Shown here in pieces: positions 1 to 64,000 of a stretch of 64,000 nucleotides of DNA. Within the stretch, counting starts at the first letter, position 1; every line of letters begins with the position of its first letter. Both the position numbers and the translations under genes were made by a program. Under the pieces are notes generated by a model, which saw only the letters and a program-made list of their open reading frames with translations, did not search any database and was not told the DNA's origin. Source of the DNA: an uncultured Alphaproteobacteria bacterium (lineage in GTDB: Bacteria > Pseudomonadota > Alphaproteobacteria > Pelagibacterales > Pelagibacteraceae); NCBI GenBank assembly GCA_903869725.1, contig CAIQAD010000038.1, positions 11,101 through 75,100 of the forward strand. The letters run 5' to 3'.

Positions 1-943
1 GTCCTTGTGGAAAGTTGTAAGTTCTTATTCTCTCAGAACGATCTCCTGTTCCTATTTGGCTTTTTCTAGTTTTTGCCCTTTCTTTTTCTTGTTCCATTCT
101 TTGTAATTCATAAAGTTTTGATCTTAATATTTTTAAAGCCTTAGCTTTATTCTTGTGCTGTGATTTTTCATCTTGCTGTGAAATAACAATACCGGACGGA
201 ATGTGAGTTACTCGAACTGCACTATCTGTTGTATTAACCGATTGGCCGCCTGGACCACTTGATCTAAAAACATCGATTCTTAAATCTGCATCATTAATTT
301 TAACATCAACTTCCTCAGCCTCAGGAAGCACAGCAACTGTTGCAGCAGATGTATGTATTCTACCCTGCGTTTCTGTATCTGGAACTCTCTGAACTCGGTG
401 TACACCCGATTCAAATTTTAATTTTGAGAAAACATTTCTTCCAACAATTGAAGCGATGATTTCTTTGTAACCGCCACCTTCACTTGAAGATAAATTAATT
501 ACTTCAACTCTCCAACCGTTTAATACAGCAACTTTTTGATACATATTAAATAGATCTGCTGCAAACAATGCTGCTTCCTGCCCGCCAGTACCAGCGCGTA
601 TTTCAATGATTGCGTTCTTTTCATCCGCTTCATCTTTTGGAAGCAAGAAAACTGTTAATTTTTTTACACACTCTTCCTCTTCTTTTTTTAAATCTTTTAA
701 TTCATTTTCGGCCATTTCATAAAATTCTTTATCAGTTGCCTTGTCTTCTAAAATTTTCTTGGTGCTTGCTAAATCTTGTAAGATTTTTAAATAAGATCTT
801 GCATGATTTATAATTTCACTAAGATTTGAATATTCTTTAGAGTTTTGAACAAACTCATCTTTTTTAAGATCTGGTTTTGCTAAAATAATTTCAAGCTCAT
901 TGAATCTGTTTACGATATACTCAACTTTATCTACGGGAATCAT
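1..943 (-). CDS. prfA: peptide chain release factor 1, 3' end cut by window edge
   Basis: Minus-strand ORF open to the window edge, so absent from the ORF track. My translation from the ATG at 943 is [18 protein letters not shown]... It contains the RF1-type recognition region [23 protein letters not shown] and the GGQ motif [26 protein letters not shown]. Confidence 0.9.
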
Positions 944-949
944 ACTTAA

Positions 950-2056
950 TTAATTAGATTGTGATCTGATTTGCTCTGCTTTTTTTTCAACTAAGCTTAC
1001 AATATGATCGACAATTTCTTCACTCGGTACTTTATGGTCTGCAAGTCCAGATAAGTAAATCATATTGTTTCCTTTACCTCCGCCTGTAAGACCAATATCT
1101 GTTTGAGAGGCTTCACCCGGTCCATTTACAACGCAGCCAATGATTGAAAGCGTTAAAGGTTCTTTAATGTGAGACAAACGTTTTTCTAATATTTCAACTG
1201 TTTTAATAACTTCAAACGCTTGACGCGCACAAGAAGGACATGAAATAATTTTAACACCTCTATTCTTTAAATTTAAACTTTTTAATATTTCTAAACCAGC
1301 TTTTACTTCATTTACTGGATCTGAGGATAAAGAAATTCTAATGGTATCACCAATTCCTTCGCTTAATAGCATTCCAATTCCAATTGAAGACTTAATGGTA
1401 CCTGCAAAATAACTGCCAGCCTCAGTAATCCCAAGATGCAATGGGTAATCACATTTTTTAGAAAGCTGCCTGTAAGCATTCACAGCTAAAAAAATATCAG
1501 AAGCCTTAACGCTTATTTTAAAATTAAAAAAATCTAAATCTTCTAAAATTTTAATATTTCTTTCAGCACTCTCAACTAAAGCTTCTGGACACGGTTCTTT
1601 ATATTTTTCTAATAAATCTTGCTCTATTGATCCTCCATTAACGCCAATTCTAATGGAACAATTATAATCTTTTGCAGCTTTTACAACTTCTTGCACTCTA
1701 TCTTTTGAACCAATGTTGCCAGGATTAATTCTAAGACAGCTAGCGCCAGCAATTGCAGCTTCTATTGCTCGTTTATAATGAAAATGAATATCAGCAACGA
1801 TTGGGGCATTTGCATGCTTAATTATTTCTTTTAAAGACTTAGTAGACTCTTCATCCGGGCAAGAAACTCTAACAATATCAGCTCCTGCTTCAACAATATC
1901 ATTAATCTGTTTTATTGTGCCTTTTACATCTGTAGTTAAAGTATTTGTCATAGATTGAACAGAGATAGGAGCGTCTCCACCAACTAAAATATTTCCAACT
2001 TTTATTTGTCGCGTTTTTCTTCTAGGAATTTCTCGAAAGGGTCTAATGGAACTCAT
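950..2056 (-). CDS. ispG: 4-hydroxy-3-methylbut-2-en-1-yl diphosphate synthase (MEP pathway)
   Basis: 368 aa. N-terminus [28 protein letters not shown] and the C-terminal Cys cluster ([18 protein letters not shown]) are typical IspG/GcpE. Confidence 0.95.
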
Positions 2057-2061
2057 AATAA

Positions 2062-3273
2062 TTAATCAAGATCAAAAGCTGAATGAATTGCAGCTACTGC
2101 TTTTTGTATTTGCTCTTCATTAATTAAAACGGATATTTTTATTTCTGACGTAGAAATAACCATAATATTAATTTTTTCTTTTGCTAGAGAATTAAACATT
2201 TTATAAGCAACTCCTGGATGAGTAATCATTCCAGCGCCTACAATTGAAACTTTTGAAACTTTATCATCATAATCAATTTTTTCACATTTTATTTCTTTAT
2301 TATTTTTAATAAGCTCGACTGATTTTTTCAAATCTTCTCTTTTAATTGTAAAAGTAACATCAGTTTTTTTATGATCAGATGATATATTTTGAACAATCAT
2401 ATCAACACTAATATTATTTTCATATAAAGGTTGAAAAATACTTGCTGCAATTCCAGGCCTATCTTCAACGCCTTGCAAAGTGATTTTTGCATCATCCTTA
2501 GAATAAGCAACTCCTGTTATTACTTTGTCGTAAGAAATTTTTTGATCATTTGTAATTTGAGTTCCTTCTTTATTTGAAAAAGTGGAACGAACATGAATTT
2601 CAACATCGTTCATCATTGCTTGCTGAACAGAATTACTTTGCATAACTTTTGCTCCTAAAGTTGCCATCTCAAGCATTTCCTCATATGAAATTTTATCAAT
2701 TTTTTTTGCTTTTGGATTAATATCTGGATTAGTCGTGTAAACTCCCTCAACATCTGTGTAAATCTCGCAGTAATCAGCGTTGATACATTTTGCAAGTGCT
2801 ACTGCAGAGGCGTCAGATCCGCCTCTTCCTAAAGTCGACAGTCTAAAATCTTTTGTAACACCTTGAAATCCAGGAATGACTGGCACCTCGCCTTTGTCTA
2901 AAGAAGCATTTAATTTTGAAGTTTCAACATATACGATTCTTGAATTCTTATGAGAACCTTCAGTGACAATAGGTAGCTGCCAACTTTGAAAAGATCTAGA
3001 TTTAATTGCAAGCTTTCTTAAAGCGCCTGCAAATAAAGTTGAGGTGACTTGTTCTCCGCTTGCAAGCAAAGCATCATATTCTTCTGCATTAAATTCTTGA
3101 TCAATTTCTTTTGATTTTTTTATAAGATCATTTGTAACGCCAGCCATTGCAGATACCACAACTGCTATTGTGTGACCTTCGTCAATTTTTTGCTTAATAA
3201 GTTTTGCGGCATTAATAATTCTTTCTGTATTTGCAACAGACGTTCCACCAAACTTAACTACAATTTTACTCAT
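2062..3273 (-). CDS. lysC: aspartate kinase
   Basis: 403 aa. The KFGGTSV N-terminus, [14 protein letters not shown] kinase core and C-terminal ACT-like repeats are typical of alphaproteobacterial monofunctional aspartokinase. Confidence 0.93.
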
Positions 3274-3339
3274 GAATATTGAATTATAACTTAAAATTTA
3301 GATTTATAATTACTCCTATGTTAAATATTTCGCAACCAA

Positions 3340-4080
3340 ATGAATAACAATATTAAAAATAATCAAACAGATGATGAGAATGAAATAAAAAAATTCTCTG
3401 AAATGGCTTCGGAATGGTGGAACCCAAAAGGTAAATTTGCTCCTCTTCACCATTTTAACCCTGTGAGATTAGAATATTTTGTAAATCAAATTAAAAAACA
3501 TTTTTCAATTGCACCTGACAAACAATTTCCATTTAAAAATTTATCTATTCTAGATGTGGGTTGTGGTGGAGGTTTAATCTCTGAACCGATGGCAAGACTT
3601 GGAGGCAAAGTTACAGGTATTGATGCGTCTTTAAATAATATCAATGTTGCAAAATTTCATGCTAAAGAAATGAATTTAGAAATTAATTACTTAGACGTGA
3701 CTCCTGAAAAAATGACAAAATCTTATGATGTAATTTTATGTCTAGAAATTATTGAACATGTTGCTGATGTAGATTTTTTTATTAAGTCTTGTGAAAAATT
3801 GCTTAAAAAAAATGGCATCATTATCTTTTCAACACTTAATCGAACAATTAAATCATTTTTATTAGCAATTATAGGAGCTGAATATATTCTAAATTGGCTA
3901 CCTAAAGGCACACATAGTTATGATAAATTTTTAAAACCTGAAGAAATTATAACAAACGCTATAAAATATAATTTAAGTCTTAATGAAACGATGGGATTTG
4001 TTTACAATATTATCTTTAATGAATGGAGAAAAAGTAAAGATATAAGCGTTAACTACGCTTTAAGCTTTACAAAAAATTAA
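3340..4080 (+). CDS. ubiG: ubiquinone biosynthesis O-methyltransferase
   Basis: 246 aa. UbiG signature WWNPKGKFAPLHHFNPVRLEY plus SAM-binding motif ILDVGCGGGLISE. Confidence 0.9.
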   Translation: MNNNIKNNQTDDENEIKKFSEMASEWWNPKGKFAPLHHFNPVRLEYFVNQIKKHFSIAPDKQFPFKNLSILDVGCGGGLISEPMARLGGKVTGIDASLNNINVAKFHAKEMNLEINYLDVTPEKMTKSYDVILCLEIIEHVADVDFFIKSCEKLLKKNGIIIFSTLNRTIKSFLLAIIGAEYILNWLPKGTHSYDKFLKPEEIITNAIKYNLSLNETMGFVYNIIFNEWRKSKDISVNYALSFTKN

Positions 4081-4511
4081 GCGTTTTCTTTTTCAACCCA
4101 GGGGATTGTCTGAACTTCTATTCCCTCTTCCTTTAACTCGTTAGTTTGTTCTAGACTTGCAGTTCCATAAATATTTCGTTTTTTTTTTTTGTCATAATGA
4201 ATTGCTCTAACTTCAGATACAAATTTATCTCCAACATATTCTACGTTTTTTTCAACATACTCTCTTAATTCTTTTAGCTTTGTTTTAACATTTTTAAGAA
4301 ACTCTTTTTTGTGATCTAAATTATGACTAACTGTATTTTTAGAAGATGTACCAATGCTAGGAGCCATTATACTTTTTTTAACTGTTTTGGTGCCACCACA
4401 AGCATAACAAGAAATCAAATTTTTTTTATGTAACTTGTCGTATTCAGAAGAACTCTGAAACCAGCTTTCAAATTGCTCACCACAAGAGCATTCTAGATTA
4501 TATTTAATCAT
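4077..4511 (-). CDS. DUF1178-family zinc-ribbon protein
   Basis: 144 aa. The N-terminus MIKYNLECSCGEQFESWFQSS...CYACGG matches the CxC...CxxC pattern of alphaproteobacterial DUF1178 proteins. Its stop overlaps the ubiG stop by 4 nt. Confidence 0.7.
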   Translation of the reverse strand: MIKYNLECSCGEQFESWFQSSSEYDKLHKKNLISCYACGGTKTVKKSIMAPSIGTSSKNTVSHNLDHKKEFLKNVKTKLKELREYVEKNVEYVGDKFVSEVRAIHYDKKKKRNIYGTASLEQTNELKEEGIEVQTIPWVEKENA

Positions 4512-4550
4512 TCTTTTTATATAAGAAGACTTAACTCGAACTTCAAATAT

Positions 4551-5105
4551 TTATTTTTTATTAAAAAATAGAATAACTTTGCCAATATTTATTCCAAATT
4601 TTGACATGCTAGCAATATTAATTAGATAAGTTTTGTCTTGCAAAAACATCCAATCATCGAAACTTACCTTATACTTTGATGAACCTACCGGAAGATCAAA
4701 ATCATATTTCCAATTGAATGCATTACCTGAGGTTGATCCGGCGGCCATGCCAATTACTCCTGGTGCAAATCCTTGATATTGATTATTTCCAATTTTTTCA
4801 ATTTTCCATTCTCTATAATCTTTTGTTCCATCATCATAAATAAAATCTTCTTTTAACACCAAGTATTTTCCGTCCCATGTTCCATGTATGTCAACTTTAA
4901 AGCTTTTTTTAATGTTACCAAATCTATCTTCAAAAACTCCTCTAGCTTCTGTATGACCGTTAAAATATTCTTCTAATTTTAATAACGGCTGTTTATTTTG
5001 AAATTGATCTAATTGCATAGTTGAACACTGTGTAACACTAAAAAAAACAAAAATAGCTAAAAAAATTCTTTTAAATCTATTTCCAAAATCCGTAATAATT
5101 TTCAT
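4551..5105 (-). CDS. DUF3833-like lipoprotein
   Basis: 184 aa. Signal/lipobox-like FFSVTQCS, then LKLEEYFNGHTEARGVFEDRFGNIKKSFKVDIHGTWDG, which resembles the DUF3833 family. The start overlaps the upstream NUDIX gene by 29 nt. Confidence 0.6.
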   Translation of the reverse strand: MKIITDFGNRFKRIFLAIFVFFSVTQCSTMQLDQFQNKQPLLKLEEYFNGHTEARGVFEDRFGNIKKSFKVDIHGTWDGKYLVLKEDFIYDDGTKDYREWKIEKIGNNQYQGFAPGVIGMAAGSTSGNAFNWKYDFDLPVGSSKYKVSFDDWMFLQDKTYLINIASMSKFGINIGKVILFFNKK

Positions 5106-5487
5106 CGATTTTTTTAATTAATCTAGTGTTAGCTGGTAAAAATTTAAACTTACCAAGTTCGTTTCTCTTTATCCAGTGTATTGTTTGTCGTTCTTTAGAT
5201 TTTATTTTTCCTCTCCATTTTTCGAGCAAATATATCATTATTACAATAATGCTCTTTTTGTAACGATGAGTAACAATGTCAATTTGTTTTAGATTATTAA
5301 TATCTATCTTAACGCCAATTTCTTCGAACAATTCTCGAGCTAGACATTGCTCAAAGCTTTCTGATGAGTAAAGTTTGCCCCCAGGTAATTCATAATAACC
5401 ACTTAAAAATTTATTTTTAGGTCTTGTAGCAATTAAAATTTTATTTTCTCTTTTTAAAATAGCAGAAGCTACAAATATAATTTTCAT
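5077..5487 (-). CDS. NUDIX hydrolase (MutT-like)
   Basis: 136 aa with a Nudix box GGKLYSSESFEQCLARELFEEIGV (GX5EX7REUXEEXGU). Confidence 0.85.
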   Translation of the reverse strand: MKIIFVASAILKRENKILIATRPKNKFLSGYYELPGGKLYSSESFEQCLARELFEEIGVKIDINNLKQIDIVTHRYKKSIIVIMIYLLEKWRGKIKSKERQTIHWIKRNELGKFKFLPANTRLIKKIDENYYGFWK

Positions 5488-5505
5488 AATTCATATTTAT
5501 CAAAC

Positions 5506-5534
5506 TTGACATTAAAACAATCGTTACCTATATC
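5506..5534 (+). promoter_or_regulatory. sigma70-like promoter candidate for the OYE reductase gene
   Basis: TTGACA (5506-5511), a 17-nt spacer, then TATATC (5529-5534), about 20 nt upstream of the ATG at 5555. Pattern match only, in AT-rich DNA. Confidence 0.4.
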
Positions 5535-5554
5535 AAGACAATCATATATCAAAC

Positions 5555-6661
5555 ATGACATCAATTCTCGATCCTCTACAATTAGGAAATTTAAAAATTA
5601 ATAATAGAATAATTATGGCTCCTCTAACCAGAATGAGAAGCAAGCAACCAGGTAATATTCCTTGGGAGTTAAATGCAACTTACTACGCACAAAGAGCAAG
5701 CGCTGGATTTATTATTACTGAAGCAACTCAAGTTTCTCAGCAAGCACAGGGGTATCCTGGGACTCCTGGCATCCATACTAAAGAACAAGTTCAAGGATGG
5801 AAATTAGTGACAGATGCAGTGCATAAAAAAAATGGACGTATTTTTTTACAACTTTGGCACGTTGGAAGAATTTCGCATTCTTCCCATCAACCTAATGGAA
5901 ATTTACCTGTGGCTCCTTCTGCAATTCCTGCAAAAAATTCGGGGACATACACTGCTGACTGGAAACCTACTGAAATTTTAACTCCTCGTGCTCTAGAAAT
6001 AAATGAAATTGATTTAATTGTTAAAGATTTTGAAAATGCTGCAAAAAATGCAAAAGAAGCAGGCTTTGATGGAGTCGAAGTTCATATGGCAAATGGTTAT
6101 TTGCTAGATCAATTCTTACAAGATGGCAGCAATAAAAGAACTGATGAATTTGGTGGCTCGATACAAAATAGAATTAAGTTTCCGCTTCAAGTTTTAGATG
6201 CAGTAATTAAAGTATGGGAAAATGATAAAGTCGGCGTTAGACTTTCTCCTTATGGAAAATTTAACGATATGAATGACTCTAATCCTATTCAATTATTTAA
6301 CTATGTTTTAGATGAGTTAAATAAAAGAAAAATTTTATATGTTCATATGATTGAACCAAGAGCAACTAATGCGGGTGGTAGCGACCAAGATGTTAAAGAT
6401 GGAAGTGCACCATCTACTTCAAAATTATTTAGAAAAAAATTCAATGGAATTTTTATATCTGCTGGTGGTTACGACATTAAAAACGCTAAACAAGTAATCG
6501 AAAGTAAGGAAGTTGATGCTGTCGCCTTTGGTAGAATTTTTATATCTAATCCAGATTTACCAAAAAGAATTGAATTAAATAAAGAACTTAATTCTTATAA
6601 ACGAGAAACTTTCTACGGGGGAACTGAAAAAGGATATACTGATTATCCCTTTTTATCTTAA
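5555..6661 (+). CDS. Old Yellow Enzyme family NADH:flavin oxidoreductase (N-ethylmaleimide reductase-like)
   Basis: 368 aa. OYE motifs MAPLTRMRS, GFDGVEVHMANGYLLDQFL and AVAFGRIFISNPDLP. Confidence 0.9.
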   Translation: MTSILDPLQLGNLKINNRIIMAPLTRMRSKQPGNIPWELNATYYAQRASAGFIITEATQVSQQAQGYPGTPGIHTKEQVQGWKLVTDAVHKKNGRIFLQLWHVGRISHSSHQPNGNLPVAPSAIPAKNSGTYTADWKPTEILTPRALEINEIDLIVKDFENAAKNAKEAGFDGVEVHMANGYLLDQFLQDGSNKRTDEFGGSIQNRIKFPLQVLDAVIKVWENDKVGVRLSPYGKFNDMNDSNPIQLFNYVLDELNKRKILYVHMIEPRATNAGGSDQDVKDGSAPSTSKLFRKKFNGIFISAGGYDIKNAKQVIESKEVDAVAFGRIFISNPDLPKRIELNKELNSYKRETFYGGTEKGYTDYPFLS

Positions 6662-6729
6662 AAATTTTATTTGTTTTGCTTAAATTATTGTCCTTCTATA
6701 ATCTAATCTTTAAATATTATAAAATATAA

Positions 6730-7155
6730 ATGCCTACTATTTTTAGCTACATCTTACTTACTATAATCACTATTTTTCCAGTTCTCAGTTTAGGAACAAT
6801 GATTTTTTTCACTTTTATATTAACGCCAACAATATTTAAGTTTTTACCTCAGGCTCATGCCGTTCCATTCGTTAGAAAATTATTTCCAATTTATTATATT
6901 TTCAATTCAATACTAATATTAGTTACAGTTCTTTCAATTGCATCGCTGCAGATATTTAATGCTATATTTTATGCAAATTTATTTGTTTTTACATTATTTT
7001 TAATTTGCCACTTTTATTTAATGCCCGCTATTAACAAAAACCAAGATAAAAAAAATAAACGACAATTTAAAATACTTCATGCTAGCTCAGTTGCTATAAA
7101 CTTTGTTCAAATCTTTATGTTGCTAGTGATCACTTACTGGCTATTCGATTATTAA
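6730..7155 (+). CDS. small 4-TM membrane protein (DUF4149/TMEM205-like)
   Basis: 141 aa with four hydrophobic segments. Resemblance to DUF4149 is by general pattern only. Confidence 0.5.
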   Translation: MPTIFSYILLTIITIFPVLSLGTMIFFTFILTPTIFKFLPQAHAVPFVRKLFPIYYIFNSILILVTVLSIASLQIFNAIFYANLFVFTLFLICHFYLMPAINKNQDKKNKRQFKILHASSVAINFVQIFMLLVITYWLFDY

Positions 7156-7156
7156 T

Positions 7157-7194
7157 TTCACCCTCACATAAAATATTATGCAAGGGTGAATTTT
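7157..7194. terminator. stem-loop between convergent genes
   Basis: ttcaccct (7157-7164) pairs with agggtgaa (7183-7190), an 8-bp stem followed by tttt. It lies between the stops of two convergent genes. Confidence 0.5.
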
Positions 7195-7206
7195 AAAATT
7201 TAAAGA

Positions 7207-7506
7207 TTACTGAGATGTGCAAGTTCTAGTTCTTGTGACTGTTCCGTCGGTGTTTTTAATTTCCGCCCAAGGACTGCATTTTTCTGTTTGACTAGTTTGA
7301 ATAACTGTATTTGTTGGTTGTTGAATTATAACAACATTAGGTTGTCTAGGTTGAGCTATTTCATAGCCAATGACTCCACCAACAATTGCTGGCACAACCC
7401 ACACCCATCCACCTCCTCGATATTCATAATGCCCATGATAATAAGGATGGGCGTAAGATGAAGATGCGATAATTAAAAATAATAGCGTTAAAAAAATTTT
7501 TTTCAT
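7207..7506 (-). CDS. secreted/membrane-anchored protein of unknown function
   Basis: 99 aa. Signal peptide MKKIFLTLLFLIIASSSYA, a His/Tyr-rich stretch HPYYHGHYEYRGGG, one hydrophobic helix and a C-terminal Cys pair. Confidence 0.5.
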   Translation of the reverse strand: MKKIFLTLLFLIIASSSYAHPYYHGHYEYRGGGWVWVVPAIVGGVIGYEIAQPRQPNVVIIQQPTNTVIQTSQTEKCSPWAEIKNTDGTVTRTRTCTSQ

Positions 7507-7568
7507 TTGTTTTTCCTTTCTAATTAATTGTTTGGAATTATTAAGTAAGATTGTGTTATTTTATAGAC

Positions 7569-9035
7569 CTAAGAAAGTCTTTTTTTTAAATATTTACAAC
7601 CTAAATAAGTAAATTCAGAAAATAACGGCATAAAAGTTCCAAAGAAAAAGGACCAAAATAATAAGGCATCACTAAGTATTGAACTAAAATTTTCTTTCTT
7701 AAAAAGGTATCCAACTAATATTGATTTAGAGTAATCTTCACTTGGAAACAGCAAGAGACCGACGATTAAGCCAGTTGATATAAATAATATTGACTTAAAA
7801 GCTGAAATTTTTTTCTGATATAATCCTTTAAAGACCACATAAGCACATGCACAACATAATAAATCAGCAATTAGAAATAAATACAAAACACTAAATTGAA
7901 ATAACACAATTAAATAACAAATAATAACAGCAATTATCACTGCAAGATTTGATAAATTTTTTTGTTTTTGAATATTTCTTATATTAAAAAAATCCTTTGA
8001 ATGAACAATTGTAAGACTTGAAATTGAATTTAACAATGAATCAACCGTGCTAATACAAAGACAAGTTGCAAAAATTAATATTACAAAAGATACAATTTGA
8101 TTATTTTTTTGAAGAACAATTGAAAAAAATGCAAGGTCTTGACTAAATTTTAGATGATTTAATTTTGCAATACTACCTGTTAAACCCATACAAAAAACAA
8201 TTAGGTAAATAATAAAAAAAGCAATTATCAAGCTTGTTACTAATACTTTATTATTTTTAGCAGCGTAAACTCTTTGCCAATTACCTTGATGAAATAAATT
8301 TGTAGCTGCAACAGCTATAAAAAAAACGTAACAATACTGTAAAGAATTAACTAACGATTTATTATCGAGTTGCAATAGTTCTTTGTGTAAAATATTTAAA
8401 TTAAGATGAAGATAATTTTTAAAAATAACTACATAAATTAAATAAAAAAATAATAATATTATTGTAATAAATTGAACATTGTCTGTTCGAATACTTGCTT
8501 TTAATCCACCTATCAAAACATAAGTTACAACACAACAAAGAATAATGCCTGAAGATATCCAGACTGAAAGTCCAGATATGTATTTTATTAATTCCGTAAT
8601 CGCCGTGACTTCTGCACACAGATAAATAAAAACGTAAAAAATCATCAAACAAAAAATAAATTTAAAAACATTGTTGCCAAATTTTTTAATAACTATTTCT
8701 GTTAATGATTTTCCTTGTGGGAATAACTGTCTCAATTGTTTGCCAAAAAAAATTAACAAAATCATTGTAAAAGAAGTGCCTAAAGCATAACCAACAATAG
8801 AGCCAAGACCACCATCAATTGCAGCAGTTGGTGGACCAAATAAAATCCAAGAACCTAGAGAAGACGCAACTAATGTGCAGGTTAATCTAATAACACCAAC
8901 ATTACGATCAGAAACTAAATAACTAGTAAGATTTAATTTTTTTTTTGAAAAAAGAGTTCCGATAAATAAAAATACTAAAGCAACAACTGAGGTTGAAATT
9001 AATCCTGAATTTTCAGAGATAAAATAATTATTCAT
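7569..9035 (-). CDS. thiV: sodium:solute symporter family transporter under TPP riboswitch control (thiamin-pyrimidine/HMP transporter candidate)
   Basis: 488 aa with about 13 TM segments and an SSS-like N-terminus. It sits directly behind a TPP riboswitch, the arrangement described for SAR11 thiV. Confidence 0.8.
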   Translation of the reverse strand: MNNYFISENSGLISTSVVALVFLFIGTLFSKKKLNLTSYLVSDRNVGVIRLTCTLVASSLGSWILFGPPTAAIDGGLGSIVGYALGTSFTMILLIFFGKQLRQLFPQGKSLTEIVIKKFGNNVFKFIFCLMIFYVFIYLCAEVTAITELIKYISGLSVWISSGIILCCVVTYVLIGGLKASIRTDNVQFITIILLFFYLIYVVIFKNYLHLNLNILHKELLQLDNKSLVNSLQYCYVFFIAVAATNLFHQGNWQRVYAAKNNKVLVTSLIIAFFIIYLIVFCMGLTGSIAKLNHLKFSQDLAFFSIVLQKNNQIVSFVILIFATCLCISTVDSLLNSISSLTIVHSKDFFNIRNIQKQKNLSNLAVIIAVIICYLIVLFQFSVLYLFLIADLLCCACAYVVFKGLYQKKISAFKSILFISTGLIVGLLLFPSEDYSKSILVGYLFKKENFSSILSDALLFWSFFFGTFMPLFSEFTYLGCKYLKKRLS

Positions 9036-9039
9036 AATT

Positions 9040-9115
9040 TTTTCCTAATTGCATTACCAATCAAGGTTCAAGGGTATAATCTCAGCCTTTTATTAAAGGC
9101 ACCCCTAAATTAATA
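9040..9115 (-). promoter_or_regulatory. TPP (THI-element) riboswitch
   Basis: Minus strand reads UAAUUUAGGGGUGCCUUUAAUAAAAGGCUGAGAUUAUACCCUUGAACCUUGAUUGGUAAUGCAAUUAGGAAAAAAUU-AUG. It carries the conserved GGGGUGC, CUGAGA, ACCC, UGAACCU-GAU and GUAAUGC blocks. P1 is UAAUU/AAUUA. The SD-like AGGAAA abuts the 3' side of P1, which fits translational control. Confidence 0.88.
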
Positions 9116-9166
9116 AGTGCTTGAATCTTACTTTAATTTTTTAAAAAGAAATATAAAATAAATTGA

Positions 9167-9194
9167 AACAGCGGAGAATAAATTCCCCGCTGTT
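9167..9194 (-). terminator. rho-independent terminator of the porin-like gene
   Basis: aacagcgg / ccgctgtt stem. On the minus strand it is followed by a T-rich tract, 20 nt downstream of the stop at 9217. Confidence 0.6.
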
Positions 9195-9216
9195 AATCTA
9201 GAATTATCTAATTTAA

Positions 9217-10011
9217 TTAAAACGTTTTTGAAGCGCTTAAATTGAAGTATTCTTTAGTATTTTTGCTAAGATTACTTAAAGTTTTATTATCTTTGCTAGC
9301 GTTAATGTAAGAAGCTCCAAAAGTGATATCATAAAACGATTTCGAAGCTGTTAATGTAAGTGTGTCAGTATCTTTTTCAAAAATACCATAACTTGCATTT
9401 GTTTGGAAAGTTCCAAAATCATAAGAAGCGTCTAACTCAAAATAATTTTTATCTATATATTTTTTTGGTTGTGCACTTAGATAACCGCCTGTATCATTAA
9501 TAGCATACTGGAAGCCTAAAGTATAAGGTTGCTTATCAGGAGCAAAACTTACTTTTGTGTAATATTCTCCGAAATTAGGATTTTCTGTTGCTTTTGATTT
9601 TGTGTAACTAGGATAGTTAACTGAAATATATCCAAGATCAACAGATACTGGACCAAATGCTCTTCTTAATCCAGCGTAGTAATCATTTTCCATATGAGCA
9701 CCCGCAACTGTAGGAGTACCCCCTTTTGTCATTGAGTCCCAGTTTCCAATAAATATATTTGTATCACCGATCAATGGTCTTACAAAATCAAAACCGCCAT
9801 TAACAGCAGGCTTTCCACCATTTTGTTCATAACCACGGAACACATAGTCACTGTTAACACCAAGGTTTAAAGTTAATGTTCCACCTGCCACATTAAATCC
9901 TGGACCAGATGGTGCCGGCGCTGCAGCTGGTGTTGCTGTTTGAGAAAATGCAGCTGTTGCAGAAAATAAAGATGCGCTTAAAGCTAGTGCTATAATTTTT
10001 TTATTTTTCAT
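9217..10011 (-). CDS. outer-membrane beta-barrel protein, TorF/Gcw_chp (TIGR02001)-like
   Basis: 264 aa. Signal peptide ending AAFSQ, then LTLNLGVNSDYVFRGYEQNGGKPAVNGGFDF (family hallmark), alternating beta-strand pattern and a C-terminal F. GC and codon usage are higher than in neighbouring genes. Confidence 0.75.
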   Translation of the reverse strand: MKNKKIIALALSASLFSATAAFSQTATPAAAPAPSGPGFNVAGGTLTLNLGVNSDYVFRGYEQNGGKPAVNGGFDFVRPLIGDTNIFIGNWDSMTKGGTPTVAGAHMENDYYAGLRRAFGPVSVDLGYISVNYPSYTKSKATENPNFGEYYTKVSFAPDKQPYTLGFQYAINDTGGYLSAQPKKYIDKNYFELDASYDFGTFQTNASYGIFEKDTDTLTLTASKSFYDITFGASYINASKDNKTLSNLSKNTKEYFNLSASKTF

Positions 10012-10148
10012 TTTATTAATTTGTTAAATTGTTATTGGGTGCTTAATAAATGAATCCTTTATTATTGGTAGGTCTATTATTGCATAGCAATGATGTTTTT
10101 TTGGCATGTTGCAATAATACAATTATGCGTTTAACACATAATGATTTA

Positions 10149-10607
10149 TCATAAGTAATTTAGTGGAAGACTGCTTGTTTGTTTAATTTCTTCCATAGAA
10201 AATGAGGTTGCAACAGCAAATATATCAATTTGATCGGTAAGCTTAGTATAAAATTTATTATATTCATCCATGGTAGGCACTAAAACCTTAAGTAAATAAT
10301 CTATATTTCCGCTTAATCTGTAAAATTCAACCACTTCAGGCATAGAATTTATAATATTTATAAATTTTTTTGCCCATTCCATATTATGCTTGTTTGTTCT
10401 AACTGATACAAAAGCTACAGTCTTAAGATTAAGTTTATTGCGATCTGCAACGGCGACTTTCTTTTTTATATAACCTTCTTTATATAGCTTATTAATTCTA
10501 GCCCAGCATGGGGTTGCTGAAAGGTTAACTTTTTTGGATAATTCAGCAATTGGAATATCGGCATTCTCTTGTAATTGAGATAATATTTTCTTATCTATTT
10601 CATTCAT
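10149..10607 (-). CDS. Lrp/AsnC family transcriptional regulator
   Basis: 152 aa. An N-terminal HTH (DKKILSQLQENADIPIAELSKKVNLSATPCWARINKL) and a C-terminal RAM/AsnC_trans_reg domain. Confidence 0.9.
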   Translation of the reverse strand: MNEIDKKILSQLQENADIPIAELSKKVNLSATPCWARINKLYKEGYIKKKVAVADRNKLNLKTVAFVSVRTNKHNMEWAKKFINIINSMPEVVEFYRLSGNIDYLLKVLVPTMDEYNKFYTKLTDQIDIFAVATSFSMEEIKQTSSLPLNYL

Positions 10608-10755
10608 AATATTTAATTCTAATTTTCGTATGACATTTAGAATAAAATACTATTTTAAGCTATATAAATTATTATTTTTAACTTATTTTTCTATATATAT
10701 TGTATTTATTAGAAATAAATACTAAATCAGCTCCACAAATTTAAAAGGAGCAAAC

Positions 10756-11394
10756 ATGACATTACAATTAAATGATGAAGCACCAAATTTTACAGCGAAG
10801 ACATCTGAAGGCGATATCGATTTTCATAAATGGTTAGGAAATAGTTGGGCAGTACTTTTTTCTCACCCAAAAGATTTTACACCTGTGTGCACAACAGAAC
10901 TTGGTATACTTGCAAAATTAAAACCTGAATTTGATAAAAGAAATGTAAAAGTTATTGGGCTTTCTGTTGATGAATTAGGAAACCATAAAACTTGGTCAAA
11001 AGATATTGAGGAAACCCAAGGATATAAACCAAATTTTCCACTAATTGCAGATGATAACAGAAAAATTTCTGATCTTTATGGAATGATACATCCAAAAGCA
11101 AATGATACACTAACTGTACGATCAGTGTTTGTCATTGGACCAGATAAAAAAATTAAATTAACTTTAACTTATCCTGCAAGTGCTGGAAGAAATTTTGACG
11201 AAGTTTTAAGAGTAATTGATTCTTTACAATTAACTGCAAAACATAAACTTGCTACTCCTGCAAATTGGAAGCCTGGTGAAGATGTAATTATTTCTACTAC
11301 TGTTTCTGATGAAGAGGCTAAAAAACAATTTCCTCAAGGGTGGAAAACTTTAAAACCATATCTTAGAGTAATAAAACAACCAACTGATAAATAA
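10756..11394 (+). CDS. 1-Cys peroxiredoxin (Prx6 subfamily)
   Basis: 212 aa. Peroxidatic motif FTPVCTTELG and no resolving Cys. A strong SD (AAGGAG) lies 6 nt upstream. Confidence 0.92.
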   Translation: MTLQLNDEAPNFTAKTSEGDIDFHKWLGNSWAVLFSHPKDFTPVCTTELGILAKLKPEFDKRNVKVIGLSVDELGNHKTWSKDIEETQGYKPNFPLIADDNRKISDLYGMIHPKANDTLTVRSVFVIGPDKKIKLTLTYPASAGRNFDEVLRVIDSLQLTAKHKLATPANWKPGEDVIISTTVSDEEAKKQFPQGWKTLKPYLRVIKQPTDK

Positions 11395-11397
11395 AAA

Positions 11398-12576
11398 ATG
11401 TCACAAACTTTATTAAGACCAAAAATAAATCGTAACCCACTAATTATTTCTTTATTATTGTTAATAGCAGGAGCTTATTATTTGTCTCAAACAGTAAACA
11501 ATTCGCAAGCCGCCCTTTTTATTGTTGGTGGGCTTCTAGGAGTATCTTTATATTTTGCCTCTTTTGGTTTTACACAGGCTTGGCGGATATTTGTTTCTAG
11601 CAGAAAATCTGGTGGACTAAGAGCACAAATGATTATGTTAGCAATTGGAGTAATATTATTTTTTCCTTTTTTAAATCAAGGCTTTGTTTTCGGTAAACCT
11701 GTTGTTGGAAATATTGAGCCTATAAGTCTTTCAGTTCTTGTTGGTGCTTTTTTATTCGGGGTCGGTATGCAACTTGGCGGAGGTTGTGCTTCTGGAACTT
11801 TATTTGCGGTAGGTGGAGGGAACACAAGAATGATTATAACTTTAATATTTTTTATTATTGGATCTGTATTAGGAGCTTATACTTTTAGCTCTTGGTCTGC
11901 TTGGCCAGGTTTTCAACCCTTTTCTGAGATACAAGGCTGGGGTTTGTGGCCAGCTTTGTTAGTAAATTTGATACTATTTGCATTAATTTACTTCGGCGCA
12001 TCTGCTCTTGAAAAAAAAAGACATGGAAAAATTCAATCAATCAATCATGTTGAAAATAACAAAGAATCCTTAATACATGGCCCATGGCCTTTAGTTTGGG
12101 GGGCTATTGCATTGGTTATATTAAATTTTGCGACACTTGCCTTAGCTGGAAAACCTTGGGGTGTAACTTCAGCTTTTGCGGTATGGGGAGCAAAAATACT
12201 TTACAGCACTGGTGTCGATGTTACTCAATGGGCATATTTTTCAAAACACCCTGAAGTAATTACAAATTCTGTTACAAAAAATGTTACCTCTATAATGGAT
12301 TTTGGAATTATTATCGGAGCAATTATTGCAGCTTCAACTTCTGGAAAATTTGCTCCAGTTTGGCACATAAATAAACTTGCAATATTTACAGCAATTGTCG
12401 GTGGTTTATTATTAGGTTTTGGTGCAAGACTTTCTTACGGCTGCAATATTGGATCATATTTTAGCGCAATAATTTCTGGAAGCGCGCATGGTTGGCTTTG
12501 GTTAATTTCAGCTTTCTTAGGTAGTTATTTAGGCGTTTATATAAGACCCTTTTTCGGAATGGCTGTTGAAAAATAA
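11398..12576 (+). CDS. yeeE: YeeE/YedE family sulfur-compound (thiosulfate-type) transporter
   Basis: 392 aa polytopic protein. Two-fold repeat with Cys motifs LGGGCASGT and LSYGCNIGS, typical of YeeE/YedE. Only a 3-nt gap from the peroxiredoxin gene. Confidence 0.85.
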   Translation: MSQTLLRPKINRNPLIISLLLLIAGAYYLSQTVNNSQAALFIVGGLLGVSLYFASFGFTQAWRIFVSSRKSGGLRAQMIMLAIGVILFFPFLNQGFVFGKPVVGNIEPISLSVLVGAFLFGVGMQLGGGCASGTLFAVGGGNTRMIITLIFFIIGSVLGAYTFSSWSAWPGFQPFSEIQGWGLWPALLVNLILFALIYFGASALEKKRHGKIQSINHVENNKESLIHGPWPLVWGAIALVILNFATLALAGKPWGVTSAFAVWGAKILYSTGVDVTQWAYFSKHPEVITNSVTKNVTSIMDFGIIIGAIIAASTSGKFAPVWHINKLAIFTAIVGGLLLGFGARLSYGCNIGSYFSAIISGSAHGWLWLISAFLGSYLGVYIRPFFGMAVEK

Positions 12577-12627
12577 TTGCAAGACTGTAAGTTAATTATT
12601 TTTAAAGTTTTATAATTAACTACAAAC

Positions 12628-13623
12628 ATGAGCAATTCAAAAATAATAAATCTAATTGGTAACACGCCATTAATTTATTTAAATAGAGCATCTGAATTAT
12701 CAGGCTGCAAAATTTATGGCAAAGCTGAGTTCTTAAATCCTGGTCAGTCTGTTAAAGATAGAGCTGCTCTTTACATTATAAATGACGCCATCAAACAAGG
12801 TAAATTAAAAAAAGGTGGAACTATTGTTGAAGGAACAGCAGGTAATACTGGAATTGGAATAGCTTTAGTTGCTAAAGAACTTGGAATTAAAACAATTATT
12901 GTAATTCCTGAAACACAATCGCCTGAAAAAAAGCAGACTTTAAAAGATTATGGAGCTGAACTTATAGAAGTTCCAGCAGTTCCCTATAGCGATCCAAATA
13001 ATTACGTGAAATATGCAAAAAAAGTTGCTGAAGAAAAGAATGCTTACTGGGGAAATCAATTTGATAATACGATTAACCAACAAGCTCACATTGAAACAAC
13101 AGCACAAGAAATCTGGACACAAACTAACGGTGAATTAGATGGTTTTGTTTGTTCTTCAGGCACAGGAGGGACTATTTCTGGCGTTTCTATTGGTCTTAAA
13201 AAACATAATAAAAATATCAAAATTGCAATAAGTGATCCACATGGATCAGCTCTTTATAATCATTTTACTACCGGAGAATTGAAAATAAATGGTAGCTCAA
13301 TCACAGAAGGAATTGGAACATCAAGAATTACTGAAAATTATAAAGGGGCAATACTCGATCATGCATTTCAAATTAACGATACTGACGCATTAAATAACAT
13401 ATTTGATTTATTAAAAAATGATGGATTGTCTCTTGGAGCTTCTTCTGGAATTAATATTCAAGGCGCAATTGAACTTGGAAAAAAAATAGGACCTAATAAA
13501 ATTATTGTAACGATACTTTGTGATATTGGACAACGATATGCGAGTAAATTATATAACATAGAGTTTTTAAAATCAAAAGGACTGCCAAGTCCAGAATGGC
13601 TAAATGATTATCGACAAAAATAA
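12628..13623 (+). CDS. PLP-dependent cysteine synthase / cystathionine beta-synthase-fold enzyme (no Bateman module)
   Basis: 331 aa. The PLP-lysine region KAEFLNPGQSVKDRAAL and loop GTAGNTGIGIAL look closer to CBS-type than to E. coli CysK. The exact reaction cannot be resolved from sequence. Confidence 0.85.
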   Translation: MSNSKIINLIGNTPLIYLNRASELSGCKIYGKAEFLNPGQSVKDRAALYIINDAIKQGKLKKGGTIVEGTAGNTGIGIALVAKELGIKTIIVIPETQSPEKKQTLKDYGAELIEVPAVPYSDPNNYVKYAKKVAEEKNAYWGNQFDNTINQQAHIETTAQEIWTQTNGELDGFVCSSGTGGTISGVSIGLKKHNKNIKIAISDPHGSALYNHFTTGELKINGSSITEGIGTSRITENYKGAILDHAFQINDTDALNNIFDLLKNDGLSLGASSGINIQGAIELGKKIGPNKIIVTILCDIGQRYASKLYNIEFLKSKGLPSPEWLNDYRQK

Positions 13624-14734
13624 AATTAAAACAATTACAATTAACAAGCCTTTGAAGCTTGAGTCTGGTCAGACTTTGGACAACTTCGTAATAGCTTACG
13701 AAACGTTTGGAACTTTAAATAAAAATAAAGACAATGCAATTTTAGCATTTCATGCTTTGAGTGGCGATCAATTTGCAACTGGAACAAATCCAATAACAGG
13801 AAAAGATGGATGGTGGGTTACGGCAATTGGAGCAAATAAAGCAGTTGATACAAATAAGTATTTTGTAATATGCGCTAATGTTTTAGGCGGTTGTATGGGA
13901 ACAACTGGTCCTACAGAAATTAATCCAAATACAAAAGAAATTTATGGAACAGATTTTCCGCTGGTGACAATTAAAGACATGGTCAACGCTCAAGTATTAT
14001 TACTTGATCATTTAGGAATTGAAAAAACTTATTCAGTTATTGGAGGATCGATGGGTGGAATGCAAGTTTTACAATTTTGCTCATTATTTAAAAATCGCAC
14101 TTATTCTGCAATCCCTATTGCATGTACAGCAAGTCATTCAGCACAAAATATTGCGTTTAATGAACTTGCGCGCCAAGCAATTATGGCTGACCCAGAATGG
14201 GATTCTGGAAATTATTTAAAAAGCAAAAGAAACCCAAGAAATGGATTATCGATTGCTAGAATGGCTGGACATATTAGCTATTTATCTGAGGAAGGGTTGC
14301 AAGCAAAGTTTGGACGCAGACTTCAAGAAAAAGGTGCACTTAAATTTTCTTTTGATGCCGATTTTCAGGTGGAGAGTTATTTAAAATACCAAGGCAATGC
14401 GTTTGTTGATCGATTTGATGCAAATAGCTATTTATATTTAACACGTGCAATGGACTATTTCGATTTATATCGAGAAAATAATGGCGTTTTGTCCAATGCT
14501 TTTAAAAATAGCAAAACTAAATTTTGTTTAATTTCATTTTCAACAGACTGGCTTTATACAACAGCTGAAAGTAAAAAAATTCTAATTGCTTTAAATTCTA
14601 TTGGAGCAGATGTTAGCTTCGTTGAAATTATAACTAATAACGGACACGATTCTTTTTTATTAGATGAACCTGAATTTTTAAAAAGTGTTAAAGGTTTTTT
14701 AGATTCAAATTACGAAAATTTTAAAAAGAATTAA
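13604..14734 (+). CDS. metX: homoserine O-acetyltransferase
   Basis: 376 aa alpha/beta hydrolase. GGSMGGMQ nucleophile elbow and MetX-typical WW..IG and GHDSFLL motifs. Overlaps the upstream gene by 20 nt. Confidence 0.92.
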   Translation: MIIDKNKIKTITINKPLKLESGQTLDNFVIAYETFGTLNKNKDNAILAFHALSGDQFATGTNPITGKDGWWVTAIGANKAVDTNKYFVICANVLGGCMGTTGPTEINPNTKEIYGTDFPLVTIKDMVNAQVLLLDHLGIEKTYSVIGGSMGGMQVLQFCSLFKNRTYSAIPIACTASHSAQNIAFNELARQAIMADPEWDSGNYLKSKRNPRNGLSIARMAGHISYLSEEGLQAKFGRRLQEKGALKFSFDADFQVESYLKYQGNAFVDRFDANSYLYLTRAMDYFDLYRENNGVLSNAFKNSKTKFCLISFSTDWLYTTAESKKILIALNSIGADVSFVEIITNNGHDSFLLDEPEFLKSVKGFLDSNYENFKKN

Positions 14735-14757
14735 TAACTAAATTAATTTTTTTTAAT

Positions 14758-16059
14758 TTAGGCCTTTGCCAAAGCTTGCTCAATGTCAGTTATAATGTCA
14801 TCTGGATGCTCAATTCCAATTGATAATCGAACATACCCTGGAGTTACTCCAGCTTTTAATTGTTCTTCAGGAGATAGCTGTGAATGCGTTGTAGAAGCTG
14901 GATGAATAGCAAGACTTCGTGCATCTCCAATATTAGCAACATGATACAATAATTTTAGAGCATTAATAAACTTTTTACCTGTTTCTATGCCGCCTTTTAA
15001 TTCAATTCCACATAATGCACCAAAACCACCTTTCATATAATGTTTGGCACGTCTTCCGATCTCACCTTCATATAAACTTGGATAAATAACTTTTTCTACT
15101 TTTTTATTTTTTAGTAAAAATGCCACAACTTTTTCAGCATTTGAACAATGCTGTTTCATTCTCAAAGCTAAAGTTTCAAGTCCTTGAATAATTTGCCAAG
15201 CATTAAATGGCGATAAAGGCGCTCCTAAATCTCTTAATAAAACAACTCGCGCTCTAATTATGAATGGAATATTTGCTCCCGTTAATTTTGGAACTGCATC
15301 TCCCCAAATAACTCCACCGTATGATGGATCTGGTTCGTTATAAAAAGGTTGTCTCTTTTTATGTTCCGCCCATGGAAAATTTCCACCATCAATAATAATT
15401 CCGCCAATTGAATTGCCATGGCCTCCAATAAATTTAGTCAACGAATGCATTACGATTGCAGCACCATGTTCAAGAGGCTTACATATTATAGGTGACGCAG
15501 TGTTATCCATGATTAAGGGAATTCCATATTTTTTTCCAATATCGGCAACTTCTTTAATTGGAAAAATTCTAAGATAAGGATTAGGACATGTCTCACCATA
15601 ATATCCTCTTGTCTTATCATCTGTTAATTTTTCAAAATTTTTAGGATCTATTGGATCTGCAAATCGAACTTCAACCCCTTGATCTTTTAAAGTATTTTTA
15701 AATAAATTTACTGTTCCTCCATATAAATCTGTGGATGCAACTATATTATCTCCTGCTTTACATAAATTTTGTAAGCAAAAAGCAGAAGCAGCTTGTCCTG
15801 ATCCTACTGCTAGTCCTGCGACTCCACTTTCCAAAGCAGCAATTCTTTTTTCTAAAACATCAACGGTTGGATTCATTATCCTTGTGTAAATGTTTCCAAA
15901 TTCTTTTAAGGCAAATAAATTTGCTGCATGGTCTGTATTATTAAATTGATAACTAGTAGTTTGATAAATTGGAACTGCAACGGCAGTTGTTGTTGGATCG
16001 CTTCTATAATCTCCACCATGAAGACCTATTGTTTCTGGATGTTTGCTATTAGTAGTCAT
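14758..16059 (-). CDS. metY: O-acetylhomoserine (thiol)-lyase / sulfhydrylase
   Basis: 433 aa of the Cys/Met-metabolism PLP family. The HSLTKFIGGHG PLP-lysine motif and N-terminus TIGLHGG..DPTTTAVAVPIYQTTSY are typical of MetY. Confidence 0.93.
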   Translation of the reverse strand: MTTNSKHPETIGLHGGDYRSDPTTTAVAVPIYQTTSYQFNNTDHAANLFALKEFGNIYTRIMNPTVDVLEKRIAALESGVAGLAVGSGQAASAFCLQNLCKAGDNIVASTDLYGGTVNLFKNTLKDQGVEVRFADPIDPKNFEKLTDDKTRGYYGETCPNPYLRIFPIKEVADIGKKYGIPLIMDNTASPIICKPLEHGAAIVMHSLTKFIGGHGNSIGGIIIDGGNFPWAEHKKRQPFYNEPDPSYGGVIWGDAVPKLTGANIPFIIRARVVLLRDLGAPLSPFNAWQIIQGLETLALRMKQHCSNAEKVVAFLLKNKKVEKVIYPSLYEGEIGRRAKHYMKGGFGALCGIELKGGIETGKKFINALKLLYHVANIGDARSLAIHPASTTHSQLSPEEQLKAGVTPGYVRLSIGIEHPDDIITDIEQALAKA

Positions 16060-16104
16060 CGATAAAATATTTTTTATAATATTTGTAATCTCATAAATAG
16101 ATTA

Positions 16105-16144
16105 TATCTATAACGTATTGGTTGTATCTATAACGTATTGGTTA
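16105..16144. repeat. 2 x 20-bp tandem direct repeat
   Basis: tatctataacgtattggttg (16105-16124) is followed directly by tatctataacgtattggtta (16125-16144), 19/20 identical. It lies 46-85 nt upstream of the metY start. Confidence 0.85.
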
Positions 16145-16280
16145 CATAAATAGAGAAAGCTATTTTAATTAATAGCTATTTTAGTCATATAATAATTATA
16201 AAATGTATTTATTATTAAGACACAAATTAAACACAAAAAAAATTAACAATAATTATTACCAACAAAAAATAAAATAAAAT

Positions 16281-16685
16281 ATGAAACAACTAACTAAATT
16301 AGTAATGGTTATAACTTTGTTTTTAGGAACAATTTCGTATGCTAACGCGAATGATGGTACCGATTGGATAAACAAAAGTTTTACAAGAGATGAATTTATT
16401 AAACATGCACAAGAACGTGCTGGGAAAATGTTTGATAGAATCGATAAAGATCATAAAGGAGTTGTGACTGCTGAACAGATGAAAACTTTTTGGCAAAATA
16501 AAATGGAAAAGAAATGGGGAAAATTTCCAGTTTCGAAAGCTGACTATCTAAAAAAACAAGAAGCGAAGTTTAATGCGATTGACGTTAATCATGATGGTAT
16601 TATTACTTCAGCAGAAGTTAAAGACTATTGGAAAGCTCAAAGAGCTAAGTGGCACAAAGAAAATAGTCCTATGAAAAATAATTAA
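16281..16685 (+). CDS. secreted EF-hand calcium-binding protein
   Basis: 134 aa. Signal peptide ending SYANA and two EF-hand loops, DKDHKGVVTAEQ and DVNHDGIITSAE. Confidence 0.75.
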   Translation: MKQLTKLVMVITLFLGTISYANANDGTDWINKSFTRDEFIKHAQERAGKMFDRIDKDHKGVVTAEQMKTFWQNKMEKKWGKFPVSKADYLKKQEAKFNAIDVNHDGIITSAEVKDYWKAQRAKWHKENSPMKNN

Positions 16686-16726
16686 CAAGTAATTCTACTA
16701 AAAAATTATTTTTTATTATACAAAAG

Positions 16727-16813
16727 AATTAAAAGTATAATGATTATGACTAACAATGTGACTATAATTATAGGCATATTTATTTATAGTTATTAAGAAT
16801 TATACTTTTAATT
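16727..16813. repeat. 15-bp perfect inverted repeat with a 57-nt loop
   Basis: aattaaaagtataat (16727-16741) is the exact reverse complement of attatacttttaatt (16799-16813). It lies in a 247-bp spacer. Confidence 0.7.
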
Positions 16814-16932
16814 TAAATTCTAAAAAAAACAAAGATCTTCTTAAAGTTAGAAAGAAAACCATAATTGCAGAATTAGAATATTTATATAAACTCAGATTAA
16901 ATTTACAAAACGTCATTAAATATTTTGCCTAA

Positions 16933-17751
16933 ATGATCAAAAAAACTAAAGAAGAATATGTTGAAGCATACAAAGATCAAAATTTTTTAGAAAGTAACGA
17001 AGGAAGATCTATTCGAATATTATCTGAATATGAAAAAGTAAAATCATTATTTGAATCTCATAAAATTATCGACACAATAACATTTTTCGGAAGCACACGA
17101 TTTATAGAAAAGAAATCCGCATTACAGAAACTAAGATTTGCCAAAAAAAATAATAAAGAAATTAAAAATGCAGAGATCGATCTTGAAAACGCAAACTACT
17201 ATGAAAGTGCTAGAATTTTAGCTTATAAATTAACTAAATGGAACAAAAAATATTCTAAAAAACATCATAGATTTGTTATTGCAACAGGCGGCGGTCCTGG
17301 AATTATGGAGGCTGCAAATCGAGGAGCTTATGAAGGAAAAGGCAAAAGCATTGGACTTGGAATTAAACTACCAAGCAAACAAAAATTCAACAAATATATA
17401 ACTCCTAATTTAAGTATTGAGTTCCATTATTTTTTTATGAGAAAATTTTTTCTAACCTACCCCGCTAAAGCAACAGTAATATTTCCTGGCGGCTTTGGAA
17501 CATTAGACGAATTTATGGAGGTACTTACGTTAAAACAGACTGGAAAAATAAACAAACCAATGCCAATTATATTATTTGGAAAAAAATATTGGAAAAGTGT
17601 AATCAATTTTGATTTTCTAATAGAAAAAAAAGTAATTGATAAAAAAGATGTCAGCCTTTTTTTAATGACTGATTATGTAGAGCAAGCATTTGAATTTATT
17701 ACTTGCATATTAAAAGAAAAGTGTGTCGATGATCTTGAAATTAGAATTTAA
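16933..17751 (+). CDS. LOG family / TIGR00730 Rossmann-fold nucleotide-binding protein
   Basis: 272 aa. Motifs TGGGPGIMEAANRGA and PGGFGTLDEFMEVLT. Confidence 0.85.
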   Translation: MIKKTKEEYVEAYKDQNFLESNEGRSIRILSEYEKVKSLFESHKIIDTITFFGSTRFIEKKSALQKLRFAKKNNKEIKNAEIDLENANYYESARILAYKLTKWNKKYSKKHHRFVIATGGGPGIMEAANRGAYEGKGKSIGLGIKLPSKQKFNKYITPNLSIEFHYFFMRKFFLTYPAKATVIFPGGFGTLDEFMEVLTLKQTGKINKPMPIILFGKKYWKSVINFDFLIEKKVIDKKDVSLFLMTDYVEQAFEFITCILKEKCVDDLEIRI

Positions 17752-17796
17752 ATTTATAACATTAAAAAAACATAAAAATAAATTAACTAAAAAACA

Positions 17797-18918
17797 ATGA
17801 ATAAGTTTAAAGATAAAAGAAATTTTTTCAAATTTATTAAAGATAAAAGTACTTCGTTATTTTTGCTTATGCTTGCAAGCTGCACTGGATCAATCACGCC
17901 AAGCAACAGAAACAATGAGTCAAATTCTATTTCTGATAGTGAAAGCTATATTAGACCATATCACCATTTACCTGATGGTACTTTTAGAAATCCTGAAGGT
18001 AGCGTAGAAAGACCAGATTATGAATTTCCTTGGTTCAAATTTGCAAGAGAAAGAATGGCAATTAAAGTTAATATTCCTCAAGATCACATCATCAAATCAG
18101 ATGATGTATTAGCTAAACTTAAAAGTTTAGAAGACAAAGATACAATTACCTGGATTGGGCATTCAACTTTTTTAATTAGACTTGGCGGAAAAACAATTAT
18201 TACCGACCCTTTTTTTTCTCCAAATGCCGGACCTTTAGCGCTTGGACCTAGAAGATATATTGATCCCGCAATCTCATTGGAGCAGTTACCTAATATTGAT
18301 CTACTGCTAGTTACTCATAATCATTATGATCACTTAGATTACGATGCAACTAAAAATTTTCCCTTCAAAAAAGCAAAAGTTTTGTGCCCTTTAAAACTTT
18401 CTCAATTTTATAAAGATTTAAACTTTAGAAATATTCAAGAACTAGATTGGTACGATCAAACAAGATTTGACAGTATAAAAATCACATTACTTCCAGCCAT
18501 ACATTGGTCAAAAAGAACTCTTACAGATCGCAATCATAGTTTATGGGGCAGTTTTTTAATAGAATATCGAGGTAATAAAATTTTATTTTGCTGTGATACT
18601 GCAGATGGTCCAGTATACGAAAGACTTGGCAGACAATATGGGCCGATGGACTTAACATTTGTAAATATTGGTGCATATGAACCTAGAGAATTAATGAAAT
18701 ATTCACACGCAACACCTGAAGAGGGTCTTGATATTGCAAAACAATTGCGCAGTAATAAAGTTGCTGGAATGCATTGGGGAACTATTCTTATGTCTTTGGA
18801 GGATCCTTTTGAGCCTCCGGTAAGATTTAAACAAAATGCTAAAAACTACGGATACAAAGAAGAAGATCTACTATTATTTAAAATTGGAGAAACTAAAGCT
18901 TTAAAAGAAATTATTTAA
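17797..18918 (+). CDS. MBL-fold metallo-hydrolase lipoprotein (NAPE-PLD-like)
   Basis: 373 aa. Lipobox LMLASC and the metallo-beta-lactamase motif THNHYDHLD. Confidence 0.8.
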   Translation: MNKFKDKRNFFKFIKDKSTSLFLLMLASCTGSITPSNRNNESNSISDSESYIRPYHHLPDGTFRNPEGSVERPDYEFPWFKFARERMAIKVNIPQDHIIKSDDVLAKLKSLEDKDTITWIGHSTFLIRLGGKTIITDPFFSPNAGPLALGPRRYIDPAISLEQLPNIDLLLVTHNHYDHLDYDATKNFPFKKAKVLCPLKLSQFYKDLNFRNIQELDWYDQTRFDSIKITLLPAIHWSKRTLTDRNHSLWGSFLIEYRGNKILFCCDTADGPVYERLGRQYGPMDLTFVNIGAYEPRELMKYSHATPEEGLDIAKQLRSNKVAGMHWGTILMSLEDPFEPPVRFKQNAKNYGYKEEDLLLFKIGETKALKEII

Positions 18919-18960
18919 ATTTTAATACTACCTATTTTTATTTAAAAGTCGTTACAAATC

Positions 18961-20046
18961 ATGACTAAAAGTACTGTAAACCAATCAAAAAATTTTTTTG
19001 AACTTAATTTTGACCAACTTAAAATATTTTTTAAAGAAGATATTGGTCTTGAGCAAAAAAAAATTTCAATGCGAGCAACACAGTTATGGCAATCTATTTA
19101 CAAAAAGGGACTAAAAAATATAAACGATTTATCTACTCTTCCAAAAGAACTTAGAGATGAATTAAATAGATTTATTAATATAAAAAAACCGCAAATTATT
19201 AAGAAGCAAAAATCAGATGATGGCACAATTAAATGGTTAATTAAATTATTTGATAATAATGAAGTAGAATGTGTTTTTATACCCGAAAAAACGAGAGGAA
19301 CTTTATGTATTTCTTCGCAAGTTGGTTGCACATTAAACTGTAGATTTTGTCATACTGGAACACAACGATTAGTAAAAAATTTAAATTTTTCAGAAATTAT
19401 TGATCAAGTAATGATCGCAAAAGAAGAACTTAATGATTGGCAAGAGCAAAAAAAAATTACCAATATAGTTCTAATGGGAATGGGAGAACCTTTTTACAAT
19501 TATGATAATGTTAAAACAGCTGTTGATATTTTGAAAAATAAAGATGGATTAAATTATGGAACAAAAAAGATTACAGTCTCAACAGCAGGAATTGCGGATA
19601 AAATTGCGCTAGCTGCTAAAGAAATTGGCACATATCTTGCATTATCTTTGCATGCACCAACCGATGAAATTAGAGAATTAATTATGCCAATTAATAAAAA
19701 ATTTAAAATTAAGGATCTTATTGAACAATGCAAGACTTACGCAAAGATTACAAAAGAAAAAATTACCTTAGAATATGTAATGCTTAGAGGAATTAATGAT
19801 TCAGAAATATGCGCAAAGCTATTAATAAAAATAATGGCTCAATTTCCCTGCAAAGTTAATCTAATTGAATTTAATCCTTGGCCTGGAGTAAATTATTTAC
19901 CAACGGAAAGAAAAGAAATGGAAAAATTCTCTGAAATTATTCAAAAAGCTGGTTACATTTCAACTATTAGAAGATCAAGGGGACAGGATATTTTGGGAGC
20001 TTGTGGACAGTTACGCACAGAAAGCTTAAGAAAAAAAATTAATTAA
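18961..20046 (+). CDS. rlmN: 23S rRNA/tRNA (adenine-C2)-methyltransferase, radical SAM
   Basis: 361 aa. Radical-SAM cluster CTLNCRFCHTG, MGMGEP, and the C-terminal catalytic GACGQL. Confidence 0.93.
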   Translation: MTKSTVNQSKNFFELNFDQLKIFFKEDIGLEQKKISMRATQLWQSIYKKGLKNINDLSTLPKELRDELNRFINIKKPQIIKKQKSDDGTIKWLIKLFDNNEVECVFIPEKTRGTLCISSQVGCTLNCRFCHTGTQRLVKNLNFSEIIDQVMIAKEELNDWQEQKKITNIVLMGMGEPFYNYDNVKTAVDILKNKDGLNYGTKKITVSTAGIADKIALAAKEIGTYLALSLHAPTDEIRELIMPINKKFKIKDLIEQCKTYAKITKEKITLEYVMLRGINDSEICAKLLIKIMAQFPCKVNLIEFNPWPGVNYLPTERKEMEKFSEIIQKAGYISTIRRSRGQDILGACGQLRTESLRKKIN

Positions 20047-20276
20047 TTATTAGAATTAATTATTTTACTAATAATAAATATAGTCAGTTTCCTAAAATAA
20101 AATATTGGCAAAAGCGCAATAAAAAATACTAATAACCAAGCTTTCATCCAAATCGAAAAAAAATCTTCGACAAAACCATAATGCATGATTGTGGTTGCAA
20201 ACGACATTATAAAACCCATTAAAAAAGCCATGCAAATTGTAAAAATGTAAGGTTCAAATTTTTTACTAATCTTCAT
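20043..20276 (-). CDS. small 2-TM membrane protein (DUF2798-like)
   Basis: 77 aa with two hydrophobic helices. It is the last gene of the FAH operon, with a 4-nt gap. Its stop overlaps the rlmN stop by 4 nt. Confidence 0.55.
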   Translation of the reverse strand: MKISKKFEPYIFTICMAFLMGFIMSFATTIMHYGFVEDFFSIWMKAWLLVFFIALLPIFYFRKLTIFIISKIINSNN

Positions 20277-20280
20277 AAAA

Positions 20281-20994
20281 TTAAATAATTTTAATCGACA
20301 AATCAGGTAACTTATCTAGTTTAGCAGTAATTATATCACCTTTAACAACTGGCCCAACATTTTCTGGAGTTCCTGAAAAAATTATGTCTCCTGGAAATAA
20401 TTCATTTGCTTCAGATAGTTTTGCAATTTGTTCTGCAACTGACCATATCATTTGGTTTAAATTTGCTTTTTGTTTAACTCCTCCATTTACCGAGAGAGAA
20501 ATATCACCTTCCTTAAAATGACCTACTTTTTCAACTAAATGAATTGGTCCAATTGGTGCTGCATTATCAAAGGATTTTCCCACTTCCCAAGGTTTATTTT
20601 TTTCTGCTAATTGCTTTTGCAAATCTCTTCTTGTCATATCTAAACCTAATGCATAACCAAAAACATGCTCTAAAGCTTTATCAATTGAAATATTTTTTCC
20701 ACCTTTTTTTAAGGTTACAACTAATTCAACTTCGTAATGATAATTGTTGGTTAAACTTGGGTAAGGATGGTTAACAACTTTATTAGGCTCTACATTTTGA
20801 ATAGCATCAGTTGCTTTTTGAAAAAAAAATGGCGTTTCTCTTGTTGGATCAGATCCCATTTCTTTTGCGTGTGCCGCATAATTTCTGCCAATACAATATA
20901 TTCTTCTAACCGGGAATAGCTCTTTGCTGTCTACTATTGAAATGTATGTATGTTTTACCTTAAACGGTGTTTTAATGTTGGCCGAATTATTCAT
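20281..20994 (-). CDS. fumarylacetoacetate hydrolase (FAH) family protein, fumarylpyruvate hydrolase-like
   Basis: 237 aa. RIYCIGRNYAAHAKEMG, YEVELVV and PGDIIFSGTPENVG are typical of short FAH-family enzymes. Confidence 0.88.
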   Translation of the reverse strand: MNNSANIKTPFKVKHTYISIVDSKELFPVRRIYCIGRNYAAHAKEMGSDPTRETPFFFQKATDAIQNVEPNKVVNHPYPSLTNNYHYEVELVVTLKKGGKNISIDKALEHVFGYALGLDMTRRDLQKQLAEKNKPWEVGKSFDNAAPIGPIHLVEKVGHFKEGDISLSVNGGVKQKANLNQMIWSVAEQIAKLSEANELFPGDIIFSGTPENVGPVVKGDIITAKLDKLPDLSIKII

Positions 20995-21006
20995 CAGCGA
21001 ATGGAT

Positions 21007-22080
21007 TTAACCAATTTTATTACGCAAAAGACCTATACCTGTAACTTCTGTTTCCATTACATCTCCGGGCTTTAAAAATTCTGCTGGTGTTCTGCTGTAC
21101 CCTACTCCTGGAGGCGTACCTGTCGCTATAATATCACCCGGCAAAAGAGTTAAACCTCTGGACAACTCTGAAATAATTGTTGGAATTTTAAAATACATTT
21201 GTTTGTAGCTGCCGTTTTGTTTTTCAACACCATTTACTCTACAAATAATTCTTGTTTCATCTAAATTTAATCCTCCGGCTGTAACAACCCACGGGCCCAT
21301 TGGGCCATGACCATCTATACTTTTTCCTTTGAACCATTGACCAGAGTGTCTTTTTTGTTGAACATCTCTTACTGTTGTATCGTTATAGGCAGAATAACCA
21401 AAAACATATTCCATTGCATCTTTTTCTGAAATATTTTTTCCTTTTTTACCAATAATTACTGCAAGTTCTGCTTCCCAATCTTCCATTGTAGAATATGATG
21501 CGTCATAAGGAATATTTCCGAAAGGTTCGTTCATTGTTTGTGTGCCTTTACTAAAAAAAACTGGATACTTAGGGTATTCAGTTACACCTTTATCTGCTCT
21601 CGCTTCTTTTCCTTCTTCAAAATGTTCTAAATAATTCCAACCGACACAATAAATATTACTTTGAGGTTTTGGAATTGGAGATAATAACTTAACTTGATTA
21701 ATTTCAGCGCTTGCTTTTCCTTTTCCTTTGAAAATTTTATCTATTTGTTGAAGACCTATATTTCCAGAACTTGCTAAAGAAATAAGAGAATTTGAATCAA
21801 AATCTAATTTTACTTTTTGTATTTTCGCTTCTGCTCCAATATCATAAATTTTTCCATCTTCAGTTACCAGTCCAAGACGGGAAGTTCCAGCTGCTGGAAC
21901 ATAATTTGCAATTCTATAACCCATTTTTGCAGATAAATTTGGAACATTAATATTTGTTTGAGCTTGAACCTTTTCATTAAAATTTAGTAAGCTGCTAACG
22001 GTGCCAAATGCAGCTGCAGCAACACCAATTTTTAAAGCTGTTCTTCTATGAATTTTTATATTTTTTTTATTTTTGATCAT
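21007..22080 (-). CDS. FAH family protein with predicted Tat signal peptide
   Basis: 357 aa. The N-terminus KIHRRTALKIGVAAAAFGTVSSLLNFNEKVQAQ combines a twin-arginine motif, an h-region and an AxA-like site. It is followed by an FAH N-domain and a catalytic domain (IYCVGWNY, EAELAVII, PGDIIATGTPPGVG). Confidence 0.85.
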   Translation of the reverse strand: MIKNKKNIKIHRRTALKIGVAAAAFGTVSSLLNFNEKVQAQTNINVPNLSAKMGYRIANYVPAAGTSRLGLVTEDGKIYDIGAEAKIQKVKLDFDSNSLISLASSGNIGLQQIDKIFKGKGKASAEINQVKLLSPIPKPQSNIYCVGWNYLEHFEEGKEARADKGVTEYPKYPVFFSKGTQTMNEPFGNIPYDASYSTMEDWEAELAVIIGKKGKNISEKDAMEYVFGYSAYNDTTVRDVQQKRHSGQWFKGKSIDGHGPMGPWVVTAGGLNLDETRIICRVNGVEKQNGSYKQMYFKIPTIISELSRGLTLLPGDIIATGTPPGVGYSRTPAEFLKPGDVMETEVTGIGLLRNKIG

Positions 22081-22211
22081 TAATTTCTAATTAAATATAC
22101 CACTCGAATTGTAGTTGGCAACATAAGTTAATAAATACATCTTAAAAGCGAAATAAAATTTATATAATTATTAAGAAAGCTATCTTTTAAATTAATATGA
22201 AAAAACTTTCT

Positions 22212-23171
22212 TTAAAAAATTTTATCTGAAACTTTATTTTTGTACCAATTAGAAAATAAATACATTCCTTTTTCTAATGAAATCTTCGGCTTAAATTTAA
22301 TAATTTTATTTAGTTTAAAATTATTAGATGAAGTTTTGTAAACATCAGCTTTATTTCTTTCTACATATTTTTCTCTAAATTTAACTCCAACTATATTTTT
22401 TATAATTTTTACTAAATCTTCTAAAGACCTGGATTCACTATTTCCAATATTTAAAATCTCAAGATAACTTTTTTTTTTTTTATAAACATTAATTAGTTTA
22501 TGGATAGAAATGACAATATCATCAATATATGTAAAAGAACGTTTTGATGTTTTGTCTCCATAAATTTCAATTTTTTTGGAGTTTTTAATACTATTTAAAA
22601 ATTTATAATAAGACATATCTTCTCTACCGAGTGGTCCATAAACCGTAAAAAAGCGTAATCCAATTGAATTAATTTTATTTAAAAAGTTATAAGTTTTGGC
22701 GAGATATTCATTTGCGACTTTTGAAACTCCATAAACAGAAACTGGATTAGGATGGGATAAATTTTCTGAGAAATTTTCAGTATTTCCATAAACTGAACTT
22801 GAAGAAGCGTAAAAAATATTTCTTACTTTATTTTTAATTGCATATTCAAAAAGGTTAATAAAAGAGACAAGATTGTTATTAATTGTTTTGACTGGCTGAA
22901 TTTGAGAAATCCTAACACCTGGTTGTGCTGCTAAATGAATTATAAAATCAAATTTCTTATTATTAAATTTTTTAGAAAGATTTTTTGCATTATTTAAATC
23001 AACTCTTATAAATTTTAATTTATTTTTTTTGATTTCTTGCAGACGTAATTTCTGGGTAAATTTACAAACAGAAGATAAATTATCACAACCAGTAACATCA
23101 AAATAATTATGTAAATGTTTATGAAGATGAAATCCTATAAAACCAGCGGAACCTGTAATTAATATTCTCAT
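22212..23171 (-). CDS. NAD-dependent sugar-nucleotide epimerase, UDP-glucuronate 4-epimerase-like
   Basis: 319 aa SDR. ILITGSAGFIGFH, YGVSKVANE (YxxxK), and LRFFTVYGPLGREDM, which resembles the GlcA-4-epimerase hallmark RFFTVYGPWGRPDM. Confidence 0.8.
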   Translation of the reverse strand: MRILITGSAGFIGFHLHKHLHNYFDVTGCDNLSSVCKFTQKLRLQEIKKNKLKFIRVDLNNAKNLSKKFNNKKFDFIIHLAAQPGVRISQIQPVKTINNNLVSFINLFEYAIKNKVRNIFYASSSSVYGNTENFSENLSHPNPVSVYGVSKVANEYLAKTYNFLNKINSIGLRFFTVYGPLGREDMSYYKFLNSIKNSKKIEIYGDKTSKRSFTYIDDIVISIHKLINVYKKKKSYLEILNIGNSESRSLEDLVKIIKNIVGVKFREKYVERNKADVYKTSSNNFKLNKIIKFKPKISLEKGMYLFSNWYKNKVSDKIF

Positions 23172-23203
23172 GAATTATATTTTAATTTTATCTATTAGAT
23201 TGT

Positions 23204-23929
23204 CTATTTTATGTCTTCGTTCTTAAAATCTTGAGGAATACCTCGAGCTATTAACCAACGAACCCCTATTAAATCTGTAATACCAACTAAAAGTCTTTGC
23301 CAAAATCCATATTTTGAAACACCAAATTTTCTAGGACGGTGTGACACATCTGTCGTTAAAATTTTAACATGATTACGAATGAGAAGAGCAGGCAAAAATC
23401 TATGCATATGATCAAAATAGGGCAAACTTAAATAATCTTCTTTTCTAATAAGTTTTAATGAACAACCTGTGTCTCTAATTCCATCTCTAGTAATTGTTGA
23501 ACGAATTTTATTTGCAAGAATTGAAGAAATTTTTCTAACAAAATTATCTTTACGTTCTGCTCTTTGTCCAGCAATCATGATCTTTTTTTCATCACTACTA
23601 GCCTGCGCATACTGCTGATATAATTTTTCAATATCTTTTGGATCATTTTGTCCATCACCATCCATTAATACTATTAAAGGTTGACTAGCATGACTAACTC
23701 CTGACCAAAAAGCTAACGACTGACCAGACTTTTTTGAATGTTTAATAATTCTAAGTAAACTATTTTTTTGCTTTAAATTTTTTAATATGTTTAAGGAATG
23801 ATCAGTACTTCCGTCATCTACATAAATAATTTCTTTTATTGGAGTTTTAGTCGCAGCCTCAACTATCTCAAACAATAAAGATTCTATATTTTCTTGTTCA
23901 TTAAAGATTGGAACAATTACAGTAATCAT
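23204..23929 (-). CDS. GT2 polyprenyl-phosphate glycosyltransferase (ArnC/RgtE/DPM1-like)
   Basis: 241 aa. VIVPIFNE, YVDDGSTD, and MDGDGQNDP (DxD). Confidence 0.85.
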   Translation of the reverse strand: MITVIVPIFNEQENIESLLFEIVEAATKTPIKEIIYVDDGSTDHSLNILKNLKQKNSLLRIIKHSKKSGQSLAFWSGVSHASQPLIVLMDGDGQNDPKDIEKLYQQYAQASSDEKKIMIAGQRAERKDNFVRKISSILANKIRSTITRDGIRDTGCSLKLIRKEDYLSLPYFDHMHRFLPALLIRNHVKILTTDVSHRPRKFGVSKYGFWQRLLVGITDLIGVRWLIARGIPQDFKNEDIK

Positions 23930-23949
23930 TTTTTATAATATATTTATTT

Positions 23950-25335
23950 TTATATCTTTTTTTGAAAAACAACTATTTTTTTTCCTCGATAATTTTGTAC
24001 ATACACAACATCGTAATTCTTATACTCATTCCAACGTAAATCACTGAAGAAAGCTATAATGTAACCTTTTGGATGAAACTGAAACCAAATTGACATTTTT
24101 GGAGTATCAAAAACATCAAACGATTTGTCTATCTTTCCTAAAAATCCAATCTCTCCTTGATAATCAGGCACAAAAGCCCACTCTCGAGTTTTATTTTTAT
24201 TATAAAAATCTGCAAGTGGTTGTAAATTATAATTTGGATAATATTTTGTTTGTGAGAAAATAATCTGACTTAAAATAATAATTGTAACTAAAAATATAGA
24301 AGTAACTTGTATAAATTTCTTTTTTACGCCACTTAATAGAAGAGCCAATCCAATAATTAATAACGGCAACAACGGTAATAAATAATGAACTTGCTTGCCA
24401 GATATAAGTGAAAAACTAATAAATACGGGTATTATTGAAAATAAAATAAATTTAAAATTAGAATTATGAAATGAAATTTTTTTTATATTTTTCCAAAAAT
24501 TAAAAAAAAATATCCAAGGCATAAAAAAAAGTGGAACAAAATAAAGATAAAAATAAAAAGGTCTTGCATGTGCCGCTTGAAAATTACCTTCAACTCTTCC
24601 TGCTGTTTGTTGTAAAATAGAATGGATATTTAAGTGATTATAACGACTAGTTAAAGCAGGTATTAACCAAAATAATACAACCGTAAAAGAAACGACTAAA
24701 GATTCAAATCCAAATCTATAAAAGTTAATTGATGAGGTCATTTTTTTATCACGCCAAATGGGATAAAAAATTAAAGGTAAAAGTGTATAAACATACATCA
24801 CTGGCCCTTTAGTTAAAACTCCGCATCCTATTAGGAAACCAGTTATGAATATGCAAATTATCTTTTTTGAATTAGCGTACTCAAAAAACATTATTAAAGA
24901 TCCTATAAAAAAAACACCAATCAAAATATCAAACATAACTAAACTGCTATAAAATAAAAAAGGAAATGAACCGAGCATTAAATAAGGTATAATTTCTCTA
25001 ATTTTATTTTCTTTCGGCAAAAGTTTTTCTGAAAACTTCTCAGTTAGATACATCAGCAATGCAGAAGCAATAAATATGGGGATTAATGCTACTGATCTAA
25101 AAACTCCAAACACTTTCCAAAAAATGACAATGATCCAAAATAGTAATGGAGGTTTATGAAAATAAGGATCAAAATTTAAAGAAAGTGTTGTGTAATGTTT
25201 TGTAAAATACATTTCCCAAGCAACTGACATATACCGCGTCTCATCAATTGGAAGTAATGGTCTAAAAATTGCTGTAGTTAAAAAAAGCAAAAATAAAGTA
25301 AAATAGGGTAAATAAAATTGATACTTTTTAAGCAC
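23950..25335 (-). CDS. ArnT/PMT-like (GT39/GT83) polytopic glycosyltransferase
   Basis: 461 aa with about 12 TM segments. The first periplasmic loop motif LPIDETRYMSVAWEM is typical of the ArnT/PMT_2 family. Confidence 0.8.
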   Translation of the reverse strand: MLKKYQFYLPYFTLFLLFLTTAIFRPLLPIDETRYMSVAWEMYFTKHYTTLSLNFDPYFHKPPLLFWIIVIFWKVFGVFRSVALIPIFIASALLMYLTEKFSEKLLPKENKIREIIPYLMLGSFPFLFYSSLVMFDILIGVFFIGSLIMFFEYANSKKIICIFITGFLIGCGVLTKGPVMYVYTLLPLIFYPIWRDKKMTSSINFYRFGFESLVVSFTVVLFWLIPALTSRYNHLNIHSILQQTAGRVEGNFQAAHARPFYFYLYFVPLFFMPWIFFFNFWKNIKKISFHNSNFKFILFSIIPVFISFSLISGKQVHYLLPLLPLLIIGLALLLSGVKKKFIQVTSIFLVTIIILSQIIFSQTKYYPNYNLQPLADFYNKNKTREWAFVPDYQGEIGFLGKIDKSFDVFDTPKMSIWFQFHPKGYIIAFFSDLRWNEYKNYDVVYVQNYRGKKIVVFQKKI

Positions 25336-25356
25336 AGTCTAATATTTATTAAATTT

Positions 25357-25632
25357 TTATTTTTTATTATAATTAACGAAATAAATATTTCTCACGTATA
25401 TAAATAAACCAACGCTTTGCCCTAAAATAAATACCGGGTCTTTTCTAAAAATAGCGTAAGCTAGTAAAATTATACCGCCACCTAAACTAAAATACCAAAA
25501 AGCATTAGGAATAACACTTTTTCTAGCTTTTTCAGATGCAATCCATTGTATAAAAAAACGCATAAAAAAAAGACTTTGCCCAATTAAACCAATCGCAAGC
25601 CATATTTTTTCAGCGTTGTAAGGAATATTCAT
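25357..25632 (-). CDS. lipid-A-disaccharide synthase N-terminal (LAB_N) domain membrane protein
   Basis: 91 aa with 3 TM segments. IGQSLFFMRFFIQWIASEKARKSVIPNAFWYFSLGGG matches the LAB_N pattern. Confidence 0.75.
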   Translation of the reverse strand: MNIPYNAEKIWLAIGLIGQSLFFMRFFIQWIASEKARKSVIPNAFWYFSLGGGIILLAYAIFRKDPVFILGQSVGLFIYVRNIYFVNYNKK

Positions 25633-25797
25633 GAATAACCAATATCTAGTAGCATAAATTGATATAAATCTACAACCATTACATTGTATTTAATAATTAA
25701 AATCACGTTAAACTTAGATTTTTAAGCTATTTACTCTAAAAAAAAAGGGAGTACACGTTCCCGAAAAATAAACGATTTATAAAATATTATTTTCTTC

Positions 25798-27669
25798 ATG
25801 AATAAAAAAGTTAAATCGTCACTTTCCTTTTTAGTTCTTGCTTCATTGGGTGTTGTATTTGGAGATATTGGAACATCACCTCTATACGCTTTAAAAATTT
25901 CTGTTGAAGCAACAAAAGGTTCTGGAGCTGGAATTCCGATAGGCGTTTATGGTGTGCTTTCTTTAATCACCTGGGCGCTAATGATTGTTGTCTCAATTAA
26001 ATATGTTTTGATTATTATGAGAACGGATAACAAGGGAGAGGGAGGTATTCTTGCTCTGCTTGCTTTAGTCATGAGAAAAATGGGGAATCAAAATCATAAA
26101 CATATACGATGGATTATGATTGTTATTGGTGCGCTTGGTGCCTCTTTATTTTTTGGTGATAGTTTAATTACTCCTGCAATTTCCGTGTTAAGTGCTGTTG
26201 AAGGTCTTAAAGTATTATCTCCTGGACTTAGTCATTATGTTATAACAATTTCTTTATTTTTAGTTGTTGTACTTTTCGTGTTTGAAAAATTTGGTACTGC
26301 AAAAGTTGGGGTAGTATTTGGCCCGATCATGTTATTATTTTTTTTAGTAATTGGTTATCTTGGAATAATTCAAATTATAGAACAACCTCAAATTCTAAGA
26401 GCTTTAAATCCTATTTATGGACTTAATTATTTAGTCAATCATTTTGGATTTGCTGCTATTGTTTTAGGAGCAGTAGTTCTAGCAATTACTGGGGGAGAGG
26501 CCTTATATGCAGACATGGGACATTTTGGAGCTAAAGCTATAAGAATATCTTGGTTCTTTATTGCTTTACCCTGCCTTCTATTAAACTATTTTGGTCAAGG
26601 AGCTTTGATAATTAAGAACCCAGCTTTTCTTGATAATCCTTTTTATCGCTTAGCACCGGACTGGTCTCTAATTTACTTAATTATTTTATCTACTGCAGCT
26701 ACCATCATCGCTTCACAAGCTGTAATTTCTGGAGTTTTTTCAATGGTAAGCCAAGCAGTTCAGCTTGGTCTTTTTCCAAGAATGAAAATTAAATACACTT
26801 CAACAAAAGAAATTGGCCAGGTCTATTTATCTAAAATTAACCTTATTCTATGCGTTGGAGTACTTTTTCTAATTATAAATTTTAAAAATTCAGACTCTTT
26901 AGCTAATGCATATGGAGTTGCAGTTACTGGGACTATGTTATTAACTAGTATTCTTGCATGTTATTTATTAATTGTACTTCGCAAATGGAATAAGTTTATT
27001 TTGATTCCTGCATTCTTTTTTATATTTATTGTCGATATCACTTTCTTTTTTTCAAACATTTATAAATTTGTAGACGGAGGTTGGTTGCCAATCTTAATTG
27101 CAAGCATTTGTCTAACGTTAATGCTGAGTTGGATTGTAGGGAGAGAAAAACTTCTTAAATCAAGATGGTTAGCAGCAATAAAAATTGAAAAGTTTCTTAG
27201 GGACATCAAAAGACAAAAAGTTAAAAGAGTTCCAGGCACAGCAATATTTTTTGTACCAAACTTAAAAGTTGTACCCATGACGTTAACAAATAATATATTG
27301 CACAATAAAGTATTACACTCTCGAGTTATTTGTATGCACATTAAGTTTGAAAATTATCCAAGCTTAAATGATAACGAACGTGTTGATATTAAAAAATTGA
27401 ATCAAAACTTTTATATGATTACTGTTCGTTATGGATTTACTGAGGAACCTAACATTCCTAGAATCTTAGCATTTTTAAGAGCAAAAGAATTTCGATTTAG
27501 CATGTTGGAAACTTCTTTCTTTATTGGAAAAGCTAAATTAATTGCAAAAAAACCTTCTCCTTTTACAACGCTCTTCATCATGATGCATCGTATTATGTTA
27601 GATGCAACTGCATATTATAAAATCCCTCCCGAACGTACTGTTGAGATGGGTGGCGTCATAGAAATCTAA
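25798..27669 (+). CDS. kup: KUP/HAK/KT potassium uptake transporter
   Basis: 623 aa. GVVFGDIGTSPLYAL, GGILALLAL and GGEALYADMGHFG are diagnostic Kup motifs. Confidence 0.95.
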   Translation: MNKKVKSSLSFLVLASLGVVFGDIGTSPLYALKISVEATKGSGAGIPIGVYGVLSLITWALMIVVSIKYVLIIMRTDNKGEGGILALLALVMRKMGNQNHKHIRWIMIVIGALGASLFFGDSLITPAISVLSAVEGLKVLSPGLSHYVITISLFLVVVLFVFEKFGTAKVGVVFGPIMLLFFLVIGYLGIIQIIEQPQILRALNPIYGLNYLVNHFGFAAIVLGAVVLAITGGEALYADMGHFGAKAIRISWFFIALPCLLLNYFGQGALIIKNPAFLDNPFYRLAPDWSLIYLIILSTAATIIASQAVISGVFSMVSQAVQLGLFPRMKIKYTSTKEIGQVYLSKINLILCVGVLFLIINFKNSDSLANAYGVAVTGTMLLTSILACYLLIVLRKWNKFILIPAFFFIFIVDITFFFSNIYKFVDGGWLPILIASICLTLMLSWIVGREKLLKSRWLAAIKIEKFLRDIKRQKVKRVPGTAIFFVPNLKVVPMTLTNNILHNKVLHSRVICMHIKFENYPSLNDNERVDIKKLNQNFYMITVRYGFTEEPNIPRILAFLRAKEFRFSMLETSFFIGKAKLIAKKPSPFTTLFIMMHRIMLDATAYYKIPPERTVEMGGVIEI

Positions 27670-27674
27670 AGTTT

Positions 27675-28553
27675 ATGTTTAAAAATTTTACAAAGGAATT
27701 TGTAAAAGTTAAAAAAGGAAAAATATTTTGCAGAGTATCTGGCAATGGTACTCCTTTGCTATTACTTCACGGCTACCCACAAACACATGTAATGTGGCAT
27801 AAAGTTGCACCGCTACTTGCTAAAAAATTCAAAATCATTATTGCAGATTTAAGAGGCTACGGACAAAGTTTCTACATGAACGGTGATAAAAATCATGCCA
27901 ATTATTCTAAAAGAGAAATGGCCAAAGACATGGTTCAGCTTATGAAAAAATTAGGACATGATAAGTTTTTGTTAGCCGGTCATGACCGTGGAGCTAGAGT
28001 TGCTCATCGTCTTGCTCGTGACTTTAGAAAACATGTCATTGCAATGAGCATTTTAGATATCTGCCCAACATTGGACATGTACAATGCAACAAACAAAGAG
28101 TTTGCAACTGGCTATTTCCATTGGTTTTTTTTAATTCAACCTAAACCTTTGCCAGAAAATTTTATTAATAAAGATCCTAAAAGCTGGCTAATTAATTGTT
28201 TAAAAAAGTGGTCTGGAAACTTCAATTTTAGAGGAATAGATAAACATTATATTAAATACTTTAAAACAAATAAAAGCATTCATGCAACGTGCGAAGATTA
28301 TAGAGCCGGAGCAACTATTGATCTTAGACATGATAAACAAGATTTAACTAAAAAACTCAATATTCCTATTCAAGTCTTATGGGGTAAACAGGGAAGAATT
28401 GGAAAACAATTTAAACCATTAAATGTTTGGCAGAAATATTCAAACAAAAAAATTGTTGGCAAAGGACTAAATTGTGGGCATTTTTTAGCAGAAGAAAAGC
28501 CAATTGAAACTGCAAAAGAGCTTTCAAAATTTTTATTAAAATATTCTAATTAA
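27675..28553 (+). CDS. alpha/beta hydrolase, haloacetate/fluoroacetate dehalogenase-like
   Basis: 292 aa. LLLHGYPQTHVMWHKVAPLLA, ADLRGYGQS, GHDRGARVAHR, YFHWFF, CEDYRAG and CGHF align with characterised fluoroacetate dehalogenases as I recall them. Confidence 0.8.
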   Translation: MFKNFTKEFVKVKKGKIFCRVSGNGTPLLLLHGYPQTHVMWHKVAPLLAKKFKIIIADLRGYGQSFYMNGDKNHANYSKREMAKDMVQLMKKLGHDKFLLAGHDRGARVAHRLARDFRKHVIAMSILDICPTLDMYNATNKEFATGYFHWFFLIQPKPLPENFINKDPKSWLINCLKKWSGNFNFRGIDKHYIKYFKTNKSIHATCEDYRAGATIDLRHDKQDLTKKLNIPIQVLWGKQGRIGKQFKPLNVWQKYSNKKIVGKGLNCGHFLAEEKPIETAKELSKFLLKYSN

Positions 28554-28574
28554 AACAATTCAAAAATAAAAAAA

Positions 28575-28600
28575 GGCCCAGAGGGGGATCTGGGCCTTTT
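28575..28600. terminator. bidirectional rho-independent terminator
   Basis: ggcccaga-ggggga-tctgggcc is a perfect 8-bp GC-rich stem. It is flanked by an A-run upstream and a T-run downstream, and lies between the convergent hydrolase and amtB genes. Confidence 0.85.
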
Positions 28601-28640
28601 AATCTTTTAGGGAAAAACCTAAAAAGAGATCGTTAACTAA

Positions 28641-29924
28641 TTAAGCAATTGTTTCGCCGTGATGAGCTAAGTCTAAGCCTTCTCTCTCCTCAGCATCTGT
28701 CGCTCTAATGCTAGTAAACAATCCAACTACTTTAATAACTACGTAAGTCATAACTCCGCTATATACCAAAGTTAAAACAACGCCGATTAACTGTAATTTG
28801 ATTTGAGCAACGTTTCCTTCAAGAGCTCCTGCAGTTCCGCCAATAGCTTTTACTGCAAATACTCCTGTTAGAATTGCGCCTAATATTCCGCCGCAGCAAT
28901 GAACACCGAAAACATCTAATGCGTCATCATAACCGATTGCATTTTTAAGTTTTGCAGATGTTAAATAACATACGATACCAGCAGCAAGTCCGATAAAAAA
29001 CGCTCCACTTGGGCCAACGAATCCAGAAGCTGGAGTAATCGCAACTAATCCTGCAACTGCGCCAGAACACATACCAACTAAACTTGGTTTGTTTTCTCCT
29101 GTTAACCATTCAATTATCATCCAAGTAGCTGCAGCAACGGCTGTAGCAAGTTGCGTTACCAACATCGCCATACCAGCATTTCCATTTGCAGCAACTGCTG
29201 AACCAGCGTTGAAGCCAAACCAACCTACCCACAGCAACGATGCGCCAATCATGGTGTATCCAACATTATGCGGTTTAACTTTGGCTTTTCTTTTACCAAG
29301 AACTAAACAAAGCACTAATGCTGCAATACCAGAATTAATGTGCACTACAGTTCCGCCAGCGTAATCTAGTACGCCTAAAGTATTTAAATAACCATTACCC
29401 CAAACCATGTGAGCAACTGGTGCGTACACTACGATGCTCCAAATCGTTATAAAAAAGAATAACGCTTTGAAACTAATACGTTCAACAATTGATCCACAAA
29501 TTAAGGCTACAGTGATAATTGCAAAAGTTAATTGGTAGCAAAAGAATACTGTCTCAGGAATTGTAGTATTTAAATCTCCAATACCTATTCCTTTAAGCAA
29601 TACTCTTGAAGTAGATCCAATAAATCCACCTTTTGCTCCGTCCATGAATGCTAAAGAATATCCACAAACATACCAAGTAATTGTAACGACAGCAGTAATC
29701 ATGAAAGATTGACTTAACGTCGACACAAGATTCTTTTTGCCAACTAATCCACCGTAAAATAAAGCAAGACCTGGAATTGTCATTAAAAGTACAAGCGCTG
29801 TACTAGTTAACATCCATGCTGTATCGCCAGGATTTAATACTGGCTTTGGTGCATCAGCTGCGAATACTGTTGTTGTTTGAAATAAAACAACCGCTAAGAT
29901 TAAAAGTCTATTAAATATTTTCAT
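28641..29924 (-). CDS. amtB: ammonium transporter
   Basis: 427 aa. Signal peptide, DTAWMLTSTALVLLMTIPGLALFYGG, DYAGGTVVHINSG and GVHCCGGILG are Amt family signatures. Confidence 0.95.
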   Translation of the reverse strand: MKIFNRLLILAVVLFQTTTVFAADAPKPVLNPGDTAWMLTSTALVLLMTIPGLALFYGGLVGKKNLVSTLSQSFMITAVVTITWYVCGYSLAFMDGAKGGFIGSTSRVLLKGIGIGDLNTTIPETVFFCYQLTFAIITVALICGSIVERISFKALFFFITIWSIVVYAPVAHMVWGNGYLNTLGVLDYAGGTVVHINSGIAALVLCLVLGKRKAKVKPHNVGYTMIGASLLWVGWFGFNAGSAVAANGNAGMAMLVTQLATAVAAATWMIIEWLTGENKPSLVGMCSGAVAGLVAITPASGFVGPSGAFFIGLAAGIVCYLTSAKLKNAIGYDDALDVFGVHCCGGILGAILTGVFAVKAIGGTAGALEGNVAQIKLQLIGVVLTLVYSGVMTYVVIKVVGLFTSIRATDAEEREGLDLAHHGETIA

Positions 29925-30262
29925 TATAGCGCTTTCTCTCCTTTCTCACCTGTTCTAATTCGAATAACTTCAGTTAAAGAAGTTACAAATATTTTACCAT
30001 CTCCAATATTTCCTGTTTTTGCAGCCTTTTGTATTGCTTCAAGAACAGCTTTTAATTTTTTAGAAGATGTAGCTATTTCTAATTTAGTTTTTGGAAGAAA
30101 CGCCACTTCGTATTCAGAACCACGATAAAATTCTGTATGACCTTTCTGCCTCCCATAACCTTTGACATCTGACATTGTTAAACCTTGAATGCCGATTTTG
30201 TTAAGAGCTTTCTTAACGTTATCAGCTTGTTCTGGCTTAACTACCGCAGTTACCAGTTTCAT
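29924..30262 (-). CDS. glnK: nitrogen regulatory protein P-II
   Basis: 112 aa. MKLVTAVVKP, the T-loop GYGRQKGHTEFYRGSEY and GDGKIFV. Overlaps amtB by 1 nt. Confidence 0.95.
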   Translation of the reverse strand: MKLVTAVVKPEQADNVKKALNKIGIQGLTMSDVKGYGRQKGHTEFYRGSEYEVAFLPKTKLEIATSSKKLKAVLEAIQKAAKTGNIGDGKIFVTSLTEVIRIRTGEKGEKAL

Positions 30263-30441
30263 AGTACTCCATAAGTTATAAACCCTTATCTCTACCTAAA
30301 TTTAAAATAAAGGTAGCCTGCTTAGGTTTAATTATAGCAGTTCAAACAATTAACTGTTCGATAACAAACAATTTTCTAAATTTATAATGACGATTCAATG
30401 ATTCAGTTATGACCAAAATGCATGGGGATAATAAAAGAGCT

Positions 30442-30729
30442 TTATTTTTTTGCGTTTTTAGAAAAATGATCTAATTTTTTTGAAAAATCCTCAACTATGG
30501 CTAGAAGATTTTTTCCATCTTCCGTAAGATCTACACCTTTATTATTTCTAGCTAAAACTTTTGTTTTTATATCGTATTCAAGATCAATTACTGCTCTTGA
30601 AAAGGTTGATTGAGATTTATTCTCAATTTTTGAAGCACTCATAAAACTTCCAGCTTTAGCAACTTTATAAAAAGTTTTTAACTTTTCCCAATTCATAAAG
30701 TATTTTTTAAATGAAATATTCATAACCAA
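30442..30729 (-). CDS. LysR-family HTH domain-only protein (no effector-binding domain; possible gene remnant)
   Basis: 95 aa from a TTG start; ATG alternatives lie at 30723 and further in. WEKLKTFYKVAKAGSFMSASKIENKSQSTFSRAVIDLEYDIKTKVLARNNKGVDLTEDGKNLL is a LysR winged HTH plus linker helix, and the ORF then stops. The 179 nt before glnK is too short to hold the missing ~200 aa. Confidence 0.6.
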   Translation of the reverse strand: MVMNISFKKYFMNWEKLKTFYKVAKAGSFMSASKIENKSQSTFSRAVIDLEYDIKTKVLARNNKGVDLTEDGKNLLAIVEDFSKKLDHFSKNAKK

Positions 30730-30847
30730 CTAATGCAATCTAAGAACACGAGTTATGCGAATTTTCTATAAAAGATATAAATTATCCTTTGTTTGCCTTA
30801 AAAATTACCCCTAGTGATTTGAAACGAATAACCATAATTAGTAAATT

Positions 30848-30991
30848 ATGACTAAAACTTTAATAGATATAATTTTTTTTGGATTAATACTTGTAGTTAT
30901 TTTTTATTTGAGAAAAAATAAAAAATCAAAAATTAAAGAATTAATTAAAGATCCACGGACAGGCATCTTTAAAGATAGACAAGAAAACTAA
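30848..30991 (+). CDS. candidate 47-aa single-TM protein
   Basis: My translation is MTKTLIDIIFFGLILVVIFYLRKNKKSKIKELIKDPRTGIFKDRQEN. One clean TM helix is followed by a basic tail. No SD. Too short for the ORF track. Confidence 0.3.
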   Translation: MTKTLIDIIFFGLILVVIFYLRKNKKSKIKELIKDPRTGIFKDRQEN

Positions 30992-30998
30992 TTGTTAC

Positions 30999-32261
30999 TT
31001 AAGATCTATAATCTGCATTAATTGCAATATATTCTGCATTAAAATCGCAAGTGTATGCGGTAAATTTACCTTTGCCTAAGTTTAAATTTACATCAAATAA
31101 AATATTATCTCCTAACATGTAATTTTTTACTTTTTCTTCATTATAACTTGGGGCAATCATTCCGTATTTTGTAATTAGAAAATCACCAATTTTAATTTCA
31201 ATTTTCTCTTTTTTTACTTTTTCATTAGTTTTACCAATCGCCATTAAAATTCTTCCCCAATTTGGGTCTGAACCAGCGGCGGCTGTTTTGACTAATGGCG
31301 AGTTTGCAATGGACATTGCAACTTCTTTTGCTGAATTATTATTACTTGCACCGGTTACGTTAACAGTGATAAATTTTTTTGCACCTTCACCATCAAGCAC
31401 CACCTGTTTAGCAAGATCTAGCATCACTTCGTTTAAAGCTTTTTCAAATTTTTTAGCTGCCGGTGAATTGATGTCTTTAATTTCTCTATTTTTTGCTTTT
31501 TGAGTAGAAAATAACAAAACCATATCGTTTGTAGATGTATCGCTATCTACGGTAATTGCGTTAAAAGTATTTTCAACATTTCTCTTTAGCATTTGATTTA
31601 AAACTGTTTGAGATATTTTGACATCAGTAAAAATAAATCCAAACATCGTTGCCATATTAGGCGCAATCATTCCTGCACCCTTTGCAATACCTGCAATATT
31701 TATAAAATCTGAAGAAGACTGAACTACTGCACAACTCATTTTTGCAAATGTATCTGTTGTTATAATAGCTAGCGCTTGTTTAATCCAAGAAAGTTTTATA
31801 GGTCTTTTTAATTTTTCAATTAATTCAGGAACTACAGATTTTATTTTTTGTAGAGGAAACGGTTGTCCGATAACACCAGTTGACGCAAATAAGATTTCTT
31901 TTTCTTTAATTTTTCTAGTGCTTATGAAAAGTTTTGATAATTCGATAATACTATCTAATCCTTGTTTTCCAGTAAATGCATTTGCATTTCTAGTGTTTAC
32001 TAATAAAGCTTTTATATTTTTCTTGTTTGCTTTTATATTCCAATCAATACAAACAGATCTCGTTGAAGATTTTGTATAAACTCCTGAAAAAATTGCTCCA
32101 TCTTTAAAATAAAATAAACATACATCATCTCTTTTTGAATTATAAAGCCCAGCGCTAACAGCTGATATTTCCATACCCTCAATTGTTGGCATTTCAGAGT
32201 AATCTTTTATTTTTCCACCAGATACCTTTTTTTGAAAAAGGTTTTGAAATAACGAAGTCAT
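30999..32261 (-). CDS. argJ: bifunctional ornithine acetyltransferase / N-acetylglutamate synthase
   Basis: 420 aa. The autoprocessing region GMIAPNMATMFGFIFTD and the ArgJ C-terminus YIAINADYRS. Confidence 0.93.
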   Translation of the reverse strand: MTSLFQNLFQKKVSGGKIKDYSEMPTIEGMEISAVSAGLYNSKRDDVCLFYFKDGAIFSGVYTKSSTRSVCIDWNIKANKKNIKALLVNTRNANAFTGKQGLDSIIELSKLFISTRKIKEKEILFASTGVIGQPFPLQKIKSVVPELIEKLKRPIKLSWIKQALAIITTDTFAKMSCAVVQSSSDFINIAGIAKGAGMIAPNMATMFGFIFTDVKISQTVLNQMLKRNVENTFNAITVDSDTSTNDMVLLFSTQKAKNREIKDINSPAAKKFEKALNEVMLDLAKQVVLDGEGAKKFITVNVTGASNNNSAKEVAMSIANSPLVKTAAAGSDPNWGRILMAIGKTNEKVKKEKIEIKIGDFLITKYGMIAPSYNEEKVKNYMLGDNILFDVNLNLGKGKFTAYTCDFNAEYIAINADYRS

Positions 32262-32343
32262 GGGTATTTTATTTAATATTTTTTCAGTTATAAGATAGTT
32301 GTTAAGTTTATACTATTTAATTTATCTGAAATAATATCTCAAA

Positions 32344-34932
32344 ATGCTTAGTGGTTTAAACATTTTAAAAAAATTATTTAAAACTTCTAATGAGCGCAAG
32401 CTCATAGAAATTAAACCTATTGTTCAAAAAATTAATCTTTTAGAGCCTGAGTTTAAAAAATTAACAGATGAACAGATTAAACTTAAAACCCAGGAATTTA
32501 AGAATAGATTAAAAAATGGTGAAACTTTAGAAAAAGTTTTACCAGAAGCATTTGCATGTGTTCGCGAAGCAAGCAATAGAACTTTAGGTCAAAGACATTT
32601 TGATATGCAGCTTGTTGGTGGAATTATTTTGCATCAAGGAAAAATTGCAGAAATGCGAACTGGAGAAGGGAAAACTTTAGTTGCAACATTACCTGCTTAC
32701 TTAAATAGCTTAACCGGCAAAGGCGTTCATGTTGTGACAGTCAATGATTACCTTGCAAAAAGAGATTCGGAATGGATGGGTAAAGTTTACAATTTTTTAG
32801 GTCTTACTGTCGGATGTATAATTAATTCAATTGAAGATGATTTAAGAAAAACTCAGTATGCTTGTGACATTACTTATGGCACAAACAATGAATTTGGCTT
32901 TGATTATTTAAGGGACAATATGAAATACAGCGTCGAAGAAATGGTTCAACGCGATCACCATTTTTGTATTGTTGATGAAGTTGATAGTATATTAATTGAT
33001 GAAGCTAGAACTCCACTTATTATTTCAGGACCGACCTCTGACAATTCATCTCAATATTTTTTATGCAACCAACTCGTAACTCAATTACAAAATGAGCATT
33101 ACGAAGTAGACGAAAAAGATAAAAATTCTTTGCTTACTGAAAAAGGAATTGATTTTATTGAAGATAAATTAAGAAAAGTAAAATTACTTAAAGGTGATAA
33201 TTTTTACGACGCTCAAAATTTGTCCTTAGTACACCATATCAATCAATCTTTAAGAGCAAACAAACTTTTTACTAAAGATAAAGATTACATCGTAAAAGAT
33301 AATCAAATTTATATTATCGATGAATTTACTGGAAGAATTATGGAAGGACGCCGTTATTCCGATGGTTTACATCAAGCAATTGAAGCAAAAGAAGGCGTTG
33401 AAATTCAAAATGAAAACCAAACTTTAGCATCTATTACATTTCAAAATTATTTTAGATTATATAAAAAATTATCTGGAATGACTGGCACAGCAATGACAGA
33501 AGCTGAGGAGTTTTTTACTATTTATAAATTAGATGTAGTCGAAGTTCCAACTCACCGTCCGATGATTAGATTAGATTTGAATGATCGTATATTTAGAACA
33601 GAAAAAGAAAAATTTGAAGCTATTGTAGAAGAAGTCGTTAACGCTCATAAGCAGAAGCAACCAGTTTTAATTGGAACAACCAGCATTGAAAGATCAGAAT
33701 TAATATCAAAAATTTTAAAAAAAAATTCAATAAAACATAATGTTTTAAACGCAAAATTTCACGAACAAGAAGCTAGTATTATTGCTCAAGCAGGAAGATT
33801 AGGAGCAGTAACCATTGCAACAAATATGGCTGGTCGAGGAACAGATATTCAATTGGGTGGTAATTTAGATTTAAAAATAAAAGAAAGCAAAACCATTGAC
33901 CAGAATGAAATTGAAAAAATTAAACAATCTCATGAACAAGAAAAATCAGAAGTTCTAAATAATGGCGGATTATTTGTTATTGGGACAGAAAGACATGAGA
34001 GTCGGAGAATAGATAATCAATTAAGAGGACGTACTGGAAGACAAGGAGATAAAGGTAAATCTATTTTTTATTTAAGTTTGCAAGATGATTTAATGAGAAT
34101 CTTTGGCTCAGAACGAATGGATTTCATGTTACAAAAATTAGGATTAAAAGATGGAGAGTCAATTGATCATCCATGGATAAATAAAGCATTAGAAAAAGCA
34201 CAACAAAGAGTTGAGGGAAGAAATTTTGACATTAGAAAAACCTTATTACAATTTGATGATGTTATGAGCGATCAAAGAAGAGTAATCTTTGAACAGCGTT
34301 TAGCAGTTATTAAAAATCCAAATATTTATGAAGTGATTGATGATGTGTTTGACGATATTACAAAACAACTAATTAATTCAATTCAAGCAAGCAAAGGTGA
34401 TGCAACGCCTGAACATAACAAAACTCAAAAGATACAAGTTGAAAGAATATCTGGTGTTACAATTTCAGAACAAAATTTTAATCAATGGATGAACGATGGA
34501 ACAGATAAACAAATTAGATTTTTAAAAGATAATTTTAAACAAAAGAGAGATATTCGCATTCAATCGATTGGCGATGTTGCAAATCGAGATATTGAGAAGA
34601 GGATATTCTTACAGAATTTAGACTATGAATGGCGAAGTCATTTGCAATATCTTGAGCAGCTTCGTCAAGTTATTGGTCTTAGAGGATATGGACAAAAAAA
34701 TCCACTAGATGAATATAAAAGAGAAAGTTTTAATCTTTTCAGAGACTTACTAGAGAAAATAAAAGAAAATTTAATTTTATTCTTAGTAAATATTAAAGTT
34801 CAAGTAGAAGATAAAGTTGCACAAAAACCAACACTTAATGACCCAGATGAAAAAATTTCTAGAAATGCTTCTTGTCCTTGTGGCTCGGGTAAAAAATATA
34901 AGAATTGTTGCGGCTCTTTAACTAAAAATTAA
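32344..34932 (+). CDS. secA: preprotein translocase ATPase SecA
   Basis: 862 aa. Walker A MRTGEGKTL, the DEAD-like VDEVDSILIDEARTPLIISG, TNMAGRGTDI, and the C-terminal zinc finger CPCGSGKKYKNCCG. Confidence 0.97.
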   Translation: MLSGLNILKKLFKTSNERKLIEIKPIVQKINLLEPEFKKLTDEQIKLKTQEFKNRLKNGETLEKVLPEAFACVREASNRTLGQRHFDMQLVGGIILHQGKIAEMRTGEGKTLVATLPAYLNSLTGKGVHVVTVNDYLAKRDSEWMGKVYNFLGLTVGCIINSIEDDLRKTQYACDITYGTNNEFGFDYLRDNMKYSVEEMVQRDHHFCIVDEVDSILIDEARTPLIISGPTSDNSSQYFLCNQLVTQLQNEHYEVDEKDKNSLLTEKGIDFIEDKLRKVKLLKGDNFYDAQNLSLVHHINQSLRANKLFTKDKDYIVKDNQIYIIDEFTGRIMEGRRYSDGLHQAIEAKEGVEIQNENQTLASITFQNYFRLYKKLSGMTGTAMTEAEEFFTIYKLDVVEVPTHRPMIRLDLNDRIFRTEKEKFEAIVEEVVNAHKQKQPVLIGTTSIERSELISKILKKNSIKHNVLNAKFHEQEASIIAQAGRLGAVTIATNMAGRGTDIQLGGNLDLKIKESKTIDQNEIEKIKQSHEQEKSEVLNNGGLFVIGTERHESRRIDNQLRGRTGRQGDKGKSIFYLSLQDDLMRIFGSERMDFMLQKLGLKDGESIDHPWINKALEKAQQRVEGRNFDIRKTLLQFDDVMSDQRRVIFEQRLAVIKNPNIYEVIDDVFDDITKQLINSIQASKGDATPEHNKTQKIQVERISGVTISEQNFNQWMNDGTDKQIRFLKDNFKQKRDIRIQSIGDVANRDIEKRIFLQNLDYEWRSHLQYLEQLRQVIGLRGYGQKNPLDEYKRESFNLFRDLLEKIKENLILFLVNIKVQVEDKVAQKPTLNDPDEKISRNASCPCGSGKKYKNCCGSLTKN

Positions 34933-36024
34933 AGCTAAGATAAATAATACCACAATAGCAATAATCGTATAAATCAACTTAATATTATTTTGAAAAAGTA
35001 ACTTCCAATTAAAGGGCTGATACTGGATACGATTTTCAATATTTTCCATATAAAATTCCTCTTTTGGAAGCAAAACATCTTTACCTATACTTAAAAAACG
35101 ATTTTTTCTCTGATAAACCAGTTCATCAGGGGTCATTAAAATTAACTCTTTTAAATTTTTCTTTATACTTAAAGCAAGATTGATAGTTGCCGCTTCATGA
35201 TCGCGATGCGCTCCACCTCTTGGCTCTAAAATAATTTCATCTATAATTTTATTATCTAATAAATCTTTTGCAGATATTTTTAAAGCTGCTGCAGCCTCTT
35301 CAACTTTTTTTGCATTTTTCCACAATAGTTCGGCACAATCTTCGGGAGAAATAGGAGAATACATTGAATACTCAAGCATCAAAACTTTATTTGCTACGGC
35401 TAGTGCATTAGCACTATTTCCACTACCTTCTCCAATAATAACTGCAATAAGAGGTACTTTTAAATCTAAACTTACTTCAGTTAGTTTTGCAATAGACTCT
35501 GCTTGTCCTCTGTCTTCAGAACCTTTTGTAGGGTAAGGCCCTGGCGTGTCTATAAAAGTAATTACAGGAATATTTAGCCGTTCTGCATCTTTCATTAACC
35601 GAATGATTTTTCTAAAACCTTCAGGACGATTCATTCCGTAATTACTTATAATTTTTGACTCTGTATTATTTCCCTTTTCTTGACCAACAATAAGAACACT
35701 AACACCATCTAAAATTCCGTAACCGCTAATAACAGAATGGTCTTCTGCAAACATTCTATCCCCAGCTAAAGGAATAAAATCCGTAAAAATTTTTTTTGCA
35801 TAGTCTTTTGTTCTCGGTCTAGAGTCATGTCTTGCAACTTTAGTAATTTGGTAAGGAGTAAGATGGCTATAAACTTGATCTAGTAAATTATTAAGTTTTT
35901 TCTCATTTTCTACGACTAAAGGATTTGCAATGTCAGTTATTCCTTTGCTGATGTAAGGAGCTTTTAAAGATTCAATTTTTTGATCTAATATCCTGATGTC
36001 GTCTTCAAAATCTAAATAATTCAT
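34918..36024 (-). CDS. accA: acetyl-CoA carboxylase carboxyltransferase alpha subunit with a C-terminal hydrophobic extension
   Basis: 368 aa. The AccA core (ARHDSRPRTKDY, NYGMNRPEGFRK, TFIDTPGPYP, GEGSGNSANALA) is followed by about 53 extra residues ending LIYTIIAIVVLFILALIFS. Confidence 0.92.
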   Translation of the reverse strand: MNYLDFEDDIRILDQKIESLKAPYISKGITDIANPLVVENEKKLNNLLDQVYSHLTPYQITKVARHDSRPRTKDYAKKIFTDFIPLAGDRMFAEDHSVISGYGILDGVSVLIVGQEKGNNTESKIISNYGMNRPEGFRKIIRLMKDAERLNIPVITFIDTPGPYPTKGSEDRGQAESIAKLTEVSLDLKVPLIAVIIGEGSGNSANALAVANKVLMLEYSMYSPISPEDCAELLWKNAKKVEEAAAALKISAKDLLDNKIIDEIILEPRGGAHRDHEAATINLALSIKKNLKELILMTPDELVYQRKNRFLSIGKDVLLPKEEFYMENIENRIQYQPFNWKLLFQNNIKLIYTIIAIVVLFILALIFS

Positions 36025-36119
36025 AGAATTTTATATTTTTAAATGTAGAGAATTATTTCACAAGCATGAATTCAAAATCCAAAATATTATATTAAATTAA
36101 ACTTTTAATTGGCGTCTAA

Positions 36120-37400
36120 TTAAATCTTAACAAGATTTTTTCGCATTGGCTTTAAAATTGTAATAGCCATAAAAGATGCAATAAAATTCATTACAGCTGC
36201 AGTTACAAATACAGCATGCCAACTTCCTGTTGCTTGAGTCAGTAAGCTTGAGAAAGGAACTAATAATGCCGCGGTTCCTTTTGCTGTATAAAGCATTCCT
36301 GCATTTGTTGCTGCATAACGTGATCCAAATGTATCACCGCATGTTGCAGGGAATAGACTATAAATCTCACCCCATGCAAAAAATACTAGTCCTGATAATA
36401 CAACAAAAAATATAGGATTTGATCCATATTTATTTAATAGCAATATGCCTATCCCCTCTATTGCAAATGCGATGAACATAGTATTTTCCCTGCCAATATG
36501 ATCTGAGACCCATCCAAAAAAAGGTCTAGTTATTCCATTCAACACACGATCAATTGAAAGTGCAAATGTCAAAGCTGGTAATGTAATCCCTATGAGACTT
36601 ACTGGTATATCTGCAATTTTTAAATCTTTAGCAATCGGTGCTAACTGAGCTACTGCCATTAATCCTCCAGCAGCCATTAAGACAAACATTAAATACATGA
36701 CCCAAAAAATTGGTGAGAGCAAAACTTCTGTTGGTTTAAAGTTTTTTCCTAAATAATTTTTACTTTCTATATTTGTTTTTTGTTTTTCCACCTCTTCTTT
36801 ATTTGGTGTACTGAATCCAAATGAGCATAAAAATACAATTACGCCCTGGATGACTCCAAAATATAAAAATGCGGATTGATAACCTGAGGATTTGATAATC
36901 GCTGAAATAGGAATTATAGTTAAAGCAGATCCCATTCCAAAACCAGCTGCCGTCAAGCCAGCTGCTAAACCTCTACGATCTGGAAACCATTTTAATGCTT
37001 GACCAACACAAGTTCCATAAACAGCTCCAGCACCAATTCCACCAATTGTTTGTGCAAAATAAAGTTTAAAAAGTGTGTCAGCATACCCATTTAATGCCCA
37101 AGCAATACCAACTAAAATTCCACCCACCATAATTACTGGCTTTGGTCCTAATTTATCTACGATATAACCTTCAACAGGAACTAACCATGTTTCTGTTAAA
37201 ACAAAAATTGTAAATGCGAGTTGTATTGCGGCTTTACTCCAACCAAATTTTTCATTCATTGGATTAACAAAAAGAGTCCATCCGTATTGCATGTTTGCAA
37301 CCATTACCATGCACAAAATTCCTAAAAATAATTGAACCCAACGAAATGGAGCTCGTTTAGTTGGATAAATGACAGATTGTATTTCTTTGTCTAAGGCCAA
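36120..37400 (-). CDS. MFS transporter, oxalate:formate antiporter (OFA/OxlT-like) family
   Basis: 426 aa from a TTG start with AAGGA about 10 nt upstream. RWVQLFLGILCMVMVANMQYGWTLFVNP, KWFPDRRGLAAGLTAAGFGMG, TRPFFGWVSDHIGR and YTAKGTA parallel the OxlT sequence, including its substrate-binding Arg and Lys. Confidence 0.88.
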   Translation of the reverse strand: MALDKEIQSVIYPTKRAPFRWVQLFLGILCMVMVANMQYGWTLFVNPMNEKFGWSKAAIQLAFTIFVLTETWLVPVEGYIVDKLGPKPVIMVGGILVGIAWALNGYADTLFKLYFAQTIGGIGAGAVYGTCVGQALKWFPDRRGLAAGLTAAGFGMGSALTIIPISAIIKSSGYQSAFLYFGVIQGVIVFLCSFGFSTPNKEEVEKQKTNIESKNYLGKNFKPTEVLLSPIFWVMYLMFVLMAAGGLMAVAQLAPIAKDLKIADIPVSLIGITLPALTFALSIDRVLNGITRPFFGWVSDHIGRENTMFIAFAIEGIGILLLNKYGSNPIFFVVLSGLVFFAWGEIYSLFPATCGDTFGSRYAATNAGMLYTAKGTAALLVPFSSLLTQATGSWHAVFVTAAVMNFIASFMAITILKPMRKNLVKI

Positions 37401-37468
37401 ATGAGTTTTTCCTTTTTTTCATTTATGCCGATTAATAAAGTATTGGCAACACTCTTTATAATTGAAAT

Positions 37469-37497
37469 TTGACATAGCAGTTTTTGAGCAATATTCT
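37469..37497 (+). promoter_or_regulatory. sigma70-like promoter candidate for the FAH-panE-ligase-aceB run
   Basis: TTGACA (37469-37474), a 17-nt spacer, then TATTCT (37492-37497), about 18 nt before the ATG at 37515. Pattern match only. Confidence 0.35.
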
Positions 37498-37514
37498 TTT
37501 AAAAACTTTAAATA

Positions 37515-38297
37515 ATGATGAAATACTGCCGTTTTTTTAACAAAAAAACCTCCTCCATTATGTTTGGCATTTTAGGTCATGACGAAACTGAGATTGAAAT
37601 ATTACAAAATAATTTTTTTTACAGTCTAGAAAAAACTGGCAATCTTATAGCTAGAAGTGAAGTTGACTTACTTCATCCATGTGATCCTTCAAAATTTATT
37701 GGTTTATGGAATAATTTTCATGAACTTGCAAAACAACAAAATAATAAAATTCCAAATTCTCCTTTATATTTTATTAAAGGAAATAATTCTTACCTTAGTC
37801 CAAACCAAGATATTAAAATTCCAAAAAACAATGTTGGCAGAATTCTTTATGAAGGTGAACTTGGAATAGTCGTCGGTAAAATGGCAAAAGACATAACACC
37901 TCTTCAAGCCAAAGATCATATTTTTGGTTATACCTGTGTAAACGATGTAACTGCGATTGAAATTTTAAATCAAGATGATTCTTTTAAACAATGGACGCGC
38001 GCAAAAAGCTTTGACACTTTTGGACCTTTTGGTCCTTATATTGTAACTGATTTAGATTATAAAAATCTGACAATCAAAACTTCTATCAATGGACGAGAAC
38101 GACAAAGCTATGCAGCTGCAGATATGATTTTTAATCCTGAACAAATTGTAAGCTTCATTTCTCATGATATGACTTTAAATCCTGGTGATGTCATTGCTTG
38201 TGGAACGTCGATTGGAGTATTGCCTATTAAATCAGGACAAACTGTCGAGGTTTATATTGAAGGTATTGGAAAATTGTCAAATCCTGTCAAAGATTGA
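37515..38297 (+). CDS. FAH family protein (FAHD1/oxaloacetate decarboxylase- or acylpyruvase-like)
   Basis: 260 aa. YEGELGIVVGK, FGYTCVNDVTA, AKSFDTFGPFGP and PGDVIACGTSIGV. Confidence 0.85.
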   Translation: MMKYCRFFNKKTSSIMFGILGHDETEIEILQNNFFYSLEKTGNLIARSEVDLLHPCDPSKFIGLWNNFHELAKQQNNKIPNSPLYFIKGNNSYLSPNQDIKIPKNNVGRILYEGELGIVVGKMAKDITPLQAKDHIFGYTCVNDVTAIEILNQDDSFKQWTRAKSFDTFGPFGPYIVTDLDYKNLTIKTSINGRERQSYAAADMIFNPEQIVSFISHDMTLNPGDVIACGTSIGVLPIKSGQTVEVYIEGIGKLSNPVKD

Positions 38298-38336
38298 AAT
38301 GTTTTTTGCTAATCAATATGCTATGAAATTCTCTTT

Positions 38337-39341
38337 ATGAAAATTTGTGTGGTTGGTGCTGGAGCTATTGGAGGATTACTCGCAATCAAACTTGCTAAAG
38401 CTAATCATGATGTCACTGTTATAGCGCGTGGTCCAAATCTAAAAGCAATCCAACAAAAAGGTTTTCAATTAATTAATGAAGATGGCAGCACTGACACAGT
38501 AAAAATAAAAGCAACACAAGTTATTAAAGAAGCTGGACCTCAAGATTTAGTTATACTTGGAATGAAAGCGCATCAAGTAGGTCCAATCGTTCAAGAATTA
38601 CAATGGCTTTATCAAGAAAATACTATGGTGCTCACTGCTCAAAATGGAATTCCGTGGTGGTATTTTTTTAAACACGGAGGACAATATGAAGGACGAACAT
38701 TAGAAAGTGTCGATCCGCATGGAAAAATTGCAGCAAATTTGCCTGTCAGTCGAGTTGTAGGAACAATTGTTTATCCTGCAGCCGAAATTATCTCACCTGG
38801 AGTTTTAAGACATATTGAAGGAAATCGTTTCTCTGTTGCAGAAATTGATAATTCTGTAACACCAAGAATTGAACTGTTATCAAAAACTTTGAAAGAAGCA
38901 GGATTTAAAGCGCCCGTCATTTCGGACATTCGATCTGAACTTTGGACAAAGTTATGGGGTAATTTAAGTTTTAATCCTGTAAGCGCTTTAACACATTCAA
39001 CATTAGTGGATATGTGTCAATTTCCACTTACGCGTGATCTTATTGCAAAAATGATGACTGAGGCACAACATGTTGGAGAAAAATTAGGAATTGCATTTCG
39101 TGTTTCTTTAGAAAAAAGAATTGCTGGGGCTGAAGCAGTCGGAAAACACAAAACATCAATGTTGCAGGATATTGAAGCAGGCCGACCGGTGGAAAAAGAT
39201 GCATTGATTGGTTCGATCATTGAACTTGGAAAAATTGTTGGCATACCAACGCCCCATATTGATGCTGTATTTGCTTGCATTAGTTTGCTTGCAAAAACAA
39301 TTCAAGATCAGCGTGGACAATTAAAAATTACCGCTCTATAA
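38337..39341 (+). CDS. PanE/ApbA family 2-dehydropantoate 2-reductase-like oxidoreductase (oxalyl-CoA reductase PanE2 candidate)
   Basis: 334 aa. The Rossmann motif MKICVVGAGAIGGLLA and a C-terminal ApbA_C region (KTSMLQDIEAGRPVE). Confidence 0.85.
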   Translation: MKICVVGAGAIGGLLAIKLAKANHDVTVIARGPNLKAIQQKGFQLINEDGSTDTVKIKATQVIKEAGPQDLVILGMKAHQVGPIVQELQWLYQENTMVLTAQNGIPWWYFFKHGGQYEGRTLESVDPHGKIAANLPVSRVVGTIVYPAAEIISPGVLRHIEGNRFSVAEIDNSVTPRIELLSKTLKEAGFKAPVISDIRSELWTKLWGNLSFNPVSALTHSTLVDMCQFPLTRDLIAKMMTEAQHVGEKLGIAFRVSLEKRIAGAEAVGKHKTSMLQDIEAGRPVEKDALIGSIIELGKIVGIPTPHIDAVFACISLLAKTIQDQRGQLKITAL

Positions 39342-39363
39342 ATATCGCGGGGGAAAACTCATT

Positions 39364-40887
39364 TTGAAACTCAAGACAACATTAGCAGAACTGCTATCTA
39401 TAGGTGCTGATCAAAGTCCAGCTATCGGAGCGCCTGGCCAATTAGATATTAATTATAAAAATTTAAGAAGTTTTGTTAGCAAAACTTCAAAAATACTTAA
39501 TGATATTGGAATTGGCAGAAATGACCGTGTTGCTATTGTTTTAGATAATGGACCTGAGATGGCTCTTGCTTACTTATCTGTTGCAAGCTGCTCCACATCC
39601 GCACCTCTTAATGCTGGCTATCGAGCAGAAGAATTTGAATTTTATCTTGAAGATTTAAAAGCAAAAGCATTAATCGTTAAAGAAGGCTTAACCTCACCAG
39701 CTTTTGTAGTCGCTGAAAAATTAGGTTTGGCTATTTTAGAATTACACTTAACGCCAGATCAGGGGGCTGGAACATTTACTTTAAACTTAAAAAATAAACA
39801 AAAACTTCAAATTAAAAATGCAGGACCTTCTCAAGCTGAAGATGTCGCATTAATTTTGCATACCTCAGGTACAACATCGCGACCAAAAATAGTTCCGCTA
39901 TCTCAGGCAAATGTTTGTGCATCAGCTTCACATATTGCAAATACACTTGCGTTAACTTCAAAAGATCGCGCTCTTAATATTATGCCATTATTTCATATTC
40001 ATGGTTTAATTGCTGGAATATTGGCTCCTTTATCTAAAGGCGGCTATGTATCTTGTACGCCTGGATTTAATGCTTTGAAATTTTTTAGTTGGATGAGCGA
40101 TATTAAACCAACTTGGTACACAGCCGTACCAACAATGCATCAAACTATTTTAGCTCGCGCTCCACAAAACAAATCCGTCATAGAAAGTAATCCACTTCGT
40201 TTCCTTAGATCATCAAGTGCTGCTATGCCAATGAAAGTAATTGAGGAGTTGGAAGCATGTTTTAAAGCCCCTTTAATTGAATCTTATGGAATGACAGAAG
40301 CTTCTCATCAAATGGCTAGCAATTTACTTCCGCCTGCAAAAAGAAAACCAGGAACTGTTGGTGTTGCAGCTGGTCCTAAAATGGGAATTATGAATGAAGC
40401 TGGAAAATTATTGCAAGCAGGTGAAACTGGAGAAATTGTTATTCAGGGCCCAAATGTAACTAAAGGTTATGAAAATAATCCAAAAGCAAATGCAGAAAAT
40501 TTCACTAATGGTTGGTTTAGAACAGGAGATCAAGGTAGTATTGATAATGAAGGATACATTAGTATAACAGGACGGTTAAAAGAAATTATTAACCGAGGAG
40601 GTGAAAAAATTTCTCCTCGAGAAGTAGATGAAATATTAATGGAATTTCCAGCAGTCGCGCAAGTTGTTACTTTTGCAATTCCACACGATAAACTTGGTGA
40701 AGAAGTTGGAGCGGTTGTTGTATTGAAAGAGGGTAAAACTGCAACCGAGAGAGAAATAAGAGATTTTGCTGAAAAACGCCTTGCTAATTTCAAAGTACCA
40801 AAAAAAATTATATTTAAAGATGAGATTCCAAAAGGAGCAACGGGAAAACTACAAAGAATTGGGCTTGCGGCAAAGCTTGGACTTTAA
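39364..40887 (+). CDS. AMP-forming acyl-CoA ligase, oxalate-CoA ligase (AAE3/Pcs60)-like
   Basis: 507 aa from a TTG start with GGGGGA about 9 nt upstream. The AMP-binding motif LHTSGTTSRPK, plus AAE3-like blocks PLNAGYRAEEFEFYLEDL, TWYTAVPTMHQTIL, LRFLRSSSAAMP and INRGGEKISPREVD. Confidence 0.85.
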   Translation: MKLKTTLAELLSIGADQSPAIGAPGQLDINYKNLRSFVSKTSKILNDIGIGRNDRVAIVLDNGPEMALAYLSVASCSTSAPLNAGYRAEEFEFYLEDLKAKALIVKEGLTSPAFVVAEKLGLAILELHLTPDQGAGTFTLNLKNKQKLQIKNAGPSQAEDVALILHTSGTTSRPKIVPLSQANVCASASHIANTLALTSKDRALNIMPLFHIHGLIAGILAPLSKGGYVSCTPGFNALKFFSWMSDIKPTWYTAVPTMHQTILARAPQNKSVIESNPLRFLRSSSAAMPMKVIEELEACFKAPLIESYGMTEASHQMASNLLPPAKRKPGTVGVAAGPKMGIMNEAGKLLQAGETGEIVIQGPNVTKGYENNPKANAENFTNGWFRTGDQGSIDNEGYISITGRLKEIINRGGEKISPREVDEILMEFPAVAQVVTFAIPHDKLGEEVGAVVVLKEGKTATEREIRDFAEKRLANFKVPKKIIFKDEIPKGATGKLQRIGLAAKLGL

Positions 40888-40899
40888 TAAAAATACCTT

Positions 40900-42507
40900 A
40901 TGATAACTTCTCCTAAAAATACTACCATCACAGGAAAAATTACTCCTGAGTACAAATCGATTTTAACGCCAGAATGTTTAGAATTTGTCACGCACCTACA
41001 AAGAAAATTTAATCCAAAAAGACTGGAGTTATTAAAAAAAAGACAAGAAGTTCAAAAAAAAATTGATGGAGGTTGGAGACCAACTTTTTTACCTGAAACA
41101 AAATCAATTAGAGAAGGTGATTGGAAAATTTTAGGAACACCAAAAGATTTACAAGATCGAAGAGTTGAGATTACTGGACCGACTAATAAAAAAATGATCA
41201 TTAACGCACTTAATTCTGGTGCAAATTGCTTTATGGCTGATCTAGAAGATTCTGCAACTCCAACATGGGGTAATGTTATTGAGGGACAAATTAATTTAAA
41301 AAATGCGGTAAACAATACTCTTGATTTTACTGACGAAACAACAGGCAAAGAATATAAACTTCAAAAAAATCATGCTGTACTAATTGTCAGACCACGTGGC
41401 TGGCATTTAGATGAAAATCATTTTGTCATTGATGAACAATATTGTTCTGGAAGTATTTTTGATTTTGCAGTTTATTTTTTTCATAATGTAAAAAAATTAC
41501 TGGAAAATGGAACAGGTCCTTATTTCTATCTTCCAAAAATGGAAAGTCATTTAGAAGCTAGATTATGGAATGATGTATTTACAGAAGCACAAAAACTTTT
41601 GGGAATTAAACACGGAACTATTAAAACAACGATACTAATTGAGACAATTCTTGCTTCATTTGAAATGGATGAAATTTTATATGAACTTAAAGATCATATC
41701 GTTGGATTAAATTGTGGTCGATGGGATTATATTTTTAGTTACATTAAAAAATTTAAAAATTTTAAAGATTTCTTATTGCCGGATAGATCCATTGTTAAAA
41801 TGACCTCGCATTTTTTAAGCTCATATAGTTTGTTACTTATTAAAACATGTCACCGTCGTGGTGCCCATGCAATGGGTGGAATGGCTGCACAAATTCCTAT
41901 TAAAGATAACGAAGAATTAAATCAAAAAGCTATGGAGGCAGTTAAACAAGACAAATTGAGAGAAGCAACAAACGGTCATGACGGAACTTGGGTTGCTCAT
42001 CCTGGATTAGTTAAAATTGCAAAAGATATATTTGATAAAATTATGCCACAGCCAAATCAAATTAATAAGATTCCAACTGGAACAACAATTACTGAAAAAG
42101 ATTTATTAGTACCTGAAAAAGGTGATATTACAGAAGAAGGTGTTAGAAAAAATATCTCTGTTGGCATTCAATATCTAGCCGCTTGGTTGGGTGGAAATGG
42201 TTGCGTACCTCTTTATAATTTAATGGAAGATGCAGCGACAGCGGAAATCTCAAGAGCACAAGTGTGGCAGTGGAATAAGCATCAATGTACTACTGTGGAT
42301 GGTAAAAAAATTGAGCCAGCTTACGTTAAACAAATAGTTAAAGAAGAAATGGTTAAAATTAAAAATGAAGTTGGTGAGCAAAGATATGTTAAAGGCAATT
42401 ATGATAAAGCCGCTAAAATGTTCGAAGAAATGTCTGTTGCGAGAGAGTTTGAGGACTTCTTAACTGTGCCTGCATACAACGAAATTATTAGAGCAGAAGC
42501 ACACTAA
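40900..42507 (+). CDS. aceB: malate synthase A
   Basis: 535 aa. RRVEITGP, FMADLEDS, LNCGRWDYIFS and HDGTWVAHPGL are typical of the MSA class. Only a 12-nt gap from the ligase gene. Confidence 0.95.
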   Translation: MITSPKNTTITGKITPEYKSILTPECLEFVTHLQRKFNPKRLELLKKRQEVQKKIDGGWRPTFLPETKSIREGDWKILGTPKDLQDRRVEITGPTNKKMIINALNSGANCFMADLEDSATPTWGNVIEGQINLKNAVNNTLDFTDETTGKEYKLQKNHAVLIVRPRGWHLDENHFVIDEQYCSGSIFDFAVYFFHNVKKLLENGTGPYFYLPKMESHLEARLWNDVFTEAQKLLGIKHGTIKTTILIETILASFEMDEILYELKDHIVGLNCGRWDYIFSYIKKFKNFKDFLLPDRSIVKMTSHFLSSYSLLLIKTCHRRGAHAMGGMAAQIPIKDNEELNQKAMEAVKQDKLREATNGHDGTWVAHPGLVKIAKDIFDKIMPQPNQINKIPTGTTITEKDLLVPEKGDITEEGVRKNISVGIQYLAAWLGGNGCVPLYNLMEDAATAEISRAQVWQWNKHQCTTVDGKKIEPAYVKQIVKEEMVKIKNEVGEQRYVKGNYDKAAKMFEEMSVAREFEDFLTVPAYNEIIRAEAH

Positions 42508-42511
42508 TAAT

Positions 42512-42670
42512 TTATTCAATCTTTTTTATTTTGTCCGTTGGAACTTTTTGAATAATGTGAGTTTTTTCTAAAATAATTTCTTTTTTTCCAAAAAAATAAA
42601 GAACTCCGAGGACCCCTGTTATAATTAGAATTATTACGAGAATAGTTAACTTTGAATCTCTGTAGGTCAT
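42512..42670 (-). CDS. candidate 52-aa single-TM protein
   Basis: My translation is MTYRDSKLTILVIILIITGVLGVLYFFGKKEIILEKTHIIQKVPTDKIKKIE. It fills an otherwise empty 216-bp spacer. No SD. Confidence 0.35.
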   Translation of the reverse strand: MTYRDSKLTILVIILIITGVLGVLYFFGKKEIILEKTHIIQKVPTDKIKKIE

Positions 42671-42723
42671 ACTTTTATATAATAAACTCTTATAAACTAT
42701 GTTAATAAATTATTCATACACTA

Positions 42724-43239
42724 ATGGCAACGCATAAAAGTTTAGTACTAGTTGGAATGATGGGTACTGGAAAAAGTACAATCGGTAGGCTTGTTGCAAA
42801 AAAATTAAAAATTGATTTTATTGATACTGATCTATTAATTGAAAATGAAGCTAACCTTACTATAAAAAATATATTTGAAGAATTTGGAGAAAAATACTTC
42901 AGAAAACTAGAGGAAAAAGAATTTCTAAAAATTAAGTATGATAAACCAAAAATTATATCGCTTGGTGGTGGAGCCTTTATAAATCCTATAATTCGAAACA
43001 AAATTATAGGACATAATATTTCAATCTGGCTTAATGCTGATGAAAAAAAAATTTTAGAACGTGTTACGTTAAATTTAAAAAAAAGACCTATAATTGATGA
43101 AAAAAACCCAATAAAAACTATTAAGGAGTTAAAGAAAGAAAGAGATCCAATATATCAATTGGCTGATTTTGAAATTAATTGTAATTTAAGGAGAGAAAAA
43201 ATCATCGAAAAAATAGTTGAAATTTATGAAAAAGATTAG
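42724..43239 (+). CDS. aroK: shikimate kinase
   Basis: 171 aa. Walker A GMMGTGKSTIG, the D-x-D region FIDTD and LGGGA. Confidence 0.92.
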   Translation: MATHKSLVLVGMMGTGKSTIGRLVAKKLKIDFIDTDLLIENEANLTIKNIFEEFGEKYFRKLEEKEFLKIKYDKPKIISLGGGAFINPIIRNKIIGHNISIWLNADEKKILERVTLNLKKRPIIDEKNPIKTIKELKKERDPIYQLADFEINCNLRREKIIEKIVEIYEKD

Positions 43240-44332
43240 TCTTAAAGTTAATTTAAAAAATAATAGCTACCCTATCATTATTGGAGAAAACATAATTAAA
43301 AATTCAGGTGCAGAAATAATAAAAGTTATTAAAAAAACAAATAAATTTTTAATTGTAACAGATAAAAATATTCCAAAAATTTTTATTAAATCGGTTCTAC
43401 AATCTATAAAATCTAAAAGAAAATATCTATTAATATTAAATGCTGGCGAAAATACTAAAAATATAAAATATACAGAAACGATATTAAAAAAATTATTCAA
43501 TCACAAATTTAGTCGTGATGATTGTGTTATAGCTTTAGGTGGCGGAGTAATTGGCGATTTAACAGGTTTTGCAGCAAGCATTTTCAAACGCGGATTAAAC
43601 TTAATTCAAATTCCAACTACTTTATTAGCACAAGTCGACTCTTCTATTGGGGGCAAAACTGGAATTAATTCAGTAGAGGGTAAAAACATGATTGGAACTT
43701 TTTACCAACCAAAAATAGTTTTAATTGATCCATCAACTTTAAAAACATTATCTAAAAGACAAATTATTGCAGGCTATGCAGAAATACTTAAATACGCATT
43801 AATTATGAACAAACCATTCTTCAAATGGTTAAAAATTAATTCGCAAACATTAATTAATTTAACAAATTTAAACATTGTAAGTCATGCAATTAAAGAAAGT
43901 TGTAAAGCAAAAGCGTATGTTGTTGCCAAGGATGAAAAAGAAAAAAATTTAAGAGCAATTTTAAATTTTGGACACACTTTTGGGCATGCGTTTGAGGCTT
44001 TAAAAAAATATAGTGCAACATTAATTCATGGAGAAGCAGTATTATATGGAATGATGATTGCCTCAGAATTATCTATGAAAATGAAAATGTTAAGCGAAGA
44101 AGAATTCTATGAAATACGAAATTTATATCATTTACTTGATATTAATTATGATATTCAAAATTTATTTAAAAAATCTGAAGTTAATAAAATTTTTGAATTC
44201 ATGAAAAATGATAAAAAAATTTCAGGTAAAAAAATAAATTTAATTTTACTAAAAAAGATTGGTCAAGCTAAAATTGTTCCAGCTGATTTAAATAAATATA
44301 TTAAACCAATATTAAATTCTCAATTTAATTAA
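43217..44332 (+). CDS. aroB: 3-dehydroquinate synthase
   Basis: 371 aa. ALGGGVIGDLTGFAA, PTTLLAQVDSSIGGKTGIN, NFGHTFGHA and HGEAV. Confidence 0.93.
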   Translation: MKFMKKISLKVNLKNNSYPIIIGENIIKNSGAEIIKVIKKTNKFLIVTDKNIPKIFIKSVLQSIKSKRKYLLILNAGENTKNIKYTETILKKLFNHKFSRDDCVIALGGGVIGDLTGFAASIFKRGLNLIQIPTTLLAQVDSSIGGKTGINSVEGKNMIGTFYQPKIVLIDPSTLKTLSKRQIIAGYAEILKYALIMNKPFFKWLKINSQTLINLTNLNIVSHAIKESCKAKAYVVAKDEKEKNLRAILNFGHTFGHAFEALKKYSATLIHGEAVLYGMMIASELSMKMKMLSEEEFYEIRNLYHLLDINYDIQNLFKKSEVNKIFEFMKNDKKISGKKINLILLKKIGQAKIVPADLNKYIKPILNSQFN

Positions 44333-44582
44333 TTTTTATTTCTAATGAATGAATAGTATTTGCCATTTCTTCTTTTAAAATTGTGTAAATTTTTTGATGA
44401 GCTTCAATTTTGTTTAAAGTTTTTAATTCTTTAGAATTAATAATTACCTCAAAGTGACTATTATTATTTTTTGGAGACTGGACATGATGTTTGTGCAGAT
44501 AAGATTTATTATTAACTTCTAATTTCTCACAAACGATATTTTGTTTAATTTTTTCTAAGATAATATATTTTAAATCAGTCAT
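44325..44582 (-). CDS. bolA: BolA family protein
   Basis: 85 aa. The pattern ..HFEVIINSKELKTLNKIEAHQKIYTIL....IHSLEIK is BolA-like. Confidence 0.85.
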   Translation of the reverse strand: MTDLKYIILEKIKQNIVCEKLEVNNKSYLHKHHVQSPKNNNSHFEVIINSKELKTLNKIEAHQKIYTILKEEMANTIHSLEIKIN

Positions 44583-44616
44583 AAAATAATTTTAATGAAT
44601 TTAAAGCATTAGGCAA

Positions 44617-45267
44617 ATGAGAAAAATCTGTGAGTGGCCAAACTGCAAAGAAGTAGCATCGGGTCAAGGTTTAATAAAAAAGGATATTAATAAACAGTAC
44701 AAATGGTTTTGCAGTGATCATTTAAAAATTCACAACTCTACTAACAAACTTAATTGTGACTGGAAAGACTGTAATGAAATTGGAGAGTTTAAGGCTCCTA
44801 CCAAAATTAAAGGTGAATTTAAGTGGTTTTGTTTTGAGCATATTAAAATTTATAATCATGAATGGGATTTTTTTTCAGGCATGTCACAAGATAAAATTGA
44901 AGAATTTATCTATGATGATTTAACATGGCACAAACCTACTTCAAAACTTGGATCTGAAGATAATTTTTTTAATAAAGTCTGGCGCAATATTTTGGAGGAA
45001 CAAAATTTATATTTTTCAGCTGATTTTTTTAAAGAATTTGAACCTAAACATACTTACAGTCCTGAAGAAGTTCAGGCATTAAAAAAACTTGAATTAAAAA
45101 CCAAAGTAAAATGGTCTGAAATTCGTGAGCAATTTAAGAAACTTGTAAAAAAATATCATCCAGATACAAATTCCGGAAATAAACAATACGAAAATAAATT
45201 AAAAGAGATCACCATCGCGTATACTTTTTTAAGAAATAAACAAAAAAATGCAGAACAACGAAAATAA
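44617..45267 (+). CDS. J-domain protein with duplicated N-terminal Cys/His module
   Basis: 216 aa. The C-terminal J domain is WSEIREQFKKLVKKYHPDTNSG...ITIAYTFL (HPD present). The N-terminus carries two copies of W-x-x-C-x(n)-(Y/F)KWFC-x-(D/E)H-x-KI-x-N. Confidence 0.8.
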   Translation: MRKICEWPNCKEVASGQGLIKKDINKQYKWFCSDHLKIHNSTNKLNCDWKDCNEIGEFKAPTKIKGEFKWFCFEHIKIYNHEWDFFSGMSQDKIEEFIYDDLTWHKPTSKLGSEDNFFNKVWRNILEEQNLYFSADFFKEFEPKHTYSPEEVQALKKLELKTKVKWSEIREQFKKLVKKYHPDTNSGNKQYENKLKEITIAYTFLRNKQKNAEQRK

Positions 45268-46252
45268 TCAATTCGAAGCAGCTCCAGATTTAAAAATTTC
45301 TGTAAAACAACTTTTTAATATCGACTCCGATATGACGGTTGAGGGATTTTCAAAAAAAAATCAATTCGTTCCTGAAATTGACTCATCATACAAATTTGAT
45401 CGCGATACTACTCTTGCGATTTTAGCAGGATTTGTTTTTAATAAACGTGTACTTGTGCAAGGATTTCATGGAACCGGAAAATCAACACATATTGAGCAAG
45501 TAGCAGCTAGATTAAATTGGCCTTGTATTCGAGTAAATTTAGATAGTCATATTAGTCGTATTGATCTTCTTGGAAAAGACGCAATTGTTATTAAAGACGG
45601 AAAACAAATTACAGAATTTAGAGAAGGTATTTTACCATGGTCGTTACAAAATCCTGTTGCACTTGTGTTTGATGAATATGATGCAGGCAGACCTGATGTA
45701 ATGTTTGTAATTCAAAGATTACTCGAAAGCGAAGGCAAATTAACTTTACTAGATAAAAACAAAGTTATTAAACAAAATAAATATTTTAGATTATTTGCAA
45801 CTGCAAATACAATAGGCTTAGGCGATACAACAGGTCTTTATCACGGTACCCAGCAAATTAATCAGGGGCAGATGGATAGATGGAACATCATCACGACACT
45901 TAATTATTTAAAACCAGAAAATGAATTAGAAATAATTTTATCAAAATGTCCTCACTTAAATACTAGCGAAGGAAAAAAAATAACTCAAAAAATGATACAG
46001 GTTGCAGATTTAACTCGTAATGGCCTAGCAAATGGAGATATTTCGACTGTAATGAGTCCAAGAACAGTTATTACTTGGGCAGACAATTATAAAATTTTTA
46101 AAGATCTAGGATATTCGTTTAAAATTTCTTTTTTAAATCGTTGTGATGAATTAGAACGCGCTATAATTGCCGAATATTTCCAAAGATGTTTTGCTATGGA
46201 GCTTCCTGAGACAAGCGCTGGTATAAAAATAAATTTAAAAAATGGAAAATGA
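45248..46252 (+). CDS. cobS: CobS-type AAA+ (MoxR-like) ATPase
   Basis: 334 aa. Walker [10 protein letters not shown], Walker B LVFDEYD and a CobS-like N-terminus ([18 protein letters not shown]). Confidence 0.9.
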
Positions 46253-48032
46253 TAAAATAGTTGAGAATTTTAAAGTTGCAATCAGCTCAACTGTTAAAGC
46301 AATTGCAAAAAAGCACGATTTAAACATAGTTTTTTCAGACAGTTCTGAAAAACAAGCAAATTCAATACAATTACCAAAGATTGAATCTCAGACATTTAAA
46401 GATTACGAAAATATAAGAGCACTAGCAGATTCTGAGGCTCTCAAAATAAAATATAGCGATGCTAAATTACTAAGAAAATACGAGCCTCAAGGAACACTTG
46501 CAAAAAATATTTATAAATCTGCAGAAAAAATACGTTATGAAAAATTAGGTTCATTAAATTTTGCAGGTATTGAACATAATTTTAGAAATTTTTATCAAAA
46601 GAAGTTTAAAGAACAGCAAGATAGTTTATTTATTAATGTTGAAAGTGCTTTTGACATTATTTTAGCTAATCAACTTTTAAAATTAGATCTAAAATTAGAT
46701 CAAAAAAAAACTCTTAAAAATTGGGATTCGGTTATTAGAGATAAAATTGGCAATAAGTTTAAAGAGCTTGAAGCTAATATTAAAGATCAAGAAAAATTCT
46801 CAAATATACTAAATTCGATTATTCAAAATTTAGAACTAAATGAAAAAATATCACCTAATGAAAGCGACAATGATAATAAAAATGAAAAAAATAATAATGA
46901 ATTAAAAGATAAAAATAACAATGAAATTAATCAAGACGAAAGTTCAGAAAAACAAGATTTCAATATTGAAAGTGTTATTCCTGACATTGAAATGGACGCC
47001 AATATGTCAGAACAAGAAATGTTAGTAGAGAATGATGAAGGTGCTGGCGATGAAGTAAAATCATCTAAAAGTAAAAAAAATTCTTCAGATATTAAATATA
47101 AAATTTTTACAAATAGGTTTGATAAAGTTATTAACGCTGAAGAACTTGTTGATCACTCAGAAATGGGAAGATTTAGAGAAAATTTAGATAATCAATTAAA
47201 GTCTTTGCAAAATTTTATCGCTAGACTTGCAAACAAATTACAAAGAAAACTGTTAGCATTTCAAAATAGATCTTGGGAATTTGATATAGAAGAAGGAATG
47301 CTTGATACTGCAAAACTAACGCGCGTCATTACTGACCCCTATCATTCTTTATCCTTCAAAAATGAGAAAAATACAAAATTTAAAAACACAGTTGTAACTT
47401 TGCTCATTGATAATTCAGGATCAATGCGCGGTAGACCTATTTCAATTGCTGCAATTTGCGCTGATATTTTATCAAGAACTTTAGAACGCTGCTCCGTAAA
47501 AGTTGAAGTATTAGGCTTTACAACTTTAAACTGGAAAGGCGGAAAAAGTCGTGAGCTTTGGCTAAAAAATAAAATAGATAATCCTGGAAGATTAAATGAC
47601 TTAGCTCATATTATTTATAAGTCAGCTGATACACCGTGGAGACGTGGAAAAAATAATCTTGGACTGATGCTAAAAGAAGGAATTTTAAAAGAAAATATTG
47701 ATGGAGAAGCGATTATATGGGCTTATCAAAGATTAAAAAAAAGAAATGAAGAGAGAAAAATTTTAATGGTGATTTCTGATGGCGCACCTGTTGACGACTC
47801 AACGCTTTCAACAAATCCTTCTAATTATTTAGAAAAACATCTTAAAAATACTGTTAAGTATATTGAAAATAAAAAAGATGTAGAGATTAATGCAATAGGT
47901 ATTGGACACGATGTTAGTAATTATTACTCCAAAGCTCTAAAAATTGCCGACGTGCAAGAACTCGGAGATGCGTTAATCGATCAACTTGCAGACTTGTTCA
48001 TTGAAGGACCTAATAAAAAGAAATTGCACTAA
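46242..48032 (+). CDS. cobT: CobT-type protein with C-terminal VWA domain
   Basis: 596 aa. A CobT N-domain, an Asn/Lys/Asp/Glu-rich low-complexity linker ([34 protein letters not shown]), and a VWA MIDAS-like [11 protein letters not shown] ... ISDGAPVDD. Confidence 0.88.
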
Positions 48033-48577
48033 TAATGTGCTTTTTGATATTTAATAATTGCAAGTCTAAACGGTAATAACATTACAACATCAACAAATAG
48101 TTTTACTGAAAAATCACCAACTCCTAGTATTAACCAATCCATTCCAGTTCCATAAAATGCAATACTAAAAAATATGACTGTGTCTAAAATTGATCCTAAA
48201 ATAGATGAAGCAAACGGCGGTAGCCACCAAACTTTTTTTCTAAGAATATCAAATACTGAGATATCTAATAATTCTCCTGCAAGATAAGCAATTCCGGATG
48301 CAATAATAATTCTACCTGGAATATATATTCTTAAAATAAAACATAAGCCTATTCCGATAACAAAACCTAAAAATACAACTTCTCGCGCAAATGACTTTCC
48401 AAAAAATCTATTTGCAAGATCACTCACAAGGAAAGAAACAGGATAAGTAAAAGCGCCCCACGTTAAAATATCTTTAAGACCATAATAATCAAAAGGAAAT
48501 TGAACAAGATAATTAGATGAAATTAATACTATCGCCATTACTAGCGAAAAATACAGAGCAGCTTTATTAAATTTCAT
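48029..48577 (-). CDS. yhhQ: queuosine-precursor (preQ0/preQ1) transporter, YhhQ/VUT (DUF165) family
   Basis: 182 aa with about 5 TM segments. [24 protein letters not shown] and the [13 protein letters not shown] pattern match YhhQ. Its stop overlaps the cobT stop by 4 nt. Confidence 0.8.
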
Positions 48578-48918
48578 TAATTAGCTTTTGTCTTAACAGC
48601 TTTTTTAGATGTAATTTCTTTTCTTACTTTTTTAACAAAGGGAACTATTGTGTGTAATAATTTTTTATATTTTTTTGCGCGTGCAGATAAATTTTTACTC
48701 TTTGCTTGTAATAAAAATTCATCAATACCTCCTCTAAAATCAACTGCTTTGATTGCGCGTGTACAAATTCTAATACGAATATCTCTTTTTAATTTATCGC
48801 TAAAAAAAGAAACTTTCTTTAAATTAGGCATAAAACGACGCTTTGTTTTATTATTCGCATGACTGACATTGTGACCAGTCTGAGGTCTTTTTCCTGTTAA
48901 TTCGCAAACTTGAGACAT
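48577..48918 (-). CDS. rpmB: 50S ribosomal protein L28 with Lys-rich C-terminal extension
   Basis: 113 aa. MSQVCELTGKRPQTGHNVSHANNKTKRRFMPNL is the L28 signature. Its TAA overlaps the yhhQ ATG (TAATG). Confidence 0.93.
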   Translation of the reverse strand: MSQVCELTGKRPQTGHNVSHANNKTKRRFMPNLKKVSFFSDKLKRDIRIRICTRAIKAVDFRGGIDEFLLQAKSKNLSARAKKYKKLLHTIVPFVKKVRKEITSKKAVKTKAN

Positions 48919-49051
48919 AAATTATCGAGAGGTGGTATATGACTTCATTGAATTTCAGTCAAGATAATTGCCATTTTTTGTTATTTTTTTCGGTGAATTG
49001 ACATCTAATTTTTAGATAGATACTTAGATAATAACTCACAAACCAAATGAA

Positions 49052-50113
49052 TTGATGTTTCAAGTTTTTTTACCAATTGTAAAAATTCACATCAATTTTC
49101 TCTATATATTTTTAGTTACTTGCTCCACTGGAATTATTAGCGGCATGATTGGTATTGGTGGAGGATTTTTAATGATTCCAACTTTGATCTTTCTTGGAGT
49201 GCCTCCTTCATTTGCAATTGCAAATGGTTCAAATGCTATTTTGTCAACTTCAGTCTCTGGAACATTAAATGCCTATTACAAAAAAATTTTAGATTTTACT
49301 ATGGGATATTACATTCTGAGTGGAGCACTTTTTGGGGCTTTAATTGGAACTTTTGCTTTTAAAAAATTTATAAAATCTGGATTGATTAATGAAATAACTG
49401 GAATGTTATTTTTTATATTGCTTACTACTTTTGGAATTATAATGCTTTATGAAAGTATTATTGAAATTTATAAAAATCGAAAATTAAAAATAGCAAAAAA
49501 AAAAAGAAATAAGCACTATTGGATACACGGGTTACCTCTTAAGGTTAGAATGCATACATCAAGATTATACACAAGTATTATTCCACCAATATTTTTTGGA
49601 TTTATTACAGGACTTATTTCAGCATTACTTGGTATAGGAGGTGCGTTTATTTTAATGCCTCTAATGATTTATGCGCTTGGAATGTCTATTAATACAGCAA
49701 GAGGAACTGCTTTATTTGTGGTTATTGGTACAATGACCTTCACAACACTTTTTCACAGTATAGCAAACCACAATATCGATCTTGTATTAATTCTACTTCT
49801 GCTTTCTGGTTCGTTAATAGGTGTTCAAATTGGAACTAAAATTAGTAATAAACTTAAAAATGAAGAAATACGATTTATAACTGCAATTATTATTGTTTTA
49901 TTTGGTCTTAAATTTGGAAAATCTTTATTTTTTGCTGCAAAACAAATTAAGATTATTAGAAAAATAGAAATTGAACACCAAATTAATATTTTCAGCAAAC
50001 TTATTTATGAATTTGCTAGAAATCATTCTATAATTTACGGTCTTACAGCAGTTTTAATTGCAATTTTTTTTGGTTCTTTAACTTCTTATGTCGCAAGGAA
50101 TTTTCATAAATAA
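49052..50113 (+). CDS. TauE/SafE (DUF81) family anion exporter
   Basis: 353 aa. Two repeats each begin G(I/A)GGGF(L/I)(M)(I/P), seen as ISGMIGIGGGFLMIP and LGIGGAFILMPL. The start is TTG 49052 or ATG 49055. Confidence 0.85.
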   Translation: MMFQVFLPIVKIHINFLYIFLVTCSTGIISGMIGIGGGFLMIPTLIFLGVPPSFAIANGSNAILSTSVSGTLNAYYKKILDFTMGYYILSGALFGALIGTFAFKKFIKSGLINEITGMLFFILLTTFGIIMLYESIIEIYKNRKLKIAKKKRNKHYWIHGLPLKVRMHTSRLYTSIIPPIFFGFITGLISALLGIGGAFILMPLMIYALGMSINTARGTALFVVIGTMTFTTLFHSIANHNIDLVLILLLLSGSLIGVQIGTKISNKLKNEEIRFITAIIIVLFGLKFGKSLFFAAKQIKIIRKIEIEHQINIFSKLIYEFARNHSIIYGLTAVLIAIFFGSLTSYVARNFHK

Positions 50114-50149
50114 ATTTAATTTTTAAAATTTTAGTATATAATTAAGTCT

Positions 50150-51079
50150 ATGAACGATACGGAAACTAGCCCCTTTCAAGCAACTGACTTATCTGAATTA
50201 AAGCAAATTCAAAAGCCTAATTGGATTTTTGCTTATTCTTATTGGGATATCGTGCCTGTTGCATGTGGTATTTTGCATTTATTGTTTCTAGTAAGCTTAA
50301 TTGTATTTTTTAATAAAATTTCATTACTATTATTTATTGTTTTAGCTTCTATTTACGCCATAAGTATTTCATGGAATATCAATGGAATCTCTCACAACTT
50401 TATTCATAATCCTTATTTTAAATCAAATTTTTTAAATAGAATTTTTAGTTTAATTTTATCTTTAACGATGGTGTTCTCTCAAACATTTTACGAAATAACA
50501 CACAATAGACATCACACAGGTAATAGCGATCGACCTGATCAGCATGGTCATACTTATGATTGGATTTCAATTTATAAACATGGAAAAGAAGGAAGGCCGG
50601 AGGGAGTTTGGTCTTATTGTCTAAAAGGATATTTCAGAGATAATATTCCTGAAATTTATAGAGAACTTAAAAAGAAAAATATTAAGTCTGCAAAATTTGG
50701 AGTATTTGAAATAGTAGCCTCTATTATATTTACAATTATTGGTCTGTTTATCAACTGGAAGGCAACACTTTGTTTGGTGCCTTTTTATTATATTGGACAT
50801 TCTTTATCTTATCTGAATGGTTACTATGAACATTTCAATGGCAACCCTGATAAACCCATTGCTTGGGGAGTGAGCACTTATAATAAGATATATAATTGGA
50901 TTTGGTTTAATAACGGTTATCATGCTGAACATCATTATCGTCCAAAGATACATTGGACAAAAATGAAAGAGCTACACAAGAAAATTGAACAAGAACAAAT
51001 TAAAGAAGGTGTTCACGTTATTGATCATTCTCACCCGCTAGGTTTTCTAGACGAAAAAAATAAGACTTTAAAAGCTTAA
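50150..51079 (+). CDS. membrane fatty-acid desaturase family protein
   Basis: 309 aa. Three His boxes, HNFIH, HNRHH and HAEHH, with interspersed TM segments. Confidence 0.8.
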   Translation: MNDTETSPFQATDLSELKQIQKPNWIFAYSYWDIVPVACGILHLLFLVSLIVFFNKISLLLFIVLASIYAISISWNINGISHNFIHNPYFKSNFLNRIFSLILSLTMVFSQTFYEITHNRHHTGNSDRPDQHGHTYDWISIYKHGKEGRPEGVWSYCLKGYFRDNIPEIYRELKKKNIKSAKFGVFEIVASIIFTIIGLFINWKATLCLVPFYYIGHSLSYLNGYYEHFNGNPDKPIAWGVSTYNKIYNWIWFNNGYHAEHHYRPKIHWTKMKELHKKIEQEQIKEGVHVIDHSHPLGFLDEKNKTLKA

Positions 51080-51778
51080 TTACTTCACAACTTTAGAATC
51101 TTGGCCAAAAAGAATCTTTTTAGATTCTTCAGTAACTGAAGGTGCAACATTAACTGTTTTTGCAACATCATAAGCTTTTATGGTTGCAGGTCTTTGTCTA
51201 ATTCTTTCAAACCATTTATGAAGATAGGGAAATTCTTCAATTTTTTGTTCTTGTCTTTTATGTGGTACAATCCAAGGGTAACTTGCCATATCCGCAATTG
51301 AATATTCACCTACAATATAATCTCTACCATCTGATAATTGTTTATTTAAAACACCATACAGACGTGAAGTTTCTTTAATATATCTTGTCATAGCATATGG
51401 AATTTTTTCAGGCGCATACTGCACAAAGTGATGATTTTGGCCAGCCATAGGTCCAAGTCCACCCATTTGCCAAAATAACCACTGCAAAGTTTCGTTTCTT
51501 CCTCTTAAATCTTGGGGAATAAATTTTTTAATTTTATCAGCTAAATAAAGAAGAATAGCTCCAGACTCAAATATTGAAATAGGCTTATTACCCTCTAAAG
51601 GTTTATGATCAACGATGGCTGGAATTCTGTTGTTTGGAGAAATCTTTAAAAATTCATGCTTAAATTGGTCTCCTGTACTAATGTTAACTGGTATCAATTT
51701 GAAAGGAAGAGCTGCCTCTTCTAAAAAAATCGTAATTTTATGACCATTTGGTGTCGTCCAATAATAAAGATCAATCAT
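51080..51778 (-). CDS. yfcG: Nu-class glutathione S-transferase (YfcG-like disulfide reductase)
   Basis: 232 aa. It is near-collinear with E. coli YfcG as I recall it (MIDLYYWTTPNGHKITIFLEEA, ISPNNRIPAIVDH, FESGAILLYLA, LQWLFWQMGGLGPMAGQNHHF). Confidence 0.9.
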   Translation of the reverse strand: MIDLYYWTTPNGHKITIFLEEAALPFKLIPVNISTGDQFKHEFLKISPNNRIPAIVDHKPLEGNKPISIFESGAILLYLADKIKKFIPQDLRGRNETLQWLFWQMGGLGPMAGQNHHFVQYAPEKIPYAMTRYIKETSRLYGVLNKQLSDGRDYIVGEYSIADMASYPWIVPHKRQEQKIEEFPYLHKWFERIRQRPATIKAYDVAKTVNVAPSVTEESKKILFGQDSKVVK

Positions 51779-51779
51779 A

Positions 51780-53072
51780 TTACTCTTTTGGATGAAGATG
51801 TTTCATATTCATAACGTCTTTGTAAAGTATAACGCCTAACATTTTACCTGACTGTTCTACAACCGGTAAAGCTCTATAGTAATAACGCGCGAACATTTCA
51901 GTTGCATCTTTGAGTGAACTTTCATTATTTAAACTTACAACTTTTGTATTCATAATATCTTTAAGTAACGACTCATCTTCAGCAATTAATAATTCTTTTA
52001 AGTTAACAACTCCAACCAACGCGTCATTGGAGTCTAGAATATATAAATAATTAATAGCGTCTTTACCTTTTGCCATTCTTTGAAAACTTCGTCTCGTTTG
52101 CTGAGCTGTCTTATCTTGATTAAATTTTATATAAGTTGGAATAGCAAAATCTGAAATGTTGACTTGTTGTGCTTTCAAAATAGATTTTATTTTATTTGCA
52201 TGTTCTTGTTCTAGAAGTTTTAAAATTTCTTCAACTTGAACTAGTGGCAAGATAGATAACACATCCGCTCCTTGCGCTGGTGTCATTTCATTAATCAAAA
52301 CTGCTGTTTTTTCTTTTTGTAAAGAGGCAATCACATTTCTTTGAACGTGAGGATCAATTTCTTCTAACGTATCTGATGCTTGCTCAGTATCTAGTTGATT
52401 AAAAACTACCATTCGTTGATCTTGCGGCATTTCTTCTAAAATATCTGCAAGATCTACTGGTGGCATCTCTGCAATTTGTTCTTTGATAACTTTTAATTTT
52501 AAGTCCCCTTTAAAAGATCCGATTTGTTCAGGCATCGGCTCTACGTAACTCCAGGGAACTGTTTGGTTTTGAATTTTATCTGCAAGCTTATAAATAAAAT
52601 TTGCAATACCCTTTAATCCTATTCTTCTAAGAAATCCATAACGAGACAAATCAACGTCTACAACATAAAGTTTATTATCACGCATCACTAATTTTACATC
52701 ATAAACCACTTCTACTTCTCGTCCGTTCACATCTAAAACTTTTTTATCTAAGATAAAATCTTTAAGAAAAATAAATTTATCATCATGTAAATTCTCGAAT
52801 GCTTTTAAATTATCAACATTACATGTAATTTCTTTTTCCGTTAGATTAGAAAAATATTCCCAAGGTATAATTAACATCGGATCGCCAAAAGGCCGTGCAA
52901 CACATACATGGGTAACTTCTGCAAATTTATCTTTATCTATAATGACAAAGTCATCAATTTTTCCTATTTTCTTTTCCTGAAACATTACTTTAGTGCCAGT
53001 AATTTCTGTTAAGAAAAATATTTTCTCATTAATTTGCGTTTTTATAATTGGGGTTCCAGTTTGTAGTTCCAT
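51780..53072 (-). CDS. soluble PRC-barrel + MgtE_N + CBS-pair protein (MgtE cytoplasmic module without a membrane domain)
   Basis: 430 aa with no hydrophobic segment. PRC-like ITGTKVMFQEKKIGKIDDFVIID, MgtE_N-like MPPVDLADILEEMPQDQRMVVFNQLDTEQASDTLEEIDP...EMTPAQGADVLSILP, then two CBS repeats. Confidence 0.85.
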   Translation of the reverse strand: MELQTGTPIIKTQINEKIFFLTEITGTKVMFQEKKIGKIDDFVIIDKDKFAEVTHVCVARPFGDPMLIIPWEYFSNLTEKEITCNVDNLKAFENLHDDKFIFLKDFILDKKVLDVNGREVEVVYDVKLVMRDNKLYVVDVDLSRYGFLRRIGLKGIANFIYKLADKIQNQTVPWSYVEPMPEQIGSFKGDLKLKVIKEQIAEMPPVDLADILEEMPQDQRMVVFNQLDTEQASDTLEEIDPHVQRNVIASLQKEKTAVLINEMTPAQGADVLSILPLVQVEEILKLLEQEHANKIKSILKAQQVNISDFAIPTYIKFNQDKTAQQTRRSFQRMAKGKDAINYLYILDSNDALVGVVNLKELLIAEDESLLKDIMNTKVVSLNNESSLKDATEMFARYYYRALPVVEQSGKMLGVILYKDVMNMKHLHPKE

Positions 53073-53077
53073 AAATT

Positions 53078-53266
53078 TTATAAAATTGAGACAAATTTGA
53101 TTATAACTAGCGACACAATAACAATAAGGTAAATTCTAAGTAGCACGAGAATAAATTTCATAGGTTTGCTTAAGACAAAATTTGGTTTTTCATATTTTTT
53201 ATTTATACTTTTAACAGTTTCGACTAAATTTTTAAAAATTTCAGATATAATTTCAAAAAATCTCAT
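53078..53266 (-). CDS. candidate 62-aa tail-anchored membrane protein
   Basis: The short form of track ORF 53078-53347 starts at MRFFEIISEIF..., 4 nt after the NRAMP-like stop. It has a C-terminal TM (FILVLLRIYLIVIVSLVIIKFVSIL) and lies 5 nt upstream of the MgtE_N/CBS gene. Confidence 0.45.
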   Translation of the reverse strand: MRFFEIISEIFKNLVETVKSINKKYEKPNFVLSKPMKFILVLLRIYLIVIVSLVIIKFVSIL

Positions 53267-53270
53267 AAAT

Positions 53271-54548
53271 TTAGAATATTTTAATAATATTGGGGAATAA
53301 AGTGGATATTCCGTAAAGCGTTGATACAAAAATAATGAATAATACAATTCCTATATTTATAATATTTTCTCCTGAAGTGTTCTTATATTTGCCCATAGTT
53401 GGCTCATGATTTAACAAAATAATTAAGAATACTAAAGCCGCAGGCAATAAAGTAACTGATACTACTTGTACAAATAAAGTAATTAAAATGAGTGGTGCGC
53501 CTGGAATTAATACAACGGCACCTGAGCTAATAAGAATTATAAAATAAAAGAAATAAAACCATGGCGCTTCTTTTACTTTGTAATTTAATGAATGTGCCCA
53601 GCCAAAGACTTCACCAAAAGCCCAAGTGCTTGCAAGCGATATACAAACAGCACCTAATAATCCCGCATCAAAAAGTCCAATTGCAAGAAATGTTCCTAAA
53701 TATTTATTGATATCCATTAATTTAATCGAAGCTTGTGCGGCACTTTCAATATCAACTCCGTACAACAAAGTGCCTGTGACGATGATACAAAAAAATGCAA
53801 TCGCAACAGTAAAAATTGCACCAATCGCTGTATCTACTTTTCCAAGAAACATATCTTTTTCCTGCATATTTTTATCAACTACAGAACTTTGCTGAAAAAA
53901 AATCATCCAAGGAGCAATAGTTGTTCCAATATTTGCCAAGAATAAAAAGAATAGATCGCTTGTAATTCCTCCAGGTGGAATATGCGGAATAAAAGAATTT
54001 TTTAAAATCTCTGTTGCTGATGGATGAATCATGAAAGCTGCGGGGATATAAATTAAATTTAAAATACAAAAGCCCATTACAATTTTCTCCCAAGTCCAAT
54101 ATCTTCCCTGGATCACCATAAAAGCCATAATAATAATTACAACTATGACTGTTATAAATGGCGGTACATTAAAAATAGAAAGGGCCGCAGTCATCCCAAT
54201 AAACTCTGTGACAAGTGTTAACCAATTTGTAAAAACTAAATCTAATAAAGAAAACCAACCCCAGCCAGGACCAAAGGCTGCAAAAATTGCTTCGGCATGA
54301 CCTCTCTTGGTAACAGCTCCAAGTCTAACAGTCATTTCTTGCACGTAATAAGCAACTGGACCTAAAATAATTAAAAACCAAAGAAAATGATATTTATATT
54401 TAGCACCGGTGACTACGTAAGTGGTAATTCCACCTGCATCATTATCTGCGATCATAACGATAAGACCAGGTCCTGCAACGAGCAAATAAGTTTTAACTGC
54501 TTTCCAAAATCTTCGGTATTTATAAAAAAGATTTGACCAGAAGTTCAT
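53271..54548 (-). CDS. NRAMP (SLC11)-related transporter with non-canonical metal site (NRMT-like)
   Basis: 425 aa with about 11 TM segments. The TM1 motif is GPGLIVMIADNDAGG, so D37-A-G-G40 (54429-54440) replaces DPGN. TM6 is GTTIAPWMIFFQQS, so A212-P-W (53907-53915) replaces M-P-H. Confidence 0.88.
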   Translation of the reverse strand: MNFWSNLFYKYRRFWKAVKTYLLVAGPGLIVMIADNDAGGITTYVVTGAKYKYHFLWFLIILGPVAYYVQEMTVRLGAVTKRGHAEAIFAAFGPGWGWFSLLDLVFTNWLTLVTEFIGMTAALSIFNVPPFITVIVVIIIMAFMVIQGRYWTWEKIVMGFCILNLIYIPAAFMIHPSATEILKNSFIPHIPPGGITSDLFFLFLANIGTTIAPWMIFFQQSSVVDKNMQEKDMFLGKVDTAIGAIFTVAIAFFCIIVTGTLLYGVDIESAAQASIKLMDINKYLGTFLAIGLFDAGLLGAVCISLASTWAFGEVFGWAHSLNYKVKEAPWFYFFYFIILISSGAVVLIPGAPLILITLFVQVVSVTLLPAALVFLIILLNHEPTMGKYKNTSGENIINIGIVLFIIFVSTLYGISTLFPNIIKIF

Positions 54549-54601
54549 TGTATTTACTCTTTATTTTTTACATATTTTTTATGCCCTTATACTCTTTTAT
54601 A

Positions 54602-55132
54602 TTAATTTTGCTCCTTAATTTTTCTAGATACCAGAGCACGATTATTAAAATTTTCTAAGTATTTTTTTGCAATAATTGGATCGTTATTAATGAATAAAAC
54701 ATTTTCAGCATTTCTATCCTGCGCTGACTTTGTGAAGTTAAAACTCCCAGTAATTACATCTTTTTCATCAACTACCATCACTTTGTTATGGGCAATTGCT
54801 GGCTTGTCATCTATTAAAACATCAATTTTATTTTTTATAAGAGTCTGTGCGCCAAAATTTCTTCTGTCTTCATTTTCTTTATCTAAGATTACTTTGACTA
54901 TAAGTCCCCTCTCGTGAGCCTTTACAATCGCCTGAATTATGGGTTGACTTGTAAAACTATAAGCTTGAACATAAAGAGAAGTTTTTGCTTCATTAATACG
55001 TTTAACGATTTGATCAGTGCAATTGCCCCCTGGTGTGAAGCAAGTACTAATCTCTTGTGCGGATACACAATTAAATAAAAAAAAGCTTAAAATGATAATT
55101 TTTTTCAACATTTGCTGACTCGTTTTTTTCAC
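54602..55132 (-). CDS. secreted single-HKD phospholipase D family protein (Nuc-type endonuclease-like)
   Basis: 176 aa. A signal peptide and one HKD motif, AHNKVMVVDEKDVITGSFNFTKSA. Size and architecture resemble the Nuc nuclease. Confidence 0.85.
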   Translation of the reverse strand: MKKTSQQMLKKIIILSFFLFNCVSAQEISTCFTPGGNCTDQIVKRINEAKTSLYVQAYSFTSQPIIQAIVKAHERGLIVKVILDKENEDRRNFGAQTLIKNKIDVLIDDKPAIAHNKVMVVDEKDVITGSFNFTKSAQDRNAENVLFINNDPIIAKKYLENFNNRALVSRKIKEQN

Positions 55133-55158
55133 AATATAGCATATATTCGCTTTTCTTT

Positions 55159-55743
55159 ATGTTTAAAAAAATCTTATTCATATCGCTTATAGCGATAGTT
55201 GTTTCAAATTCCATTTCGACTAATCGAGCTTTAAGCGATTCAAATATCAAATCACTTAATGCTATGCTCATTCAACAAGATTTTTCACTTGTTGATAAGA
55301 ATGAAAAAAAAATTCATAAATTTAATTTAATGGGAAAGCCAACCATTCTTTTTTTTGGCTTTACTCACTGTCCTGATGTCTGCCCAACTACTTTAAATAC
55401 CTTGTCTACTTTACTTGAAAAATTAGGAGATGATAAAAATAAATTTAATATTTATTTTATAAGCGTTGACCCTGAACGCGATAATACTAAAATTTTAAGG
55501 GACTACTTAAGTAGCTTTGATTCAAAAATTAATGGATTAACAGGAGATCCAAAACAAATTCAAATTTTAACTTCACAATTTGGAATTTATGTAGAAAAAG
55601 TTCTCCAAAATAATGGTGATTACACTATGGACCATAGTGCTATGATGTTGTTACTTGATAAAAATACTAAACTTGTAAGCACATTAACTTATCAAGAATC
55701 TCAAAGCGTTGCTCTTGATAAACTCAAAAACCTTTTGCGTTAG
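55159..55743 (+). CDS. SCO1/SenC copper chaperone / thiol-disulfide oxidoreductase
   Basis: 194 aa. An N-terminal anchor, FGFTHCPDVCP (CxxxCP) and a downstream DHS motif. Confidence 0.9.
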   Translation: MFKKILFISLIAIVVSNSISTNRALSDSNIKSLNAMLIQQDFSLVDKNEKKIHKFNLMGKPTILFFGFTHCPDVCPTTLNTLSTLLEKLGDDKNKFNIYFISVDPERDNTKILRDYLSSFDSKINGLTGDPKQIQILTSQFGIYVEKVLQNNGDYTMDHSAMMLLLDKNTKLVSTLTYQESQSVALDKLKNLLR

Positions 55744-55759
55744 TTAAATACTAATAAAT

Positions 55760-55933
55760 TTAAGAAACATGAAAGTATCTACTTAATACTTTAACTGGCG
55801 ATTGACCTTGCTCAACTTTTTCAACTAACTTATGAATATCACTTAATTTTTGCAGTTTAAATTTTGGAAATCTTTCTTGCCATACTTTAGTTAACTCAGT
55901 TTTTGCAACTTCTTTACTTAAATTAACAGCCAT
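55760..55933 (-). CDS. candidate 57-aa soluble protein, unknown function
   Basis: My translation is MAVNLSKEVAKTELTKVWQERFPKFKLQKLSDIHKLVEKVEQGQSPVKVLSRYFHVS. It is the only ORF in a 239-bp spacer. No SD and no recognisable motif. Confidence 0.3.
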   Translation of the reverse strand: MAVNLSKEVAKTELTKVWQERFPKFKLQKLSDIHKLVEKVEQGQSPVKVLSRYFHVS

Positions 55934-55982
55934 AAAAATAGAGTATCATCAAATAGCCTTACCAACTAATTCATAATCATTT

Positions 55983-57191
55983 TTATTTTGTTAAACGACT
56001 TGCACAAAATGTTGCTATTAATCCAGCGCAACCAAGAAAAGAAAACGCATAAACCCAGTTAGTATTAATATCAATGGCATGATGATTGTTTGTTTTATCA
56101 ATAATAAAACCAAAAATTCCAGGAGTAATTGACCCAAGTCCAATGCCAAAAATAGACCTGTAACCTACCGTTCTACCTACACAATATTTAGGCGTCGATT
56201 CTGTAAGAGCTGCGGTGAGTACTCCTGAATCTCCAATACAAAAAAAAGCATAAATAAAACCTAGTGCAATTATAATTTGCCAATACAACTGAGTGGTCCA
56301 TCCTATTACGAAAGAAAATATTGCGCTTACTAATGCAAATGCAAATAAAATTCTCTTTCTACCAAAAGAATCTGATAAATGACCTGCAAATAGTGATGAG
56401 AACAAACCAGAACAATGAATTGAAAATCCAATTATGATTCCAAGAACCGTTTTACTAATGCTCATTTTATCTAACAAAACAATAGTTAGAAAAATAGGCA
56501 GCCACGACCAAACTCCAAAAAGTTCTGTGGCATGTGCAGTATAGCCTGTGATTAAAAGTTTAGTTTGAGAGTTCTGAACAAGTGAAAACTTTTTATTTTT
56601 GTCAGAGAATAAATATTTTTTAAAAAAATCTTTATATACTGCCGTAAGTAATAATATCATACCAATTAAACTCATGATCGATGAGATAAAAAAGCTTGTA
56701 TGATAATTATAATTAGAAGATAAAATATAATTTATTGAAAGCGATAGTGCATAACCTAAAGATTGCGATCCTAAAAGAGTTCCTACAGCAATTCCTTTCT
56801 TTTTTTGATTAAATTTTTCTGAAACCAGTAAAATTGAAGGTCCATAAATTCCACCTTGTGCAAAACCAACAAAAAAATTTAAACAAGCGGCAGTGATAAA
56901 ATTACTTGCAAAATAAAAAAATATGAAACTTGAGATAAAATTAAGGATAATGAAAATAGAAATTATTCTATTTGGATTATAAAAATCTGAAGCATAAGAG
57001 CTTATAAATAAAGCTAATGCAAAGCCTAGTGTTTCAACTGTTTGAATTATCCCGGCTTGGGTTGCAGATAAGTGCCAAGCAACTATAAGTTGCGACATTG
57101 CACCAACATACATAAAAAAAGTAATTGCAGAAAATACTCTTCCACATGCGATTAGCTTTAACCAATTCCAACTTGTGTTTATTTTCATCAC
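55983..57191 (-). CDS. MFS transporter, substrate unknown
   Basis: 402 aa with 12 predicted TM segments and an MFS loop motif (LSDSFGRKRIL). Confidence 0.85.
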   Translation of the reverse strand: MMKINTSWNWLKLIACGRVFSAITFFMYVGAMSQLIVAWHLSATQAGIIQTVETLGFALALFISSYASDFYNPNRIISIFIILNFISSFIFFYFASNFITAACLNFFVGFAQGGIYGPSILLVSEKFNQKKKGIAVGTLLGSQSLGYALSLSINYILSSNYNYHTSFFISSIMSLIGMILLLTAVYKDFFKKYLFSDKNKKFSLVQNSQTKLLITGYTAHATELFGVWSWLPIFLTIVLLDKMSISKTVLGIIIGFSIHCSGLFSSLFAGHLSDSFGRKRILFAFALVSAIFSFVIGWTTQLYWQIIIALGFIYAFFCIGDSGVLTAALTESTPKYCVGRTVGYRSIFGIGLGSITPGIFGFIIDKTNNHHAIDINTNWVYAFSFLGCAGLIATFCASRLTK

Positions 57192-57240
57192 TTAAAGAAT
57201 TTATTTAAAAAATTTAAATAAGATATAGTCTTTTAAGAAC

Positions 57241-57477
57241 ATGCTAAATAAAATTAAAAAACATCTAGAGCTTGCAAATAAAGGCTATTTTGAGCACATG
57301 TTTTTTGCAATGAAAATAGGTTTAATGTGTCTATGGTCTTTTATTACAGCTTTTGTGCACGCTATTAATCCTGCTTGGTTTGAATATTCAACCAGTCAAA
57401 GAATCAAGCGCATGAACGATGTGTTTCAAAAAAATACGCGAAATGCGACAGATCAAAAAGATCAAAATGAGAAATAA
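57241..57477 (+). CDS. small membrane protein (DUF6356-like)
   Basis: 78 aa with one or two hydrophobic helices (FFAMKIGLMCLWSFITAFVHAI). The family assignment is tentative. Confidence 0.5.
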   Translation: MLNKIKKHLELANKGYFEHMFFAMKIGLMCLWSFITAFVHAINPAWFEYSTSQRIKRMNDVFQKNTRNATDQKDQNEK

Positions 57478-57569
57478 TAATTCGCTAATAAAAACGAATA
57501 AAAAATACTTTACTTCTTGTTAACAAAACCCAGTTCGGAATCGTTATAAGGAATCATTATATTTTTGTA

Positions 57570-57686
57570 TTACTTAATTAAATTAAAAGCTACAGGTAAT
57601 AACATCACAGCCGACACCAAACTTGTCAGAGCAATCACTATTCCAAGGCATTTAATTACGTTAAGACTTTCAATTTTATTACTCAT
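57570..57686 (-). CDS. candidate 38-aa single-TM peptide
   Basis: My translation is MSNKIESLNVIKCLGIVIALTSLVSAVMLLPVAFNLIK. It lies in a 326-bp spacer. Very short and unverified. Confidence 0.2.
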   Translation of the reverse strand: MSNKIESLNVIKCLGIVIALTSLVSAVMLLPVAFNLIK

Positions 57687-57803
57687 GCAATTCATATAGA
57701 GATCAAATGTAATCAAAAAATGTAGAAATCATGTCATAAATATGATTTTAACGTTAAGGTTTTATTACAATGAAAATTATTTTTTCTGCTATAAATAAAT
57801 TAA

Positions 57804-59525
57804 ATGATTTTAAATAACGAACTCTCTAAAGAAAAAAGTCCGTATCTTCTTCAACACAAAGATAATCCTGTACAATGGCAACGTTGGCAGAAAGCAGTGT
57901 TTGATCTTGCAAAACTTTTAAAAAAACCAGTATTAGTAAGCGTTGGCTACGCTTCTTGTCATTGGTGTCATGTAATGCAGCACGAGTCTTTTGAAGATAT
58001 TGAAACAGCAAACTTAATGAATGAGAAATTTATCAATGTCAAAGTTGATCGGGAAGAACGCCCTGACGTTGATCACGTGATGCAAACCTGCCATCAAATC
58101 TATACGCAGCGACCTGGGGGTTGGCCACTTACTATGTTTTTAGATGAAAACGGCGTACCATTTATGGCAGGTACTTATTTTCCAAAAGAAGCAAAATACG
58201 GAATGCCAACGTTTAGAGAAATATTAACAAAAGTTTCGGATATCTACAAAACTGAACATGCTGCAATTCTAATTCAAGGACCAAAGTTTAAAGGTTTTTT
58301 AAATATGAGAAAAAGTCTTGTAACTAAACAAGAACTTATTCCTCATCTTGATAAAATTGTTGATCAATTAGATCCAGAAAAAGCTGGATTTGTTGGCGCT
58401 CCAAAATTTCCAATGCTTTATATTTATAATAGCATTCTATATTTTTATAAAAAAACTAAAAATGAAAAATATTTAAAAGCGTTAGAGTTATTGCTAAATA
58501 AAATTTGCTCACAAGGAATTTACGATCACGTTGAGGGAGGAATTGCGCGTTATTCAACGGATGATCAATGGTTAGTTCCTCACTTTGAAAAAATGCTTTA
58601 CGACAACGTGCAATTTATTCAAATTTTAGCTGATTATTTAACTATTAAAAAAGATGATTATTTTTTAAATAAACTTGATCAAACCATTCAATTCTTTTTA
58701 AAAAATTTCAAATTACCTAATAATTTACTTGGTTCAGCACTCGATGCAGACAGTGATGGTGAGGAAGGAAAATATTATGTCTATCATTACGAAGAAATTA
58801 AAAATATATCAAATATTTCTAATTACTTTGAAATTAGCGAACAAGGCAATTGGGAAGGAAAAATTATTTTAAAAGAAATTAAAGATAAAACAATTGTTCC
58901 AAATATAATTATTGATCAATTAAAAAAAATTAGACAAACAAGAAATAAGCCATTCTTTGACGATAAAACGCAGTTAGATTTAAATGTATTTTTTGTAAGC
59001 GCTCTACTTAAGGCCAACAAAATTTTACCTAAGTATTTAGATGAAGCTAAAACAATTTTTAAAGCAATTGAAAATCATTTCTTTGCTAAAAATCCATTTC
59101 ATTCTTATTCGCCAACAGATGTGTTTATAGAGGATTATTCTTATAGCATTCAATGCTTGATGGATTTGTATGATGAGACGCTATTAATCGATTATAAATT
59201 AAAAGCACGAGAATATGCAACTAAAGCTATAGAATTATTTTATGATAGAGAAAAAAAATTCTTTCAAAAAAATAAAATATTAACTAATGATTTGTTTGTG
59301 CCTGCATTTGATATTGCAGATCATAATATTCCAAATGGAAATTCAGTGATGCTAATTAATTTTTTAAGAATTGGATTTTTAAAACAAGCAAAAGAGCTTT
59401 ATGAAAGTATGCAAGGTTATGTAAATATGTACTCAAGTAACATGGCAAGTTTTCTAAAAGCAATTGATATTTACGAAGATACTATAAGTAAACCAGGATG
59501 CACTGAGGAAGGTTGCACGATTTGA
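57804..59525 (+). CDS. thioredoxin-domain (DUF255) + six-hairpin glycosidase-like protein (YyaL/SPATA20 family)
   Basis: 573 aa. [28 protein letters not shown] and [10 protein letters not shown] are family hallmarks. Confidence 0.9.
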
Positions 59526-59571
59526 GAATTTACACCCCTCTATAACGAGAGGTGCAAATCAAATTGTAAAA

Positions 59572-59952
59572 CTATTTAGCTGCAGCAGCTTGAATTACGT
59601 GCCAAACATTGTTCACGTTATCACCAGATTTATCGCCAGGTTTTTCATCTTTAACCCAGAAATAAAGCGGTTTACCTTTGTAAGCCCACTGAAATTTTCC
59701 ATCATCGCGAGTGATAACAGTATATTTTCCAGATTTTTTTGCAGATGGTGCAATATATGGAGGCCATTTTGCAGCGCAGTCTCCATTGCAAACTGATTTT
59801 CCAGAAACTGTATCTTTATCAAAAGTATAAAGAGTCATTCCTTTTGCAGAATCTACAAGTATTCCATTAGACGCTTTAGCAGGTGCTGAACCAGCATAAG
59901 CACTAACTGTAAATGCAAACAATGCAAACAAAGTTACTAATATTTTTTTCAT
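59572..59952 (-). CDS. secreted protein with two Yx(FWY)xxD 'lipoprotein_15' repeats (COG4315)
   Basis: 126 aa. A signal peptide, MTLYTFDKD...CNGDCAAKWPPY and KPLYFWVKDEKPGD. Confidence 0.75.
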   Translation of the reverse strand: MKKILVTLFALFAFTVSAYAGSAPAKASNGILVDSAKGMTLYTFDKDTVSGKSVCNGDCAAKWPPYIAPSAKKSGKYTVITRDDGKFQWAYKGKPLYFWVKDEKPGDKSGDNVNNVWHVIQAAAAK

Positions 59953-60027
59953 TATTTTTTTAAGTTTAAGTTAATTGTTAATCTTTAAATAACATAACAA
60001 AAAAAACTTTAATAGAAAAAATTTAAA

Positions 60028-60579
60028 TTATTTACGTGCTGGTTCAGTGACTGTTTCTTTTGTGATAGTCTTTGTGGAAGGTTGAGCGGCTGGCTGTGTT
60101 ACAGATTGCGTGTTTGGCAACACTCTAACAGAATCAATTCCAATAATTACAATGACTTTATCGCCAACTTTATAACCTGGATCGTTATCATTTAGTTTGC
60201 CTTGTGCCACGCTAAATGCTTTTGAATCTCCATCTTTTAAAATTGTATATTGATATCCATTATGTTCTCCTAATTTTGCAGGAATTACAGAACCAAGTAC
60301 TGCGCCCGCGCCCGCGCCTAAAATAGTTATCAAGCCTTTCATATTTTTGCCTGAAGCTTCATTCGCGCCAACTGCACCAACTAGACCTCCAATGACTGCA
60401 CCAATTACATTATTTTTATCATCCCCTTTAATTACTACTGGCTGAACATCAAGAATTTTTCCAGTTTCAACTTGCTGAACTTGGCTAACGTCATTTTGAC
60501 TTACAACACGTGGGTTGTTCGCATTACAGGCATAAATAAATAATAAGCATACACTTAAAAAGGCTGAAATTTTTTTCAT
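60028..60579 (-). CDS. outer-membrane lipoprotein with glycine-zipper (SlyB/17-kDa antigen-like)
   Basis: 183 aa. Lipobox FIYAC and the glycine zippers GAVIGGLVGAVGA and LGAGAGAVLGS. Confidence 0.7.
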   Translation of the reverse strand: MKKISAFLSVCLLFIYACNANNPRVVSQNDVSQVQQVETGKILDVQPVVIKGDDKNNVIGAVIGGLVGAVGANEASGKNMKGLITILGAGAGAVLGSVIPAKLGEHNGYQYTILKDGDSKAFSVAQGKLNDNDPGYKVGDKVIVIIGIDSVRVLPNTQSVTQPAAQPSTKTITKETVTEPARK

Positions 60580-60644
60580 ATTCTTAAATTTTAATTTTTA
60601 ATTATGTCAGTCTTATGGCGGTCATTTAAACTGAAAAATCTATA

Positions 60645-60944
60645 TTATTTAGCCAACATGTGTAGGAATAAAGATAAACCAGCACCAAGAAATAATGTGA
60701 ACAATACATATAGCGCTACAATCACATAGCTAATAACTAAACTTGCGATAATAAATCCTTTACCTGAATATACGCCTTCGTTTTTATTAAAATCTTTTAA
60801 AGCTAAATGCCCAAGAATAAGAGCAATAATTTGCATAAGAAAAGGGATCACAAAAGCAGAGTAAATTCCAAGAACTGAAATTACAAAAGAAATAACTCCC
60901 ATCGTATGAACTGGTTTTGAATTTGATGATTTACTTTTAGCCAT
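60645..60944 (-). CDS. DUF4190-like small membrane protein
   Basis: 99 aa with 2-3 TM segments. The GVISFVISVLG....LILGHLALKD pattern is DUF4190-like. An SD GGGAGA lies upstream. Confidence 0.65.
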   Translation of the reverse strand: MAKSKSSNSKPVHTMGVISFVISVLGIYSAFVIPFLMQIIALILGHLALKDFNKNEGVYSGKGFIIASLVISYVIVALYVLFTLFLGAGLSLFLHMLAK

Positions 60945-61022
60945 TAGATTCTCCCTTTTTTTAAATTTAGTTTCTGCAATTTTTACAGAATTTATAATTT
61001 AATTACCAACACAAAATATGAA

Positions 61023-61874
61023 CTAAATCGATGATTTTATAGCCTGTTTAATATATTCAGCTCTTAAAGCTTTGGTAAATTCTCCAGGTTCTCCTTCTCC
61101 AATTTTTTTTTCATTAATTTGTATAACTGGTGTAACGAAAGAAGTTGCTGATGTAATAAATGCTTCTGCTGCAGATTCTACTTCTGGCAAAGTAAAATTT
61201 TTAAAAATAACTTCATAACCTAAATTTTTTGCACAATTTAAAACCGCTTCTCTTGTAATTCCACTTAAAATTAATTGATCAGATTGTCTTGTAAAAACAT
61301 TTTTACTTCTAACAATCCAAGCATTATTTGATGTGCCCTCCATAATATATCCTTCTCGCATCATCCATGCATCATCGAAACCTTTTTTAAATGCTTCTGT
61401 TTTTGCTAAACTAGGCCACAACAATTGTGTTGTTTTAATATCGCAACGTTTCCATCTTAAATCATCAACGGTCATAACTTTAATGCCTTTTTTAGAACTT
61501 TCGCTTTCAACGATTTTCTTTTCTTGGGTAAAAGCAAAAACTGTTGGACTTATATTTTTTTGACTAATAGTAAAATCACGATCAAAGACTCCTCGTGTCA
61601 CTTGAAGATACACAATGCCTTCGTTTAAGTTATTTAATTTAATTAATTGTCGATGAAAATTTAAAATTTCGTCGTGATTTAAAGATTTTTCAAATCCTAG
61701 CTCTTTCATTGATCGATCTAATCGCTTCATATGATTTTTAAAATCAATTAACTTTCCTTCAACAATAGAAGTTACTTCATAAACAGAATCTGCAAACAAT
61801 AATGAACGGTCAAAAATTGAAACTTTTGCTTGATCTTCAGGCAAAAACTGGCCATTTAAATAAACTTCTCTCAT
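61023..61874 (-). CDS. class IV aminotransferase (D-amino-acid / branched-chain type)
   Basis: 283 aa. FDRSLLFADSVYEV, the catalytic Lys region DIKTTQLL and GITREAVL resemble D-alanine aminotransferase. Confidence 0.88.
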   Translation of the reverse strand: MREVYLNGQFLPEDQAKVSIFDRSLLFADSVYEVTSIVEGKLIDFKNHMKRLDRSMKELGFEKSLNHDEILNFHRQLIKLNNLNEGIVYLQVTRGVFDRDFTISQKNISPTVFAFTQEKKIVESESSKKGIKVMTVDDLRWKRCDIKTTQLLWPSLAKTEAFKKGFDDAWMMREGYIMEGTSNNAWIVRSKNVFTRQSDQLILSGITREAVLNCAKNLGYEVIFKNFTLPEVESAAEAFITSATSFVTPVIQINEKKIGEGEPGEFTKALRAEYIKQAIKSSI

Positions 61875-61899
61875 AGATTAAAAAAAAAGACTTATATAA

Positions 61900-62091
61900 C
61901 TAGATAGAACAAGTCATGTCCTTGCCGCAGCATAAGGGACTTTTGATTTTACCATGGCCATTAGGACATTCTGAAACTTGTACCTTTTGTCCATTGTCTA
62001 ATTTAAGTGAACCGTTCTTAAGTTCGTCTCCGCATTTGCCACAAGTTATATTTGCAGACATTTTACAAACTGGACATTCGTATGTTGCCAT
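61900..62091 (-). CDS. 63-aa Cys-rich putative metal-binding protein
   Basis: MATYECPVCKMSANITCGKCGDELKNGSLKLDNGQKVQVSECPNGHGKIKSPLCCGKDMTCSI has 9 Cys and 1 His. A strong SD, AGGAGA (62100-62105 on the plus strand as tctcct), sits 8 nt upstream. Confidence 0.7.
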   Translation of the reverse strand: MATYECPVCKMSANITCGKCGDELKNGSLKLDNGQKVQVSECPNGHGKIKSPLCCGKDMTCSI

Positions 62092-62150
62092 AAATAGATT
62101 CTCCTATTGTGATAAACATTAGTTAAAATTTTAAAATAATCAACGATTAA

Positions 62151-62882
62151 CTAAAAAAAGCTAAATAACTTAAACAATAATGGAACTATTATTGCAGTTG
62201 CAATACCATTAAGACCTAAAGCTAGAGCCGCAAAAACTCCTGCTGTTCTATTTCTGCTCATCGCACGTGCTGTTCCAATGCCATGTGATGCAAGACCAAG
62301 TCCAAATCCTCTTGCTGACATGTCTTTTAATTTTAAAAAATCTAATGCAAAAGTTCCAAACGACGCTCCGATAATTCCTGTTAAAATAGTAACAATTGCA
62401 GTCAAGGATGGGATTCCACCAATTAAATCTGAAATTCCCATTGCAATGGGAGCAGTTGCACTTTTTGGCAACATACTAAGTAACACTTTTTCATCAATAC
62501 TAAAAAATTTGCAAAGTAAAAAAGTTGAGGTAATTGCAAATAAACTTCCCAAAATAAGAGATATAAAAATAATTTTAGCTTCTTTTTTAATTAAACTAAA
62601 TTGTTTATAAATTGGAATTGCAAGTGCAACCGTTACAGGTCCTAGCATAAAGTGAATAAATTTAGCACCATCAAAATATCGCTCATAGGAAATATTTAAT
62701 TTAAGTAAAATAATTGACACGATAAAAATAGAAATCATCACAGGATTAACAAGAGGAAACAATTTCGATCGTTTGTAACAATAATCGCCTATTAAATAAG
62801 AGCCTATTGTCAAAGTTAACCAAAATAATGGCTCTGCCTGTAAATATACCCAAATGCTATATAATTTATCTTTTTCTAACAT
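62151..62882 (-). CDS. lrgB: LrgB/CidB family membrane protein
   Basis: 243 aa polytopic protein. LPKSATAPIAMGIS is an LrgB hallmark. Confidence 0.9.
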   Translation of the reverse strand: MLEKDKLYSIWVYLQAEPLFWLTLTIGSYLIGDYCYKRSKLFPLVNPVMISIFIVSIILLKLNISYERYFDGAKFIHFMLGPVTVALAIPIYKQFSLIKKEAKIIFISLILGSLFAITSTFLLCKFFSIDEKVLLSMLPKSATAPIAMGISDLIGGIPSLTAIVTILTGIIGASFGTFALDFLKLKDMSARGFGLGLASHGIGTARAMSRNRTAGVFAALALGLNGIATAIIVPLLFKLFSFF

Positions 62883-62883
62883 C

Positions 62884-63249
62884 TTATTTAATTTTTGTTT
62901 TTAATTTTTCCATCGTAAATGCAGTAAGTGCGATGGTAGAAACGGTAGTTATAAAAATAATAATAAGCACTCTAAAAAAATTATTTTGTAAATAAGTAAG
63001 ATGCATAACAACTCCAACTCCAATTGGCACAAATAGTAAAGATAAGTAAGTCAACATGTGATTTCCTGTATCGATCACATCTTTTTTAAGACTTATAATA
63101 TTCTTATTGTTTGTTTTTTTTAAAAATATTAAAGTTAACAGTAACAGCACGAGACCTATAACCGGCCCCGGTATATACAATTGAAAAAGTTTTTTAATTG
63201 CTTCACCAATTAATTGAAAAAAAAATATAACAAAAATTGCGCGTAGCAT
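62884..63249 (-). CDS. lrgA: LrgA/CidA family membrane protein
   Basis: 121 aa with 4 TM segments. FQLIGEAIKKLFQLYIPGPVIGLVLL is LrgA-like. It lies 1 nt upstream of lrgB. Confidence 0.85.
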   Translation of the reverse strand: MLRAIFVIFFFQLIGEAIKKLFQLYIPGPVIGLVLLLLTLIFLKKTNNKNIISLKKDVIDTGNHMLTYLSLLFVPIGVGVVMHLTYLQNNFFRVLIIIFITTVSTIALTAFTMEKLKTKIK

Positions 63250-63255
63250 GATAAG

Positions 63256-63630
63256 TTAATTCTTCTCCTTAGGTGAACTTGAGCTAATTAAATAAATTCC
63301 TGTAAGCAAAATAACAGTTCCTAAATATTGTTCGTTTGCTATTGTTTCATGAAATACAACAGAACCTGCGATTAATATCGTAATAAAACTGATGCTTGAG
63401 ATTGGAAAAGCAACGCTTAATTTTGCTTTCTTCAAAATAAAAATCCAACAGAAGAACATCGTAATATCAGTAAGTATTGCAAGATAAGCAAAGGGAGAAT
63501 TTAATAATTCTATAAACCAACTTACACTAAAACTGTTTGAGGATAAGGATAATGATGCATATTTCATGAAGATTTGACTTAAGGTGTCAATCACTGGAAT
63601 AATGGTCCACAATAATATTACTCTAAACAC
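63256..63630 (-). CDS. small 4-TM DMT-superfamily (single EamA-domain) protein
   Basis: 124 aa from a GTG start. It is hydrophobic with an EamA-like C-terminus (GTVILLTGIYLIS). Its start overlaps the upstream gene by 8 nt. Confidence 0.6.
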   Translation of the reverse strand: MFRVILLWTIIPVIDTLSQIFMKYASLSLSSNSFSVSWFIELLNSPFAYLAILTDITMFFCWIFILKKAKLSVAFPISSISFITILIAGSVVFHETIANEQYLGTVILLTGIYLISSSSPKEKN

Positions 63631-64000
63631 GGTGTACTTTCACTTCAAATAACGGACTTATTAATCTTAAAATTTTATCAATTAGATAATTATCATGCTT
63701 AAAATAAAGATAATTATTTAATAATTTACAACCAAGTTTAAGTTTTTCTTTATATTCTGACTGACCCGCTTGATAAATTTTAATTTTATTCTCAATACAA
63801 TATTTTACGTTATCAAACCAAGAGTTAAAATATAAATTATATTTTTTTCCTTCACCTTCTTTTAGAAAAATAAATTTATCTATTAATATTTCTTTACTAA
63901 TTAAAGACAGATCAAAACCTATAATATGATCGTTTACAGAATAAATCGAATATACCGCTCTATCTTTTAAATATTGCGATACACCTTTAAAAAAATCTTC
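63623..64000 (-). CDS. C-terminal part of a FemAB-like/GNAT (DUF482 or Acetyltransf_6-like) protein, 5' end outside window
   Basis: The frame is open to the window edge. My translation is ...NLYFNSWFDNVKYCIENKIKIYQAGQSEYKEKLKLGCKLLNNYLYFKHDNYLIDKILRLISPLFEVKVHRV*. The G-x-x-E-Y-K-x-K-L-G pattern recalls those families. The assignment is weak. Confidence 0.45.
   Translation of the reverse strand, partial: EDFFKGVSQYLKDRAVYSIYSVNDHIIGFDLSLISKEILIDKFIFLKEGEGKKYNLYFNSWFDNVKYCIENKIKIYQAGQSEYKEKLKLGCKLLNNYLYFKHDNYLIDKILRLISPLFEVKVHRV

Follow-up and report, generated by a model that had tools for sequence, protein, structure and literature searches.

A three-gene cassette encoding an NRMT-clade transporter, a small membrane protein and a pore-less MgtE-type sensor in a freshwater Pelagibacterales-like genome

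The locus at positions 51780-54548 of the window (the whole stretch of 64 kb that was analysed) is best read as a copy of a three-gene cassette, self-contained and widely spread by horizontal transfer. It encodes an NRMT-clade SLC11/NRAMP transporter, a protein of 62 residues with a single predicted transmembrane (TM) helix, and a soluble protein that resembles the cytosolic part of the MgtE channel. Our preferred interpretation, to which we assign a probability of roughly 0.55, is that the MgtE-derived protein is a membrane-tethered cytosolic Mg2+/nucleotide sensor that feedback-gates an uncoupled Mg2+(/Mn2+) carrier, with the small protein as the tether. The pairing of transporter and sensor has been known since 2014; the third, small gene and the way in which the three parts fit together appear to be undescribed so far.

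Gene organisation of the locus

The ORF list of the window holds three tightly packed minus-strand ORFs in the order NRMT, small gene, sensor. The first two are separated by 4 nt (TAA-attt-ATG) and the last two by 5 nt (TAA-aattt-ATG), and the gaps given in the earlier note on this DNA could thus be read directly off the sequence. The features of the locus are as follows.

54549 to 54601, minus strand: A/T-rich spacer of 53 nt separating the NRMT start from the PLD-like gene upstream of it (sequence)
53271 to 54548, minus strand: NRMT-clade SLC11/NRAMP transporter, 425 aa (Pfam, PDB matches, alignment)
54429 to 54440, minus strand: TM1 metal-site motif D37-A-G-G40 (alignments to EleNRMT and DraNramp)
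53907 to 53924, minus strand: TM6 motif T209-T-I-A-P-W214 (GTTIAPWM block common with EleNRMT)
53078 to 53266, minus strand: putative small membrane subunit, 62 aa from ATG (conserved position, family, AF2, NRMT fusions)
51780 to 53072, minus strand: soluble sensor, 430 aa, with PRC barrel, linker helices, MgtE_N and CBS pair (Pfam, PDB, Foldseek)
52812 to 53024, minus strand: PRC-barrel domain, sensor residues 17-87 (Pfam PF05239, score 28.2 bits, cut-off 21.2)
52173 to 52466, minus strand: MgtE_N domain, sensor residues 203-300 (Pfam PF03448, E 2.4e-23)
51798 to 52166, minus strand: CBS pair, sensor residues about 303-425 (Pfam CBS 5.6e-16, AF2, Foldseek)

A scan of 50900-55400 returned no terminator-like sites between the three genes and fewer promoter-like sites than in shuffled sequences, which is consistent with one transcript and otherwise uninformative. 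No Rfam riboswitch, the M-box included, was matched at gathering score in the 64-kb window, and nothing exceeded chance in the region around the NRMT start (54300-55400, E up to 10). The called genes of the matching contigs, which span some 63 of the window's 64 kb, include neither corA nor full-length mgtE; for the window, this answers the question raised earlier about these two genes. The window copy sits in a freshwater Pelagibacterales-like genome and is followed, 1 nt after the sensor, by a GST gene that is found at this place in this lineage only.

The transporter

Judged by its sequence, the 425-aa protein is an SLC11 transporter of the NRMT clade. It matched the Pfam Nramp family (E 7.9e-70) and its best match in the PDB was EleNRMT (7qia, E 5e-64), with weaker matches to the canonical NRAMPs DraNramp (3e-13) and ScaDMT (2e-7) and an E-value of 4e-6 to NRAT. 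The protein is 37% identical to EleNRMT, 77% to an Omnitrophota homologue and 69% to an archaeal one, and homology to EleNRMT predicts 11 TM helices.

An NRAMP-related, Mg2+-type transporter with a remodelled metal site, in which the canonical Asn and Met are gone, had been proposed before, and the alignments to EleNRMT and DraNramp bear this out. The TM1 site is identical to the N-D-A-G-G-I of EleNRMT (D37 being equivalent to Asp55 and G40 to Gly58), and G40 stands where canonical NRAMPs have Asn (DPGN in DraNramp). In TM6 the A-T-V-M-P-H of DraNramp (canonical G-A-T-V-M-P-H) has become T-T-I-A-P-W: a Thr equivalent to Thr224 of EleNRMT replaces the canonical Ala, and A212-P-W214 (53907-53915) brings an Ala for the Met and a Trp for the proton-path His. 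W214 occupies the first His position of helix 6b, and a Gln (FFQQS) stands where EleNRMT has Asn (FFNQS), the proton-path histidines of this helix being exchanged for non-protonatable residues. The residues D37, G40, E115, T209, T210, A212, W214 and Q361 are invariant in the NRMT alignment.

The protein thus has in common with EleNRMT and C. acetobutylicum NrmT (NRMT clade of SLC11) the fold, the signature D-A-G-G (TM1) and G-T-T-I-A-P-W (TM6), a conserved Glu on TM3 and Gln on TM10, and the replacement of the proton-path His. It differs from EleNRMT in its membership of a subclade whose proteins from many phyla share 65-77% identity, and unlike in the EleNRMT operon the transporter gene comes first and is accompanied by an extra small gene. 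EleNRMT was shown to carry Mg2+ and Mn2+ without H+ coupling, and its Thr224 is required for transport of Mg2+, which is abolished in the T224A variant, but much less for that of Mn2+ (PMC8806188). As EleNRMT alone transports in proteoliposomes (PMC8806188), partners are not needed for transport as such.

The sensor

Pfam, the MgtE structures in the PDB and Foldseek agree that the 430-aa protein is a pore-less MgtE cytosolic module, as had been claimed. MgtE cytosolic domains were matched in the PDB with E-values of 8e-26 to 2e-19 and were the best Foldseek matches (7e-20 to 1e-15) of the AF2 model (pLDDT 82.5), in which the packing of the domains is uncertain (pTM 0.46). TIGR00400 (mgtE) matched solely at profile positions 17-250 of 450, Pfam gave no match to the MgtE membrane domain PF01769, and no TM helix was found (maximum Kyte-Doolittle score over 19 residues 1.36), so that the protein is not an MgtE channel. 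The PRC region forms beta strands (17-84) in the model and matches the PRC-barrel proteins CdpB1/CdpB2 (8qzo, about 4e-7 in Foldseek). The MgtE_N domain is acidic (18 D/E versus 8 K/R) and holds D234 and D270. Only one CBS stretch passes Pfam unaided; the tandem pair at about 303-425 follows from the AF2 model and from Foldseek matches to CBS pairs.

The N domain and CBS pair are homologous in sequence and fold to those of the MgtE channel of T. thermophilus (TtMgtE, 2yvx/2yvy), and several residues of the Mg2+ and ATP sites are common to both, whereas the plug helix and the five-helix pore domain (with P-x6-G-N and Asp432) are found in MgtE only and the N-terminal PRC barrel and linker only in the sensor. 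The roles of the TtMgtE residues are taken from the literature (PMC5882242, PMC5529423). About half of the Mg2+-site residues are kept: D234 (Asp in 47 of 51 homologues) aligns to E59 of site Mg7, D270 (Asp in 51/51) to D95 of site Mg6, and D419 (kept in 51/51) is the equivalent of D247 of site Mg4. Equivalents of the ATP ligands Y170, R187, D188 and F227 are kept in 51, 46, 49 and 45 of the 51 homologues, respectively, and the CBS pair of the window sensor contains Y342, K359, E360, Y399 and D419. The equivalents of D91, D226, D250 and the ATP ligand N203 are not kept, and since its chain stops at residue 430 the protein lacks the plug-helix sites Mg2 and Mg3. D419 may be kept for binding of adenosine ribose, a common role of CBS domains, and not for Mg2+.

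Conservation of the cassette

The adjacency of NRAMP-like and MgtE_N/CBS genes, which the earlier note had seen at a single locus, proved to be conserved. Of 80 related genome loci, which come from over 20 bacterial and archaeal lineages of phylum rank, 79 have NRMT, small gene and sensor in this order and on the same strand, and the sole exception ends at a contig edge. The genes are closely spaced: between a stop codon and the point where the alignment of the following gene begins, the medians are 30 and 25 nt. Clustering of the flanking ORFs of the 79 cassette loci revealed synteny at the level of lineages only and no conserved fourth gene. The three proteins diverge in a correlated manner, as judged by Mantel tests on their pairwise distances (r 0.73, 0.60 and 0.55, p 0.001). 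An M-box riboswitch (101-147 bits) was found upstream of 8 of the 80 cassettes, and this was the only riboswitch reported in 32 genome/context loci searched with all Rfam families at gathering score. One apparent case of an NRMT without sensor (L092) was rejected, as it concerns a mis-assembled contig in which the sensor gene is internally repeated. All three proteins are members of large conserved families, and the arrangement is therefore not a chance observation.

The small protein

The mechanically called ORF of the small gene reaches back to a TTG at 53347 (89 aa) and overlaps the NRMT gene; the homologues are 56-75 aa long and align from the ATG, which supports a length of 62 aa. The AF2 model (pLDDT 89.7) shows an amphipathic helix (2-24), a loop (25-33) and a hydrophobic helix (34-61). 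The conserved loop motif is I21-N-x2-Y-x2-P28, and in the TM helix R44, Y46, K57 and F58 are invariant, the family having eleven invariant residues in all (alignment A4). The family profile matched between NRMT and sensor in 79 of the 80 loci (E 1e-16 to 1e-27), which differ greatly in G+C content. A search of 1.84 billion proteins yielded 265 representative clusters, and the family comprises at least 508 clusters. Pfam and NCBIfam gave no match to the 62-aa protein, and among the 120 relatives listed, all of 56-75 aa, none had a Pfam domain and the named ones are hypothetical or uncharacterised. The small protein represents a large unannotated family. A 61-aa ORF after the sensor in two loci (L001/L002) was considered as a relative and rejected, being unrelated and unconserved.

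The small protein also occurs fused to NRMT. In P0536, residues 1-182 are 61% identical to residues 238-419 of the window NRMT (E 8e-73), and a hydrophobic linker leads from there to a small-protein domain (276-321); P0538 has the same architecture (hhalign probability 98.4%). Both are partial metagenome gene calls.

MgtS, MgtR and KdpF are small membrane proteins that act on cation transporters. Like them, the 62-aa protein is very short and single-pass, and its gene accompanies that of a cation transporter on which it presumably acts; it differs in being about twice as long and in having a conserved cytosolic helix and loop, and no homology to them is detectable.

Operons of the reverse order

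The operon of EleNRMT itself is of another type, with the sensor first and no small gene, and we compared 80 metagenome loci of this sensor-then-NRMT type. The small gene was found in none of the 80, and HMMER at maximum sensitivity detected no homologue of the small protein in the EleNRMT-type loci L087 and L088. In these loci most sensors carry a membrane feature of their own: 38 have a whole MgtE membrane domain, 22 end in one TM helix (a form that also adjoins EleNRMT-like genes in Eggerthellaceae) and nine end in a polybasic tail; the other 11 comprise nine genes that are truncated or mis-assembled and two sensors in a P-type-ATPase context. As judged from an alignment of the TM region at low identity, none of the 34 distinct whole-domain sequences retains the P-x6-G-N motif or Asp432.

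Discussion

An NRMT gene beside a gene for an MgtE domain is not in itself new, although the earlier note had presumed the split to be uncharacterised. Shin et al. (2014, PLoS Genet, PMC4072509) described "mgtE-nramp operons" and reported that most NrmT genes adjoin a gene for the MgtE N-terminal cytoplasmic domain and that some of these operons are preceded by an M-box, a frequent but not universal marker used by these authors. The operons described in the available text of that paper agree with the window in having the two genes adjacent and co-directional; they consist of two genes, with the MgtE-like gene upstream of NrmT in A. capsulatum, whereas the window has NRMT, small gene and sensor. 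PRC barrels, small membrane proteins and anchors in the membrane go unmentioned in that text. In our literature search an MgtE-like neighbour of NRMT was mentioned solely by Shin et al., and a PRC barrel together with MgtE or Nramp was not found.

We propose that the locus encodes a three-part divalent-cation uptake system. The carrier would be the 425-aa NRMT, an SLC11 homologue with the LeuT fold, whose enlarged, Met-less site (D37, G40, T209/T210, A212, Q361) should accept largely hydrated Mg2+ and also Mn2+. With its proton pathway disabled it should be an uncoupled importer driven by the membrane potential, like EleNRMT. The sensor is, by homology, an MgtE paralogue that has lost the pore, kept the clamp of N domain and CBS pair and gained an N-terminal PRC barrel, and it would probably respond to Mg2+ and nucleotide. 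The 62-aa protein would be a single-pass subunit with its TM helix packed against NRMT, and with its cytosolic helix and I-N-x2-Y-x2-P loop it would keep the sensor docked on the carrier's cytoplasmic side. This role as a tether we infer from the fused genes and from the way in which the small gene and the membrane anchors of the sensor complement each other among the operons; the bridge suggested in the earlier note thereby gains comparative support (fixed position, fusion to NRMT, absence where the sensor has a membrane feature of its own). When cytosolic Mg2+ is high, a signal probably sensed jointly with that of ATP, the sensor would close and block or lock the carrier, and when Mg2+ is low it would release it. 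Such regulation in trans, which we infer to depend on Mg2+, would put the carrier under post-translational feedback, much as MgtE and CorA gate themselves. The proposed logic is that of MgtE, a cytosolic Mg2+/ATP clamp that controls entry, except that MgtE gates its own pore and the sensor would control a separate LeuT-fold carrier. We count against this reading the losses in the Mg2+ sites, the possible role of D419 in ribose binding, the activity of EleNRMT alone, the results with the A. capsulatum pair in B. subtilis (below), the lack of an M-box at the window copy, the partial nature of the fusion gene calls, the low identity of the alignment behind the lost pore motifs and the uncertain packing of the AF2 model.

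We consider it unlikely, though worth weighing, that the transporter is mainly an importer of Mn2+ or another transition metal, for which MgtE-like regulation is possible and uptake of Mg2+ is not the physiological role. EleNRMT also carries Mn2+ (PMC8806188), one relative (L089) lies among CDF, GDT1 and ArsP-type permease genes, and in the work of Shin et al. the NrmT of A. capsulatum gave full rescue of a mutant in Mn2+ uptake but only weak rescue of Mg2+ uptake, at millimolar Mg2+ alone (PMC4072509). Nevertheless, the window NRMT keeps the Thr on which EleNRMT depends for Mg2+ much more than for Mn2+, the M-box that precedes 8 of 80 cassettes of the same subclade is a Mg2+ riboswitch, and the partner protein derives from a Mg2+ channel.

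Somewhat less probable again is a positive role of the sensor and the small protein (in assembly, stability or activation, or as an on-switch for ATP or energy status) in place of that of a Mg2+ brake. PRC barrels are protein-protein interaction modules, this clade is never without the small subunit, and the ATP-ligand equivalents Y342, K/R359, E/D360 and F/Y399 are better conserved than several of the Mg2+-site equivalents. EleNRMT, however, is stable and active alone (PMC8806188), and co-expression of the A. capsulatum MgtE-like gene with NrmT in B. subtilis gave no added Mg2+ rescue (PMC4072509). An uncoupled electrogenic Mg2+ carrier would, moreover, need a brake more than an activator.

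It is improbable that the proteins are co-expressed without forming a complex, the soluble protein acting elsewhere (on another transporter, or in general binding of Mg2+ or nucleotide). At one locus (L150), which has no NRMT, the gene for a PRC-MgtE_N-CBS protein comes after that for a P-type cation ATPase, so the module is not exclusive to NRMT. Against a separate action stand the order kept in 79/80 loci of Bacteria and Archaea with no other conserved neighbour, the correlated divergence of the three proteins, the NRMT-small fusions, and the occurrence of membrane anchors on the sensor exactly where the small gene is missing. Finally, the idea that the 62-aa ORF is open merely by chance in A/T-rich spacer DNA, which its short length and lack of Pfam and NCBIfam matches might suggest, is effectively refuted by its conserved position in loci of very different G+C content, its many clusters, its invariant residues and its fusion to NRMT.

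Beyond the feedback-gated carrier that we prefer for this locus, we tentatively suggest, with somewhat less than even confidence, that NRMT carriers in general may be heteromeric machines in which an SLC11 transporter is run by an MgtE-derived regulatory subunit. This subunit would have begun as a full MgtE channel and lost its pore stepwise, from a whole membrane domain without the motifs via one TM helix and a polybasic tail to no anchor at all, and the most widespread form would be docked by a dedicated single-pass subunit of 60 residues. Other cation pumps, for instance P-type ATPases, would make use of the same free-standing PRC-MgtE_N-CBS module.

Conclusions

NRMTs are the fourth known route of Mg2+ uptake in prokaryotes. 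Given that they are uncoupled in the published assay of EleNRMT, the membrane potential alone would push Mg2+ far above safe levels. EleNRMT, the only structurally characterised NRMT, was studied alone; the EleNRMT-like genes of Eggerthellaceae are adjoined by a conserved gene for a membrane-anchored, MgtE-derived partner. If the three-part model is true, it would be a clear case in which the gating domain of a channel has been redeployed to govern an unrelated carrier, a new family of small transporter subunits would be added, and a missing component or condition would be a possible reason for the negative co-expression result of 2014. The cassette is very common in microbes of peat, lakes and sediments from both prokaryotic domains, and its presence in an abundant freshwater SAR11-like lineage bears on how Mg2+ is acquired in dilute waters.

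The window locus and its host

The three genes follow one another in the same direction on the minus strand, and their ORFs, junctions, motifs and domain matches confirm the overall three-gene observation of the earlier note. The features are:

53271-54548, minus strand, NRMT (SLC11/NRAMP-type transporter), 425 aa
53078-53266, minus strand, small protein, 62 aa
51780-53072, minus strand, sensor (PRC-MgtE_N-CBS protein), 430 aa
51080-51778, minus strand, glutathione S-transferase (GST) gene, starting 1 nt past the sensor stop codon

The gaps of 4 and 5 nt claimed between the genes were recovered as the junctions TAA-attt-ATG and TAA-aattt-ATG. As the GST gene begins 1 nt after the sensor gene, the window genome carries a four-gene co-directional string; a GST gene adjoining the cassette was absent in all other lineages examined.

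The window (~30% G+C) also encodes CobS/CobT, Kup, Amt/P-II, malate synthase and SecA, and the 64 kb gave no tRNA or Rfam match. Exact window proteins were found again in lake metagenomes, on dozens of contigs (as many as 69 for a single protein), and the window GcpE shares a 90%-identity cluster with a protein of a genome-sized 'Candidatus Pelagibacterales' contig (1.12 Mb). Together with the G+C content this suggests a freshwater SAR11-like host, probably an abundant one. Neither CorA nor an MgtE pore domain was found when the called genes of the matching contigs, together spanning ~63 of the 64 kb of the window, were inspected. A 134-aa protein encoded at ~16260-16660 on the plus strand (15505-15909 in the compared locus L090) gave only faint EF-hand matches.

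The transporter belongs to the NRMT clade

Over its full length the transporter matches Pfam Nramp (E 7.9e-70). Its TM1 motif D37-A-G-G40 (54429-54440) and TM6 motif A212-P-W214 (53907-53915) lie exactly where the earlier note had placed them, and compared with the canonical DraNramp, D-P-G-N is replaced by D-A-G-G and A-T-V-M-P-H by T-T-I-A-P-W. The closest solved relative is EleNRMT, the Mg2+ transporter of Eggerthella lenta (PDB 7qia, E 5e-64), versus E 3e-13 or weaker for canonical bacterial NRAMPs and E 4e-6 for NRAT, the plant Al3+ transporter. The window protein and EleNRMT have the blocks N-D-A-G-G-I and G-T-T-I-A-P-W-M in common, and likewise the TM3 Glu and the TM10 Gln. In EleNRMT, Asp55, Gly58, Thr224 and Gln379 form a wide site for hydrated Mg2+, Trp and Asn stand in for the proton-path histidines, Mg2+ and Mn2+ are transported without H+ coupling, and the T224A variant loses Mg2+ transport while Mn2+ transport is not abolished (PMC8806188). 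The NRMT-type identity that had been proposed thus agrees with all sequence features of the clade: judged by sequence, the window transporter is an NRMT clade member with a predicted substrate, and the carrier of this locus is an ordinary NRMT.

A self-contained and mobile cassette

At least 493 NRMT relatives were found in a species-level scan (one genome per species). The best 80 of these share 65-75% identity with the window protein and come mostly from MAGs of peat, soil and lake origin, with hosts in the Omnitrophota, Acidobacteriota, Chlorobi, Spirochaetota, Nitrospirae, Chloroflexota, several Proteobacteria classes, Actinomycetes and a CPR bacterium, and among the archaea in the Methanomicrobiales, Methanosarcinales, Thermoplasmata and DPANN. 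The gene adjacency is conserved in these genomes: NRMT, small gene and sensor follow in order on one strand at 79 of the 80 loci, closely packed, and at the remaining locus the contig stops at the NRMT gene. No further conserved neighbour of the cassette was found, and the pairwise distances among the three proteins are correlated (Mantel r 0.55-0.73, p 0.001). The cassette is a self-contained unit, mobile between distant lineages.

P-type cation ATPase genes flank the cassette in several unrelated genomes (locus L004, 6288-8852, and ~6 of the loci L005-L084, e.g. L047, 8792-10150), and in locus L089 the cassette is surrounded by CDF, GDT1 and ArsP-type permease genes.

The sensor is an MgtE-sensor homologue

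The earlier note had described the third gene product as the cytoplasmic part of MgtE devoid of the channel domain, and this holds: Pfam finds PRC (17-87), MgtE_N (203-300) and CBS domains and no membrane domain, and the NCBIfam mgtE model is covered at positions 17-250 of 450 only. MgtE cytosolic domains align to residues ~194-424 (8gps, 8e-26; 2yvy, 5e-24). They are also the top structural matches (E 7e-20 to 1e-15) of an AlphaFold2 model built from 51 homologues (pLDDT 82.5, pTM 0.46); the model matches CBS pairs, too, as well as CdpB1/CdpB2, which are PRC-barrel proteins. The sensor is not an MgtE channel.

We mapped the ligand residues of T. thermophilus MgtE (TtMgtE; PMC5882242, PMC5529423) onto 51 sensor-family members. 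Equivalents of the Mg2+-site residues E59 (Asp in 47/51), D95 (51/51) and D247 (51/51) are kept and those of D91, D226 and D250 are lost; for ATP, Y170 (51/51), R187 (Lys/Arg in 46/51), D188 (Glu/Asp in 49/51) and F227 (aromatic in 45/51) are kept and N203 is lost. The plug-helix sites Mg2 and Mg3 are absent, because the chain stops right after the CBS pair. By this pattern the protein is homologous to the MgtE sensor and may plausibly bind Mg2+ and adenine nucleotide.

In Omnitrophota sensors of 448-449 aa (P0040, P0025 and P0031; L089, 3001-4350) the amphipathic linker helix is duplicated (…GLKGFANF.HSLA… followed by …GFANFLYGLANKV…).

The small protein probably acts at the carrier

The small protein represents a real family of gene products and not a spurious ORF. 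In Omnitrophota, Deltaproteobacteria and one archaeal MAG the corresponding position is taken by homologues of 58-71 aa. A profile search gave at least 508 clusters, of which the 120 listed are all of 56-75 aa, none with an annotation or Pfam domain; among 1.84 billion representative proteins, 265 clusters were found. Across 40 diverse members eleven positions never vary (I21, N22, Y25, P28, L40, L43, R44, Y46, L47, K57 and F58). The model (pLDDT 89.7) has two helices, 2-24 and 34-61, the second of them hydrophobic, joined by a loop (25-33).

In the metagenome protein P0536 the C-terminal half of an NRMT (61% identity to window residues 238-419, E 8e-73) is fused through a hydrophobic linker of ~90 residues to a small-protein domain, and P0538 has the same architecture. 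As Rosetta-stone evidence, these fusions place the function of the small protein at the carrier and count against the rival reading of mere co-expression of the genes. The topology would be N-terminus inside and C-terminus outside, compatible with an extra helix in the fusion linker.

In a further metagenome protein (P0537, 120 aa) NRMT helices ~9-10 run directly into the domain of the small protein at the cytoplasmic loop preceding TM11, as though the small-protein helix substitutes TM11; this may be a deletion or assembly artefact.

Reverse-order operons appear to retain a membrane anchor

EleNRMT-like loci of Eggerthellaceae have the order sensor then NRMT and lack the small gene; their sensors (451-454 aa) end in a TM helix. 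No small-protein homologue was found in 80 further metagenome loci of the sensor-then-NRMT type, whose sensors fall into the following classes.

Sensors at 80 metagenome loci of the sensor-then-NRMT type
Group A, 22/80: single TM helix at the C-terminus
Group B, 38/80: tail of ~200 aa
Group C, 9/80: polybasic tail, e.g. ILPPAAKRKRRKV
Other, 2/80 (L150, L153): soluble; P-type ATPase neighbour, or contig too short to judge
Unusable, 9/80: truncated or mis-assembled

An entire MgtE membrane domain makes up the tail in group B (L113 versus TtMgtE 45-469, E 2.4e-58). Gut-metagenome NRMT operons (L113-L149 and similar) encode such a full-length MgtE homologue, to which an N-terminal PRC barrel is added (e.g. 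L113 2881-4809 and L122 2983-4836). In a low-identity alignment, all 34 distinct group B sequences have lost the G-N of the P-x6-G-N motif and have Ala, Ser or Met at pore Asp432, which makes the domain look like a pseudo-channel. The polybasic tails, found on soluble sensors of soil and sediment operons (L164-L172, e.g. L165 ~4200-4242), could be electrostatic membrane anchors. Anchors on the sensor and the separate small protein are thus complementary. The sequences look like those of an MgtE paralogue that became a partner of NRMT and gradually gave up its pore, membrane attachment being retained throughout the series and apparently passing, in the clade of the window, to the separate small protein.

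In locus L150 (336-4239), which has no NRMT gene, the gene for an 883-aa P-type cation ATPase is followed after 13 nt by one for a 412-aa soluble PRC-MgtE_N-CBS protein, a hint that the module is portable and possibly serves non-NRMT transporters. A second PRC-barrel protein is encoded just beyond it on the opposite strand. The sensor gene beside an EleNRMT-like gene in L092 (1130-3529) has several internally repeated segments, which almost certainly reflect an assembly error of the public record.

Regulation of the carrier

An M-box Mg2+ riboswitch lies immediately upstream of 8 of the 80 cassettes (101-147 bits), linking relatives of the window cassette to Mg2+; none was found in the window. 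The acidobacterial cassettes L023 and L009, which also carry an M-box, have an unusually long NRMT-small gene spacer (~250 nt), and that of L023 holds an Acido-Lenti-1 RNA match (4356-4400, 39.1 bits versus a gathering score of 37).

The earlier note took the split to be uncharacterised, which is not the case. Shin et al. [quoted passage not shown] As an observation the central idea is therefore ~12 years old. The partner is unmentioned in the EleNRMT structure paper and in the later NRAMP papers and Mg2+-transport reviews examined. The window locus is not categorically new; it typifies a variant, very common but essentially uncharacterised, of a known operon type.

The reading we favour, with a probability of about 0.55, is a Mg2+-feedback brake on an uncoupled carrier, exerted through a tethered MgtE-type sensor. 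The carrier would be an uncoupled Mg2+(/Mn2+) importer, the sensor would bind Mg2+ and ATP, and the small protein would tether the two; at high internal Mg2+ the sensor would close and transport would stop. A brake is suggested because an electrogenic, uncoupled Mg2+ carrier needs restraint; transcriptional M-box control is found in only ~10% of cassettes. MgtE solves the same problem of Mg2+ entry through cytosolic Mg2+-sensing domains, and CorA, too, relies on such domains.

Alternatively, the locus may be a Mn2+ system: the A. capsulatum NrmT was better at rescuing the uptake of Mn2+ than that of Mg2+ (Shin et al. 2014, PMC4072509); the Mg2+ riboswitch of related cassettes speaks against this reading. 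The sensor and small protein might also act as a positive regulator or assembly factor; co-expression of the A. capsulatum pair in Mg2+-transport-deficient B. subtilis did not increase rescue (same source). That negative result, the partly conserved ligand residues and the hypothetical nature of the interaction are the main doubts about the feedback brake. There appears to be no earlier description of the three-part architecture, of the small-subunit family or of the pore-loss series, and with them the regulation of NRMT becomes directly testable.
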